The translations under genes were made by a program, and so were the position numbers. A stretch of 61,381 bases of DNA, filler included, from Globobulimina sp. (taxonomy: Eukaryota): assembly GCA_003354225.1 (NCBI GenBank). It is 11 parts of 11 records of this genome, joined end to end, with 100 filler letters (N's around TTAATTAATTAA, not from the genome) between each part and the next. Parts side by side here need not be neighbours in the genome. Positions count along the whole stretch, not along the records: positions 16,795 to 22,286 come from PIVH01000543.1; 10 more parts are not named here. One strand, 5' to 3'. Below are positions 1 through 61,381 of this stretch, one piece after another. Position 1 is the stretch's first letter, and every line of letters starts with the position of its first letter. The notes beneath the pieces were generated by a model. That model saw only the letters and a list, made by a program, of their open reading frames with translations, was not told where the DNA came from and searched no databases.

Positions 1-177
1 CTCGAAATTGTGTAAATCACCGTTGCATAGTGGACATTTTTTGTCTTGTTTGGAGGTTAGGAATAAATGCAACGGCTTTCGACTGACTGTCTTGCCGCAG
101 CATGGCACTGTTATTGGATCTTCAAATAGTTCCAGTGTTATAGGACAAGTTAAATCTTCAATGATCTTTTGTTCCAT
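1..177 (-). CDS. U-box/RING-type E3 ligase N-terminal domain, 3'-partial (not in ORF track)
   Basis: Manual translation from ATG at 177: MEQKIIEDLTCPITLELFEDPITVPCCGKTVSRKPLHLFLTSKQDKKCPLCNGDLHNFE. CPIT..LF.DP...PCCG...CPLC is the U-box/RING pattern. Runs off the contig start. Confidence 0.8.
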   Translation of the reverse strand, partial: MEQKIIEDLTCPITLELFEDPITVPCCGKTVSRKPLHLFLTSKQDKKCPLCNGDLHNFE

Positions 178-249
178 TGCTTTAATTTGTGTGTTTTCTT
201 TTGTTTTTTTTGTGAGGTGCAAAATGAAGAGGAAATGTATAGTTTTTAG

Positions 250-1437
250 ATGAGAAAATCATGGAAAAAGTTGTTAGCGTTTGTCTCAACCATTCATTAT
301 ATCATCACTATATTTATTGTTACGCAGCTGAACGGTGCCGATCTCATTGTTGGTTTGGCCGTAATCGGATGGTGTCTCGTCACATTATTAATTTTGTGCT
401 GTGTTGACCGGCGCACCGGATATTTAACAGCATCTATAATGTTATTAACGCCATTCATAACTCTAAAAAGCGGAGCAATTCAAGCATTTAAACATGTTTA
501 TGCATTCCAATTATATTTTATTGTATTAAACTCCAGCTTCCATTTGACACTTTTGACCTCATTTGCATGTTTATCACCTTTGTATGTGATATCATTTATG
601 GATTGTATTATATTTACAGTCATTGTACTGTTTCGAGTCGCAGCTAAATCGCACCAGCAACAAAGCAACTTATTAAGATTCAATGTAATGATTGAAAACT
701 GCTGCTATATTGAGTTATTGGTGTATGCGATATTAACATTACCGTTTTATAAATCATATTTGATTTGGAAATATATCCCCATTTATTATTACATTATTTT
801 AGAGTCAAACAACAATGTAAACACTATTTTGAATCGATTGTATGCTGAAATGCATATAATATCACATGGCAGTCTTGAGATGGATGAAAATACCAAACTA
901 TTTTCAAATTGTCATCATATGCATCAAAACGACACTATTCAATGTTGGAAATTGCAGTATCATTTCATATGCATGGACCAAACAGAAAAAAATCAATATA
1001 TTCATAGTTTAGCCAACAAAGATGAGATTTTAACGCAACTCATCACTGCATTGTACGCTGTATGTTCAGCACTGTCTTATTTGTTTCCAATCATTGCGAC
1101 TCTGTTTAAATACATGTATTGCCATTCGAATGCATTGCGAATTGAGGCGAATGTGTATTTATTTTCTGTTAATTGTATATTGATGCTGTTGTATTGCGTA
1201 TTTTTAATTGGATGGCTTGTTTGCATCATATCAAACAATGGCTATATTTATTGGGCCATTAAATACGAATTAAAGATAAGGAGAAACTATGCCAATAATG
1301 TGGCTCAAATAGATCTAGAAATGTTTTGTTGCCAAATGCAAATAATCCAACTGATAATGGATTATTTCGGCGTGGACATTGGTGTCATTATTATTCAATA
1401 CTATAAAGCCGAACCATCCACTTTTATTGAGCCGTAA
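250..1437 (+). CDS. Multi-pass membrane protein of unknown function with a C-terminal 'DIGVIIIQYY' helix motif
   Basis: 395-aa ORF with several hydrophobic segments; C-terminus QIIQLIMDYFGVDIGVIIIQYY. Confidence 0.6.
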   Translation: MRKSWKKLLAFVSTIHYIITIFIVTQLNGADLIVGLAVIGWCLVTLLILCCVDRRTGYLTASIMLLTPFITLKSGAIQAFKHVYAFQLYFIVLNSSFHLTLLTSFACLSPLYVISFMDCIIFTVIVLFRVAAKSHQQQSNLLRFNVMIENCCYIELLVYAILTLPFYKSYLIWKYIPIYYYIILESNNNVNTILNRLYAEMHIISHGSLEMDENTKLFSNCHHMHQNDTIQCWKLQYHFICMDQTEKNQYIHSLANKDEILTQLITALYAVCSALSYLFPIIATLFKYMYCHSNALRIEANVYLFSVNCILMLLYCVFLIGWLVCIISNNGYIYWAIKYELKIRRNYANNVAQIDLEMFCCQMQIIQLIMDYFGVDIGVIIIQYYKAEPSTFIEP

Positions 1438-1669
1438 TATAACGTAATGACCGTGCATAGTCTGAGAGCAACCGCTTGGATGGAAAAGGCCGCTTTGTTC
1501 AATGCGAAGAATGGATCAAATTATATATATCAAAAATAAACTGATTTATGTCTACTTTGTCTTATTATTCTTATATGTATATTTTTATATTGTTCATCGA
1601 TATTTATTGTGACTTGCATTTAATTCAATTGTCAGATTATGTACACATTTGTTGGCTGGCTGTATGGCT

Positions 1670-2969
1670 AATTAATTAATTAAAAAGTTTAACTTTAGTT
1701 TTATCACCCCCTCAGAATTCTTGAGCACCATCTCCCAGACTACAAAGCGATGAACACCTACGAGGTTGAGGATCTGGCGGACTACATCAACAAAGATATG
1801 ATAACTCAATATCGAGAGCTTTTCTACTATTTTAACCAGAAACTCAACCATTGCTCCCTGTGTGGCAATGATGTTCCCTCTCCCATTGAAGTTCATCTCT
1901 GTATCCATTGCCCAGTCCTAGATACCTATCGTTACACCTATTGGAACCATGCAAAAGCAGCATTGGCCAAAATAGGTTCCAAAATCAATACATTCCACAA
2001 TCAAATTTATATGCAAATAATCATTGAGTTCTGCACAGATGTCCGCACCAATCGTGATACCCTTTGGCAAATAATCTGTGGTGTCAACTGCTTTGATGAA
2101 GACAACATAGCGTTCACATACAAACACATCAGCATTGATATATCACACACAAGAAATACTTACTATAAATGCATCCTCTCCCATTCGCACCGCTTCCTAA
2201 ACACTGTATATAGAATCCATAACAGAGAAATCTCCCTAAGATACTGCATAAACCAACATAGCGTCGTGCCAGATCACTTAATCATGCACCACACTAGAAA
2301 TGACACCATAAATGACTGGCATAACTACATCCATCGACTTAGACACACTGATATCATATTAGCAACAGATTCTTCGAGTGCCAATAATCGCACCGGCTTA
2401 GGCATAATGCTGAAAGACAATAACAAAATCCACTGCTTCTCCCAGCCCATAGGGTCACAAACCAATCACTTTGGTGAGCTTCTTGCAATCGGCAAAACCA
2501 AATTCTTCATCAATTTCTGCAATGTCGACACAAACAACCGCCGCCTGATCCTATTCACTGATTCCATGACAAACTTCATATCCCTCATCACCACACCAAA
2601 GAATGTCAAAATTAAAATATGCCAATCTGTTCCGCCAAACACAACAACACATCCGCGACATGAAAATAATCCTTTGGAAAGTAAAATCGCATACCAAACC
2701 CAAAGAACAAGTCTTTAATGGAATAGCTGACAAACTAGCCTATATAGGCAGAACACACCCCAATAATAGCAATCTCATCATCCCGTCTATGACCAATATA
2801 ATATATGCTAAATATAAACTCTTCACGCTTTCACCCGAACCGAGTTTCGGGTTTATACAAACCCTCACAGGGTTGTTTCAGCAATCTGTGAGTCTGGAAT
2901 CAGACCTACGGCCTGATTGAATTTTGTACCACTACTACTTTGTTTTTTTCCAATTAATTAATTAAAAAG
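1670..2969 (+). repeat. 18-bp direct repeat AATTAATTAATTAAAAAG (1670-1687 and 2952-2969), probable target-site duplication
   Basis: Exact match read from the sequence on both sides of the retroelement. Confidence 0.75.
1688..2951 (+). mobile_element. 5'-truncated non-LTR retrotransposon (L1-like 3' region: zf-RVT Cys/His knuckle + RNase H), frameshifted
   Basis: Frame open from 1699. Motifs: CSLC..E.HL..HCP; RNase H ATDSS, TNHFGEL, FTDS, WKVKSH, FNGIADKLA (split by a frameshift near 2605-2615 between ORFs 1750..2718 and 2603..2920). Short CTA-repeat tail at 2930-2939. Flanked by an 18-bp direct repeat. Homologous to 54657-55798. Confidence 0.85.
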
Positions 2970-3672
2970 CAAATTATTATCCAAGCTTATGTTGTTAAAT
3001 TAACCAATGTTTCTATCCAATCACATCATTCATAGCGGCATTAATTGTCATCGATGTCATTAACATTCAGGTGAATATTTTGAAACCGCTGGAACTGGAA
3101 CAAGCAAAGGTGTAGGCAGGAGAAGACAGTGAACGAGGCAGTGCTTGGTGCAATTGTTCGTGTTTGAGAGAAGGAGAAGTTGGTGTAGTTGGTCCTGACA
3201 ACATGTAAACACAGGTGAACTTGCAGAATATGTGTTTTGAATTTGATTGCAATTGTGTCTTGATGTCATTGCAGGCAACCGACGGAAATGTGGAGAATTC
3301 AAGCTTTCTTAAAATAGGAAAAAGTCAGCTGTGATAAAAACGCCGCGCGAAATATTTGTCGTCAATTGTAAATTGGCTGTATCTGTCCCACTTTTTTTCA
3401 GATCGAAAATCTTCATGACCCAATAATGCAAGCAAATGATCTCAGTTTACTGTTCTGACTGTCTAAATTCTCAGTGCTAGTATCAAAGAGCTTATAATGT
3501 CAAATGAACTATCAGCTGCATGATGCAATGTTTTTGCAATCATGACCTTACAGTCAGCATTTTGAATGTCAAATATAATGTGGTTGCAAAGTTCTGCGAG
3601 CAAACATAAAACAGCCAGATAAAGGTACTAAAGTAAAGTTAGACACACGCTTTTTTCAACTTCAAATCTAAA

Positions 3673-4240
3673 GTGATGGCCAGATATTTGACAGAGTATA
3701 CATATGAACAAGACGAAAATGATATTATAGGTAAACCAGAGGTGCTCAAAACATTTCCTAACGCAAATTATGAAGATTCTCTTGTATTGATGCATGCATT
3801 TGTTAATTTAACAAATAATCCTTATCCTTTTTGGGAAGATGGGTTCAATATACCAAGAGATCCCCATTATGTTCTTGAAATTACAGATTTATCAAAAGTT
3901 TACATTCATTCCTCAATATGATCCAGATAATGAAGGAAATACGTTTGAAGGTAATGATATTGCACTCATTATTTAGATGATCAAACTATTGATTTTCCTA
4001 CAAAATTATTACCAACAATTTCTAAAGCTCAATTAAACGAAGATGAACCATGTTGTCGGAATAACGAAACATTTATTGCCATAGGATATGGGAATAGTGC
4101 AAATGTAGGATTAGCTACATCAACACTTCACAAAACAGAATTGAATTTTGTTGATTTATTTGATTGCGCTGGAATATTCGCTGAACCATTTTTAGAACAT
4201 ATTTTACAGAATATTAGCACACAATACAATATCGACTGAT
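3673..4240 (+). pseudogene. Trypsin-like (S1) serine protease fragment, frameshifted
   Basis: Joining frames at about 3910 and 3970 gives KVYIH/PQYDPDNEGNTFEGNDIALI/LDDQ...FIAIGYGN...TLHKTELNFVDLFDC. No TAAHC or GDSGG motif visible. Confidence 0.65.
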
Positions 4241-4494
4241 GTAACCAATAGATCACATTATCATTGGATGATTTTTGCATGTAGGATTGCAATGTAGCAA
4301 ATCACATTCATAGTTTGCAGCTGATCTAAATTTAACAATTCGAGTATCGACCGGAATTTAACCATTCATAATTGGACAAAAATACATAATTAGATAAAAA
4401 TAAAAACAGTGGTTTTAAACTTGTCACCAAATCACAAAAATTGTAAAAAAAAAAGGAAAAAGGAAACAAATTCAAAGTTAGTGTGAAAAAAAAG

Positions 4495-5340
4495 ATGAAT
4501 GTAAATGTCGGATATGCTCAGATGTATAGCGGTCACGAATCAGATAACAAATGGAAAACTGTATGCATTTATCTCGTCAAATTGCACCTTTTCATATTAC
4601 ATATCATCACAGTAAATGCTATAATAAATGCAAACTGGTCACCATCACATTTAGTAACATTTTGGAAAGTATTTCAAATCATTTTGTTGACACTACTATC
4701 AACAATGAGTGGTGTATTCATACATAGGATATTAATTCATCATCCAAACTATATTGTGAATAGTTTATTTAAACACACAATTATGGCATGGGGAAATATT
4801 GTTTATGTTCCTGGTGTTCATGTGATGTTAACATCGCATGATATTGCAGTGATATTACAGAAAAATGGAAAAACGCTGTGCACTCATGAAAATAATAATA
4901 TGTTTTCCAGTAATTTTTTGAGGTTTACAAATGATGAGTGGTGTAAATTTAAAAATGTTTTCAACAAATACGTTCAATTGATATTGTATGTAATGATATT
5001 AAAGTTTATGAATCAGCATGATTTCTTGATATTGACCACTGTTTATTGGCCATTATTTCATCAATATTACCTGTGGGTTGCCAGTAAATTAATTCATGGT
5101 TCTTTGAAATTTATACCAAGCAATTGGATGTATCAAAATTACACAACGACTGTGTATGAAAGAAAGGGATTCAACATTTCTTCAAAAATTGGTCAAATAA
5201 TATCATTAGGAGAGTTGTTACATAATAATCATCACCATAATCCAGAAGCACTTAATCAGGCTGGTGCCAACGAAATTGATTTAGGATACTATTTAATTTT
5301 GGCTTTACACAAGCTTAATATTATTAACATAAATATGTAA
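4495..5340 (+). CDS. Membrane fatty-acid desaturase-like protein (Delta9-type His boxes)
   Basis: HRILIHH box 1, GELLHNNHHHNP box 3, C-terminal EIDLGY..I.AL; hydrophobic segments. Box 2 is degenerate. Confidence 0.75.
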   Translation: MNVNVGYAQMYSGHESDNKWKTVCIYLVKLHLFILHIITVNAIINANWSPSHLVTFWKVFQIILLTLLSTMSGVFIHRILIHHPNYIVNSLFKHTIMAWGNIVYVPGVHVMLTSHDIAVILQKNGKTLCTHENNNMFSSNFLRFTNDEWCKFKNVFNKYVQLILYVMILKFMNQHDFLILTTVYWPLFHQYYLWVASKLIHGSLKFIPSNWMYQNYTTTVYERKGFNISSKIGQIISLGELLHNNHHHNPEALNQAGANEIDLGYYLILALHKLNIININM

Positions 5341-5500
5341 ATGTGTTTTATATTATTTTAATATCGTCGTTATTTTGACAAATATTTGAATTTGCATTCC
5401 TTAACATTTTAATAATAATCAAATGCCGCTTAACAATGGCAATGGTTAATGCTATCTGTCCATTACAATCAGTTCCATTCACATTCGCGCCGAGTGACAA

Positions 5501-5600
5501 NNNNNNNNNNNNNNNNNNNNNNNNNNNNNNNNNNNNNNNNNNNNTTAATTAATTAANNNNNNNNNNNNNNNNNNNNNNNNNNNNNNNNNNNNNNNNNNNN
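5501..5600. other. Artificial contig spacer N44-TTAATTAATTAA-N44; also at 11100-11199, 16695-16794, 22287-22386, 27875-27974, 33462-33561, 39048-39147, 44633-44732, 50216-50315, 55799-55898
   Basis: Identical 100-nt spacers. Contig lengths fall from 5500 to 5483, i.e. length-sorted concatenation. Confidence 0.98.
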
Positions 5601-5719
5601 ACTCTGATAATATATGCAAAAAGTCCAATGTGTATCATATATCGATATCCCACATTGTTCATAAACCAGCCTGAAATGTACAATAATATCATTTCTGACG
5701 GTATTGATGCGCCAACAGC
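5601..5719 (+). repeat. 119-bp terminal direct repeat of contig 2 (identical copy at 10981-11099)
   Basis: actctgataatatatgca...gcgccaacagc at both contig ends. Confidence 0.95.
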
Positions 5720-6674
5720 TAATCCTAAATAAGTATAAGTGACTTGATGTCCATCTGATTTACTGTCCATTTCCTCAATATACACATACAACAAAGATTC
5801 AATGCAACTGAGCAGTCCGCCCCAAGTGCATACAACCACAAATATGCCAATGTGCGTTCTACTTTTGACGATAAATTGGAACGTTTCCAATGCCGATACT
5901 TTATTGCTGACATCTGTCACTGTTTGCTTTTCAATCAAACATTTTTAGCAATTTGCAGATCAAACAAAGTATAAATACAATCTGAGGGCAGATTGCTAGT
6001 ACCTTGGCGTCCGAGTCATTATCATTGTCGATTTCAGTGTCCTTTTGAGTTTGTGCTGCATTCACATCCATTAGTTCGACATGCATTAATTCATTGCTTT
6101 TCTGAGCTTGTTTCAGACCATGCAATGAAATGTACGTTACAAGGCATGACGGCATGGTCAATATAAAAAACAGCACCACAATGTATTGTATTTGGAGACC
6201 AAAATCCAAAGAAATCCCGAGTATTATATGTGCGACAGCCCAACCAACAGAAGCAGCCGCTCTTTGTTTGCCATATTCATCAGATTTATCTCCGAGTTTT
6301 AAAATGCATAATGTATCCATTAAAGGAGCATGTACTTGGTTTGGAAAATTATATATTATGGTCAAAACCCCTAACATTGGAAAGAGTGCGCCGGGGTTAT
6401 TTATGCCGAATATGTAATGAGGTAACAGCAACAACAGAGAGAATGTGCCAGATAATATTAATACTATTTGAAGTATCATATATCTGTTATTCAGATAATC
6501 AGCTAAAAAAGACCAGAATGGGGATGATATGAATTGCATAATGCAACAAGCTCCTGTAATAAATCCAATTTGATAGGCCGAGAGGTTTTGATCCAACAGG
6601 AAAATAGCAAAAAATCGACCAAACATTGTGTCGCGTAATGCCATAACAAAATACATCAGTTTCAAATCCCACAT
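5601..6674 (-). CDS. MFS transporter (MFS_1_like/MFSD6-type); exon 6674-6003, intron 6002-5927, exon 5926-contig edge; continues at the other end of the contig (11099 to about 10895)
   Basis: SPFWSFLADY, DEYGKQRAAASVGW, EPLHG motifs; phase-0 GT-AG intron joins ORFs 5931..6674 and 5549..5938. Confidence 0.85.
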
Positions 6675-6760
6675 AGTTCTTAGTGATGTTTACTGTGCTT
6701 AGTTCTTAGTGAAAAAAAACATTTTAAATTAATCGATATCTGAAATAAAGCATCATACAA

Positions 6761-7741
6761 TTACACAATGTCCAATGTACTAATTTTATAATGTTTCTTG
6801 TTGTGAGTATCCAATAAAAAGACACACTCAATCAAATAAAATGAGTGTATCAAACTTAATAAATAATGTGGAGGGAAATAATGGTCCTCAATCTCACACA
6901 TTTTCCATTGCTTTCGAACAAATCCAAATACTGTTTTTTTATCTGCCATCTCATCGTTGACTGTAATTCCGACAAATATACTTTTTGCGGGGCATTGTAT
7001 TTTAGATTTTTTTAACGTTTTTTCTTTTATTGAATAAATATAAATATCATCAAAATAACACCAATTCCCATAACCACCAAACATTAATACATATTTGTTA
7101 CGAACAGCCATCGTACAATGAACGCGCCACATTTCGTTTGGTAATGACACTTTTAATTTATTCCATTTTTTCTGTTTCATATCAAATTCCAACATGTCAG
7201 CTACGTATTGCATTGTATTATAATTATAACCACCAATTAATAACAAACAGTTAGTTGTATTATTATAAACCATCCCAAATCCAGCCAATTCTGCTGCGTT
7301 ATACATGGTACTCACTGTTGTGAATGTTTTGTTTCCTGGATTCCATTTTAAAATTGCGTTATTCTGACAACCTCCAACAACAACCAATGAATTGTCTAAA
7401 ATAAGCATCATTTTTGAGTCAATAGTTATTGGAAACACATCTCTACTGATTTTACCACCATATGCATTTAGTTGTATTTGTATCAAACTATTAGCACCCA
7501 ATATATATAGGATGTGGCTATTTGCATCGAATGCTACACCGTCACACGGATGAATATTATTTTCAAAATCAATGGCTAGATCTATTTTGGTCCACTGATT
7601 GGTATCAATATGGTATTTATGCAAATCACGTCCAATCACAATATAATTATCTTTATTTATTCCACATGGCACACGAAACAATGGACAGCCGGTTGGATAT
7701 GGCAGACAAGTCCACGCTGCTAAGGATTCAATTGTAGACAT
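6761..7741 (-). CDS. Kelch-repeat beta-propeller protein with C-terminal helical module
   Basis: LVVVGG, LLLIGGY, VLMFGGY..FDDIYIY repeats with downstream Trp; C-terminal TVFGFVR...FPPHYLLSLIHSFY. Confidence 0.85.
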   Translation of the reverse strand: MSTIESLAAWTCLPYPTGCPLFRVPCGINKDNYIVIGRDLHKYHIDTNQWTKIDLAIDFENNIHPCDGVAFDANSHILYILGANSLIQIQLNAYGGKISRDVFPITIDSKMMLILDNSLVVVGGCQNNAILKWNPGNKTFTTVSTMYNAAELAGFGMVYNNTTNCLLLIGGYNYNTMQYVADMLEFDMKQKKWNKLKVSLPNEMWRVHCTMAVRNKYVLMFGGYGNWCYFDDIYIYSIKEKTLKKSKIQCPAKSIFVGITVNDEMADKKTVFGFVRKQWKMCEIEDHYFPPHYLLSLIHSFYLIECVFLLDTHNKKHYKISTLDIV

Positions 7742-7764
7742 GGTTTAAGTGAAAACATTAAATG

Positions 7765-8802
7765 TTATCTCCAGTCACCAACAACATATGAATTGTTGTA
7801 ATTGTAATCATCATATTCTTGTTTATTATCAACTGCTTTCCCCATTGATATATTTGGTTTTTGTGCATCATATTCGAATCCAAACACATTAGTCACAATA
7901 TTAAATGCTTCAACTCTTCCAACATTAACTCCTGCTTCGATTGTCATCAAATTCATACTTTTTACATATTGGATAATATTATACAATAGCAAGCATAATG
8001 AATCATAATCCTTTGCTGCCGCAAATTTAATTTTCATTCCATTTTTCGGTGCTTCTGCTAATTTACCAAAACAACATATCGCAAATGCAACCAATTTACC
8101 ATCCTTTCCACCAAATAAACCAACACAAGTTCCAATGTCATTAAACTTATAAAATGCTTCAATCTCAATGCTTAAATCTAAGCCATTATAAATTGTATCT
8201 GTCAATGTTTTACATTGATTCAAATATAATCCAAACTCCTCATCATCGCATTTATGAAAACAATCTTTAAATTTATAATCGTTTTTATATTGTTGAATAA
8301 TATCATGTTTTTTATTCATGTGATATCTCGCAATCCATGTTATATATTTTGGTAACATTCCAACTTTCATATAAAATCCAATATGATGAGTCTTAATCTG
8401 CGTAAATAAGACATCTCGCTTAATTTTATTATTTTTATCTGTTTTTTTTAGTGAATTGTTAATGTGATGGATTATCATTTTACCAATACCATTTTTTTGA
8501 TATTTGGTTAACACACAGATAGGACCCCATACTCTGATGGATCCCCAATGTGCGGCCATCCCAACACCAATTAATGTATTCTCATATTCTGCAACATATA
8601 TTTCATTCGCATGTTTCCTCGCATAAACAACCATTATTTCCAAAGATGCCGCATTTTTGGTGATTCCGTAAAATGCTATACGTGGAATCTCATTCGCTTC
8701 GTCGACTTCATTTTCCTTCATTTCGCGTATTATTACCTTGGATTCATCAATTTTTATAAACTCATCTTTTTTCTCTTCTTTCTCAGTCTGTGTTGAAGCC
8801 AT
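7765..8802 (-). CDS. GNAT-family N-acetyltransferase (two-domain)
   Basis: IIREM, IYVAEYENTLIG, GPICVLTKYQKNGIGKMI (motif A), FYMKVGM; C-terminal YVVGDWR. Confidence 0.85.
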   Translation of the reverse strand: MASTQTEKEEKKDEFIKIDESKVIIREMKENEVDEANEIPRIAFYGITKNAASLEIMVVYARKHANEIYVAEYENTLIGVGMAAHWGSIRVWGPICVLTKYQKNGIGKMIIHHINNSLKKTDKNNKIKRDVLFTQIKTHHIGFYMKVGMLPKYITWIARYHMNKKHDIIQQYKNDYKFKDCFHKCDDEEFGLYLNQCKTLTDTIYNGLDLSIEIEAFYKFNDIGTCVGLFGGKDGKLVAFAICCFGKLAEAPKNGMKIKFAAAKDYDSLCLLLYNIIQYVKSMNLMTIEAGVNVGRVEAFNIVTNVFGFEYDAQKPNISMGKAVDNKQEYDDYNYNNSYVVGDWR

Positions 8803-8856
8803 GTAAACAAATACTAAACAATCCTAACACTAAATCGCTACACTAACAATATTAAA

Positions 8857-10173
8857 ATGGGCGCTGTAGCCTCCAAGTCTTCCAACACAAACAATTTTGA
8901 AAAATTAAACGATTGGAATGCTGACTACGTGTCCATAAAAAACAGAAAATTACACAGAAAAAACAAGAGTTCGAGCAAATTGCCAATTGCTGTAATTTTA
9001 CAAAACAATGCGAACACGAATATAATTCCAAATCAGTTAAAATCAGCATTCCTAAAAGAAATCAATTCATTGGAATCCAAGAACTATAATTATAGATCGC
9101 AACAGTTTATATTTAATAATCCAATGGAATATTATACGCATCATCCAAGGAACTTTAATGACGACCACGACGAGAAAAATGTACATGACACAAAACCACT
9201 TATTCAGGATTTAATCGATCCGTTACTTCATCCAAATTTAACCATCAATTTATTCAACGAATATGTCGAAAATAAGTGGCCGGCGCAGCCAGATTCATTT
9301 GGCAGTGATTTCAAAATTAAATGGATTCCAGTCTTATTTGAATATGATACAAAAACAAATCAATATTTGATTAAATCAGAAATAAATGGTATTGCACGAT
9401 ATAAATATGAGGCATTATACAAAGTGATTGAAAATATATTTAATAGAACAATTCCAATGTTTGAATATATATTAAAGGTAAAAAATTTAGCTTCGACCTA
9501 TAACAAATTATATGCCATTGTTAAATGCCAGAAATATATATTTAAAGATGGTGGGATGGAATATGTTGGCCACTGGCATTGCGAAGGAAAATTTAGTTAT
9601 TCGACAAATATCATTGCAAACTGTTTATGGTATTTTGATAAATCCAATCTTTTCGTGAAGGATTCACTAAATATTTGTGCTAAAATTAAAGAACATGAAA
9701 AAAAAGGTCGCTGTGGAAATGTGAGATGGATTGAGGATGATATCATTGATGTCGATATATCCAAAGATATAATGGTTTGTTTTAATAATTTGGAGACCAT
9801 TCATCGACCAACAATAAAGGTTTCGACTGCATTGGATTTAGGCCAACAAACAAGAAAATTATTTGCGTTTTTTTTAATTGATCCGGATATCGATCCGGAG
9901 ATGAGATACATTGATATGGATGAGATGAGAGCAGTAAATTGGATGTATAAAACACATTTTATTGCAACATATTGGATGAGAGGCAGCAAAATCGAGATTA
10001 AATTCAATTTACCAACGCATATTGGCACTATTATTAATCATTATGTGTGTGGCGATGAACAATATTTAAAGGTTATTTCAAATGAGTATAGAAAAAAGAG
10101 TGAGTCGGCAAGATTTTTCAATACGCGGCCTTCAGAAAACAATAGATGGGCTATTTCGCATGGATCAGATTGA
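8857..10173 (+). CDS. DUF4246-like protein (putative 2OG-Fe(II)/DSBH oxygenase), possible N-myristoylation
   Basis: KWIP, SEINGI, LYKVIENIF..IPMFE, AIVK, GHWHCEG, FNN..H, RKLFAFFLIDP; starts MGAVAS. Confidence 0.7.
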   Translation: MGAVASKSSNTNNFEKLNDWNADYVSIKNRKLHRKNKSSSKLPIAVILQNNANTNIIPNQLKSAFLKEINSLESKNYNYRSQQFIFNNPMEYYTHHPRNFNDDHDEKNVHDTKPLIQDLIDPLLHPNLTINLFNEYVENKWPAQPDSFGSDFKIKWIPVLFEYDTKTNQYLIKSEINGIARYKYEALYKVIENIFNRTIPMFEYILKVKNLASTYNKLYAIVKCQKYIFKDGGMEYVGHWHCEGKFSYSTNIIANCLWYFDKSNLFVKDSLNICAKIKEHEKKGRCGNVRWIEDDIIDVDISKDIMVCFNNLETIHRPTIKVSTALDLGQQTRKLFAFFLIDPDIDPEMRYIDMDEMRAVNWMYKTHFIATYWMRGSKIEIKFNLPTHIGTIINHYVCGDEQYLKVISNEYRKKSESARFFNTRPSENNRWAISHGSD

Positions 10174-10373
10174 CCTGATCAGTGTTGTTAATATAAAATT
10201 AATTATTCCTTCAATATGAGTACATTTTCCCTGATAAGGGTTGTTTTCCATGACACTTTTCCTGGATTTTCTGAAATTGGATAGTCCCGAGAGAGAAAAA
10301 AAAAATCACGAGAGTTTTAAACTAAATTTTACTAAATAGAATTTAGTAGTGAAGTTTTTTATTTTTACTTTGG

Positions 10374-10940
10374 GTGTTGATCATGGTTTATTGGTCCGTG
10401 ACATTGGGATATTTTTCATTTCATTTAGTTTGCCTTATTATTGCATATTACCAAGGAAACAAATCATTAAAACGGCGATTAACTACCAAAACCATTCTAA
10501 CCCACCACGATAACAATCATATCAATGACGAACAAGCAAATCTCAATGATACTCTCAATGGACATGGCAGTCGATCATCACATACATTATCAGCTATTCT
10601 CAATAACGAGCCACAAGAAGAAGAAAAATATAGCACCAAGCCCCAACATAATAATAATTTTAAACTCTCAGCAATATTATTAGCAAAACAAAGCAACGAA
10701 AACAATATAGATTTTGAACTGTTTTCAGCCTTCGAAATGAATGAATCCGATAAACACAAATCGTCGCAAACCTACATCTCATGGCCATTACTAATATGCC
10801 TCTTATATAATATCTCCATATCCACCTCGATTGGCATCATTTTTAATTGGATTTATAGCATAAACTTGAACACAAATCTCCAACACCACCACTCCAATCA
10901 GTCCAAAAATAAAGCCATGCAAAGGTTCAGTAAACAATAA
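10374..10940 (+). CDS. Membrane protein N-terminal fragment, apparently truncated by a junction with antisense MFS sequence near 10890
   Basis: Two hydrophobic segments separated by an N/H-rich loop; last about 15 codons are antisense to the MFS exon. Confidence 0.45.
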   Translation: MLIMVYWSVTLGYFSFHLVCLIIAYYQGNKSLKRRLTTKTILTHHDNNHINDEQANLNDTLNGHGSRSSHTLSAILNNEPQEEEKYSTKPQHNNNFKLSAILLAKQSNENNIDFELFSAFEMNESDKHKSSQTYISWPLLICLLYNISISTSIGIIFNWIYSINLNTNLQHHHSNQSKNKAMQRFSKQ

Positions 10941-11099
10941 CAACCATAAATTATCAGATGTAATAAAGGTATAAGCAATGACTCTGATAATATATGCAAA
11001 AAGTCCAATGTGTATCATATATCGATATCCCACATTGTTCATAAACCAGCCTGAAATGTACAATAATATCATTTCTGACGGTATTGATGCGCCAACAGC
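10895..11099 (-). CDS. Continuation of the MFS transporter (second half, truncated)
   Basis: ...GLFAYIIRVIAYTFITSDNLWLLLFTEPLHGFIFGL directly continues the peptide broken at 5601. Confidence 0.8.
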
Positions 11100-11216
11100 N
11101 NNNNNNNNNNNNNNNNNNNNNNNNNNNNNNNNNNNNNNNNNNNTTAATTAATTAANNNNNNNNNNNNNNNNNNNNNNNNNNNNNNNNNNNNNNNNNNNNG
11201 TTCCAAGCACTCGAAC

Positions 11217-11901
11217 TCAAGGCGAATTCGACCGGATAAATTCCAAAGGTCTAACATATGCTTTGTCTGAGGGATATAGCGCAGCATCAATGGTATCTAA
11301 ATCATATCGTAATTCATATAATTCATCGAAACTTACGCCATTCCCAGAAACTGAAAATGCATTGACAGATAATCTGATACAATTTGCACACAAGTTCTGA
11401 ATCTGTTGTTCTGATATAATATGCAATGGTTGTTCTGAATCTGATAGCAGTGCTTGTTCTGTGGAATACACAATGTAGCTTTGTGTCTCATCAATGGATA
11501 GTCCCTCGAGTCCACGACCACTGACTACATTTACACGTTCATTTACATCACGATATTTTGGGTTTCTAATAAATATGATATCCATTGTCTGTTATCCCCT
11601 CGATATCCATTGCATATCCATCGCCCATCGAAGAGGATACCCGACAGGTTGCGTCTACGTCGAAATGAAAGCCAGCAAATCCTTTATTTCCCACCTCCTC
11701 ATCACTAACTGCACAATATGAACCATCTACAAAATTGAATGCCATACCAGATATTTCAGTCACTTCTATGCCAGTTTCGGCATACTCTTCACCATTTGGT
11801 ATGCGGTGGAATCCATTCGCCGCAATCATATCACCGGCGAAAGTCAATAAACAACATGATGTCCAGGTGGCGAACAGTAACAGCCAAACAATTGGGCGCA
11901 T
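11217..11901 (-). pseudogene. Secreted phytase-like/esterase-like beta-propeller protein, frame-disrupted near 11570-11590
   Basis: Signal peptide MRPIVWLLLFATW; EISGM, YCAVSDE, MDIEGI, then GRGLEGLS in another frame. Confidence 0.5.
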
Positions 11902-12272
11902 CTTCTTGTATTTAATGTTAAAAGGCTTAATTTGTTTTTTGGTAATCTGTAATCTGGCACTAGCAACGGTAAAATCCTGATTGTTGAATGTAGATAAGAA
12001 ATTCTTCATCATCATCATCAGTGTTTTTTCAGCCTTCTACTTTGTACTGTGGACAGATGGAGCCATTATGAGGCTGTGGCATGCAAATATAAGCACGATG
12101 AATTTTTGCTTCCTTTATGTTTTTTTTCACCCTTTAACTTTCCCTTTGTCTATACCATTATCTCATAATCGGAGCCATTCTAAAAATAGATTGTCATAAT
12201 CTACCTTAAAAAACTTTTGGACTAATTTCCAACAATTCGTCACAAAGCGCAAAGCACAAAACAGGTTGCCAC

Positions 12273-13898
12273 ATGCTACCAAAATTGAGCAGGTTCTCAT
12301 ATCCATGCACCAATAAACTCAAAATAAAGTGTACACCACTGGCACGCCACAATTATTCATCGCCGGCAGCCTCAGACATAAAAAAACGAGATGGAAGCAC
12401 AGGCGACATCCGCCCCGAACGAGCATTTATAGAATATGACAGACATTCTGAAGAATACAGGCCAGCATTGGAGCGGATACACGATTTCGAAGAGATAGCA
12501 TTGTCCCCCACAGACTTCACCTTTTCACAGCGCCAAGCTCAAGCAGCGCGTTGCATGGATTGTGGCACACCGTTTTGTCAATCGTACACCGGCTGTCCAT
12601 TAAACAATTTAATCCCTGAATGGAACGACTTAGTCTACAAAAACGACTGGAAACAAGCCATAATACGGTTGCACGAAACCAACAATTTCCCTGAATTCAC
12701 GGGCAGAGTTTGCCCGGCTCCCTGCGAAGGTGCCTGCGTCGTGGGATTGGTGGACGACGCAGTCACTATAAAAAACATTGAATACAGCATTGTACATCAC
12801 GCATTTGAGAATAACTACATTTCGGCGCGCATCCCGCCAAACAGAAGTGGCTTACATGTGGCTGTCATTGGCAGTGGACCCTCCGGCTTGGCTGCAGCAG
12901 ACATATTGAACCAATATGGCCATTCTGTGCATGTGTATGAACGGGAAGATATGATTGGGGGCTTACTGATGTACGGCATTCCAAATATGAAGCTGTCGAA
13001 AGATATTGTGATGCGAAGGGTGGACTTGTTGCAAAAGGAAGGCATTGTATTCCACACTAATTCTTCTGTCAACGATGTGGAAGCTTTACACGAAGCTCAT
13101 GACGCTGTGGTGTTATGTATCGGGAGCACTGTGCCGCGAGATGTAGCAAAGGGTATAAAGGGGAGGGAGCTGGAAGGCATACACTATGCGATGGAGTTCT
13201 TGACCAGAAACCAGAAATATTTGTTGATGAATAAGGAGACTGGGAATATGCACAGCAAATGGCATGAAATGGTGAATGCGAAGGGTAAGAATGTGATTGT
13301 GATCGGTGGAGGTGATACGGGCAACGATTGCATTGGCACTGCCATGAGGCATTCGGCGAAATCGATTATTAATTTAGAATTAATGAGTAAGCCACCAATG
13401 CAGCGCAATAATGCAATAAATCCATGGCCGCAATATCCAAAGGTGTTTAGTGTGGATTATGGCCACGAAGAAGTAAAAGCGAATTTTGGTTACGATCCTC
13501 GGAATTATAACATTTTGACAAAGGAGTTTATTGGGGATAGTAAGGGCAATGTCAAAGGGTTGAAAACTGTGCAAGTGGACGGTAATTTTAATGTTGTTCC
13601 AGATTCAGAGAAAGTGTATCCTGCTGAATTGGTGTTGCTAGCGATGGGATTTGTTCATCCTGAAACAGAAATTATCAATGCGTTGAATGTAAATGTTAAA
13701 TATAATAATAAGGATAACAATGGTCCGTTTACTATTGATGCGCAAAGTGAGTATAAGACCAATGTAAATGGTATATTTGCGGCGGGTGATTGTAGGAGAG
13801 GGCAATCGTTGGTGGTTTGGGCTATAGCTGAAGGCAGAGGAGTTGCCAAATCCGTACAAAACTATTTTAAATCTATGGGATATTTAAATCATAAATAA
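12273..13898 (+). CDS. gltD: Glutamate synthase small (beta) subunit with N-terminal presequence-like extension
   Basis: [85 protein letters not shown]. Confidence 0.95.
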
Positions 13899-14061
13899 TG
13901 ATGTTCATTGGAATTAGCTAGCCTTTTTTTTTCAATTGTTTGTTTGCTAGCGCTTTTTTTTTATATTTATTTTTAATGTTTTTAATTTTTTCATCACCGA
14001 GATATATGGAGTTGTTTTCGATATTGAAGTTTTCTTGAAGTGAGTTCGGCGTTTTAAATAT

Positions 14062-15286
14062 ATGGCATCCGCTCCCGCTCCCGCTTTTATGGGCAGCAGA
14101 AACACACAATTTAGTGGCTTGTTGTTGTCTCTTTTCATAATTGATACAATATGCCGTCCATCATTAGTTGGATATGGCGGCATGGCAGCATCGGAACATT
14201 ATATTGCAACAGAAGCTGGAATTGAGGCATATTAATGTTTTGTTTTGATGCATGCTACAATATTATATACAAATAAATAATAATATAAATATATAAAAGA
14301 TATTAAAAGCAGGAGGTAACGCTGCTGATGCTGCTCTGGCAATGCAGTTGGTATTGAATCAGGTTCAACCAACATCGTCAGGAATAGGTGGTGGCTGTTT
14401 CATATTGTATTATCATTCCGACTCAAAACAAGTGTATGCCATTGACGGACGGGAAGAGGCTCCAAAAGCTTTTAATCCGCGAGTATTCTGTCGGGATATT
14501 CATTGTTTCCTACAAAATACAACCAACTATGAAGCACACAATCAGTGTAACTGCAAGTTTTTAAATCAAACAATATCGTCACAATTATCATATGGTGGGC
14601 TAAGTGTTGGTGTACCCGGAACATTATACGCTTATTATTTACTTAACAAATATTTTGGGTCATGCAATGGCAATAAATGGACGGACTCATTTCAGTATGC
14701 AATCAACATTGCGAGGAATGGATTTAATTTAAGTCAATCTCTTTATAACTCAATCAATGGAAATAGCAAATTGTCGGCGTTTGCAGCTTCCAGAAAAGTA
14801 TTTTTCAGAGAAAATAGCAGCATTCCAAAGGTTGAAGCAGGCGAATTATTTATCAATGAAGATTTTGCAAATACATTAGAATCGCTATCAAAGAGTGGTG
14901 ATGATGCTGTTGATATATTTTATAATGGTGATATTGCCAAAGCCATTGTAGATGTCGTGAAAAGTGAAGGGAATTATTCTATGGGCGGCTTATATCCACG
15001 TTGGGGTTTGATGGAAGAGGAAGATATCAATGGATATCGCGCTGTGTTTCGTGAGCCAATTGTATCAAATTACGGCGATGGGGTAGATGCTAAATATAAA
15101 ATGTGGGGTCATGCAATGCCTTCAAGTGGCTCACTGACAGTCGAGTATTTGATGAATTTGTTATATTTTACACAGAAGAATGGCAATAATAATCCAAATG
15201 ATTTTGTTAATGGAGAAACATTGAGAAATTATAGTATTTATAGTGATGTGGCAGCTCATTATTTGTTCACAGCAAATAACAGCTGA
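14062..15286 (+). CDS. ggt: Gamma-glutamyltranspeptidase, large-subunit part only; exon 14062-14226, GC-AG intron 14227-14299, exon 14300-15286
   Basis: GMAASEH..ATEAGIE/ILKAGGNAADAA, SSGIGGGCF, IDGREEAP, SVGVPGT, FYNGDIA, MPSSG. No small-subunit Thr motif before the stop. Confidence 0.85.
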
Positions 15287-15534
15287 AGGTATGCTTATGT
15301 ATTACACGATAACTATTAATATATATATAAAAAAAACTGATATCAGCGCAGCCGCAATCAGTGCTATTGACAGTGAAAATATTACAATTTGGGGACACTG
15401 ATATGAATAAATCCCATGGATGAAATACTATTTCGAGAACTACTAATAATAACTTAAGTATTTACTAAAAAAACCAAAAAACCAAAACCTAAAAAAACAA
15501 AAAAATAACTTCTTTTTAGATTTAAACGACTCAA

Positions 15535-15993
15535 TTAAAAAAATATTTGCTCTTTTCTTCCTTTAAGACAACCATTAATGTAGGACTCTTTCCAATCAAC
15601 ATCTTCGAGTTTGAACTCATCTGTGATAATTATCACTTGACTGTTAACACAATCACTTCCTGCTTTTCCATGTGAATAACCAAGATCATAAAGACCAAGA
15701 ATGAAACCTTCTTTGTAGTATTCAGGATTACAATCTGTACATTTCCAACCTTGCATTGTCATTGCATCATCACGTCCATTTTGTCGCCGCCTGTGATGGT
15801 CTATAACTCCACCGAGTGCGAAACCTATAACTCCACCGGCGGCAATTGTAACAGGATCAAGTACTAATCTTCTTGCCTTAACCCCCCAGATCTTTCCATT
15901 TTCTGCGCTGTCTTTCTTAATAATTGGTTCCAATCCATTTATGCTTACTACACCTATGGCTAAAAATACTGTTATTGAAAATAAATTGCACAT
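15535..15993 (-). CDS. Small secreted protein (signal peptide, ARRL motif, Gly-rich hydrophobic segment, Cys-containing tail)
   Basis: MCNLFSITVFLAIGVVSING; KARRL; AAGGVIGFALGGV. Confidence 0.6.
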   Translation of the reverse strand: MCNLFSITVFLAIGVVSINGLEPIIKKDSAENGKIWGVKARRLVLDPVTIAAGGVIGFALGGVIDHHRRRQNGRDDAMTMQGWKCTDCNPEYYKEGFILGLYDLGYSHGKAGSDCVNSQVIIITDEFKLEDVDWKESYINGCLKGRKEQIFF

Positions 15994-16365
15994 GATGTGT
16001 GTTACTATTATTTTGTGAGTGTATGCAAAATACTCATAATAGCATCATTTTCTGATTATGAGTATCAGAATCAGATATGAATACAGAATGTCATATTCAT
16101 AGCAGATAGGGATTTGGATTTAAACTGGTTTTTACAATACTTGTCTCTCTTCTTTTAGATTTGCAACTTTCAACTTTAGAGATTTATGACTTTTGGGAAT
16201 TGACTAGTGCCAACTAACTTTTTTTCTACTACTAATACTTAAATACTCAAATACTCAAAAAGCACTTAGTCAATTGCCTGCTGGGAGCGTGGGTTAATTA
16301 AAAGTACTCATTCCACTCCTCCCTTGACATGATTATAAAATTTATAATTGATTTGGAAAATAGTC

Positions 16366-16630
16366 CCCCACCTAGCTCAATTGGTAGAGCATTGTTCACC
16401 GCCACCATCTTAAATTTTGTGTTTGTTGTTGTGGCCGGTGATGATGGCGGTGCACTGTGCCATCATCATTGTAATAATCTAATAATCCAATAATTCAAAC
16501 GCAATAATTATTATAATTTGTAATATTGTAACGTGAGAAGGATGCTGTTTGATTATACTGAATTTTCACGCTACATAATTGATTTTATTCTTGTATTTGT
16601 AGAGCATGCGTCTCATAGCAGAGGCTCGTG
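16366..16630 (+). pseudogene. Interrupted, decayed tRNA-Met(CAT)-like gene
   Basis: A-box/D-arm TAGCTCAATTGGTAGAGCAT (16373-16392) and anticodon arm GTAGAGCATGCGTCTCATA (from 16599), separated by 206 bp with GTAGAGCAT duplicated. No T-arm on this strand. Confidence 0.6.
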
Positions 16631-16668
16631 TTTAATTAATAATGAAATAATAATAATCCATATCCATC

Positions 16669-16694
16669 TCATCACCGTAGGATTCGAACCTACA
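16669..16694 (-). tRNA. 3' end of a tRNA gene (T-arm + acceptor strand), cut by the contig edge; isotype unknown
   Basis: Minus strand GTAGG-TTCGAAT-CCTAC perfect T-arm/B-box followed by GGTGATG-A. Confidence 0.6.
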
Positions 16695-16794
16695 NNNNNN
16701 NNNNNNNNNNNNNNNNNNNNNNNNNNNNNNNNNNNNNNTTAATTAATTAANNNNNNNNNNNNNNNNNNNNNNNNNNNNNNNNNNNNNNNNNNNN

Positions 16795-17995
16795 TTTTTC
16801 AACTTTAAGTTCTTGTTTGAATTTCATATAAAATATATTGTTGTTGTGCTGTTGCGTGGTACCGTTAAATATTTGGTAATTGGAAGCGTAGCCACATTTA
16901 AATCGATTGTCACCTTCAAATAACGATAAATATCCGTCCAATTCGCGGCGTTTCTCTTCTTCAAATACATTCAAATCAAAATATAATCCATTGGCAAAGC
17001 AACGGAATACATCAAAATCATCTGCGAAATACAAATAACTGTTGCTGTCAATGCCGCAGTACCGCTTATCCCAACGTTTCAAGCCATCTTCGCATTGCTC
17101 AAAGACCCAAACATAGCCTTCCCGCAATATCTCCATTTTATGCAGCTCATCCTATGCAATATCAAAAACCAAAAACGTTGGTTTCCAAACGGAGTTATAG
17201 TGAGAAACGTACCTGCATCAAATGTGAGAATTTATCCATCCAAACTTGTCTAGATTTATGTGACAAGGTAGCAATTTGAAATTGTTTATCACTGCGACTT
17301 AATTTCACGGCATATTCGCGTCTGTTATTAAAATATCGAAAACGTTCTCTGTCATTATACGTGATCATATTTAATTGTTCCATCTTGACACAATCTTTGT
17401 ATTTTGACTGTGTCTCATCTTCATAGATTCGCAAATGATACTTATCCGTCAATACACACCAGCGAGCTTTCCATTTATTGTTTGCGTTATCGATCAACAA
17501 ATGGGCTTCATGCAATATGTGGCCATACACTGTTGCTTTCACTTTGGTGCTCCACGCAGTCATTGCTTCCGCATCGGCGCATTTTAAGTGCCATATTCGT
17601 TTTGGAGTATACAGTTTAAAAATAAATTCAACTATTTGCGAGGAAGCGGAACTTGAGGTTTTTTCACTTTTTTGATTGTCTTTTAATGAGTGATAGGTTT
17701 TCTGTTCTTCGTAATACATGGCATTCTTTGTAATATCTGGATTATTTACTTCGTAGACGGTATGGGTGTTATCGAATTGATGCGTTGATATTCCTGTGAC
17801 TAAGTGTAAATTTATGAAACCGATTTCTTTGTCTGATGCGGTGGATGGTTTTGTAGAGTAATATTTCAATTTTCTGTCTAGATATAAGATGAAATATCGC
17901 TTCTTCCAGCTTTTGTTCAGTTTTCCTTTCTTATGTAAGTATCCTTCGTATAGTTTGTTGACCAACACCTGTGAATCATCCAATTGTGCTGCCAT
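16795..17995 (-). CDS. Multi-PH-domain protein (at least 3 PH), 3'-partial; intron 17212-17152
   Basis: YEGYLHKKGKLNKSWKKRYFIL, KWKARWCVL, REGYVW..RWDKRYC; phase-0 GT-AG intron joins the ORFs. Confidence 0.9.
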
Positions 17996-18075
17996 GCTCT
18001 GAAAAAGAAAGTACTCATAAACTGTTATATATAATAGTGTAACAAACTTAGTTAGAGACTAAAAGCTATAAAAGA

Positions 18076-19579
18076 ATGTCAAATCCAAGAGAAACAGAAA
18101 ATGAATCCATGATTCAGAAGGATGAGTCATTTGGTATTCGATTCAATTATGCAAAATCGCAATATAGAGATGCGTGGTGCGCCGTAACGTACATAATTCA
18201 TTTAATAATAATGGTTGCGGTGACTGCATATTTAGCCTCTCTCGCGGCCGACGACGTAAATACAAACAGCAATGAAGCAAATGAAGAAACAGAAGAAATA
18301 GAGTTTACGGGAGCAATAGTAGTTGTTATCTCGTGTGCCATCGTCGGATTGGTACTTGGTTTTATTTGGCTAACCATTTTAAAACGATATGCATTGCAGA
18401 TCATTAAAATGATGCTCTATTTGAATATTTGCCTCTGGATTGTATTAGTTATTGTCGGTATTGTGAGCGCACAATTTGTGTTAGCAATCGTAGCTGCTAT
18501 TTTTGTTGTATTTTGGGTGTTATATATGTGGTGCATGCGGGAACGCATCCGATTTGCGTCCGTATTGCTCAGTTTATCCTCGCGTATAGTTTCCGCATTT
18601 CCAGGCACAGTTTGCGTAGCAATCAGTATGATAACCTTGACAGTGATATGGATCATAGTGTGGTTGGTTTGTGCGGGCTCATATATGTTTGTTACAAGAA
18701 CGGAAACAGTGAATCCAGAAAGTGGAGAAACAGAATATGGCACTTCAGCAAATATGTTTGTCGTATTTCTCTTATTCGTCTCATTATACTGGGTCATCCA
18801 GGTCAACTCCAATGTGTCTCATACAACCTCGTGTGGTGTGGCCGCCTCATGGTATTTTACACCGCCTCAGGAGCCAATGGGTGGTACACAGCCTGCATTC
18901 AAACGGAGTATGACAACCTCGTTCGGTTCGATTTGTTTGGGTTCGTTAATTGTTGCTATATTACAAGCCATTCGTGCAATGATCGAGAGCGCGCAAAGAA
19001 AAAGAGATGGCGGTGCTTTGTTATTATGCTTGCTTCAATGTTGTGTGGGCTGTATCGAAAGATGTATTCGCTGGTTTAATAAGTATGCCTTTGCTCATTG
19101 TGGTATGTTTTGTGAATGTTTTTGTTTGAATGCATGTATGTGTTTATTAATAATGCATAGCTATTTATGGCACCTCATTCATGACCTCCGCGGGTGCAAC
19201 CTGGCGATTATTGTCAAGCAGAGGTATTTTAGCATTGATTAATGACGATTTAAGCGGTATGGCTTTGTTTGCGGGCGGCTTAATCAGTGCAGTGTTATGT
19301 GGATTAATTGGTGCTGGCATTGCGTATCCATTTTATGGCGGTACTAGTTCTGGTTCAGATATGATTGTTGCGTTGGCTGTGTATGGCGCTATTTCTGGTT
19401 TTGTATTGACATTGTTAGTATTATCTGCGGTGCGCTCTGCCATTGTTTGTTTATTTGGATGTTTTGCAGAAGAACCAGCAGTGTTATATGAAAATAGAAG
19501 AGGTGATTTTGATGAGTTGGCTGGGGTTAAACCGGAATTTCAAACTGTTTATGATAACTGGGGAATAACATCGGTATAA
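18076..19579 (+). CDS. Choline transporter-like (CTL/SLC44/PNS1) protein; intron 19103-19160
   Basis: YRDAWC, ASWYF, SFGSICLGSLIVAILQ, FNKYAFAHC/AIYGTSF, ALINDDL, CFAEEP. Confidence 0.92.
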
Positions 19580-19651
19580 CTCTTATTATAATTTTAGGAT
19601 ACACCGTGTCTTGTTGTTTATTTTTTGTTTTGTAGTAAGTGCAAGGATAAA

Positions 19652-20365
19652 CTAAGTGTAGTTAGTCAGTGTAGAACATGAATAAATTTCAATCTCGCGC
19701 GTCTTGAAATGACTTTCATCGCCATTTAAATAGTACGGAGCTGGAATGAAATAACCAGTCGCTGCTGTCCATGATAACCGATTTGTATTTGAGTGGGACC
19801 GAATGGCGATATCATTGCCTCCAAAACAGCACATATACAGATTACCACCGTTAAATATTGCATTTCGTCCATTATCTGTGTGTGCAAAAATTTGTGGTGG
19901 ATAATTTTTTGATGATCTGATTAATATTAAAAATGCATCCTTATCATCACTGTAAGTGCTCTTAGTTTTGGTTGCGACAGAAAGATATCCACCAAATACA
20001 TTGTCGGAAACTGTGTGTATTACACTCACAGTATTTCGTATATTGTCACATTTCCTATGCCAATCTTGTACCTTCCAACCATCCCTACTCGCTCTATAAA
20101 TCAAATTCCATTCTTTATATTGAATATTTTTATTTGATTCCTCCATTAAACGTAAAAAGATTGTACTTTCATTCTCGGTCAAAATTAATGAATCAATCAC
20201 TTGGTTTGTTATTTAATATTGTATTTACAACAAAAATATGCATTTCAAATTAACATATTACGTACGGATAAAATAGAAATCAAAACAAATTTTATTCAAT
20301 GATTCGGGAATTATTTGCCCATTTAAATATTGTTGAAAAGATCGCATGTAACCATCAATCAACAA
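19652..20365 (-). CDS. TLDc-domain protein; exon 20365-20266, intron 20265-20200, exon 20199-19652 (first exon not located)
   Basis: LIYRASRDGW, HRKCDN, NVFGGY, DKDAFL, FGGND, EIEIY. Upstream exon reads LLIDGYMRSFQQYLNGQIIPESLNKICFDFYF. Confidence 0.88.
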
Positions 20366-20660
20366 CTAATTATGGAATATTGTGCGTATTTGTTTCTTGA
20401 CAAAGAATGAATCAAATATTGTTAACAATGCTTTGTATTTTAGTCAAGATTAGTGCTGATTGTGACATGATAACGTAAACTCTAAAAACTTCAGCAGGTT
20501 TTTTCAAAAGACTAAGAAATCAATATTGATATTTTACAAACCGAATTAAAAGTAAGTAAATCAACATAAAATGACACACGAAAGAGAGGAGTAACACATC
20601 TGAAAATAATTAACAAAACAAAATGTTTCTATAAACAATAGTATTTAATATACATTATAA

Positions 20661-22271
20661 TTACTGATATTTAACTGCAGACTTATGATACACGGAAGAA
20701 TCAGCTTGTTTATATTTAAATGACTGTAGCTCTTTTAATTTGGATTCATTTACTTTCAAATTATTGCGCAAATATTGCATGGTTGCTTTGTTAACTTTTG
20801 CATGATTCATCCACCAAACAATACGCCATAAAACATTTGCATTCTCCATACATTTATTTTGCACAAAATCAAACGAGAAAATATATTTAATAATATCTAA
20901 TTTGTTCATTTTTACTGCATATTCCAATGGATTAATATTCATATCATCCGCAATCAATATATTATCCAAAAAGGATTTATCTCCGATAATCCACACCAAT
21001 TTTTGTAAAATGCGCAACTGATTAAAATGCACTGTTTGTGTAAGTATCCGATAAACGGAATAATCATTTCCATGAATTCCATCTGAATTTGAATTATTGA
21101 CATATTTATAACCCATAAAATGTATCACCTCTTCACCTGTAATACCCAACTCTGACAATACATAATCAATCACATTCTCGTTATGGCAAAATGCAAATAA
21201 CCATATTAATATTCTATATCTTAGATTGGAATCATTTTTATATTTCTCTTTGATTTTTGTCATATTAAATAGCTTTTCAATGATACCCATATCGCCCCTA
21301 ACAACTGCATTTTCAATGGAATTAATATTATTTGAATTGGATAACAACAAACAATCAATAAATAATGCTTCGTTGATAACAGATTGCAAAAAGGTGAAAC
21401 ATTTCTCATTCCCTTTGATACAAATTGTGTGCAATATAGATTCCCGAAACACGCCATAAGCCATAATATCAGTTTCTTTTTGATTATTAATAACCATCAA
21501 ACCATAAAGCCCCACCACATCATCTTTATTTGCTGCAATCCAAAGTTGTTTATAATTGTCTAACAATGTCGGCAAAATATTGCTGACTGAATTGTCCATA
21601 TATTCTTCTTGTCTTTGTATCGAATATAAATTATGTCCCTTACTCTTGAAATCTTTCATAGTTTGAAGCAAGAATTGGATCTCTCCAATCAAGCTATTCT
21701 GCTCTCCTTTTATTAATACATTCAGCTTAATATCTGCATATTGCCTTTCTTGCACATAATCAGCAAACCTGTTTTTACTGCGACAAATCCCAATAATGTT
21801 GCCACTCTGATAATATTTTACTTTGTTTTTAAGCACATTCAAAGCTAATAACAATGCACGAATGTCATTGAAAACCAAGGCGCACCGATTTATGTCAAGT
21901 ATGCAGGCTGAGGTTGGATACGATTGTTCAAAATAATCATTCTCTGCTTTCGACCGTGCTCTTTGTAGTAATTTAACCGGTCCTCGAATGTAGCCAACAA
22001 TTTTGGCAATTTCACGATTTTCTTTTTCATCGATATCCATATCAATATCAAGATAACCAATATTTGAATGCTTGTCAATGTTAAATATGTTTTGTACCGA
22101 CCTTTGGAACTCATCATCGACAATGTTGCCTAATAAAACCAACTCAGATAAATACTGATTATAATCGTAAAATCGATGACTATTAAAAACAGCGGATGAG
22201 GAACTATTTTCTATCAATGATTGGAATGTATATTTTGGTTTAATTGCATTTGGCACAATATCTTGTCGCAC
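20661..22271 (-). CDS. RelA/SpoT-like (Pol-beta nucleotidyltransferase fold) domain + ankyrin-like repeats, 5'-partial
   Basis: GPVK..RA..K..NDY, ILDINRC, KNRF, YADIKLNV, IGEIQ, H.LY; then ESILHTIC.KGN, NSIENAV.RGD, NPLEYAVKMNK. Confidence 0.7.
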   Translation of the reverse strand: MRQDIVPNAIKPKYTFQSLIENSSSSAVFNSHRFYDYNQYLSELVLLGNIVDDEFQRSVQNIFNIDKHSNIGYLDIDMDIDEKENREIAKIVGYIRGPVKLLQRARSKAENDYFEQSYPTSACILDINRCALVFNDIRALLLALNVLKNKVKYYQSGNIIGICRSKNRFADYVQERQYADIKLNVLIKGEQNSLIGEIQFLLQTMKDFKSKGHNLYSIQRQEEYMDNSVSNILPTLLDNYKQLWIAANKDDVVGLYGLMVINNQKETDIMAYGVFRESILHTICIKGNEKCFTFLQSVINEALFIDCLLLSNSNNINSIENAVVRGDMGIIEKLFNMTKIKEKYKNDSNLRYRILIWLFAFCHNENVIDYVLSELGITGEEVIHFMGYKYVNNSNSDGIHGNDYSVYRILTQTVHFNQLRILQKLVWIIGDKSFLDNILIADDMNINPLEYAVKMNKLDIIKYIFSFDFVQNKCMENANVLWRIVWWMNHAKVNKATMQYLRNNLKVNESKLKELQSFKYKQADSSVYHKSAVKYQ

Positions 22272-22387
22272 AAAATAATATTAATANNNNNNNNNNNNNN
22301 NNNNNNNNNNNNNNNNNNNNNNNNNNNNNNTTAATTAATTAANNNNNNNNNNNNNNNNNNNNNNNNNNNNNNNNNNNNNNNNNNNNA

Positions 22388-24619
22388 CCAACTCCCACAC
22401 TAAAACCCACCACAACTCCTACAAAAAAACCTAGCGCAAATCCTACACAAAGACCCAGCTTAAATCCATCGAAAAAGCCATCATTTAATCCCTCCCAAAA
22501 TCCATCCACTAGTACCAGCAGTGGCACATTGCCAGCAATCGAAAAGAATACCACACAGTCTCTCCACGATAATGATAATGACAATGATACGGATTATGTG
22601 GAAAGAGTACAACGACAGACTGGATTAGAACAAGTGGATATATTATGGCTGGTTACTGCCTTATTATTGTCTGTATTATGCTTTATTATGGTTATATTAT
22701 CATATTATATGTACCATTCACGCGGTAAACTCAATGATAACAATGCTGACAACGACGCTAATCACAAGAAAGCAGTGAGATCTCGACATAGATCCATATC
22801 AAATTTTAAAAGTTTAAAACGAAATTCTAAATCATCATACATGTCTGAACAGGATCAGACTAAAATGAATAAGCTAATCATATCTGCGTTGAGCGAAAAT
22901 AGTAACAATAAATACACCGCTCCTATGAAACCCACACATTTACCACGTCGTAAAAGTAAACCTAAAAATATCGACAGATATAGAAAACATGAGATGAATC
23001 CGCACAATCAACATAATAATGATGCCATCGCGAATCATGCACCAAAACAAGAAACCGATGCAGAGTATGACCAGGACCATGGCCATGACCATGATGTCAA
23101 AGAAGGCGCAGAAACAGTACACGTCGATAATACATTAGAATGGGATGAAAATAAGAATAATGAGAGCGTCGTAATCAATGTAGCTGAGGCTTCCCGGTCC
23201 TATCCGCAACATAATCCGTATCCAAATGGTAATTTAAACCAATTGCATGAACATTCCTATTCACAGTCCATGCCTTATACAAACAACGCGGAGAACAATG
23301 AGAACAAACACAGTAAACTCACCAATGGTTATACAGAGCAAGAGAGCGTGTCCTCCGCTGCAGACCAACCCTATGCATATTATCCAAAACAGAAAGCCTC
23401 CTCAAATGGCGTGCATTGCAGTGATGGCCATCCCAATCCATATTTAACCGAACCGCAATGCTCACAAATATATAGCCACGCTGTGGGCAAATTATTATAC
23501 AATCATCAATTACAGCAACGACCAAATACAAATGATACAAATACAAATGATGCAAACAACGAGTTAGTAGACGGTAATGGTATACATACCTTTGGCCCCG
23601 GCACCGTCCGTAAACATCCTGGATTTATTAATACAAAATTAGGCGATATCGACGAGAATGCCGTCAATATCAAAGTTGATGAGAATAGCAATGCAAATTC
23701 CAGTGTGGCCCAACATGGTCACCATCAAAATACATTGAGTGTAGAGATTGCGGCCAATAAAATATTGTCGCCGTTGAGTACGGTGACGGCTTCGTCCATA
23801 GCCCCCACACAAGAGGACAGTGACAGCAGTGAGAGTGAGAGTGATGGGGAACAGGGCGGAGATGAACAACAATCAGAAACGATGAATATAGCAGTACGTA
23901 CCAACGATTTCCCATTAGATTTAGGCACGCAAATGCAACAAAAGCATGGTTTGGGTGTATTAATATTGGAAGAGGCGGCATCGTCCTCGTCGGCGTCATC
24001 GAGTTCAAGCAGTTCATCCTCGTCCTCTGAGGACTCATCCTCGTCCAGTTCATCCACGCAATACTCACTAAGTACGAGTGAGAGTGGCGAGGAAGACGAA
24101 GAGTTAAAACAATCTGAAATTGCAATGTGCAGTGAACAGAAATTACAAGAATGGATCAGTACGGGGGCAATGGATGGCCATTCCATGCATGGTACAAATT
24201 TAAATCAATTTCCGTATGAGACGCAGAATCAAAATAATTATAATTATTTGCATCATCAAAGGAATGTTACGATGGTTATCAAACACCAAAATAATAATAC
24301 TTTGCCGCTATCGAATGTGGATGCATCTGCATCACCAATTGAGCCGACACAAAAAGTGGACGTTATTGTTGGGGATCAAATGTATGAATCGCCGTTTAAT
24401 CAGGATCTCGATAATAATGTGTGGAATAAACATATTTATAAAAGTTCTGTGAATACTATAAATACAAATGTGTCTTCAAAGAAAACATATGTGGAATGTC
24501 CAGTGTCTGTACATGATGGTGATGATGATAATAGTGGTTCGGAGAAAAGTATAATTGATGATAATGCCACCACCACTTCTATAGCGACGCTAGAAATACA
24601 GGGTCTTATAAATGTATAA
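22388..24619 (+). CDS. Single-pass membrane protein with a (P-T/S-x-x)n mucin-like stalk and a long low-complexity cytoplasmic tail, 5'-partial
   Basis: PTPTLKPTTTPTKKPSANPTQRPSLNP in frame from the contig edge; TM ILWLVTALLLSVLCFIMVILSYY; poly-Ser tract. Confidence 0.75.
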   Translation, partial: PTPTLKPTTTPTKKPSANPTQRPSLNPSKKPSFNPSQNPSTSTSSGTLPAIEKNTTQSLHDNDNDNDTDYVERVQRQTGLEQVDILWLVTALLLSVLCFIMVILSYYMYHSRGKLNDNNADNDANHKKAVRSRHRSISNFKSLKRNSKSSYMSEQDQTKMNKLIISALSENSNNKYTAPMKPTHLPRRKSKPKNIDRYRKHEMNPHNQHNNDAIANHAPKQETDAEYDQDHGHDHDVKEGAETVHVDNTLEWDENKNNESVVINVAEASRSYPQHNPYPNGNLNQLHEHSYSQSMPYTNNAENNENKHSKLTNGYTEQESVSSAADQPYAYYPKQKASSNGVHCSDGHPNPYLTEPQCSQIYSHAVGKLLYNHQLQQRPNTNDTNTNDANNELVDGNGIHTFGPGTVRKHPGFINTKLGDIDENAVNIKVDENSNANSSVAQHGHHQNTLSVEIAANKILSPLSTVTASSIAPTQEDSDSSESESDGEQGGDEQQSETMNIAVRTNDFPLDLGTQMQQKHGLGVLILEEAASSSSASSSSSSSSSSSEDSSSSSSSTQYSLSTSESGEEDEELKQSEIAMCSEQKLQEWISTGAMDGHSMHGTNLNQFPYETQNQNNYNYLHHQRNVTMVIKHQNNNTLPLSNVDASASPIEPTQKVDVIVGDQMYESPFNQDLDNNVWNKHIYKSSVNTINTNVSSKKTYVECPVSVHDGDDDNSGSEKSIIDDNATTTSIATLEIQGLINV

Positions 24620-25073
24620 ATCTGTTGTTTTTTTATTTATATTATATATTTGTTTTATTGCTTTCTTTTTTTTTAATTTATTATTTTTGAATATATATTT
24701 TATTAATGTATTATGGATTTTGTTTGTTGTTAATGTGTGTTATTTTAATATTTTTGTTTTTTGATCTTTCTGATTATTATTTAATTATCCAATTTTATTC
24801 TTTTATTTTTTCTCAATGTGTGTTATAATGTAATTGAATTGATCTTTGAATTTATATATTTTTCTGAAACGATTATATTGGTTGATTTTTGAGAAACGAG
24901 TCTATTCCAAAAACGTTTTCCAATTTTATAATCAGAAAAAGCGGCGGATTTGAAGAAAAAACCTCGGCTGAATCAGTTGCTGTCTCAGCCATTTGTTCGT
25001 TTTGTTGTTTTTTACAAATTTGCCATTGAGAGTAAGTTAGCCGATAAAACAAAAATGTTGTCACTTTATGTCA

Positions 25074-26284
25074 TTAGAATCCCCTGCAACCAGAGCGTAT
25101 TCCTGGGCCACTTTCATCATATTCATCGATGGTGATCCATCTTTCATCAAAGGTAGATAACGCGGACAAAATTGAAGCCCCAATCCATGTCAAATATTTC
25201 CGATTCGGTGGTGAAACAATATTAATCTGCTCAACACCGAAATGTTTATAAATCAAATGAATAATATCACCATATAACACTCGATCATTTGCATATTCTC
25301 TCAAATATCCATCAACTGTCAACTTTGAAATCAACAAATCATCCATTTCATGATATAATCTCTCTTCAATCCCTTTGAACATCGTATTACCTCCGCATAA
25401 TATAACATTTCCAAATAATTCCGATCTTATCTCAGTATCACATTTTATCACAGCATCATAGATCAGTCTATGAATACCATCCATTGCTTCCTTACCAATA
25501 ATGTTTGGATCAAACAGTATCTCCAAACATTTAGATTGAGATACTTTATCATCAATATTTATGACAGCACCATCTGGTAACTTATATTGCATACTTCCTT
25601 TTTCCTTCATACTGTTGACATCCTCAACACGGATACAATTACAATCATAAGATTTGAAGCAATTGTTCATCAAATAATTTGTTATATCATTTCCACCAAA
25701 AGTCGATCTTTCTACAGCACCAAGTATTACACCGCCTGGGTTCCTGTCGTATGCACATTCTTCATGTATTGGTACTGAATATGTTGCATTCAGACCAGAG
25801 TCCAAAACAATTCCTGATTTTCTTCCAGTGCCATATAATGCGCACACTGCATCGACTTCATATTCCATTGCAGCAACATTGAAGGTTTCAAACATAATTT
25901 CAATCATTTTTTCTCTGTTTGTTTTTGGATTTAATGGTGGCTGAGTCAATAATACAGCAATGGTTTCTGGTTCTGGCTTTATTTTAAGTTGGTTATAAAA
26001 TGTATGATGCCATAGTTTCTCCATTTCGTCCCAATTTCTAACAATTCCATGTTGTATTGGATGGTTTATTATTAAATCATTTCTTTTAAAATCTGCATTA
26101 TTGCCAACAAAACAGCAAGTCTCTTGTTTATTTTTTGCATTCTTCGATTTGCATGTAATTGAAGGAAATATAACCTGTGGCAAATTATCACCGGAAAATC
26201 CTGCTTTATCTGTCCAGATCCATTATCAATCACCACCACAGTACACTCGTCGTAACTTTCTTCTTCATCCTCATCAGATGACAT
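25074..26284 (-). CDS. Divergent actin-like protein with a 1-nt frameshift near 26205 and an internal helical insertion
   Basis: VVIDNGSGQIK/AGFSGDNLPQVIFPS, HPIQHGIVRNWDEMEKLWHHTFYN, NREKM, ILCGGNTMF, WIGASIL, EYDESGP. Confidence 0.88.
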
Positions 26285-26311
26285 TAAAAACAGCTTACTT
26301 CAATTTTATCC

Positions 26312-27784
26312 ATGACAACAACTAAAGAATGTGAATCGACAGCTGATATTGACATAATATTAATCGAGAAATCTGGACAAGACGGGTTTAGATGGATTGT
26401 ATTACTAATTGTTTGCATTTGTGTGTTCTCGCTTGTTTACTGCTTAGATAACCCATTTGCGTTACAAAGTAAATTAGAAGATGAAAATGCGTATAATTTA
26501 TCTCCAGTTGAGTATAACTTACTATATGGCATTTACGGATATGTGAATGTAATTTTACCATTAATCGCTGGATTGTTAATTGATTATATTGGTCTCAATT
26601 CAGCCTCATTCTTATTTTATTCAATAATTGTAATGGGACAAACAATTTGGGTGTTTGGATGCATGCAATCGTCATATCCATTGATGATATTAGGTCGTGG
26701 GATTTTCGGTGGCGGCGCTCAACCATTTCAAACCTCACGAAAGTATTATTATTACGAATATTTCTTAGGCAAAGAATACGCATTTGCTGCAGGTCTAACT
26801 TTATTTGCATCGCGCAGCTCATCTGCAGTTCAATCGTATGTCACTACGTTTATATTTGCGACAGTCAATAAAGATCGTAACGAGGAGAAATATATAATTA
26901 ATGGAGTCGTTGCAGCATTATCTGTTGGTTGGACATTAGTAATGTTGTCATTAATTTTGTTTATATTATTTCTTGTTTATAGCAGATGTAAATACTCAAA
27001 CAATGATATAAAAACAAGGAGCTTATCACATATGAAAACTGAAAATAAACCGTTGATAGTAACTGAAAGAAGCTCTAGATCTAAATTTAATTTGCCTGGT
27101 TTATGGAAGGGGGCATTTGACACTAGATTTTGGATATTAACCTTAGCATTAATGTGCTTTTATTCATCTTATTTATCATTTATAAATATTGGTTCATCGT
27201 TCCTTCAACAAAGATATGATATGTCATATGAAAGAGGGAATGAATTGTTGCCAATTCCTTTGTTTATGTCAGCGTTTGCTATTCCAATTTTTGGTTTTAT
27301 TACCGATAAATATGGGAAGCGATGTCAATTGTTAACTTTATCTGCTTTGTTATTGACGATATCACATTTAATATTAGGCTTTGCACCGAGTGATATAAAC
27401 GATTATGTACCAATTATTGGATTGGTCTGTTTTGGCTTTGCAATGTCGATCGGTTCAGCAATATTATGGCCAACAGTTGGATTAATTTGCACAAAGCAAT
27501 ATTTAGCCACAGCATTAGGATTTGTTGGGTGCTTAAACAACGGTTTTAAGGGTACAAGTTCTTTAATTGTTGGTGTGTTAACACGAGATGATGATACTAC
27601 GCACAGATATCAATATGTGTCATATTGGATCACATTCTTAGCTGTTGTAATGTTGATATGTGTAATATTATTGTGGTATTTTGATAAAAGCAGATTCAAT
27701 AATGTCTTGAATAAAAGGGAAGCTAAATTTAATAAAAAAAATGAGAGTTATGATGTTGAATTAGCAGATAAGGGGTCTCTTTGA
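26312..27784 (+). CDS. MFS transporter, MFSD1-like
   Basis: YCLDNPFALQ, YNLLY, AGLLIDYIG, LGRGIFGGG, FGFITDKYGKR, LWP, TALG; about 12 TM segments. Confidence 0.88.
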   Translation: MTTTKECESTADIDIILIEKSGQDGFRWIVLLIVCICVFSLVYCLDNPFALQSKLEDENAYNLSPVEYNLLYGIYGYVNVILPLIAGLLIDYIGLNSASFLFYSIIVMGQTIWVFGCMQSSYPLMILGRGIFGGGAQPFQTSRKYYYYEYFLGKEYAFAAGLTLFASRSSSAVQSYVTTFIFATVNKDRNEEKYIINGVVAALSVGWTLVMLSLILFILFLVYSRCKYSNNDIKTRSLSHMKTENKPLIVTERSSRSKFNLPGLWKGAFDTRFWILTLALMCFYSSYLSFINIGSSFLQQRYDMSYERGNELLPIPLFMSAFAIPIFGFITDKYGKRCQLLTLSALLLTISHLILGFAPSDINDYVPIIGLVCFGFAMSIGSAILWPTVGLICTKQYLATALGFVGCLNNGFKGTSSLIVGVLTRDDDTTHRYQYVSYWITFLAVVMLICVILLWYFDKSRFNNVLNKREAKFNKKNESYDVELADKGSL

Positions 27785-27974
27785 TTAAAATTGACTTATT
27801 ATTTATTGTGGTTTGTTTGTTTTTGTTTTTGATTTGTCGCATTGATACCAATTGTTTGCAATCCATTTTGTAATNNNNNNNNNNNNNNNNNNNNNNNNNN
27901 NNNNNNNNNNNNNNNNNNTTAATTAATTAANNNNNNNNNNNNNNNNNNNNNNNNNNNNNNNNNNNNNNNNNNNN

Positions 27975-30900
27975 ATAATAATGACAACACCGCCTAATAC
28001 CCATTTGTCCGGATTGTGTTTTGTTTTAAGTGGCGCAGTAAATACAAAAGTAGGACCTCTTTGTTGAGTTTGATAGACCGGACATTGATAAATGCCATTT
28101 TTCTCTTGTTTTGAGGATAATATGGTTTTACAATTCACCACTGGCAAAGGCGAAATCATTTCTCTTGGCTCGGATTCTTGCAATATAGATTGCTGTACAT
28201 TCCATTGTGCGCCTTCCAGGTTTAAACCAGTAATATATGCCCCATCTCTCGCAGGTTCGTCAATATCCGATGGCAGTTTCCTTGTAACTTCAGTAATGAT
28301 CGCTAGTTTATCCAATTCTAAATTATTTTTTCTAGCGGCCACCTGCATCACTGCAGTTAAAAATGATTGTGGGTTGAATAAATATGCAACATTGACGACA
28401 GAGGGTATTGATGTTGGATTATCGACCCATTCTTGTAATTGCTGTGCCCTTTCTATTAAATCTCGTATCCATGACGGCAAAGCGCGCAATGATGGAAAGG
28501 CTAAATTACTCCATGTTGATGGTATGCGCTCAAAAAATAAGGACTCCTGCAATTCTTCCATTCGCTCAGTCATTGTCAGTTCGCCGTGTAAACCTAAATC
28601 CAACTCCGCCAATGACCGCTTCATTTCGGTAATCAATTTATTCATTCTTTCGCATTCTTGCAAAAATACATATTGATACGGTCCTCGATCTTCAATACAT
28701 AGCGATGACAATATTTCATCCATATCAAACGATATATCGTCCATTTTATCTAAAATTTCTTCTAAAATTGATGCAGCTCTTTGTTGTGGATTCTGGGCAC
28801 TATCCGATGTTGAATTATCTTTTGGTTGTAATTCCATAATAGAGGCAAATAAATCGGTTGATTCTTGCGTTCTGACTGCGATCTCTGTATTTGGATGCAA
28901 ACCATATATTATTGGCGACTCTGTACTTGGGAGGTATTCATCCATATAACTAAAATATTCATCATACTGCAATGCACCCGGCGCATTAAAGGTGCTCTCA
29001 TCAACCTTACTTTTGCACTCCTCCTCTACAAAAGGGATCATATTTAATTCGTCAAATAACTCATTTTTCATATAATATTTGAGATACGTATTACATAACA
29101 ATCGATCCCAATCATCCGTAATATGGCCACCATACATAATCTCACCAAATATATATCGTAAATCTGCCCAAGGTATCTTATTTGAGGAGGCATTCTCTAA
29201 CTTATTTACTAACACAGTACCACTATTCACCAAATCGCCCGTATTAAATGGATACACTGCATTCCATCCTTTCGGGCCAAACTTTTTACGTTCAATCATT
29301 ACAGCATGGAACCAGCATAATGCAAATTGAATGGATTTAACTTGCGATTCGCGGAAATCAAATTCTTGTTTATCAAAGGAGGCAAATGCCCGCTTTAAAT
29401 TTGCTTTCATGCCTTCTGGTGGTTCGTTGGTTAATTTTATGGATCTCTCTAAGATTCCAATTGGTATTCCCGATGATGGTTCGGCCGATAAAAATACTCG
29501 AAAATCATCATGTGTCTTTGCTTGTGGTTCACAATATTCATCTAAACATTTTTCTAATTCTTTACACCATTTTGGCATTAAATGAATATTTTCTAATACG
29601 ACCCAATGTCCTTCGCGATGTGCTAGCTCTAATGTTTTCATTGCAATCACATCCTGTCCTTGGCCCATGGCAACGCGATGATATTTACCACTCGATACTA
29701 AGCCACGTTTGTTTGCAATGTTATATACAGTTTGCACTGGATCTGCGCCTGCAGACAATATAAAAAATACTGGCGTCGAATTATTACTGTCATCTAACGA
29801 GGATGTCAATACTTCATGGAATGATTTACCTGCATCCAATTCTATATATAATTGCCCGTTTGGCAAGGCAGAAGCTACAAATTTGCTGATTGCTACAGTC
29901 ATTCTATCCGGTCGCATACATCGAACAATACATAATTTTGCAAATGGATCTTCTGTATCTAATTTTCGCCAATCTAAGGGTAATGAGGATTGTTCCGGTG
30001 CTTGTTTTAAATACCATTCTTTAAATCTATTTGGTGAGGCCACTAAATCAGATACAAATCTCTCTAAACCGGTGCCCGATGAACCACTTAATTCACACAA
30101 TTTGCATAATCCACTCCATGCTGCATCGGGTAACCAAGCAATTGGATTTTCAACGCCATATTTTCTTTGGCCAAAGATTAAAAATTGAAAATAGGTGGCA
30201 TCATATTTTATTTTATCGCCTAAATGAGCCAATGCATTTTTTTGCATTAATTTGAATGTTAACTGAGATGAAAATATTAATTTAGGTTTTTCAAATAATC
30301 CGCGCGAGACCCACGTAAACACAACAAATCTTATCTCATCTCGCAAAAATAAAACTCTTTCATTTACGTTTTCAGATTTTTTCGCTTTTACCATTGCTTT
30401 ATAAAAAAATGTGATGAATGCATCTAATGAATATTGGTACATATGGTCAATAACATTTAATTGAATTAATAAGAAATAAATCCACGATGCTTCCTGCGCA
30501 ACACTTCGATACTCATTCCGGGCATTATTGATTTCAATCTCTTTTTCTTTTGCTTGTTTTACTTTGATTTCAATCTCTTTCGAGGCTTTTTTCGTATTTT
30601 CTAAACCTTCAATCAATGAAACATCCGATAATATATCATCTGGCGCATTACTTAATTTATATAACAATTCATTCTCTAAATCGTTTAATTTCACCATATA
30701 TTGATTAATACTTCGCATTAATAATCTTTTTGTTTCTTCTAATTCTGGTTTTTCATCATTCACAACCAATGCTAATAACTGTTCTTCCAAACCATTCTCT
30801 GTGACAATAAAATTAATTAATGTACATTGCGCAAATAATTCCGGTCTATAATTTGGATTCGATAATTTGGTTTGTAAATATAATTTAAACTTTGGATCAT

Positions 30901-33461
30901 AATCTTTCTCTTCGCCGGCAATCTTTATTCGCATACTTCGCCCTTTTTTGATGATGGCCCGCGAAAGAATTGGATCTAAGGTTGGATCAATATTTTCCGA
31001 CACATTCTCGATCAATACGGTTTTGCCTTGTTCTACACATCGAATCATTAACGATAACCAACGCGGATGGTTTAAATTGATGATTACCAGACCATCATCA
31101 CCGCCGCAATGATTACGTATCCATTTAATGCCTTGTTGTTGCGGATCAATCATCAATGGCCATCGACTACACATGGTCACAATGGCCGCATTCTCAATGG
31201 ATATACTGTCCACCGGCAGTCCTTCATTTGCCCATCGGGCTTGATCCGAAACAGTGGTTAATACATCTTTTGGTAATAATTCCCCGCTGGCAATACTGTC
31301 ACTGAGCGGGATTTGTTTATCAATCAAATCGGATAACCAATATTTTTCCCACAGTTCTTTACGAAATGACGAATTAAAGGCACCAATATAGGATACAAAG
31401 GCAGCGGATAACAAGACGTCACCAACTAAAGTATGCTGCTTTTTCTCTAAATTACTGATTCCTAAGCTCCATCGTTTATTTTCATCGGATAGGCCACCGA
31501 CTAACCTCTCCGCCAATTCTAACCTGTCCTGACATGCAGCAGCATCCGCTTCTACTTTATTTTTCTCGGCGATGGCTGCTTGCAATTCATCCGTTACACG
31601 TTTTAACAGTGCTTCTTTTGCTGCAACATCTCGTTCTACTTTTTCAAGAATGGCCATTGCTGCGGCATGTTCCGCTTCTGCTTCACGAGCTGCTGCCATT
31701 TTTGGTGCCACTTCCTTATATATTCCGTTATATTGCACAATTGCAACTACCCAAACACATAAGTTTGCAGCAGCTACACTAATTTTACTCATTGCAGTCT
31801 TATTAAAATATTCTTTCTGTAATACGGGGCCCACTAATTTTAATAATCCAGCATCAATTTCTTCAGCATTATAATTTTCTAATTCGCGTTTGAATGCATC
31901 CACATTTTTCATCATTGATTGAGATCTCTTCCATGAATGATTCTTTTTTTCCCCATCTTTTAATATTAATACAGCTTTGGTAACATCTAATATTTTGGGA
32001 TCGGGTGTTTTTAATGATTTTAATTCTGTCAATGATGCTTTGGTCAAACAATTGACGGCATTTTTAGCTGCATTCAAGGCTGGCATTGCTTTTTTTAATG
32101 TCTCCTCACATTCAGCTTTTATGCCATTGGCGCGTTGCAATACAATCGAAGCTTTAGCTTTTTCTTCCAACGCAATCGCTTTCTCAGCATCTACTTTTAC
32201 TCGTTCTTTACCACATTTTTCAATTAATAAATTTGCGGCAACTTTTTTTTCTTCCACAATTTCTAATTTCTTAATTAAATCTTCTTTTAAAGAGGCTACA
32301 TCTTTGGCTGTTTTCTGCAAAGTTGCGATACCTTTATCTAATCTCTGTATTTGTTGATATAATTCGTCAGATTGTTTCTTAAATAATTTCTTATAAAAAT
32401 CGATTAATTCTAAAAATGATTTTGGTGTGGTATAATTATATCTTTTTTCCACTTGGAAATATTTATCTGACATTGTATTTACGCTGATATGGTCATGCGC
32501 CATATGGTGGGCAATTTTATCCCGCTGTTCATCCGATAATATATCCGCTAATTCTTCAGATTCGCCCAAAAATCTATACGCAACAGAGGTTAATGCATCG
32601 TAAGGCCATGCAAAAAACCAATCCAATGATGTACAATTAATCAATGCGGGGAATTTACGACAGCGGACTCGAAATGCTTCACCAACGGGACTGAAACATA
32701 AAACTAAATGCAGGTTTTTGCTCACTTTATTAATAAAATATTCGTGCATCTTATATCGATTTGTATCATCGATATTATTTGCTTTAAATTCACTTCGTAA
32801 ACTCTGATATATTGAATCTTTCTCATCCTCACCAAATAATGATGGTATATCACCCGAGGATAATAAATCATTAATATAAACTAACCATTTTTCATCGACA
32901 ATTTGCGAATCAGTCAACATAAAACTAACTCCTTCATTTTTTACGCCGCATCTCATATATAATTGTTTAATATCTTCTAACAAATCAACAGATGAATATA
33001 AGCGAGTGACTTGGATTTGAAATACTTGGTAGCCACAAATCCACGAAGCTAGTCTGGTTAGTGACTGTTTACCGGAACCACCGACGCCAATTAAAAATGC
33101 GTTTCCTTTTGGACTCGATATGATGCGCGCAATGCGAACAATGTGATTCATCGCCATCTCGAACAATACTAATGGTAATTGGGCGTTGTTCTCATTGTAA
33201 TCTGCTAAAAAACATTCCAACGATTTGTTTAATTCCGAGTATGATTGTATTGGCGTATACGCTTTTTCGCTATGTATAAATGAACCAAATAATAATGGCT
33301 GCGCACTTAATTCGTCTTGATCATAATCTGCAAAATTCTTTTTACTTAATTCTTTAACAACATCTGTAAATGCATCCACATCATGTTGATCAATTAAACG
33401 ATCACCAAATACGCGGGTTACTTCATGTACCCATAAGCGAATAAATTCAATTTCATTTAAT
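27975..33461 (-). CDS. Axonemal dynein heavy chain (outer-arm beta-like), AAA4-stalk-AAA5-AAA6-C-terminal region; partial at both ends
   Basis: GVGGSGKQSL, LHLVLCFSPVG..FR.R.R.FP, YTTPKSFLE, RWPLMIDPQQQG, GEIMYGGHITDDWDR, RGPTFVF..LK....KWVLGGV. Confidence 0.97.
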
Positions 33462-33561
33462 NNNNNNNNNNNNNNNNNNNNNNNNNNNNNNNNNNNNNNN
33501 NNNNNTTAATTAATTAANNNNNNNNNNNNNNNNNNNNNNNNNNNNNNNNNNNNNNNNNNNN

Positions 33562-35207
33562 ACGCAATTTGCAATGTGGTTGTTATGAATCGTGCAGTGG
33601 CGGCTCATTAAATACGTCCTGTTATGAAGGGAATGAATTTGGATATTGTGAGGCCGGTACCTGTTGCTGTGGTGGTGACTGCATTACGACGCAAATAAGC
33701 GACTCTGTATCGAGTGACGGCTCCGGCGATGGTTATTATTCATATTCCGAATGGTTTGCGGATCGATGCGGATTATCTCAAAGTTCCACGCAAGATTTGT
33801 ATTATTCTGTTTCTGATTCCTCACAGAACTCAGATTCCGGCGCTAGCTCTGGGCGGAGAAGAAGGCGATTTTTAGGTGCTTCGTTTGGGAGTATGCGGCG
33901 TTTGCGGTCCGCAGATAGCAGCAGTTACGGCGACAGATACAATACGTGGACGCAGAACGACGCTTATAATGATTTCCTGATTGAAACCTGTGTGACCTAC
34001 GAGATAAGCGGCAGTATTCCTGACTGCATCGAAGATATAGAGATTTTTTTTACCAATTTGTTCCAACAATTTGACAGATTTCAATGTCACCAATTTGAAC
34101 GCGTCTGACATTTCCGGCATAATAACGAGTGCCACCTTCGACGATGGCAGCAATGTGTTGAGTGCGGTTGGCGTGAATTTCGAAGGAGAGTTGGGAATTA
34201 TGTTGGAATTGATTGATTATAATGTCAGTTCGTTTGAGGTTTGCCTGGGAAATGTGAGTGTGAGCGCGCAGAATGTGGACTCTTTGGATGTAGCCACTAT
34301 CGATACCTCGGCAGGTGTGGCTATCATGAATAGCACCCTCGGTGAGCAGCGATGTGCCATTGATGGTTTGCCGTGTTTTAATTTCTTCTTTGACGCAGAT
34401 TGTCCACCTACGACGACTGACGATGGCGTGTTCCGCAGCTGTGAGTGCACAGAGGGTATGGTAGAAATTAATTTGTTGTATGCGGGCACAGAGGATATTG
34501 CGGTTACTTTTTATCGCCGCTATAAGGAAAGTAGCGGTACGGTCCGCGGTGATGTTTATGCTTCGTTTGGAGTCTCGCCGGGTGGCGAAATAAGTGTTAG
34601 TTCGTCGTCTGGCGGCAAGGATTCGTTTGCGCGGAAAACAGGCGTTGTGATTGAGGACAGTTCGGGCGAGGTGGTCTGCGTTGGCTATATACAAAGATGT
34701 GCAATCTCGACTGTCGGACAACAAATAGCGGGGTGTTCCGATGTTGACTTATTTGTCGAGTCGTGGGCGTCTGGTGATGGCGCGTTGTGTGACTCGCTCG
34801 CCACTACTTTGGATGGCTCCTCTTACGCTGAGAATGCGCTGATTAGTAATAAGCAATCTATAAGCGGTGCTTTCAACGTATTTCAAGGGTTGGACCCGTA
34901 TATTAAATATTCATTGACTGGCATTTTGGTGACATTTGCTATTTTAATGTTTATTGCGTGTTATATTTGTGTTGCGAGGAATAATGATGATGAGAAAAAG
35001 GAAAATGTCGACAACGTGAAGGAAATGCATGATGTTGCACTTCAGAAAGGGACACAACGAGCGAATGAAAAGTATGGTGTTGAGGATAATAATAATGAGC
35101 GATTTGATGATGAATATTATGATGAAGATGGAGATAAAGAAGAAGACGGAAATGAAATCGTGGTTGAAATGCAAACTTATAAAAATACAAATAATAATGC
35201 AGATTAA
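33562..35207 (+). CDS. Cys-rich extracellular single-pass membrane protein, 5'-partial, frame change at about 34041-34108
   Basis: ORFs 33569..34108 and 34071..35207 share composition; RRRRRFL/RRL motifs; TM LTGILVTFAILMFIACYICV; acidic tail. Confidence 0.6.
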
Positions 35208-35468
35208 ATAAATTAATAAATCGAGTTTAATTTTTAAATAAAAAAATGTAAATATAAATATAATATAATAGGAAAATTGTTTTTTGATTGATTGTGTTTT
35301 GTAGTTCAGTTTCTGTTGTTTTTTGTTTTTCATGTTATTAAATGTGTGTTTACATTGTTAAGTTTTTTGATTTTATTATTATTATACTGTAGGAGTTGTT
35401 CTCCGTTGCTGTTGACATTACAAAAAAAAGAAAAAAAAGAAAAAAAGTATGAATATGCACATATAACC

Positions 35469-36460
35469 ATGGCACTCACCTCGTTGGAGACTTTTGCAAT
35501 TGTCTTCATCTGTTTTAGTGTTCTGATAACATGCATTATATTATTTATTTGTATAGTGTACGAGCGCAGAGAGTCATTATCAGAAACAGAAAAGCAAAAT
35601 ATGGAAGAAATTCAAATTAAGACAACACATTATTCAAAAGTAAACACATCAAACGAGGACGACAACATTGCAATTGAATTGACACAAAAAGTATATGATG
35701 ATGAAAAAACGCAAAGCCACGAAGATGAAGAAAAAATGGATGAACTCGTATTTTCTATGAATTCCAGCAGCTCAACAAAACAAACTTGGCAATGCACCAA
35801 ATGTTCAATGCATAACAAAATGACTGCTTTGCATTGCCAGACCTGTAATAATCCAAAAAACGATATTTTGGACGTTGAATTATTTGAAAAAGGTGATGAA
35901 AAAAGTGAAGAATTTGAATACCATTCCAATGAATCTGACCAATATCAAATTGAAATTAATCAAAACAATCAAGTTAATGCATTTTCATATTGCTTCTGAT
36001 CGTCATCTGTATATTACTATAATTTGAACATATGCAGAAAATGCTGGATGATGTTTTGCAAAAATGTGATGACCAATGGCCCCAATATTGCATGGTTAAG
36101 ACATTGATAGATACGATTAATCTGCTTATACAGCAGAGGAATAACGAAACAATAACAATAAATGGGTTGAATAAATTGTTGAACAAAGCAAACAAAGATA
36201 TTTTAGAGTTAAAAATGCAGAATCAAGACATGAAAACATTTATGGAATCAAATGGTTACAATGTATCACAAATTGATACAATTTGTAATGGTAATTATGT
36301 CAAACAAGGATTGTTTTGGCAATGCGAGAGCTGCACATTTGTGAATAGTATAAAGTTAGTAAAATGTTGCATGTGTTTAACTCAACAACCAAAGATACTG
36401 TTTCTTATTGAAAAAAATGGAAACGTAAATGGAAAAATGCGTTTGGAAGTAAAACGTTGA
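35469..36460 (+). CDS. Membrane-anchored protein with two RanBP2-type zinc fingers; intron 35973-36037
   Basis: N-terminal TM; WQCTKCSMHN....HCQTC and WQCESCTFVN....KCCMC; phase-0 GT-AG intron joins the ORFs. Confidence 0.8.
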
Positions 36461-36757
36461 ATGTATTTTTTAAATTAATGAGTTAAATTTTATTATTTGG
36501 ATTGTTAAACTTTACTCGAAAATACATTCCGGAGTTTAACTTTATCGCAAAAACGTTGTTGTTATATTGCAACATTATGATTCAGTTCAATTCACACAAA
36601 GCAAAATCGCAGCAAAAATGAAATTAAACATAAAATCAATTTTTTACAATTAATTTGGAACAAAACCATAATAAACAAGCCATAATAAACAAAACCCACA
36701 ATCGACATTCGACATATAACAAAACCCACAATGAAAGAAAGTGACACACTGCAAAGT

Positions 36758-39047
36758 TTATAATATAACACAACATTGTCTATCATCAACATTATTTTGT
36801 GGTGGATTATCCTCAATTTGTTTATTTATATCATCCTTAGTCTCTGTCCTATCATCATTCCCCTCTAGAACTATCACTGTATCATTATTATTATTACCAT
36901 TCTCTGCACCTATTTTCTCATCACTCGATGTCTCATCATTTGTTTGTATCGGCGTCTCATCATTTTCACTCACTTTATTCTCCTCATTATCCTCCTGTTG
37001 AGGCCTGGAAATCGCACGGATCCGTGCCCCAATCTCTTCTGCTTTGCCAGCAATGTAAAGCCCAGCTTTGCGACTGGCGTTTTCCGTTTTTTCCGCCAAT
37101 TTCTTCGTTTGTTTCTTCGTTTTGGAGTATCCCACATACAATTTGTCCTTCACATGGTGCTTCTCAATGAACTTGGCAAAGCCCTGCAATTTGGGCAAAT
37201 CGTATTTATCGCGTAACTTATACTCGATCCATAGATTAAATTTGCTCATTACAATGTGCTCTTTTTGCGCAGCTTCGAATAATTGCATGGCGTTTTCAGT
37301 CATAACCTCAGGTTTCATGGGATACTCTTCCACCAAATTAGACTTCACAGCGATGCACGTCAACAGAAAAAATTCGATCTCCGCATTGATTTTGAACATT
37401 TCATCTCTCTTTTTTTGCTGTTCCTTAATTACTTTGAGCTTATCCCCAGTCGAACCTTTCCGAAAAACGACCTTCTTCGCCTTCTCCACTGTGGGTTGCG
37501 GTGTATCTGTATCCTGAAAAAATAAATATTGTGTTCCCATAAACTTATTTGCACAAAGCTGTACACATAAAACCTGCCAAAGTGAATTAAAACGTACCGG
37601 AGTTTCCGTACTTTCCTTCTGTTCCTCATTCTTGTCAGGAAGGGCCGGTTCCATATCGATGATAATGTCATCGAATTCATTCTGTTGCCCTTCCTGCATA
37701 CTAAAGTCCTCAACGCTGAACAAATTGATCTGTGTCCGGACAGTTTTAAGTCCCAACTCCGCGTTGGATTGGTTTGTAAAAATACCGCCAAAGCCAGACT
37801 GCGAGTAATTGCTCATAGAGGGATCTCGCGAATGTGTGCCATCCGACGACGCAAAGTTGCTGATTCCATCGAATTGCATACTGACTTGGAAGCCGTGCGA
37901 CCGTAATTGCTTCAACTCATCGAACATGTGGTCGTCATCAATGATCTTCAAGTTCATCAATTTCTGATTCTCTTCCTCCAATTGATGGATATATGCTTTC
38001 TGCTCATCCACAGCCTCTAATAACTGCATCTTCTCATTGTGCTGTTTCTGTTGTTGGGCCAACGTGGCATCGATATTCTTGCCGACGATGTCACCAATCT
38101 CTTTTTCTTTTTTTCGTGCGTTTTGTTTCAAGGAGTAATATAATTCCTGCTGTTTATCCAAATTATTGGACAATTGCTGCCGTTCCAATTCTTTGTCCCT
38201 ATAAACATCATTACAATGTTTGTATTTATAAAAATGGGCAATATGTATACCTCAAGTTCCTCTTCAAATTACTGATAGTTTTCTCGTATTCGCGCTTCAT
38301 CATTTTCTCGTCGTCCATCATGACCGCCATCTCGTTTTTCTCTCTGCTGATCTGCGCCAACGACTCCATCATTAATCTCTGAGCGTCCTCAGAGGTGTCA
38401 TTGGTTAGTTTTAGGCGGCTTAACTTGCCATTTCTGCTCTGACTCAAGTCCATATCCGACGTATCGCTGTGTTTCCTGCTCTTTTCCAACTGCTCCATCA
38501 AAACCTTCTTCTCCATCTTCCATTTGGCTGCCGACGATTTCATGCGTTCAATGTCGTCAATCAACTCGTTATTGTCACTGTATTTGCTTTTGATCACTGT
38601 CAATTGGTCCAATAGCTTTGCTTTATCGTGTTGCAAATCGGAATATTTCTCTTTCAATGTCAAATTGTCTTTGCTTAATTGCTCGTTTTCGTTGGCTATG
38701 ATAGTGAATTCCTGCGCTGCTTTAAACGCTAATAATCGCATATCGACCATGTCGTCGTTGTCAGTCACATTGTTGCTGTTGTTCTGGTTCATATGTACCA
38801 AAGCTTCGTATTCTATGCATTTGTCGTCGTGGATGATGATGGAATCCGTAGAGGCATTGTCTTTTAGTTCTTCGTTGTAGATTTCTACGGATATTTTGTG
38901 CGCAGTTGGCGTCTCAAAGTCGTCTGTGATTATAAAATGGGTTATTTGTATGCGAATTTGCGTGTATATGTATATTGTGAGGATGTACATGTACGATACC
39001 GTCTGAATGGATGGAAGGAGAGTTGTTGCCGTTGATATGTGTGTCCT
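36758..39047 (-). CDS. Multi-exon coiled-coil protein with C-terminal CaaX box (CCVIL), 5'-partial
   Basis: Heptad-rich ORFs 38226..38990 and 36758..38188; in-frame retained intron near 37597-37514; ends QCCVIL. Confidence 0.7.
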
Positions 39048-39321
39048 NNNNNNNNNNNNNNNNNNNNNNNNNNNNNNNNNNNNNNNNNNNNTTAATTAAT
39101 TAANNNNNNNNNNNNNNNNNNNNNNNNNNNNNNNNNNNNNNNNNNNNTAAACAATTGCATAAAAAAAATATTGATCGAAGTAGAAACAAAAGAAAAGCAC
39201 AAACAAAAAAAGTAGTATATAAAACATCATAAATGTATATGTGACAACAAACAAACATACATAAATTCGATAAATAAAAAACGTTATACAATAATTATAT
39301 ATGTTATAGTTATATTAACAT

Positions 39322-41776
39322 TCACATTGCAGTTGATTCTCGACTGTCGAATGATTCCTCCATTTGAGTGTCCTTTGCTTGTATTATTTTAAATTGTACC
39401 TTTTTATCAACATTAACAACATCAGTTATTGCGGGTGTTATATCACCAACACTGGTGCTCTCCTCCTCATCCTCTGTTTTATTCTCATCATCCGACCAAT
39501 TTGGTGGCGGTGTCATGGCCGGATGCATCTGTATGGCACTGGGCATCAATACAGATAATATATCATTATTAGTAATAGGTGTTGCCGTTATATCCACCAA
39601 TGATTTATGTCCATCCTCATCATCACTCGATGGACTTGGACAGTCATGCAATGCTATCTGCACCGCCAAATGATCAGATTTCGATGTTAATGTTTGTATA
39701 GGTCTTGGCATAGATGTACGTTTATTTATTATTGTACTTCAAAAACAAACACACAAACAACAATATCACTGTATACACTATACATTACAAAGCACATAAT
39801 ACACATATACAAACAAACCTGTTTCTAATCACATTACTCTTTTTCTCTTCATTCGAATGAGAGCCTGAAACAGTTTCAGATTTAGTTACGAATTCATCAG
39901 TGGCCGGTATCGGTGAACCCGTTTCTGGCACTTCCAACACTTTGGATTGCTGATGTTTCAATATTGCATTATTTGATAACGATATGGGTGGTAATATAGT
40001 ATGTGGAATATGCCTCTCCTCCACTTTGTACTCACTGATATCCATCAATTTATGGCTGCGATTGCTACGCGACGGCAAGGAGCCTAACCGTGGTATTAAC
40101 TGTGGCGATCTGTCCATGCCAACCGATACCGACCGATCCCGTGACACTTCCCTCAACACCGACTTCACAGATTTGCTTATTCGCCGCGTGAATCGCCTCA
40201 CCGGCTTATTATAATCACGACAAAACTTTTGATATTCCGGTGTTAGACAAAACCGCCGAAACGAGTCTGATAATAACTTCCTGATTTCGTCCGCGGCAAA
40301 GTCAAACCGCGTACAATATGTAATCGGGTCAGGTTTCGTGATCATATCCAACTGATCGAAAGCATCGACAATGTTACAACGGGTCTGATACGAAATATTT
40401 ATTTCCCGCTCTGAATCACTGCGGATATACTTATCGCATATTAGCTTACTGCGCAAATAATGATCTTCTTGGCTTAAAATGTGTGATTTAGGGATGTCAT
40501 CCAATGGTAATTGCATATTCCAACCAAATATCTCATCCAATATGCCATCGCAGACAAAAGCGTTTTTATATTGCATGATATCGGAGAGAAAAAATAGATT
40601 TTCCGCACTTAATTCTTTCACTAAATGTTTGAGAAACGCTTCGATTCCAACAAAGGACTTTAATAAGGCATCCAGGGGCACTCTGTTGTTGTCTCTGTAG
40701 CTAAATCCATTGTTGTTTTTGCGCTGTGTCGAGTATGATCGCGATACAGGAGAACTGGCAGCGACTCCCACCATTCCAATGGATTTTGGCGTTTGTTTTG
40801 GTGATAATTGGGGTGAGAATCGTGGCGATAAGGAACTTACCCGTCGCACAAATAAATTCGATGTGTTTTTCTTCTGCTTGGACTGCACAGTGTCTTTGTT
40901 GTTGGCATTTAGATCCTGTTGGATTGAATGGTGCACTCTGTACGGATAGATGACCGATATTATGACTATAGAAACAGTGCCGATCATGGCGGTTAAGTGG
41001 TATATTAAGCGAGAGAATAGAACTTGATTCGGATTGTTTACATCATAAAAGATTAACAGACAAGAAAAGGTTAGGATTAATACTAAAATAATGGTTAATA
41101 AATACATATATTCGTCGCGAATACGAAATATATCCAAGCCAGGCATCCGTAGTATTAATTTCAATGTAAATATTTCGACCAGAACAAAGAATATCAGCTG
41201 GATTATAATCCAATGAGCTTCCATATGGAAATAGTATGCGAAGGACGTTAAAAATATGGACAATATGAGCCAGAGTAGGAAGATCAGCATCGATGTGAAT
41301 GTTCTGTTGCCGAATGTGTTTCTGTGCTTTAGATACCATTCAAGTGTTGATGCGTGCCTCGAGGTGAATTGTTTCCACTCATTGTTGAGGATCGCTTCGT
41401 GGTAATTGAAATCGTAATGAATTAAGTACGAACGTTGGGTGTAACATAATAATAATGCCAATGTGAGGGAGTGTTCAATCGAGGAGGAGATCCATGGCGA
41501 AATGTAGAAGGGTATTTTGTAGGGAAGGTTGGAGATGGAGCCATCAAATAAGCGGTAGGGCTCGACCAATGCAAATATGATGAAGGTCAGAAACACGATA
41601 TATTGTAATGTTATAGGCCGTCGTGATCGAAATACTTGGATGTTTCTATTTTTATAAAGAATGCGTACGCATACAATGAATATTGGTAACAATATTAAGT
41701 AATCGATACCAACTATTGATACAATTAATATACCAGTAATAGTATCCATCGGTACGTTAGATGGTGCTGTTGTCAT
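39322..41776 (-). CDS. 7TM-RGS protein (multi-TM N-terminus + RGS domain + disordered tail); probable intron near 39819-39730
   Basis: About 7 hydrophobic helices; FLKHLVKELSAENLFF, ICDKYIRSDSEREINIS, FDFAADEIRKLLSDSFRRF. Confidence 0.88.
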
Positions 41777-41930
41777 TTTGATGCGGCAGGATTGCCATTC
41801 AAGGTTAAAGAAAGATCAGTTAAAAACAGTAATATTTTAACGATTATCCAAAAATTATTTAACTATTATCCAGTAAAAACTTTTGTATCACAGTCATGTG
41901 GTAAATATGTTTCAATTCTAATCTGCAAAG

Positions 41931-44354
41931 ATGGAATTTAGTGAAATCATTGACACTGTTAATTTTTGTGACACAGAACAGCCAGGGAACATAACAGATT
42001 GTCATGGAGTTCAACGTCTCGCAGTAATATTAGATTGTTATAAAGAGTGGTCACAGACTGCAATTCATAATACACACACCGATGACGGAGGTCATGCTGC
42101 AGAGGAAGCCGACGGGTTTTATTGTTTCATGCACGATTCCTTAAATTACGCCAAAGACGAAAACTCAGTTTTTCTAAAACTAATCAACGATTATAATCAT
42201 TTATTATTCCATCATAATGACAGTGATTCCTTTGAAATCTTATATACTTTTTTCAATCAACACATATACGAAAACAAAGGCTGTGCCTCAGATATATGCC
42301 ATATGTTACAACGTAACAACAGAGACCGATCAGAAATCAGCAAACACGAAGATCGCCGCTCGCAATTATACCATGGCTTCGATAGTAGCACAGAAATAAC
42401 CGTCCAACAAACCGTTGACCGCATTCACAGTCAATACCTTCATTGTTATGCTATGGGATACAAATTAACGCGAAAAGAGCGACAATCTGTACAAGACACA
42501 AAAATCGATGATATTGACGAAGACATTGCCACTGAAACTGAAACTGAAACTGAGCAAAAAAACGACAACAAGGACGATGAAGATGCCTTATTATACACCG
42601 TCCGTTTACGCAAAGTGTGCTCCATTTTGTCAGAGAAGCGCAATCGCGACAGTCGAGGCAGACGGAATGAGCGCAACACCGCCAATAAATTCACGACCAT
42701 TATCGATGAGAAAAAGCAAGACGAGCAAGACGAAGAAATGGAAGAAAAAGAAGAAAAACCGCTGGCCAAACTGCGTGAGACTAAGACGCATAAAATCAAC
42801 CTCAAATTGCGCGTTGGTTTGGAGAGGGATGGCCCCGAAGGGAATGAGTACAGTTTTTCGTATCGATATTATTATTGGAAGGCATATATAAAAACGGACG
42901 AACAGGACGGAAATAGCAGCACCAGCAAGAAAAACATATTGCGCGGTTTCTCCGACTCGCGTGATTTGGTGATCGAGCCCGGTAATTATGGCTATAAAAC
43001 CTGGCATTGGTATATCCCGAAAAGATACATCGACTTAAAAAGCGAGATTACGCAAAATAAGATTTGTAGCATTGGCATGCAGCAATTTGAGGACTGCGTG
43101 GTGAAGGCACAGACCTTTATGCAATGCGATGAGATTGGTAAGAAATTGAAGAGTTATGGCGAATGGATCTATAAATATGACATCTGCGACGACGAAGCGA
43201 TCCAATTGGCGCATATTCTATCGTTATTATTATATTGTAACTATGACATATTACAAGCGCAGTTCTCGGCTACTTTCCGTCGGCTCCATGGCGAAAACGA
43301 CGAGCAATTAAAGAAACGGCATCGTGAGTTTGCGAATTGGGGCCGATATTTGCGTGAAGCGGTGGAGTTATATGGCGATAATATACGCGGACAGTACACA
43401 GACTCGGCGGGCGACATTCTCATCAATCAAAGCATAAAACGCTTGAAATTCTATCACGGCATCAATTGTGAGCTGTTATTCCCGCGGACCATTGCGAGGT
43501 TTAATGGGCCTACGTCCACCACGACGACGATATCGGTGGCCATGGCGTTTGCGGGTGGCAGCAATGGGCTGTGTCTGCAATTAATCCGTAAAGATCCGGA
43601 ATATAAACACTCCTCGTTTTTTAACTGCGTGCCATTGTCGGACTTTACCTATGAAGAGGAACGCTTTTTTATTGGCGGCTTGGAGCCGTTGCAGATTGCG
43701 ACCATTATTCATACGTCGACCAATACCAATTATCGATTATATATCCGGTCATTGAATAACGTGCAGAATTTTATCGAGGGCACTAACGATGGCTGGGCCA
43801 TTCACAGAGTGAGCAGCCGAATGAAGAGATATATTTCGGAGATGTTTAGGTATTGCCATTGCTATGACGAGCAAGTCAAAGAAATGGGTTTACCGCAGTA
43901 TATATTAAATTTATTTCGCGCGTATGCCAATAGTGTGACGCGCATTGATTTGAATTTGGAAGCTATAAATTCGGAGAAATCGGTGCAAGGCAAATATGGA
44001 TTTAAAAGGATTCGTAATTTAATTATGATTGATAATGATGAGCGGCAATGGGTGAAAATGGATACGGTGGGGAATATTTTTCGAAAATGCAAGGAGTTGC
44101 ATGTACGGAGTGGGTATTCTATAAATATGGTGAAATTGAATAAAGAATTGATGGCTGATTTGGTTGGTTTTATTCAATCGAATAATGTGATTGAGCGGTT
44201 TCAACAATTGAGTACAATCTGTATCTATCAACCACAACAACAAGAGATTAAGTTACAAAAAGCCGTCAAGAAATATAAAAAAGAATGTAAGAAACATGGA
44301 TGGATTTTAGATTGTAACGAAAAGAATAAAATCTTAAAATTAATTAGAAATTAA
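41931..44354 (+). CDS. Large protein with an ADP-ribosyltransferase-like catalytic region
   Basis: ILSLLLYC helix, FYHG, GPTSTT..VA..FA, LSDF.YEEERFF: the ARTC-type strand order with His in place of Arg. Confidence 0.6.
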   Translation: MEFSEIIDTVNFCDTEQPGNITDCHGVQRLAVILDCYKEWSQTAIHNTHTDDGGHAAEEADGFYCFMHDSLNYAKDENSVFLKLINDYNHLLFHHNDSDSFEILYTFFNQHIYENKGCASDICHMLQRNNRDRSEISKHEDRRSQLYHGFDSSTEITVQQTVDRIHSQYLHCYAMGYKLTRKERQSVQDTKIDDIDEDIATETETETEQKNDNKDDEDALLYTVRLRKVCSILSEKRNRDSRGRRNERNTANKFTTIIDEKKQDEQDEEMEEKEEKPLAKLRETKTHKINLKLRVGLERDGPEGNEYSFSYRYYYWKAYIKTDEQDGNSSTSKKNILRGFSDSRDLVIEPGNYGYKTWHWYIPKRYIDLKSEITQNKICSIGMQQFEDCVVKAQTFMQCDEIGKKLKSYGEWIYKYDICDDEAIQLAHILSLLLYCNYDILQAQFSATFRRLHGENDEQLKKRHREFANWGRYLREAVELYGDNIRGQYTDSAGDILINQSIKRLKFYHGINCELLFPRTIARFNGPTSTTTTISVAMAFAGGSNGLCLQLIRKDPEYKHSSFFNCVPLSDFTYEEERFFIGGLEPLQIATIIHTSTNTNYRLYIRSLNNVQNFIEGTNDGWAIHRVSSRMKRYISEMFRYCHCYDEQVKEMGLPQYILNLFRAYANSVTRIDLNLEAINSEKSVQGKYGFKRIRNLIMIDNDERQWVKMDTVGNIFRKCKELHVRSGYSINMVKLNKELMADLVGFIQSNNVIERFQQLSTICIYQPQQQEIKLQKAVKKYKKECKKHGWILDCNEKNKILKLIRN

Positions 44355-44732
44355 AAAATTAAAAATTGACATTAATTGCGACGATAAACATGTACAAATT
44401 TGTCAGAATATAAACTTTCTTGTTAACCTAAAAAGTCAGAGGGTTTTTTTTTTAAACACGGGCGCAAACATAACTGAAAAATAGAAATTTAATGCGGCCA
44501 CACTAAAATTTGATGCGGTGCGGTGCGGTGCGGTGTGGGTGTGTCTGGCTGGCTGGCTGTTGGTTGTGATGAGGCACGAGCACGAAGTGCGAGTCTCCTT
44601 CGGATCACAAAAACGAGTGAAAAGATGTTTAANNNNNNNNNNNNNNNNNNNNNNNNNNNNNNNNNNNNNNNNNNNNTTAATTAATTAANNNNNNNNNNNN
44701 NNNNNNNNNNNNNNNNNNNNNNNNNNNNNNNN

Positions 44733-47011
<2,279 letters not shown>

Positions 47012-47172
47012 TTTTGTGTTTGTTTGTGAGACAAAGGATTGGCCAAACAAGTCTGCAAAGTTTAGTGGTTAAGTTAAAATTTACAAAAACAAAAACAAAA
47101 AAAAACAGAAAAACGCAGTTTGGTTTTGATTTTGGTTAAAAGGTTTTTTTCATAAACCCTAACAGTTAGACC

Positions 47173-49950
47173 ATGGATGAGAATGATCCGTTTGCTGCGT
47201 TGGTTCAGGAAATGAACTTAAAGGATGAAGAAGAACCAAAGCAAACTGTAACAACTATGCCAATTGCAACTGCTCCAACCATACCAACTGTGTCAACTAT
47301 TCCAAATACAATAAATCATGTTATAGAAAAGCAGACAATTGTTATTAATAATGAGCCAGAAGAAGAAGAAGAAGAAGAAGAAGAAGAAGAGGAAGAGGAA
47401 GAAGAAGAGGAAGCGGCTGAAGCAGAAGCGGAAGGGAATGATTTTTTAGAATCAATAAATAATATAACATCAATATCTGAATTACAAAATAAATTTATTT
47501 TATTTTCTAAAAAGAAAGAGAATGAAATGTATGAATTAAAGAATAGGTTCACAGAGATATCTCGCCGTCAAAAAGACGTATTTATCGAAGTAGAGAATCG
47601 TCGAAAAACTGCACTATCAAAAGGCAAAAAATACAAACAAACTGCACAGAAATTGCATTATCAAATAAATAAATTAAACAATGATTTAAAATTTGCGAAA
47701 AAAAAGAATCAAGAATTAAATGAGGAAATTGGTACGATTCGAGAACATAAAAAACAAAGAGATGATGCTATTGAACAGTTGACGAAGAATATAAATTTAT
47801 TAAAATCAAATTTGAATCAAACTGAACAGTCAAAAGATTTAATTTTAGACGAATTCAAACAAACTCATAACATCATCGATAAATTAATACAAAATGAAAA
47901 AATACAAGAAAAATTAAAATGTTTTATACAAATCTCAGATAAAAAAAACAGTAATTTATCAACTGCAAAATTAGAGTTTTTGGATGATTCAATTGATACA
48001 AAAAGCATTTCCATCCAATGGAACCGGTCATATTTTAGTGATTTGATCGCGATCAAGAATGCCAACGGTTTGGTATATAATTTATCGGCGGATGACATTG
48101 GCAGTATAATTAAAGCCGAGGTTCGCTCCAAAGACAATCCCGATTGTTATCAAACGGCCACATTAAAAAATGGAGCGGTTTGTATGCATAACACATCAAA
48201 TAAAATTGTTCAGGACAATTTATTAAAAATTAATAAACAACAAATTGAGTTTGAAGTTGAGCCAGATTTAACCGATCAAAACACTTCAAAGCAATTATTG
48301 GCGAAGATGACCAACAAAAATAATAAAAATAACAATAAATTGCTTGTTTTACATTTTAACAAAGACAAAATCAAATTGCGTACAGTTAAAAACGCCACCA
48401 TCGATAAAGAACAATATAATGACAGTATGAAGATAACATTATCGAGCATCCATTCCAACAGATTTTCGTTTAAGTTTTCCGCTTCCAAAAAATATGTATT
48501 TTTAAGCAAAAACAGCGAGATTCGGGACAACATTGCCATATTATTACGATGTTACATTGAGAGACTAAAAAGTAATAACAATAACTTTTTGTGTGAATTT
48601 TATTTGCGACTAAGTAATGAAAAGAGAAACTATGAAATATTAAATAAATCCAAAGGCGACAATACATTGACGAGAGACGAGTTAGTCTCCAAAATATTGG
48701 CTCCAATCTCCAGTAATCCAAATTCCTTCACTTCATTGTCGTCGTTTAATGTTAATGTTAATGCGCCAATCTCCAATTCATTGAAAGTGTTATCTGCGCC
48801 GCCAATATCAAGCAATTCAAATACAAATAAACAAACTGAACCGGAATTTGATGTCGATGAAATATTCCCAGATTTTAATCAAGAAAAAGAAAAAGAAAAA
48901 GAAAACGAAGCAGAAGAAGACGAAGAGGAGAAAAAAAAAGATGATGATGAGATATTATTCGATGCGAATGAGCCTGATCTCGAAACTCAAAATCAACACA
49001 AAAAAGCATGGAAAAAATTGCAATTTTCAGAGAAGGCAACCATTGCAACCGAAAAAGAATTAAAACAAAACGCGCTTTTTATGCCCACTCCAATTTCAAG
49101 CAAATCCAGCAAATCACACAAAAAAGCGACAAAATCTAAAAAAAAAGGGAAAAAAAAGAATTGCATATCGTTGATGGCAGAAATGAGCGATCGATTGGAC
49201 TGTTTGTTAAATAGCGATGGTGCGGTGATAAAGTATCAGGTCGTTGGAAGTTTGACATTACGCAATATCTCAAAGAAAGAAATTATAATCAAACAAGAGA
49301 AATATTTTTATGCATCGATTAAGAATTTAAACCTCACAAAAACAAAAATATTTAATCCCAAAAACATTGAGCAATTAGACTCCAATGCAAATACTCAAAA
49401 TATTCGCGTAAAATTGACTGGCAATAATAAAGATATCGGGGTATTGAAATATGTGTGGAATACAAAAGAAATTAAGCAAAGTTTACCATTTTTTATTCAA
49501 TTAAAAGAAGAGAAGCAAGAAAATGAAGAAAAAGAAGAGGAAAAGAGTTATATTTATACGATTTCGTGTATACTGAAACCAAACGATTTAATTAATGGCG
49601 AAATAAAAGAATTTTCAATAACCGGATCATTAAAAAATGACGTGAATGAATGTGTATTTTGGAATTCCGAATTAAAAGAAGAGGGAATAGATTTTCTTTG
49701 GTCCCAGGATATTTCAAAAAAATTTATGTGGAATATAAAAAATAATAATATCGATAAAGAATATATTTTAATTTCAAAATTTAAATCAAATACAAATGAT
49801 AATAAAGTTCAACTAAAGATACAATTTGAAATTCAAAATGTTGGTATTTCAACAATAACAATTTCCAATCATAGCACCAACCAAAATAATGATGCAAACA
49901 TTGTAAAAACAATTAAAAATATTCGTTCTGGTGAATTTATTCTTCGCTAA
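47173..49950 (+). CDS. Coiled-coil + SCAB/AIR9-like Ig + PH-like + C-terminal mu-homology-like domain protein
   Basis: IQWNR...ANGLVYNLSADDIGSIIKAEV (Ig); KIKL...KEQYNDSM...RDNIAILLR (PH-like); DRLDCLLNSDGAVIKYQVVGSL...FMWNI...KIQFE...IRSGEF (MHD-like). Confidence 0.6.
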   Translation: MDENDPFAALVQEMNLKDEEEPKQTVTTMPIATAPTIPTVSTIPNTINHVIEKQTIVINNEPEEEEEEEEEEEEEEEEEEAAEAEAEGNDFLESINNITSISELQNKFILFSKKKENEMYELKNRFTEISRRQKDVFIEVENRRKTALSKGKKYKQTAQKLHYQINKLNNDLKFAKKKNQELNEEIGTIREHKKQRDDAIEQLTKNINLLKSNLNQTEQSKDLILDEFKQTHNIIDKLIQNEKIQEKLKCFIQISDKKNSNLSTAKLEFLDDSIDTKSISIQWNRSYFSDLIAIKNANGLVYNLSADDIGSIIKAEVRSKDNPDCYQTATLKNGAVCMHNTSNKIVQDNLLKINKQQIEFEVEPDLTDQNTSKQLLAKMTNKNNKNNNKLLVLHFNKDKIKLRTVKNATIDKEQYNDSMKITLSSIHSNRFSFKFSASKKYVFLSKNSEIRDNIAILLRCYIERLKSNNNNFLCEFYLRLSNEKRNYEILNKSKGDNTLTRDELVSKILAPISSNPNSFTSLSSFNVNVNAPISNSLKVLSAPPISSNSNTNKQTEPEFDVDEIFPDFNQEKEKEKENEAEEDEEEKKKDDDEILFDANEPDLETQNQHKKAWKKLQFSEKATIATEKELKQNALFMPTPISSKSSKSHKKATKSKKKGKKKNCISLMAEMSDRLDCLLNSDGAVIKYQVVGSLTLRNISKKEIIIKQEKYFYASIKNLNLTKTKIFNPKNIEQLDSNANTQNIRVKLTGNNKDIGVLKYVWNTKEIKQSLPFFIQLKEEKQENEEKEEEKSYIYTISCILKPNDLINGEIKEFSITGSLKNDVNECVFWNSELKEEGIDFLWSQDISKKFMWNIKNNNIDKEYILISKFKSNTNDNKVQLKIQFEIQNVGISTITISNHSTNQNNDANIVKTIKNIRSGEFILR
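47359..47412 (+). repeat. (GAA/GAG)n coding microsatellite (poly-Glu)
   Basis: Direct reading of the sequence. Confidence 0.9.
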
Positions 49951-50411
49951 ATATAATATGTTTCTTTTTTTTGTTGTTTTTCTTAGTTTTTTCAAGATAA
50001 ACCTTTTTGTTCTCCAAAGAAACGGTACGAATTTGGCAAATTCTGAAGCCTAAAACTTAGAAACAGTTTAAATAAATCGGAAACTTTCTTTTGATCCAAC
50101 ATTTATCCCCTTGCCCTTGGGGAAAAGCGAATTTTTTGAGCTTCCCATGGGTTTTGTTTACTTAATATGGAACTAGTTAGATTTATTTGGAAAAAGAAAA
50201 AAGAAAAAAGAATAGNNNNNNNNNNNNNNNNNNNNNNNNNNNNNNNNNNNNNNNNNNNNTTAATTAATTAANNNNNNNNNNNNNNNNNNNNNNNNNNNNN
50301 NNNNNNNNNNNNNNNTAAGAAAGTAAAAGATCGACAGAAGAAATCAGTATCAGTGAACATAAAACAAAAAAACGAGCCATGAGGTGTAACACAACTACAC
50401 AATTTAATTTA

Positions 50412-51382
50412 TTATTTGTTGATAAATTGTACAATTAGTTTCTGCAGTTGCTGACATTGTGTTTTATGTCCACCTCTGCTCCAGCCATACTTTTGACATT
50501 GCCTTGAACAGTAATGAGTGGTCTTACAACCCTTACAAATATACCATTTCTTGCTTATCCATTTTATTTTATTCCACTGCACATCACTCACATCACCACC
50601 AACAGGGATACCATATTTATAATTATCATGCATATAATCACGGTGACAGTTGGTATTTCCACATTTGATTTTCCGATCGTCAATAATGCTTTGTTTATGT
50701 ATAGCTCTTTTTATACTCTGGTCATGCCCTGCAATCGATTTATTCCACGCTGAAAAATGAGAATCAGACAAAATCTTCTTAGAAGGCACATATTTTGACA
50801 TTTTCCATATAAATAGCAAACTTATGAATCTACTGAAAGATGATTTATTTGTCATCATGAGTCTAAGGTATTTCATGAAGCCATCAAATAATATGTCATT
50901 TGATACTATCCATTTCATTTGTTTTCCACGTAATGACAACATAATGGGCAAAAGAGTTGCCAAAGGTGTAGGCCTAACAATTGGCTTCATTGGCATTTCA
51001 AAATAAATCATTGTTAATAATGCAATAAACCAAATTTCATTTTGCAAAAAATAATTTTTTCTGATTAGTTTATGTGATGATAAAACCCATAGACCAAAGA
51101 CGCTTTATTTTTTTACACTAATATTCAAAATCATTGTCATGAAGTTATGTTCAGCAATGATTTTGGAAATTGGAATAAAAAGGAAATTTTCCAACTGCGT
51201 ATAACGTACTGGTCCGAAGAAACCGATTGGAGAAATACTTGAATATTGGGTAATACTTCAATAAGAAATCGATTTGCAAAATGAATACAATCACTATCCA
51301 AATGCTCTAAACAACCAAGTGATTCATTTGTCAGTGCAATGAATAATGTATTAATAACTTTGGGACATTTTTTGCATGCCAT
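50412..51382 (-). pseudogene. MYND zinc-finger protein; upstream part disrupted (or intron not resolved)
   Basis: CGNTNC...CKGCKTTHYCSRQCQKYGW...HKTQC. Upstream ORF 51137..51400 is separated by stops/frame change without a clear GT-AG pair. Confidence 0.65.
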
Positions 51383-51566
51383 GGTGTTACTATTTTCCAA
51401 CTCTGTAAGTATGATGTTTTTAAAACGACAAAACTTTTATGTACATAATTAAAGCAGTACTTTTTGGATTTTTTTTTATTTGCGTGAGAAATGTGATAAT
51501 ATTACAAATGTGCAAGTTGTAGTGGCTGAAAATAATGAAACAAGGCAGCAATATATTTAGTCAACA

Positions 51567-54500
51567 TCACAAAGCAGCAATACCATTATAAGATACCCAC
51601 AGAAACAGTTTATTATTAACTACATCCTCAACAGTGGCCACATGCAAATGATCCATATGTGAATATCCTGAATAATGAGCAAATTTAAAATTATAGTACT
51701 CATCACAGGAATTCCATGAGGTATTGCTAACTCTACAAACACCACAATTTGCTGCTGCATGATTATAGGATATATCGTATCCACCATCATTATTTATTAA
51801 GTTTTCAATATTAATCACATAATATTTAATAGAGTTCTTTATCTCTTTCATAGTCCTGATCTCATCATCAATATATCCTTCATGTACCATTTCAACTGTA
51901 CAATGATCATATTCCCGATTAAAATCATGTCCATAAAATCTCTTCAATGCACATCTAAGCATTTTCTCCACAGATTCAACATTTTGTGGATGATCAACCC
52001 AGCCATTGGTTAATGTAAACTCAATTGTCACATATCTATGGCTGTTATCTACATTGCATGATAATATTCGAAAATTATATACTGCAGAAAGTTGACTATT
52101 AATATTTGCTATCATATTGGCAATAAGTGATTTTGTCACATTCCCAATGTGCTGTAATTGCACCTCGAATTTTGCTTTATATTTAGTTTTGACCCAATGG
52201 AGTGTATTGGAATAATCCTTCCCCATCACAGCACTAATTATATCATTCACTGCTGTGTCATTGTTAAATTTCAAGCAATATTCACACGCACCGTTGGCAC
52301 GGTCATTTTCAATGATTTTCATATTTTTACGTTCAAAATCAAATATCAAATTATTGTATAATTTAACATCGTACATTTTTCTACATCGATCATTGGATCC
52401 TTTTGTAATTCTTGTTTTATGGATATTTAAATCCGCATTACTAATATCATTGAAATAATCCCTCTCATTTTCATTTTCCACGGAGTTTCCCTTTGCAGGC
52501 TTCGAACCTAAATCCAATATATTTTTGTCATCAATTTGCTTCAATATTTCCCATTTCATATCAAAATATCTGCTGTAACTATCTGCAGCCATTAAACAAT
52601 ATGGATATTTGGATCGATAATAATATTTAACTTTGGTAAAATCTTGTTTCATATCATCAAATGTTCGCTGCTTAGCTTGTTTGCAATCATAATAAAACTT
52701 TGTATCCGTCAAAATTCCAACACCGCCCAGAAATTGTGCACCATGAGTGATGCTCATATAATCTCTGTCAATCTGTTGATTAAACTCTTGATGCAATCTG
52801 TCACTGTTATACTTTTCATAATAAGTGGCAACACAATCCTGTTGTTTACTGATTATCTTTTTTATTTTATCCAATCCATTCCACGAATAATCGTTCAATT
52901 CCATCCCTAGAGCTAATACATTCTTATACGCTTCGAATAATTTCCTATAAACATTATCATCATGGAATGTATTGTTTAATTGATTTGATACCATTTTATC
53001 AGCGAATAATTCGTTTCTGAATATTTTTGTCAATGTGGTATTTATCAAAGGTACCTGCACAGACTCATTCTTTTCATCATAATTGCCATCTTCACGCATA
53101 TTAACATCTTGATCAACATATGGTTGATCATCGATCATTGATTTGATTTTAAAATATTTTCCATTGCATTGCCTGCCATAAAATACATCTGCCAATAATT
53201 TTTTCAGTGGGATCGCCAGGATATTTTGTGTAAATGAATCATACTCAACCACAAAATACCTGGCATTATTCCGATGCGACATTAAATATAATGTGTAAAT
53301 AGCAGCTACCCTCAAACAAGCCTCTCTGTTATCTTTATAGAATCGCAAACTTGGGAATAATAATCGTGTATAAAGTCCATAGCTCTTAATGACGGTAGGA
53401 ATGAATGGTGAATGCTTCGAAAATGCTTCATAACCAATCTGCACATTGCCTTGTAATTTCCACCTCAAATAAATATCATACAATTGCTGAGGAAACAAAC
53501 TGACACAAAATCCAACTTCTCGAGCATGCGAAAAAGCAAATATAATAAACCAAATATCTGTGATTTCAATCAGTAACTTGACACATTCATTGGTTGTATC
53601 GTCATCCATGTCATTTTGCAGTGCCACTAATTTTCTTGGATATGAATATCTTATCGACAATGAGCGTTCATATAATTCGTTAGCTTTTATTTTATTTCCG
53701 TTCAATTCGTTTCTCTGTGCTTCAACAAAATAATTCAAACATCGCTTATAATCCACGCTCTCAAGCGATGAGATAGCAAATCCGATTGTTTTTGCTTTCC
53801 TTGCCACCACAATATCAGTCTTCAAGATATATTTTGTTTCGTTTTTGCCAAATAATTTACATCCTTCATGTATCAAATTGTGTGAAAACAGGGCTGCATA
53901 ACATTGTTTTGGTTGTATTGTCATGCAATCATAACCATGGTCAATACCACCATTAAGCTCAATTTCCTCTTTCATGGTTAAACCATTCATTGTCTCCAAT
54001 GTCTCTGATTTCTCTGCAGCTGATTTCTCGAAATAAAATTTTGTTTCTCCAGCTGTAAAATCATCATTTAAGTAAATGATTAATGTAAATATTGACCTTT
54101 GATTGGGTGTGTCACAAAATTGAGCATCTTTATGATAGCCAAAGAAATCGTTTCGTTGACTCGAATATCTATTTATTCGCATACCGTTATTTATCGATGA
54201 TATTAGCCATTGATTATCATTCAATACACCAAACCCTAATGGTACACATGGCACATTGTGTTTGCTTATAATTTCTTTGTTTATTATATGCAATAATTTA
54301 TTGGATAATAATGTGGACAATTTTTGGTCGAGAATCAATAATCTATCTGATTTACGAATATGTTTATCATATTTGTTTTGATTCATTCTTTGGAATTTCA
54401 TTTTTTTATTGCCTTCAATAATTTGCATGCATTCGTTTTGCGTCAATACATTAGAAATTCCAGCTAAAATCTTACCATTTTGTTGGTGAAATGAACAAAC

Positions 54501-54656
54501 ACTCGGCTTCAAATTGTTGGCGCTGTATATGTGTTTATAATATCCTGTCAATAATTGAGTGGAGATGGCTTCATCAGTGGTTCTCAATGAAATGGCTGAT
54601 GATAAATATTTATATTTGTGCGGTATATGGTTATCGGGAATAGGACAGCTGGGTTG
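51567..54656 (-). CDS. 2OG-Fe(II) oxygenase (prolyl-4-hydroxylase-like) domain protein with a long C-terminal region; 5' end abuts a retroelement
   Basis: RINRY, FFGYHKD (HxD), IFTLIIYLND.F.AGET.F, LFSHNLIHEG, KYILKTD. Confidence 0.85.
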   Translation of the reverse strand, partial: QPSCPIPDNHIPHKYKYLSSAISLRTTDEAISTQLLTGYYKHIYSANNLKPSVCSFHQQNGKILAGISNVLTQNECMQIIEGNKKMKFQRMNQNKYDKHIRKSDRLLILDQKLSTLLSNKLLHIINKEIISKHNVPCVPLGFGVLNDNQWLISSINNGMRINRYSSQRNDFFGYHKDAQFCDTPNQRSIFTLIIYLNDDFTAGETKFYFEKSAAEKSETLETMNGLTMKEEIELNGGIDHGYDCMTIQPKQCYAALFSHNLIHEGCKLFGKNETKYILKTDIVVARKAKTIGFAISSLESVDYKRCLNYFVEAQRNELNGNKIKANELYERSLSIRYSYPRKLVALQNDMDDDTTNECVKLLIEITDIWFIIFAFSHAREVGFCVSLFPQQLYDIYLRWKLQGNVQIGYEAFSKHSPFIPTVIKSYGLYTRLLFPSLRFYKDNREACLRVAAIYTLYLMSHRNNARYFVVEYDSFTQNILAIPLKKLLADVFYGRQCNGKYFKIKSMIDDQPYVDQDVNMREDGNYDEKNESVQVPLINTTLTKIFRNELFADKMVSNQLNNTFHDDNVYRKLFEAYKNVLALGMELNDYSWNGLDKIKKIISKQQDCVATYYEKYNSDRLHQEFNQQIDRDYMSITHGAQFLGGVGILTDTKFYYDCKQAKQRTFDDMKQDFTKVKYYYRSKYPYCLMAADSYSRYFDMKWEILKQIDDKNILDLGSKPAKGNSVENENERDYFNDISNADLNIHKTRITKGSNDRCRKMYDVKLYNNLIFDFERKNMKIIENDRANGACEYCLKFNNDTAVNDIISAVMGKDYSNTLHWVKTKYKAKFEVQLQHIGNVTKSLIANMIANINSQLSAVYNFRILSCNVDNSHRYVTIEFTLTNGWVDHPQNVESVEKMLRCALKRFYGHDFNREYDHCTVEMVHEGYIDDEIRTMKEIKNSIKYYVINIENLINNDGGYDISYNHAAANCGVCRVSNTSWNSCDEYYNFKFAHYSGYSHMDHLHVATVEDVVNNKLFLWVSYNGIAAL

Positions 54657-55798
54657 ATAGTAGTGGAAAAACATTCAGCCTGGATCTATATCAGGCTCCA
54701 TACTCACCGATTGCTTAAACATCCCGGTGAGACTGTTCACAACATCAAATGATAAATCATCTGGAAATTGGAACAGTTTATATTTTGCGTAACGCACAGA
54801 ATTGAAATTTATGTGTATTAAGTTGGAATTGTTGGGATGATTTCTGCCAATATCTGCGAGAACATCTGCCACTGCATTGAATGGTTGTTGTGGAGTGGTG
54901 TGTGATTTTACTTTCCAAAGTATTATTTTGTTCTTTTTTATGTAATTTTGCGTTTGTTTGAAATATAGGGAATGGGGCATTTTATTGACATTTTTTGGTG
55001 TAGTAATTAAAGGAATGAAGTTGCAAAGGGAATCAGTGAAGATAAAGATTCTTCGATTTTTTGTTGTTATCTTATAACGTTGTAGGAGGAAATTCGATTT
55101 TAGCATAGCATATAGCTCTCCAAAATTGTTGGATTGAGGGCCTAATGGTTGTGTGAAACAATGGATATTTTTATTGTCTTTAATGAAGATCCCTATTCCT
55201 GTGGTATTTGTGGCAGGGTTGTGTGAGGAATCTGTCGCAATTATTAGATCTGTGGGTAATAGTTTCTTTTTATAATTATTCCATTCATTTATGTTATCAT
55301 TACGGATGTGGAAAATGATCATGTTATCTGGAACCATATTATGTTTGGCCATTATTCTTCTTATTGTTGTTTTAGAATCATTTAGTTGCTGCATGTGATG
55401 AAGCCATCTGTGTGTTTGCGAAATTATATTATTATAAAGTGTATTTCTGGAAGTATTTATATTTATGCGATGATGGGTATAGATGAATTTGTTTGAGTCC
55501 GTATCATACAGATTTGCGCCACAAATAATGTTCCAAAGGTTAGCTTTATTTATGTTTACATTGGAGCATATTTCAATTAATCTTTGCATATATATTTGGT
55601 TATGGATTTTGTTAATTGCGGCACCATTTTTTGCAAAGACAGAGCTTGCATGGTTCCAGTATTCCAATCTCAATGTATTTATTGCAGGGCAGTATATTGA
55701 GAGATGTACTTCAATTGGTTTGCTTGTTCTGGTGTAGCAGCAATTACAGTGATTAAGTTTTTGGTTGAAATTATAGAATAATTCTCTATATATCTCAA
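54657..55798 (-). mobile_element. Non-LTR retrotransposon 3' region (zf-RVT + RNase H), open frame to the contig edge
   Basis: YRELFYNFNQKLNHCNCC...IEVHLSIYCP; ATDSS, SNNFGEL, FTDS, WKVKSH, FNAVADVLA; ends DPG-TGA, then ATGTTTTTC-CACTACTA. Confidence 0.88.
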
Positions 55799-55898
55799 NN
55801 NNNNNNNNNNNNNNNNNNNNNNNNNNNNNNNNNNNNNNNNNNTTAATTAATTAANNNNNNNNNNNNNNNNNNNNNNNNNNNNNNNNNNNNNNNNNNNN

Positions 55899-56872
55899 TT
55901 GATAATATTCGTTTTCTCATTAATTTTATGCGAACATGAATATATTTTTGGTGTATTTACCATTTCATTTTGCTCTGAACTGCATTGGTTATATTTGTTA
56001 GCTCCAAAACAATACAATTTATGTTTTATAATATCAATACACGATGAATGTTGAGAGCCGCAGGATATTGATGTTTTAAAACATTTCTTTTCAATGAATG
56101 CAGTGATGGCAGCGATTTGATTTGGATTTACTTGCATGTCACCAATGCCACATTGGCCGTAATCGTTATTTCCCATTGAATACACTCTGCCATCCATGGA
56201 AAGAAACAATGAGTGATTTTTACCACACTCGATTTGTATAATATTGACATGTTGCAATGATGCAAATTTATTAAAGGACTGTCCTCGTATTTTAGAAGTA
56301 TAAATATATCCATTCTCGTATTTTATGGCTATATTTCCTGCGCAAATTCCGTTGCTCATTAACAAAATATTTGTGCCTAAACTTACATTCTCATTATGTC
56401 CAATGCCATATATCTGTTTATTGGCTGCTTTTATGAAATATTTAGAAGCACAATGATAAATATTCTCTGTTGAATATAACATAGATTCCCATTCATATAA
56501 TCTCTCCATTTGGTTGGTATATTTGGGTGATAGACTGCAATTGGATGGCAGTGATGTTATAGACACAGATGATATGGAGGGGGATGGACTGGCATCGTGG
56601 GAATGTGACAATGGTTTACAATCTATTCTTGTTTTGCTAATTTTATAGATTTGATATAATAATGGCACATAGGATGTAATTAATGTCATCACAGCCATTG
56701 GTATTTTAGAAAAAAAATGAAAATTCGTGCATGCATACGTGTGATGTAATATTTCGACATTACAATATCTATGAACTAGAACACTTCTATAATCCTTATA
56801 ACTGCATTGTAAGGGAGCTGTGTTCGATTTAATATTTTTATTTTCTTTCTGCTGTGATTGCTGACTGCCCAT
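55899..56872 (-). CDS. RCC1-repeat protein, possible N-myristoylation, 3'-partial
   Basis: MGSQQS; IECGKNHSLFL..DGRVYSMGNNDYGQCG, ISCGSQHS, YCFGANKYNQC. Confidence 0.85.
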
Positions 56873-57334
56873 ATATAATGTTTATTATTTAGTAAAACTG
56901 TCTTACTTCAGTGATAATGTGATGAGGGAACTGTTGCGTCGTTTGCAATGTATTTGCCTGCATCCGCAATATGATGGCGCTCATACCAGCTACAAAAATT
57001 TAATTTGTAGAAAGAAAGAAAAACAAAATTTATATGGACTTCGACAAGAAACAGTGTTTTCTGTGGGTGTCCATATATCGTGGCTCTTTTGTATGTATAC
57101 CATAAAGTGCACCATGTTTCTATATTTCCCCTTATTTTGAGGACAACGTTTTTATGGAAAGAGCCATGTGGTATGTTGCTATACATCGTTTTGGTCCATA
57201 CGACTTTAAACGAACAACATGTTGAGCAGATACAAAACAGCTTTTCTATTTATCCCGGATTGTATACTGAAAATTGAAATTGTATATAGTCCGATAAGCT
57301 AAGGTGAAGGTTATTTATCACTTTACACTCCGAC

Positions 57335-58192
57335 ATGGACGGCACTTTACTACTTTTTGCATCCATGGGATCTTTGTCGGCTGCTCTAACCTTTACTACG
57401 TTTCTATTTCTTACTACATTTGCTTGGTATAGCGATCGTAGAAAGAGTAAATTCGGTAAAATTTCATCAGCATTGATATCGAAAAAGTATATTACTCGCA
57501 ACAACGACTACGAGAAACTGTACCATATAGTTTACAAATATCGCAACTATAAAACGGACGAATACACTCAGAAAGTATTGGATAAATACATCAATCAATA
57601 TTGCGACGTCGACCATTTCATACCGAGAGCACTCACCAATTTATGTTTAGAATATCTCGGAACACCATGTTTTTATTTTGGACCATTTGAAATCAACGAA
57701 TATGTCGATAAAGAGTTTTATGATCAATGTCACGAAGAACAAGCAATTGAAATAATCCATGATGCCAAATACCCGACAAACTGCGAAATCAAACACAAAA
57801 AAAAGTACGATGCAAATCGATATAAGTTTTGGGCGAAGCTGTCAGGACTCTCAGGATCATTGATGGTCGTATTCTGGTGGTTGACGGCTTATGTGTCGCC
57901 GAAGCAAGTTCTCGTCTACATTTGTTTACCACTCATATCTTTCTGGATATTCGTCGTCGCCCTCTTGTCGTTGGTGTTGTTATATCCGTTTGGTTTCTAT
58001 CCAAACCCATTACAATGCGAATTAAATCCAGACGAGTCATTTGATGGAGACGTCGACAGTTCAAATGAAACTCACTTTGAAGTGGTGGATGATAATATAA
58101 TTAAGAAAGCAATGAATGTCATTAAGAGAGCAGAGCAGAATGAAACGAATATTCAAGGATTGACTTCGAGCGATATTCAAAAGAGCGTATGA
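57335..58192 (+). CDS. Three-TM membrane protein of unknown function with an internal helical module
   Basis: N-terminal TM, VLDKYINQY....IPRALTNLCLEYL, two C-terminal TMs. Confidence 0.65.
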   Translation: MDGTLLLFASMGSLSAALTFTTFLFLTTFAWYSDRRKSKFGKISSALISKKYITRNNDYEKLYHIVYKYRNYKTDEYTQKVLDKYINQYCDVDHFIPRALTNLCLEYLGTPCFYFGPFEINEYVDKEFYDQCHEEQAIEIIHDAKYPTNCEIKHKKKYDANRYKFWAKLSGLSGSLMVVFWWLTAYVSPKQVLVYICLPLISFWIFVVALLSLVLLYPFGFYPNPLQCELNPDESFDGDVDSSNETHFEVVDDNIIKKAMNVIKRAEQNETNIQGLTSSDIQKSV

Positions 58193-58288
58193 TATGCAGA
58201 CAATCAATATGTGTCCAGTCAGCATAGAATAGAATTTTGTGTTTTTTTTGTGTGCATGATTCAGTGTTCAATTTTGTTAAAATCATAG

Positions 58289-58450
58289 CAGTCACATTAG
58301 TTGGAAATATGATACGTCTCACTTTTTGTATATATGTGAAGTAACGCATTTTTGAAATATATTACGTCACATAATTTTAATATATGTACGTTACTGTACG
58401 TCACATGGTGAAAGTCACACATTTTGAAAATATGTGACGTCACACCATTT
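58289..58450 (+). repeat. Degenerate minisatellite, about 25-bp unit (consensus approx. ATATGTGACGTCACACATTTTGAA)
   Basis: 5-6 imperfect units with an (A)CGTCACA core. Confidence 0.6.
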
Positions 58451-58663
58451 ACAAAACACCATAGCAATGTATTTTAATACCTGCATCCGCAATATGATGG
58501 CGCTCATACCAGCTGTACAAAAATTTAATTTGTAGAAAGAAAGAAAAACAAAGTTATGCGGGAATTAGTAGTTATGATCAAACAAGAATATTGCCAGTAT
58601 GATGATGATAAACACGAAGGGATTTGTGCAAGAAATTCAGTTTAACACACAGCGACTGGCTCT

Positions 58664-60010
58664 TTATGAGTCTTTATTGTCTTTACAATTACCAATTGAT
58701 ATTCGTGTTTCCTTACATCCAGGATAAATATCAATTATTTCTTGATATTTATAAAAATAGTTTGAATCAAATAATAATGGTTTCTTAATACATTGTGGTG
58801 GATTGCCATCATGAACATATAAACATTGATTATATCTATTATCCCCCCATAAATAATATTTATTATCCGCTGTCTTAATAATATTATGATTTGAACCACA
58901 TTTAATATCAATAATTGTGTCATTTTTTAATGTTTCATTTAGTTGTGGTAAATATACATTTTTAGTTGAACCATTTCCACATTGATACAGATTATTCCTT
59001 CCAAAACAATATATCTTATTTATTAATATGACAAAACAATATAAAAATAAATAAACACAACACAAAAAGATCAAAACTTGATTATTTAATGATAATAATA
59101 TATTATGATAAGTACCACAACATATTTTACCAATTTTAATATTGTTTTGAATAAAATATTGTATTCTTGTTGGTGAATATCTATTATTAGCATCTCCGTG
59201 ACCTAAAATACCATATCCACCATATCCCCATGACCAAACACCATAATTATCATCAATTGCTAACGTATGTAAATACCCACAGTATATATCCTTACATTTT
59301 ATTTTTATTTGAATTTCTTGAATATTTGGGGATGATTTGATATCTTTACCTAATCCTAAACCACCATGACCATAATCCTTACCAGCAACATATATTTTAC
59401 CGTTTGCACTTAAAAATGTTGTATAACAACTTGATGTGGCTACTTTTTGAATCGATAATGATGTATTAATTGGTGTCCATTTATTATTACTTTCTTCATT
59501 TGTTTTTATGCCGAATTGTTTATCATAATTTGATCCGACAGCATATAATTTGTTCTCATTTGAAATACAAAATGAATGTTCTGATCCATTTGGTGCTGAA
59601 AATATATTTTTTATTTTCATATGTTTTATTTGATGCCATATATTAATATCATTATTATTATGTCCAACACCTAATACACCCCTTTTATTAGAACCACAAC
59701 CTTCATATGTTTCATCATCAAATAAAATATATGCTGTTACACCAAAACTACCACCACAAGTAACAATATTTTTTATTTCTTTTTGAAATGTTTTTATTTT
59801 TGTTATTTTTCCAATATCTTCATTTCCTCCATTGCCTTGTTGTCCATATTCGTTGTTGCCAATAGAATATAATTCCAAGAAAATTGTATAATGGAATGCA
59901 TGGATAACATTAATAATATCCATATGGATGTATTGAGAGCTAGATTTTCTAACGTATCCACTTACTAATAATTGTGAACGTCTTTTCATGACAGCATAAT
60001 ACCGGTTCAT
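58664..60010 (-). CDS. RCC1-repeat protein with N-terminal helical module; in-frame intron 59077-59015
   Basis: YSIGNNEYGQQG, CGYLHTLAI...VWSWGYGGYGILGHG, CGTYHN, CGSNHN..YYLWGDN. VLIFLCC...INK is a 63-nt GT-AG intron. Confidence 0.9.
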   Translation of the reverse strand: MNRYYAVMKRRSQLLVSGYVRKSSSQYIHMDIINVIHAFHYTIFLELYSIGNNEYGQQGNGGNEDIGKITKIKTFQKEIKNIVTCGGSFGVTAYILFDDETYEGCGSNKRGVLGVGHNNNDINIWHQIKHMKIKNIFSAPNGSEHSFCISNENKLYAVGSNYDKQFGIKTNEESNNKWTPINTSLSIQKVATSSCYTTFLSANGKIYVAGKDYGHGGLGLGKDIKSSPNIQEIQIKIKCKDIYCGYLHTLAIDDNYGVWSWGYGGYGILGHGDANNRYSPTRIQYFIQNNIKIGKICCGTYHNILLSLNNQVLIFLCCVYLFLYCFVILINKIYCFGRNNLYQCGNGSTKNVYLPQLNETLKNDTIIDIKCGSNHNIIKTADNKYYLWGDNRYNQCLYVHDGNPPQCIKKPLLFDSNYFYKYQEIIDIYPGCKETRISIGNCKDNKDS

Positions 60011-60089
60011 TTTTTGGCGAAAAAAAGTTTACTATTAATAACTTGTTTTTAACTTTTATACTGTGCAAAACCAGCAGTACAGTGTGTAA

Positions 60090-61361
60090 ATGGCAGATGA
60101 TACAAAAGAAGAGGTAAAAGCCACTGCAAGCGCTTCCAACAATTGCAAAGAAATCATAACAATCAATATTGGCGGGTGTGGTGTAGCATTGGGTCAAACA
60201 TTATTACAACAATACTGTGCTGAACGAGGCATAGCCGAAAATGGCACAAAAGAGGCAAAATCAGCACATGATGATAGTCTATCAATTCAATTTGATGAAA
60301 CGCAGAAAGGCAAATATAAAGCCCGCTCATTAATGATCGATTTAGATCCATATACAATAAATAACATTAACAATGTATATACACATAAATCATTATTAAA
60401 TAAATCCTATTTAATCTCTGGCAAACATGACTCGTCGAGCAACTTTGCAAATGCATATTATATTTCTGGCAAACAATTAATTGATTCCATCAGTGACCAA
60501 TTACGAAATGCAGCTGATGCCTGTGATAATTTGCAAGGTTTTATAGTAAATCATGCGATATCTGGCGGTACGGGCTCTGGATTAACCTCCTTAATTTTGG
60601 AGAAGATTGCCAATGATTTTAAAGGAAAAACTGTGGCGGCCTATTCCACTATGCATGACGAGACATTTTTGTCGCATCCAACACAGGTTTACAATGCGGT
60701 GTTGATGATGCAACATATTAAAGATGAAAATGTTTGCCATTACTCAGTGATTTTAGATAACAAATCATTATATCAAATTGTCCAAAATGAGGTAGGAATT
60801 AAGACGCCAAGATTTAAACATTATAATTATATGTTAAATAAGTTAATATCATCGATAACCACACCGGCGAGGTATAATATCAATAATTGTAATTTGCAGA
60901 CATTACAAAGGGAATTGGTTCCATTTAAATCATTAAAATATTTAACAAGTTCGATGTGGCCAATTATACCAAAGAAAGAGAAGGAAATCATTTATAAAAA
61001 AGATATTCAATCGTTAATAAATCAATGTGTGCAAAGTAAGAATTTTATGACAAAGACATATGATTTTGATGCTGAGGAGGATAAATATATTGCATTGCGA
61101 TTTAATTTTCGAGGGAATGAAATCTATAAAGTCAAAGATAAAGCAATGGAGTCACTTGAATGGATTAGGAAAGAAAAAAAAGTTACGTTTTTGGAAAAAG
61201 TAAAAAACGCAAATATTGGCACACAATTTCATGATTCTGTGCCATGTGCATTAAGCAATGATGATTTAACTGATATTTGTAACCAATCGGTAATGATTGG
61301 AAATAATACCTGGATAATTCGGTTATTTTCAGAGCGGATGTCAAAAATATATGATTTGTAA
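60090..61361 (+). CDS. Highly divergent tubulin (alpha-like)
   Basis: KEIITINIGGCG, RSLMIDLDP, SSNFA, ADACDNLQGF..HAISGGTGSG, YNAVL, LDNKSLY, ISSITTPARY, LVPF, KYIA...FRG, MIGNNT. Confidence 0.88.
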   Translation: MADDTKEEVKATASASNNCKEIITINIGGCGVALGQTLLQQYCAERGIAENGTKEAKSAHDDSLSIQFDETQKGKYKARSLMIDLDPYTINNINNVYTHKSLLNKSYLISGKHDSSSNFANAYYISGKQLIDSISDQLRNAADACDNLQGFIVNHAISGGTGSGLTSLILEKIANDFKGKTVAAYSTMHDETFLSHPTQVYNAVLMMQHIKDENVCHYSVILDNKSLYQIVQNEVGIKTPRFKHYNYMLNKLISSITTPARYNINNCNLQTLQRELVPFKSLKYLTSSMWPIIPKKEKEIIYKKDIQSLINQCVQSKNFMTKTYDFDAEEDKYIALRFNFRGNEIYKVKDKAMESLEWIRKEKKVTFLEKVKNANIGTQFHDSVPCALSNDDLTDICNQSVMIGNNTWIIRLFSERMSKIYDL

Positions 61362-61381
61362 TGCGGACGAGGGTGATCCGG

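What the first reader, a model, noticed from the sequence alone, without database searches (positions are those of the whole stretch)
20661..22271. RelA/SpoT-like nucleotidyltransferase fused to ankyrin-like repeats in a protist
Region about 21610-21995 has the motif order of small alarmone synthetases: GPVK..RA..K, ILDINR, YADIKLNV (at the GYxxxH position), GEIQ, then H.LY. It is followed by ankyrin-like repeats, and there is no HD hydrolase in the visible part. Established: RelA/SpoT synthetases make (p)ppGpp, and related toxSAS enzymes make (p)ppApp or pyrophosphorylate tRNA; characterised eukaryotic RSHs are mainly plastid-associated. Inference: a sensor-coupled alarmone/second-messenger synthetase or immune effector.
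Basis: partly seen in the sequence, partly recalled or inferred. Interest (0 to 1): 0.72.

Follow-up and report, generated by a model that had tools for sequence, protein, structure and literature searches.

The report
Foraminiferal alarmone-synthetase ankyrin gene family
A foraminifer-type protist carries dozens of its own genes that join ankyrin repeats to an enzyme domain of the kind bacteria use to make 'alarmone' nucleotides as toxins, which suggests an undescribed alarm or defence signal in a eukaryote without an obvious plastid link.

Summary
Observation confirmed. The ORF 20661-22280 (-) encodes a RelA/SpoT-type synthetase (SYNTH) domain (residues about 33-230) followed by ankyrin repeats (241-520). 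Pfam misses the domain. AlphaFold models (pLDDT about 90) match RSH synthetases: the top 11 structural hits of a paralog are all RSH. The gene is cut by a contig end; contig C8462 probably holds its 5' half (coiled coil, ankyrin, helical domain, no HD hit). It is a nuclear foraminiferal gene: spliced transcript contigs cover it and paralogs have introns inside the domain. The family lies on 60 contigs here, and 29 of 44 fully covered copies keep all 15 active-site residues. New here: the domain is not RelP/RelQ-like. Its closest sampled relatives are Vibrionaceae RelV/EAS-like enzymes on the Tas1/Apk branch, the highly active, cytotoxic alarmone synthetases; 15 active-site columns are shared. 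Best reading: a cytosolic ATP-dependent 3'-pyrophosphokinase, held off and triggered by its flanking repeats, making (p)ppGpp or (p)ppApp as a defence or stress effector. Activity, product and role are inferred, not shown. My paper searches found no description of the family; fungal NLR RelA_SpoT domains are the nearest eukaryotic precedent.

The parts
20661..22280 (-). Open frame of 539 codons plus stop: 3' part of a SYNTH-ankyrin gene (P0001), no intron in this part
   Evidence: covered without joints by spliced-type contigs of runs X2, X6, X8
22260..22268 (-). RQD motif, family-specific, linking the upstream helical domain to SYNTH
   Evidence: R/Q/D in 167-168 of 200 homologs, most others gapped
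21591..22184 (-). RSH synthetase (SYNTH) domain, residues about 33-230
   Evidence: VIA-align Z 12.1, rmsd 2.8, 151 aligned to 6fgk; Z 12.1 to 6ewz; Foldseek E 2.5e-4 to 6ex0
21948..21983 (-). Syn1-type basic motif GP-x-K103-xxx-R107-xxx-K111 (ATP phosphates, inferred)
   Evidence: same K/R/K spacing in Tas1 6OX6 and in Vibrionaceae proteins
21882..21896 (-). Syn2: catalytic D129 and R132 (D-x-x-R type)
   Evidence: maps to SaEAS D121/R124 and Tas1 R330
21765..21782 (-). R167-x-K169-N170-x-F172 strand end; R167 maps to SaEAS K154
21720..21740 (-). Syn3: acceptor-stacking Y181 with D183 and K185 (Y-x-D-x-K, as in RelV-like proteins; not SxH, not GxN)
21675..21683 (-). Syn4: catalytic E200 and Q202
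   Evidence: maps to SaEAS E182/Q184
21612..21647 (-). K212...H216-x-L-Y219-xxx-R223 helix motif; the H-x-L-Y-xxx-R spacing equals that of SaEAS
20721..21560 (-). Divergent ankyrin-repeat solenoid, residues about 241-520; 28-32% identity to homologs against 62% in the catalytic core
   Evidence: VIA-align Z 16.4; Pfam Ank_2 E 1.5e-4, below cut-off
22281..22286 (-). Last bases of contig C543 with an in-frame TAA; probably a contig-end error
   Evidence: 18-nt in-frame overlap with the end of C8462, first 14 nt differ at two G/T sites, one inside the TAA
22287..22386 (.). Artificial 100-nt spacer between contigs; DNA beyond it is unrelated
   Evidence: one search places 22100-22286 at the end of C543

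Best explanation
The locus is the 3' two thirds of a nuclear foraminiferal gene, one of about 60 paralogs. It encodes a cytosolic protein of probably about 846 aa: coiled coil, 2-3 ankyrins, a helical domain, an RSH synthetase domain of the RelV/EAS-Tas1/Apk branch, and a long ankyrin array. Proposed mechanism: D129/E200 bind Mg-ATP and the enzyme moves the pyrophosphate of ATP onto the 3'-OH of a purine nucleotide stacked on Y181, giving (p)ppGpp (slightly favoured by the RelV-like Syn3) or (p)ppApp. Bacterial enzymes of this branch are lethal in the cytoplasm unless exported or bound by an immunity protein. These copies have no signal peptide and no linked immunity gene was seen, so I infer they are held off in cis by the helical and ankyrin modules and released when the variable C-terminal repeats bind a ligand (pathogen or damage cue). 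The result is an alarmone burst or GTP/ATP drain as a defence or stress effector. Shown: fold, conserved residues, branch affinity, nuclear origin, expansion, architecture. Inferred: activity (about 0.85), nucleotide acceptor (about 0.65), gating (about 0.6), defence role (about 0.5).
For: Fold: (top 11 VIA rows all RSH SYNTH, Z 11.3-6.9; next unrelated row 6.2). Residues. Branch: a foram-only HMM scores 5 Vibrionaceae proteins 26-42 bits, a Bordetella phage protein 20, a MuF-Apk2-type protein 9, and 8 canonical RSH loci at most 4.3. hhalign probability 96.6 to the Photobacterium protein against 0.2 to a Bacillus SAS. The tree splits foram+RelV+Apk from canonical RSH at 100/100. Cytoplasmic toxicity of EAS/RelV/Apk1: PMC12691689. 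No hydrophobic N-terminus in 32 of 32 long homologs, against 2.55 for the bacterial control. Core 62% versus repeats 28-32% identity; C-terminal module swapped for WD40 or RCC1 in relatives. Helical domain plus SYNTH predicted as one unit, pTM 0.85.
Against: No activity data. No Pfam RelA_SpoT hit (best E 0.14 in 1 of 24) and no direct sequence hit to any PDB chain; the link runs through bridging Vibrionaceae sequences. One of six SaEAS active-site positions differs (N169 is K185 here). Syn motifs do not predict the acceptor reliably (PMC12226406; 10.1101/2021.04.30.441581). tRNA-modifying toxSAS and fungal RelA_SpoT domains were not in the tree, which also carries a long-branch warning. No eukaryote-type alarmone hydrolase was found in this fragmented assembly. 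Transcript contigs in three studies show the gene is expressed, which needs tight autoinhibition that I have not shown.
Confidence: 0.5

Rival explanations
1. Same chemistry, but a routine second-messenger system for stress or metabolism (for example anoxia, starvation, or control of sequestered plastids or symbionts), with ankyrins as localisation or scaffold modules rather than threat sensors.
For: Transcribed in three studies; strong conservation across foraminifera; degenerate pseudo-enzyme paralogs (L011, L020, L085), as in signalling families; calponin-homology and Rdx fusions.
Against: No cognate hydrolase found. About 60 copies with fast-changing repeats is more than housekeeping needs. 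The sampled relatives are conflict-type enzymes.
Confidence: 0.2
2. The acceptor is the 3' end of tRNA or another RNA, as in CapRel and FaRel2, giving translation shut-off.
For: CapRel is among the fold hits (Z 9.9). A large helical domain precedes SYNTH, where FaRel2 binds tRNA. tRNA-targeting enzymes have no clear sequence signature. A second subfamily here changes the Syn3 +2/+4 residues.
Against: The characterised enzymes on the D-x-x-R branch (VpEAS/RelV, SaEAS, Apk1, Apk2) all use nucleotides. FaRel2 has G93 and R95 after D90, the canonical arrangement.
Confidence: 0.15
3. An effector aimed outward at engulfed prey or intracellular bacteria, whose stringent response it would trigger, as proposed for fungal NLR RelA_SpoT domains.
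For: Bacteria have known (p)ppGpp targets; hypothesis stated in PMC4986451; closest relatives are exported enzymes.
Against: No signal peptide; a charged alarmone made in the host cytosol would have to enter the bacterium.
Confidence: 0.1
4. Bacterial or phage contamination, or a pseudogene ending at the TAA at 22281-22283.
For: The assembly holds bacterial-looking contigs (L031, L032); the in-frame stop is in the sequence.
Against: Same contig as intron-bearing PH, choline-transporter and TLDc genes whose introns are spliced in reads. GT-AG introns of 54-72 nt lie inside SYNTH in 3 of 5 paralogs tested. GC3 is 0.30, like actin and dynein. Indels in other data sets are in frame, 6 and 12 nt. 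Transcript contigs run 776-898 nt past the stop.
Confidence: 0.04

Closest known systems
Vibrio RelV / VpEAS exported alarmone synthetases (PMC12691689), represented here by Photobacterium and Enterovibrio proteins
   Same: 15 invariant columns with ten foram domains (K,R,K; D,R; K,N; Y,D,K; E,Q; K,H,Y); best HMM scores.
   Different: Single domain with signal peptide, 1-2 copies; here cytosolic, multidomain, about 60 copies, 27% identity. The assignment of the Photobacterium proteins to RelV is indirect: genus, size, N-terminus, and Photobacterium entries in the paper's Apk1 hit list; V. cholerae RelV itself was not compared.
Tas1/Apk1 (PDB 6OX6), SaEAS (8VX3), MuF-Apk2 toxins
   Same: K-xxx-R-xxx-K..DY..D-x-x-R in Tas1; D, R, basic, E, Q and H-x-L-Y-xxx-R of SaEAS; fold Z 9.5-11.1.
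   Different: Syn3 is D-x-K, not G-x-N; Syn4 is E-x-Q-F-L, not E-x-Q-(F/Y)-H; no delivery domain or immunity gene.
RelP/RelQ small alarmone synthetases
   Same: Fold, catalytic Asp, Glu and Tyr.
   Different: Lacks the R-x-K, D-x-x-G-x-R, S-x-H and E-x-Q-x-R signatures; profile probability 0.2; not single-domain.
CapRel fused toxin-antitoxin (PDB 7ZTB)
   Same: One chain carrying a SYNTH domain plus a putative sensor or inhibitor; fold hit Z 9.9.
   Different: Sensor is a pseudo-zinc finger and the target is tRNA; relationship not tested in the tree.
Fungal NLRs with an N-terminal RelA_SpoT domain (PMC4986451) and eukaryotic divRel (PMC3153485)
   Same: Non-plastid eukaryotic SYNTH domain joined to repeat domains, without a linked hydrolase.
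   Different: Fungal proteins have a NACHT switch and hit PF04607; this family has neither, and SYNTH is central. Neither paper's passages mention foraminifera.

Membership tests
RSH SYNTH superfamily | SYNTH fold | tested here: met
   Z 12.1, rmsd 2.8, 151 aligned; top 11 rows RSH for the paralog model
RSH SYNTH superfamily | Catalytic Asp (Syn2), Glu (Syn4) and acceptor Tyr (Syn3) at equivalent places | tested here: met
   By alignment chains to SaEAS, Tas1 and a Bacillus SAS
RSH SYNTH superfamily | Atomic superposition of active-site side chains | not testable with these tools
   Fold searches return ranges, not coordinates
RSH SYNTH superfamily | 3'-pyrophosphokinase activity | not testable with these tools
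   Needs an assay
Pfam PF04607 RelA_SpoT | Score above curated cut-off | tested here: not met
   0 of 24 domains; best E 0.14; 0 matches in the genome. The Photobacterium proteins also fall below cut-off
Long RSH (Rel/RelA/SpoT, plastid RSH) | HD, TGS and ACT domains by Pfam | tested here: not met
   None shown for 38 homologs or 31 paralog frames; only the best 5 families per protein were displayed
Long RSH (Rel/RelA/SpoT, plastid RSH) | Upstream helical domain has the HD fold | tested here: inconclusive
   Rel/SpoT chains aligned almost only through SYNTH; the domain was not folded alone
RelP/RelQ SAS | R-x-K, D-x-x-G-x-R, S-x-H, E-x-Q-x-R signatures; single domain | tested here: not met
RelV/VpEAS exported synthetases | Active-site signature | tested here: met
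   15 invariant columns, against Photobacterium proteins as stand-ins
RelV/VpEAS exported synthetases | Sec signal peptide or export domain | tested here: not met
   32 of 32 long homologs lack a hydrophobic N-terminus by a simple hydropathy scan
Apk1/Apk2 (p)ppApp synthetases | Arg at Asp+3 in Syn2 | tested here: met
   R132 in 199 of 200; signature from PMC12226406
Apk1/Apk2 (p)ppApp synthetases | GxN in Syn3 and (F/Y)H in Syn4 | tested here: not met
   D-x-K and F-L here
toxSAS toxin-antitoxin modules | Adjacent antitoxin, immunity or hydrolase gene | tested here: inconclusive
   Downstream neighbours are TLDc, choline transporter and PH genes; the upstream side lies on another contig, with one unidentified divergent frame
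tRNA-pyrophosphorylating toxSAS (CapRel, FaRel2, PhRel) | Phylogenetic grouping or tRNA use | not tested
   No such sequence was in the tree
Fungal RelA_SpoT-NLRs | NACHT/NB-ARC domain | tested here: not met
   None in P0001 or shown for paralogs

The most novel reading that the evidence does not exclude
Foraminifera domesticated a bacterial conflict enzyme of the RelV/Tas1 branch into a receptor-like repertoire of dozens of sensor-gated alarmone synthetases with different acceptor specificities and pseudo-enzyme regulators. This would be a nuclear-encoded, cytosolic (p)ppGpp/(p)ppApp immune or death pathway, independent of plastid RSH, parallel to cGAS-like receptors in animals.
Probability: 0.35. 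Interest if true: 0.88.

Novelty: new variant of a known kind. Interest (0 to 1): 0.68.

Why it matters
Alarmone synthesis in eukaryotes is characterised mainly in plastids, and animal Mesh1 hydrolases have no identified RSH synthetase partner (PMC3153485). A large, conserved, transcribed, nuclear family with an intact toxin-type active site gives a direct bench test of whether a non-plant eukaryote makes (p)ppGpp or (p)ppApp in its cytosol. It would add a nucleotide-based defence system to protist immunity. It also exposes a blind spot: the profile finds 2950 clusters at 50% identity in a family whose tested members all miss the Pfam cut-off.

Tried and rejected
Pfam, NCBIfam and PDB sequence searches with P0001 or the foram-only profile found no RSH. 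tblastn of the window domain against phages found nothing; terminase and Rhizobium plasmid hits of a paralog were taken as chance. A metagenome scan found no relative. Viral-contig scans could not be seeded from the alignments, so giant-virus and phage distribution rests on BFVD fold hits only. The Atlas gave no usable hit for the upstream helical domain, and no fold match stood out for it. The two HD_4 matches in the genome look phage- or bacteria-like; absence in a fragmented assembly proves nothing. No listed run is on record as RNA; RNA status of X2, X6, X8 rests on their skipping three GT-AG introns. I recall RelV mutagenesis residues whose spacing fits the Photobacterium proteins, but a search found no such paper, so this is not used. 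A last search for non-foraminiferal members gave 7 proteins; those I looked up were foraminiferal. Two Deinococcus proteins and P0186 dropped out of the tree because my extraction pattern failed. No complex prediction was run.

Full report
1. Observation. The window is a string of about 5.5-kb contigs joined by 100-nt spacers. The finding lies on contig C543 (window 16795-22286). Pfam sees only a weak ankyrin and sequence searches of the PDB find nothing. An AlphaFold model built on 103 sequences (mean pLDDT 91.3, pTM 0.65) matches small alarmone synthetases over residues 33-230 (Z 12.1, rmsd 2.8, 151 aligned to 6fgk; Foldseek E 2.5e-4 to RelP) and ankyrins over 241-520 (Z 16.4). A second model, of the helical and catalytic domains of paralog L002 (pLDDT 89.8, pTM 0.85), returns RSH synthetases in the first 11 rows, among them RelP, SaEAS, Rel, CapRel and Tas1. 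Its best viral matches are large phage proteins labelled RelA/SpoT or polyvalent.

2. It is a nuclear foraminiferal gene. Its neighbours are TLDc, choline-transporter and PH genes. Contigs of runs X2, X6 and X8, from three studies, skip GT-AG introns in those neighbours and cover the ORF with substitutions and in-frame 6- and 12-nt deletions; 4 of the 10 listed runs were laid. Three of five split paralogs tested have a 54-72-nt GT-AG intron inside the catalytic domain, and GC3 (0.30) matches actin and dynein. Every homolog with an organism label that I saw is a foraminifer: Ammonia, Nonionella and Bolivina (3 of 8, 9 of 10; the rest unlabelled). The Atlas lists similar clusters labelled ciliate or diatom on 2-4 members each, and a phage cluster with 24% PF04607; the range outside foraminifera is not settled.

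3. The missing 5' half. Contigs of X2 and X6 run 898 and 776 nt beyond 22286. Contig C8462 ends in frame at the homologous position. Its last 18 nt overlap the first 18 nt of the gene end of C543 with 5 mismatches; the first 14 nt differ at only two G/T sites, one inside the TAA at 22281-22283. The X2 contig has two differences that the table did not list, and 898 nt upstream would begin 17 nt after the ATG of C8462. This points to one gene of about 846 codons and a contig-end error, but no read across the junction was shown to me. Full-length relatives read: coiled coil, ankyrins, helical domain, RQD, SYNTH, repeats.

4. The family. Two queries hit 49 and 55 contigs, 60 in all, a lower bound. 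I examined 51 loci: 50 had a hit and 44 covered all 15 key positions; 29 of 44 keep all 15 and 31 keep at least 14. A divergent group changes mainly the Syn3 +2/+4 residues, and L011, L020 and L085 look like pseudo-enzymes. A profile finds 2950 clusters at E 0.001 among 1.84 billion representatives, of which I saw the best 150. The core is 62% identical to homologs, the ankyrins 28-32%. The C-terminal module can be ankyrin, WD40 or RCC1. None of 32 long homologs has a hydrophobic N-terminus.

5. Which branch. A weak tblastn hit of paralog L029 (E 0.5) led to two tandem Photobacterium genes. They match the foram profile at probability 96.6, E 4.8e-10, share 15 invariant columns with ten foram domains, hit PF04607 below cut-off and hit Tas1 at E 1.2e-5 with the same K-xxx-R-xxx-K..D-x-x-R pattern. 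Photobacterium proteins with the same misannotation stand in the Apk1 hit list of PMC12691689 (97 mentions), whose Vibrio cluster holds VpEAS; RelV is 70% identical to VpEAS. As a control, an HMM made only from foram sequences scores five Vibrionaceae proteins 26-42 bits, a Bordetella phage protein 20, a MuF-Apk2-type protein 9, two Deinococcus proteins 6-9 and eight canonical RSH loci at most 4.3. A 37-row tree keeps the 23 foram rows together (99/98) on the RelV/Apk side of a 100/100 split; it carries a long-branch warning and lacks tRNA-targeting toxSAS and fungal domains. Using the solved SaEAS sequence and the paper's residue list, D121, R124, K154, E182 and Q184 map to D129, R132, R167, E200 and Q202; N169 maps to K185, the one change. 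Structure scores alone do not separate RelP from SaEAS (Z 11.3 against 11.1), so the branch call rests on sequence.

6. Mechanism. Shown: fold, residues, branch affinity, nuclear origin, expansion. From known biochemistry: this branch transfers pyrophosphate from ATP to purine nucleotides, works fast, and kills cells when cytoplasmic (PMC12691689). Inferred: a cytosolic copy that is transcribed must be held off, most simply in cis, as CapRel is (PMC11782079). The rigid helical-SYNTH unit and the less certain link to the ankyrins (pLDDT 71-77 at residues 211-240) fit this but do not prove it. A constant enzyme with variable, swappable repeats is the pattern of sensor-effector families. The acceptor is open: Syn3 is RelV-like, which favours guanine, but swapping Syn motifs did not switch Apk2. 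Odds: defence or stress effector on nucleotides 0.5, routine messenger 0.2, tRNA target 0.15, outward antibacterial 0.1, artefact 0.04.

7. Prior knowledge. PMC3153485 (passages) lists eukaryotic SAS only as sporadic divRel in fungi, Dictyostelium and diatoms. [quoted passage not shown] PMC5512222 (passages) covers phage polyvalent proteins. PMC12691689 (parts 1-4 of 11, term searches, six supplements searched) never uses the word eukaryote in its main text, and its hit list had no Reticulomyxa, Symbiodinium, Emiliania or the eukaryote codes I tried. 10.1101/575399, PMC11782079, PMC12226406 and 10.1101/2021.04.30.441581 were read as passages; the bioRxiv supplements with the RSH subfamily tables were closed and could list eukaryotic members. 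Ten full-text searches showed no paper on this family; the library lacks most subscription journals. From memory, not checked: databases auto-label many protist proteins as RelA/SpoT-domain proteins. Three earlier notes of this scan describe other copies in this genome and name RelP/RelQ as closest; they are not independent support.

8. Verdict. A real feature. It works like a RelV/EAS-Apk alarmone synthetase and belongs to the RSH SYNTH superfamily, but fails the membership tests for long RSH, RelP/RelQ, EAS, Apk and NLR. New variant of a known kind; interest 0.68.

Noticed in passing
L094 (G000:C8462) 1236-2168 +: Probable 5' half of the window gene; a second, divergent frame of about 361 codons on the other strand has WW-like motifs and was not identified.
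   Followed up: partly
L011, L020, L085 (own genome): Paralogs with degenerate active sites (6-10 of the key residues kept): candidate pseudo-enzyme regulators or decoys.
   Followed up: partly
L063, L066, L079-L082, L087 (own genome): A subfamily with altered Syn3 +2/+4 residues and Arg for K212, perhaps with another acceptor.
   Followed up: partly
L034 2623-3411 and 3631-4455: Photobacterium species carry two tandem RelV/EAS-like genes misannotated as phosphoribosylglycinamide formyltransferase.
   Followed up: partly
L070 2257-4522: Bordetella phage PHB04: a post-portal protein with the same D-x-x-R SYNTH type, followed by a small gene and an annotated alarmone hydrolase, an Apk2-like layout.
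   Followed up: partly
P0104; P0118; P0165; P0269; L061: Other architectures: two SYNTH domains in one chain; coronin-like WD40, calponin-homology, PF13385 or Rdx fusions.
   Followed up: no
window 44681-46618 (-): The frame gives EF-G/TypA-type GTPase domains and then thymidylate synthase; it reaches a contig spacer at its 3' end and has high GC. Possibly an unusual fusion or foreign DNA.
   Followed up: no
L031, L032 (G000:C42220, C8555): HD_4 matches that look phage- or bacteria-derived, showing foreign DNA in the assembly.
   Followed up: partly
window 12210-13898 (+): Fer4_20 plus pyridine nucleotide-disulphide oxidoreductase frame with higher GC than its surroundings.
   Followed up: no

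Follow-up and report, generated by a model that had tools for sequence, protein, structure and literature searches.

A short recurrent module on propeller and other proteins of a foraminiferan-like protist, and its possible role as a docking box

The window analysed here, a stretch of 61,381 nucleotides made up of 11 pieces of about 5.5 kb with N spacers between them, encodes a short module that recurs on otherwise unrelated proteins. The module is about 30–40 residues long and has a simple architecture: an N-block of the form hhhxG[Y/W]hR, a variable linker of 3–14 residues, and a C-block of the form hPx[D/E]hhxLhxx[F/Y], which is a proline-capped amphipathic helix. That the module is real and homologous in its core set of copies is, in our judgement, very likely. 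It is, as read from sequence, a lineage-specific module under clear constraint that has moved between the termini and the loops of homologous proteins, and we infer that it probably serves to dock a partner.

A sequence-only reading had placed the module on about eight proteins. All eight peptide strings that it cited are present in the window translation at the positions and in the frames given; the sites are spread over five of the pieces, and Pfam confirms the host domains, namely RCC1 (twice), TLD, actin, Kelch and DUF4246. Comparison of HMM, PSSM and N-block scans with shuffled sequences divides these copies into three that are solid, two that are probable and three that are unsupported. 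The solid copies, distinguished from shuffles by HMM or PSSM, belong to an RCC1 propeller (at its N-terminus), a Kelch protein (in its C-terminal region) and a TLDc exon; the probable ones are an insert in actin and a second RCC1 protein. The proposal that the module is independent of position and common to unrelated proteins is borne out, in that it occurs at an N-terminus, in a C-terminal region and as loop inserts, and at three sites in the RCC1 family.

Module copies and their host proteins

The RCC1 copy (59888–59971, minus strand) has an N-block of the LLVSGYVR type, a linker of 6–7 residues and the C-block helix. It stands at the N-terminus of an RCC1-like seven-blade propeller of 441 aa counted from the Met, whose ORF (58667–59989, minus strand; Pfam WD40_RLD 4.5e-54, RCC1 1.8e-39) also contains a probable unspliced in-frame intron at approximately 59015–59077. 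The AF2 model of this host has a mean pLDDT of 89.4 and a pTM of 0.87, with a helix at residues 23–31 that corresponds to the C-block and a pLDDT below 50 for residues 1–18. The N-terminal module is retained in the paralog P0002 and in Bolivina relatives. Among 114 RCC1 matches 19 carry the module, 6 at the N-terminus and 13 internally, and within this single family it is present at three distinct insertion sites, as clean indels.

The Kelch copy (6836–6937, minus strand) comprises a KTVFGFVR N-block, a 13-residue linker and the C-block PPHYLLSLIHSFY, with two beta strands following. Its host, a six-blade propeller protein of 326 aa from the Met, is encoded by the ORF at 6764–7741 (minus strand; Pfam Kelch_KLHDC2_KLHL20_DRC7 9.6e-19). 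The whole module is retained in five of six close relatives, the sixth (P0118) terminating within it, and no other 10-residue stretch of the family is as well conserved as one within the module N-block (identity 0.86 versus 0.56 overall). AF2 places the module within the last blade, between its strands, and not behind the propeller, with a helix at residues 292–301, a pLDDT below 50 for residues 263–303, and later strands at 306–311 and 316–321. A Kelch family profile finds its best PDB sequence matches in KLHDC10 (3.9e-9), KLHDC2 (2.4e-7) and KLHDC3 (8.7e-7), in which only the blades align. A specifically KLHDC-like identity for this protein is nonetheless weakened, as Foldseek matches the model to generic six-blade Kelch domains (TM 0.53–0.69), with KLHL and Keap1 propellers ranking first.

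The TLDc copy occupies a 100-nt exon (20266–20365, minus strand; LLIDGYMR ... IPESLNKICFDFY) with a putative AG acceptor before it and a putative GTACG donor after it. From the sequence we read a gene structure in which a putative first exon (20427–20468, minus strand), consisting of an ATG and 13 codons and followed by a GT donor, would join the module exon in frame. The TLDc domain exon (19655–20199, minus strand; Pfam TLD 1e-17) keeps the phase of the module exon, a codon being split between them as one base and two bases. The sole locus returned by a metagenome scan with the TLDc ORF as query (L001) was rejected as a spurious pattern match, with a bacterial-like GC content of 0.51.

The probable copy in actin (25239–25322, minus strand; LTVDGYLR ... 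YGDIIHLIYKHF) sits in a loop at the surface of a divergent actin paralog encoded by the ORF at 25077–26222 (minus strand; Pfam Actin 4.5e-81). Its PSSM score of 23.5 exceeds all 40 shuffles and its N-block is the second-best in the window; it is recovered by neither the 40-instance nor the 13-instance HMM described below. Contigs from four runs, of unknown or guessed kind, span the insert without a joint, an observation with no firm bearing on splicing.

This copy alone is open to the alternative that a 90-nt segment is an ordinary or facultative in-frame intron, so that mature actin would be without the module. The segment at 25227–25316 begins with GT, ends with AG and is in frame, its excision would give canonical actin length, and such a 90-nt GT..AG arrangement is unique among 91 nearby offsets; foraminiferal actin genes with canonical introns have been described (PMC3079666). 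However, the PSSM score tops every window-wide shuffle, the codon usage of the insert (+0.20 bit per codon) resembles that of the remaining actin and not that of the putative introns (-0.0 to -0.43), and its GC content is 0.31 as against 0.23–0.25 in the TLDc introns. GT..AG pairs in frame are also found by chance around two other copies, with six such pairs flanking the Kelch module and two the module of the second RCC1 protein. An intron seems to us unlikely, if far from negligible, and we retain the actin insert as a probable module.

A probable divergent module is present at the N-terminus of the second RCC1 protein (56666–56782, minus strand), with VLVHRYCN, an 18-residue linker and IPMAVMTLITSYV. 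Its PSSM score is borderline (21.7 versus a shuffle maximum of 21.1) and the HMMs give at most 5.3; its C-block taken by itself ranks third in the window at 16.1, and blastp places the module in register with that of P0010. The remaining three sites are within shuffled controls: the DUF4246 copy (PSSM 12.2; 40-instance HMM -0.4), the membrane-protein copy (PSSM 14.5; 13-instance HMM 7.2), and a supposed half copy, which is absent from the PSSM listing. Because the DUF4246 and membrane-protein copies fail, the suggestion that the module had been grafted onto an enzyme and a membrane protein finds no instance in the window.

Recovery above shuffled sequences and distribution

The expectation that an HMM would recover the copies above shuffled sequences held for some models only: small or broad models miss the TLDc and actin copies, and an HMM of GY-type instances and a two-block PSSM succeed. 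Models built from relatives alone gave TLDc 10.6 bits and actin 6.5 with 10 seeds (shuffle tops 6.8–12.5), and 9.8 and 7.5 respectively with 15 seeds (shuffle tops 5.9–14.1). An HMM from 40 non-window instances scores Kelch at 43.8, the RCC1 N-terminus at 34.9 and TLDc at 10.3, with a median of 9.5 and a maximum of 14.5 in shuffles, and does not place actin within its best 15. The GY-type HMM, made from 13 instances on 11 non-window proteins with no TLDc protein included, gives 28.0 bits for TLDc and 27.0 for the RCC1 N-terminus against a maximum of 12.2 in 100 shuffles; actin (6.2) and the membrane protein (7.2) score low, and the remainder fall below 0. The PSSM, derived from 41 non-window instances, ranks the RCC1 N-terminus (38.8), Kelch (37.1), TLDc (25.5), actin (23.5) and the second RCC1 (21.7), the 40 shuffles having a median of 15.7, a 95th percentile of 20.1 and a maximum of 21.1. 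Strict regular expressions recover only one or two of the window sites, and default MAFFT misaligned the linker in an alignment of the five peptides.

The four highest-scoring N-blocks among 1300 six-frame ORFs are those of the RCC1 N-terminus, actin, Kelch and TLDc copies, and each is then followed by a C-block. In hhalign profile–profile comparisons, controlled with 60 shuffles, the RCC1 N-terminal profile matches the RCC1 internal profile (22.4, E 1.5e-5; shuffle maximum 11.2) and the Kelch profile (16.3, E 0.0014; shuffle maximum 12.3); the match between the Kelch and RCC1 internal profiles is not significant (8.9; shuffle 95th percentile 9.9).

Over 41 instances the aromatic residue is present in all 41, the proline in 33, the arginine in 29 and the glycine in 26, and the hydrophobic positions are kept in 40–41; the C-block has its greatest hydrophobic moment at 90–100 degrees. 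Neither the alignment of 40 instances nor that of 13 has any conservation past the F/Y that closes the C-block. The AF2 models of both hosts build the C-block as a helix, give the module a pLDDT below 50–57 (the RCC1 propeller being at least 95), and leave it unpacked against either the RCC1 or the Kelch propeller. The low pLDDT of the module possibly stems from shallow alignments, with 7 sequences for Kelch and 44 rows for RCC1, few of them with the N-terminal module.

The module is conserved between the window organism, a foraminiferan-like protist, and Bolivina argentea. Its carriers include P0124, with two tandem copies; P0125, with two copies and a transmembrane region; P0139, where it stands beside a B56 domain; P0141, beside a weak SPRY match; and the small proteins P0126, P0130 and P0138, together with orphan proteins. 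None of 27 carriers has a BTB, F-box, SOCS or RING domain; among RCC1 proteins that are without the module, P0071 has an F-box-like domain and P0106 a BTB domain. A very large family, as had been anticipated from the density of copies, is not what the profile search returned: 1.84 billion representatives yielded 18 matches at E<=0.001, two of them false. P0123, which is of low complexity, and P0133, a kinase-NACHT protein with FPPEDLV repeats, were set aside as false profile matches. A word-based profile search returned mainly its own seeds.

Known families and ubiquitin-ligase boxes

In the 2025 copy of Pfam-A no curated family covers the module, in agreement with the earlier impression that it has no named domain. 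No family recurs on the module segments in that database, five families matching once each at E 0.07–0.2; a profile search of the PDB gave only chance T-cell-receptor matches (E ~9), the precomputed Pfam lists of the carriers contain host domains only, and literature searches returned no paper describing the module motif.

The supposed kinship with SOCS boxes and F-boxes was not reflected in the corresponding profiles. Pfam SOCS_box and its relatives match none of the eight window segments and none of 26 module segments at E<=10, a threshold to be read in the knowledge that few matches above about 0.1 survive the HMMER filters; the Pfam F-box and F-box-like profiles match one of the 26 module segments, at E 0.11, and none of the eight in the window. 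Neither an Elongin nor a cullin is encoded in the window. PMC4878042 gives the BC-box consensus as (S,T,P)Lxxx(C,S,A)xxxφ and that of the Cul2 box as φPxxφxxxφ. The former fits 1 of 48 module segments versus a shuffled mean of 0.69, no more than chance would give; the Cul5 box LPφP fits none of the 48. The Cul2-box pattern fits 33 of 48 versus 5.8 in shuffles, this being a degenerate pattern that fits any Pro-capped amphipathic helix.

There are likenesses in design. The VHL/SOCS box, like the module, is a helical element of about 40 residues in which a short first block is followed by a hydrophobic-Pro amphipathic helix, and it too is joined to Kelch, SPRY-like and other recognition domains. 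Such boxes may stand at the N- or the C-terminal end of a protein, sometimes in multiple copies (in part after PMC4878042). Unlike them, the module is also inserted into domain loops, and nothing in the published VHL/SOCS consensus corresponds to its conserved G-aromatic-h-R signature.

An F-box spans about 45 residues and folds into three helices, the LPxE helix being followed by two more, helices 2 and 3, that are conserved. The C-block of the module resembles F-box helix 1, proline aligning on proline when hhalign compares it with the P0071 F-box, and the module is frequently N-terminal to propellers on carriers with no recognisable F-box or BTB. The hhalign score against that F-box, the only one available, is 10.7–11.4, with a shuffle 95th percentile of 9.6–11.4 and a maximum of 12.2–13.7. 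The module differs from the F-box in that its conserved extra block precedes the helix rather than follows it; it has no counterpart of helices 2 and 3, because conservation ends directly after the helix, and in place of a three-helix fold AF2 gives one helix and then host strands. Protist F-boxes are reportedly difficult to detect (PMC9485057).

The Kelch host invites comparison with KLHDC2, KLHDC3 and KLHDC10, which share with it a six-blade propeller and, close to the C-terminus, a short helical element that is conserved (the architecture of KLHDC10 being taken from PMC10591846). KLHDC2 and KLHDC3 are counted among the VHL-box proteins in PMC4878042, and the BC/Cul2 box of KLHDC10 is C-terminal, behind the propeller (PMC10591846). 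The Kelch module, unlike the box of KLHDC10, lies within the last blade with two strands after it in the AF2 model and does not form a tail behind the propeller.

Possible roles of the module

The reading that we tentatively prefer is that of a self-contained box by which the carriers dock onto one common partner, for which a cullin-RING adaptor is the likeliest class. The module, placed at the N-terminus, near the C-terminus or as a clean surface-loop insert and unpacked on its host, would become ordered upon binding this partner, so that many different domains could be tethered to one machine; with a cullin-RING ubiquitin ligase adaptor as the most likely class of partner, it would take the place of an F-box, BTB or BC/cullin boxes. 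A cullin adaptor as the partner is plausible, though we would not expect it. The E3 reading, offered as a hypothesis only, draws on the Kelch, RCC1, SPRY-like and B56 domains of the carriers and on their lack of BTB and F-box, as well as on the Cul2-box fits, degenerate as that pattern is, and on the KLHDC matches of the Kelch profile. A general docking tag would account for the tandem, actin-loop and transmembrane carriers better than a box of the classical substrate-receptor type.

The same features could be accommodated by other functions. The carriers might dimerise or co-assemble, two copies of the module, each of them a helix-loop-helix hairpin, pairing into a small bundle: the C-block shows the periodicity of a helix with a broad hydrophobic face, the module is unpacked on its hosts in the AF2 models, insertion into a loop requires its ends to be close together as in a hairpin, and the tandem copies of P0124 and P0125 could pair within a chain. 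However, AF2 builds neither an N-block helix nor a module hairpin, and the invariant aromatic and the arginine resemble a recognition determinant more than bundle packing, which makes self-association look improbable to us. Equally improbable, we think, is a localisation tag that anchors its carriers to a microtubule or actin transport system or to a membrane rather than to a ligase. Such a tag would suit the actin paralog, the transmembrane P0125 and the PP2A B56 subunit among the hosts, the avidity that tandem copies could lend to anchoring, and the failure of the consensus and Pfam tests to show an E3-box signature; yet the carriers are mostly propeller or SPRY-type recognition proteins, the usual company of ligase adaptor boxes.

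A more sceptical account would make each copy an integral structural piece that packs on its own host, the likeness across families being convergence of a proline-capped amphipathic helix that has a hydrophobic stretch before it. The pattern is indeed short and of low information, several cross-family HMM tests failed, and three of the eight copies claimed earlier are chance look-alikes. Against this, the TLDc exon reaches 28.0 bits with an HMM made from other families (shuffle maximum 12.2), the matches of the RCC1 N-terminal profile to RCC1 internal and Kelch profiles exceed all 60 shuffles, the top four N-blocks of the window each precede a C-block, one propeller family has clean indels at three sites, and AF2 packs the module on neither propeller. 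Convergence appears very unlikely.

The module is of interest in several respects. If it marks a common partner, that partner could be sought with its help and many proteins now called hypothetical could be annotated; as a mini-domain that folded domains can accommodate as an insert, it is relevant to domain evolution and to protein engineering; and should the partner turn out to be mundane or lacking, what is left is a new small family motif. F-boxes, SOCS/VHL boxes and BTB domains organise entire regulatory systems and are hard to detect in deep protist lineages, and the foraminifera, which have a major part in the marine carbon cycle, are poorly known in their cell biology. A candidate proposal, which we consider rather unlikely as it stands, is that foraminifera evolved a ligase-recruitment box of their own in place of the F-box, BTB and SOCS boxes. 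Such a box would plug Kelch, RCC1, SPRY-like, TLDc and B56 proteins into a cullin-RING or other degradation machine, and would be tolerated in the loops of domains, even in an actin paralog, and in tandem. If this is true, the set of proteins that these organisms degrade would be rewired as the box was gained, lost and relocated.

Host genes of the module in the window

The window DNA is AT-rich and eukaryotic, with a GC content of about 0.29–0.43. Positions 1–61381 are made up of 11 pieces, each roughly 5.5 kb long, joined through N runs (5501–5600, 11100–11199, 16695–16794 and onwards), and at every joint 12 bases lie between two 44-N runs; because the pieces are concatenated, genes on either side of a joint are not linked. 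The eight peptides quoted in the sequence-only reading as copies of one short module are all present, correct in position and frame, and are spread over five pieces. Pfam identifies the hosts as an RCC1 propeller (58667–60028, minus strand) with the module at its N-terminus (59888–59971), a second RCC1 propeller (55901–56881, minus), a TLD domain (19655–20212, minus), an actin (25077–26222, minus), a Kelch propeller (6764–7744, minus) and a DUF4246 match (8818–10170, plus); the two membrane-like host ORFs are without a Pfam family. When the eight segments are excised, no Pfam model overlaps the motif, even at E≤10.

In the TLDc gene, a 100-nt module exon (20266–20365, minus) follows an AG acceptor and precedes a GTACG donor; its phase matches both the upstream ATG exon and the TLDc exon, and the module would thus appear to occupy an exon of its own. 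A T-rich 63-nt stretch of the RCC1 ORF at about 59015–59077 (minus) is in frame, stop-free and bordered by GT and AG; it is missing in the Bolivina relatives, has low AlphaFold2 confidence, and is probably an unspliced intron.

Several other features of the window were recorded. A single open frame at 44735–46618 (minus) runs from an eEF2-like region (GTP_EFTU, D2 and EFG_III domains) into thymidylate synthase, with no stop at the junction (about 45030–45060) and entry at mid-profile (positions 83–184); gene fusion, pseudogene and assembly chimera are all possible explanations. The ORF at 54678–55796 (minus), adjoining the second RCC1 gene, encodes an RNase H domain (E 1e-7) and may be a retroelement remnant. 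The triplet AGA is repeated 18.7 times at 47358–47413 (plus), within a 926-aa ORF (47170–49947) that has no Pfam family. Positions 27977–33460 (minus) code for the last 1828 residues of a dynein heavy chain, and 60090–61358 (plus) for a divergent tubulin. Rfam and tRNA scans of the entire window found nothing.

Recurrence of the module relative to chance

For the sequence-only reading, failure of an HMM to recover the copies above shuffled controls would refute the claim, and the first HMMs spoke against the cross-family part of it. With 10 or 15 seed instances from relatives, an HMM picked up only those copies that had their own relatives among the seeds and no cross-family copies above shuffles, with TLDc at 9.8–10.6 bits and actin at 6.5–7.5 against shuffle tops of 5.9–14.1. 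An HMM of 40 non-window instances scored Kelch at 43.8, the RCC1 N-terminus at 34.9, TLDc at 10.3, the membrane protein at 6.6, the second RCC1 at 5.3 and DUF4246 at -0.4, with actin outside the top 15 (shuffle median 9.5, maximum 14.5). Small or broad HMMs therefore left TLDc and actin within the shuffles. A GY-type HMM, built from 13 instances in 11 non-window proteins that included no TLDc or Kelch protein, gave 28.0 bits for the TLDc exon and 27.0 for the RCC1 N-terminus, the best of 100 shuffles reaching 12.2; actin (6.2) matched through the N-block only, the membrane protein (7.2) through the C-block only, and the others fell below 0.

A two-block PSSM (8 + 13 columns, free linker of 2–24 residues, 41 non-window instances) scored the RCC1 N-terminus at 38.8, Kelch at 37.1, TLDc at 25.5, actin at 23.5 and the second RCC1 at 21.7; among 40 window-wide shuffles the median was 15.7, the 95th percentile stood at 20.1 and the best reached 21.1. 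The membrane protein (14.5) and DUF4246 (12.2) were at noise level and the 'half copy' was absent; at 11.0, the C-block of the membrane protein does not reach the shuffle median (13.7). Across 1300 six-frame ORFs, the four highest N-block scores fall exactly at the RCC1 N-terminal, actin, Kelch and TLDc sites. The C-block of the second RCC1 aligns in register by blastp with the module of P0010, a related RCC1 protein. Three of the eight copies (RCC1 N-terminus, Kelch and TLDc) are thus solid and two (actin and the second RCC1) probable, and the DUF4246, membrane protein and 'half copy' candidates are unsupported by their scores against shuffles.

The actin copy carries the caveat that 90 nt at 25227–25316 may be an intron. 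The segment starts with GT, ends with AG, is in frame, and its excision leaves exactly the canonical actin length; it is the sole such pair among 91 nearby offsets (background 0.0021 per offset), and introns are known in foraminiferal actins, as described in a portion of PMC3079666. However, in-frame GT..AG pairs occur by chance around the Kelch and second RCC1 modules as well, the PSSM score exceeds the shuffle maximum, codon usage is coding-like (+0.20 bit per codon, versus -0.0 to -0.43 for putative introns), and GC is 0.31 as opposed to 0.23–0.25 in the TLDc introns. Differences between this actin paralog and related public-run contigs are mostly non-synonymous (X1, 7 of 13; one contig of X4, 8 of 10), and one of these substitutions replaces the conserved Gly of the module by Glu, a pattern that suggests either relaxed constraint or several paralogs.

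Carriers beyond the window

The RCC1 protein has 114 matches at E≤1e-5, and a leave-one-protein-out PSSM places the module in 19 of them (6 N-terminal, 13 internal), none being among the bacterial and plant RCC1 proteins. When 11 of these proteins are aligned, the module is a clean indel at three separate sites: it sits at the N-terminus, follows blade 1 (in P0013 and P0010) or follows blade 2 (in P0019, P0041, P0048 and P0064). Of six close relatives of the Kelch protein, five have the module in full and P0118 stops within it; the N-block is the best-conserved 10-residue stretch of this family (mean column identity 0.86, versus 0.56 overall).

A profile search with 26 segments against 1.84 billion representatives (E≤0.001) returned 18 matches. 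These include ten Kelch-family proteins, one RCC1 protein, P0128, in which the module precedes a Kelch start, and four carriers of new kinds: P0124, where two copies stand in tandem; P0125, which combines two copies with a transmembrane region at its C-terminus; and two small proteins, P0126 and P0130. The remaining two matches, P0123 of low complexity and P0133 with kinase-NACHT repeats, were discarded as false. Four further internal RCC1 carriers came from a word-indexed search, together with the orphan P0138 and two proteins in which the module precedes another domain: PP2A B56 in P0139 (Pfam 2.2e-31) and, as a weak match, SPRY in P0141 (Pfam E 0.0087, below cutoff; PDB HERC1 SPRY E 0.21). 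In P0128 (EukProt Bolivina argentea) a Kelch-type module with its flanking 'ND..KxEK' lead-in, at residues 98–135 or so, is N-terminal to the propeller start and not C-terminal, which could reflect circular permutation or read-through of tandem genes.

Thirty proteins were traced to their origin: 18 come from the EukProt set of the foraminiferan Bolivina argentea, 3 from NCBI, 1 from JGI and 8 from ENA/Logan. For B. argentea, PMC8153729 describes transcriptomes of cells collected in the field, from which the EukProt set may derive. These origins mark the organism of the window as foraminiferan-like, and the module is common to at least two lineages. Profile–profile comparison links RCC1 N-terminal and internal copies (22.4, E 1.5e-5; best of 60 column shuffles 11.2) and Kelch with RCC1 N-terminal copies (16.3, E 0.0014; shuffle maximum 12.3), and Kelch versus RCC1 internal is not significant (8.9). 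At the level of sequence profiles, this supports a common origin of the copies.

Anatomy of the module and comparison with ligase boxes

The consensus of 41 instances is h-h-h-x-G-[Y/W/F]-h-R for the N-block (aromatic 41/41, Gly 26/41, Arg 29/41) and, beyond a linker of 3–14 residues, h-P-x-[D/E/Y]-h-h-x-L-h-x-x-[F/Y] for the C-block (Pro 33/41, three core hydrophobic positions 40–41/41, F/Y 37/41). The C-block hydrophobic moment peaks at 90–100 degrees (0.16 at 180 degrees), a periodicity that points to a helix; with so few residues, the N-block permits no such call. AlphaFold2 models a six-blade propeller for the Kelch host (7-sequence alignment; mean pLDDT 71, pTM 0.72), with helix 292–301 as the C-block and residues 263–303 at pLDDT <50; strands 306–311 and 316–321 lie downstream, so the module is a last-blade insert and not a free tail. 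In the RCC1 model (44 sequences; mean pLDDT 89.4, pTM 0.87, propeller at least 95) helix 23–31 is the C-block, and residues 1–18, including the N-block, have pLDDT <50. The module does not pack on its host in either model, and its low confidence may be due in part to shallow alignment there. Since RCC1 and Kelch loops, and probably an actin loop, accept it as an insert, its ends would lie close together in space.

Pfam finds no recurring family and no SOCS_box in 26 module segments, F-box (E 0.11) and LisH_TPL (0.2) being among the families matched once, and a PDB profile search gave chance matches only. With the box consensus patterns as given in part of PMC4878042, the BC box occurs in 1 of 48 segments (0.69 in shuffles), the Cul5 box in none of the 48, and the Cul2 box in 33 of 48 (5.8 shuffled), a pattern that any proline-capped amphipathic helix satisfies. 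Helix 1 of the single real F-box compared, that of P0071, aligns with the C-block by hhalign at 10.7–11.4, about the 95th percentile of shuffles. BTB, F-box, SOCS and RING domains are absent from all 27 carriers scanned; in other protists, two RCC1 proteins without the module do carry one, P0071 an F-box-like domain and P0106 a BTB. The best PDB sequences for the Kelch profile are KLHDC10, KLHDC2 and KLHDC3; sections of PMC10591846 place a BC/Cul2 box at the C-terminus of KLHDC10, and the VHL-box protein list in PMC4878042 includes KLHDC2 and KLHDC3. Box-free carriers and KLHDC-type matches make a circumstantial case for a ligase link, although Foldseek puts generic Kelch propellers first.

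The sequence-only reading knew of no named domain for the module, and no description of the motif was found in Pfam or the literature searched. The observation holds in part: the movable, conserved mini-module is genuine, in fewer copies than the eight originally claimed. A cullin adaptor is a possible, if somewhat doubtful, partner, a reasonable guess and not a finding. The module most likely functions as a docking box, which would become ordered upon binding a partner shared by its hosts.
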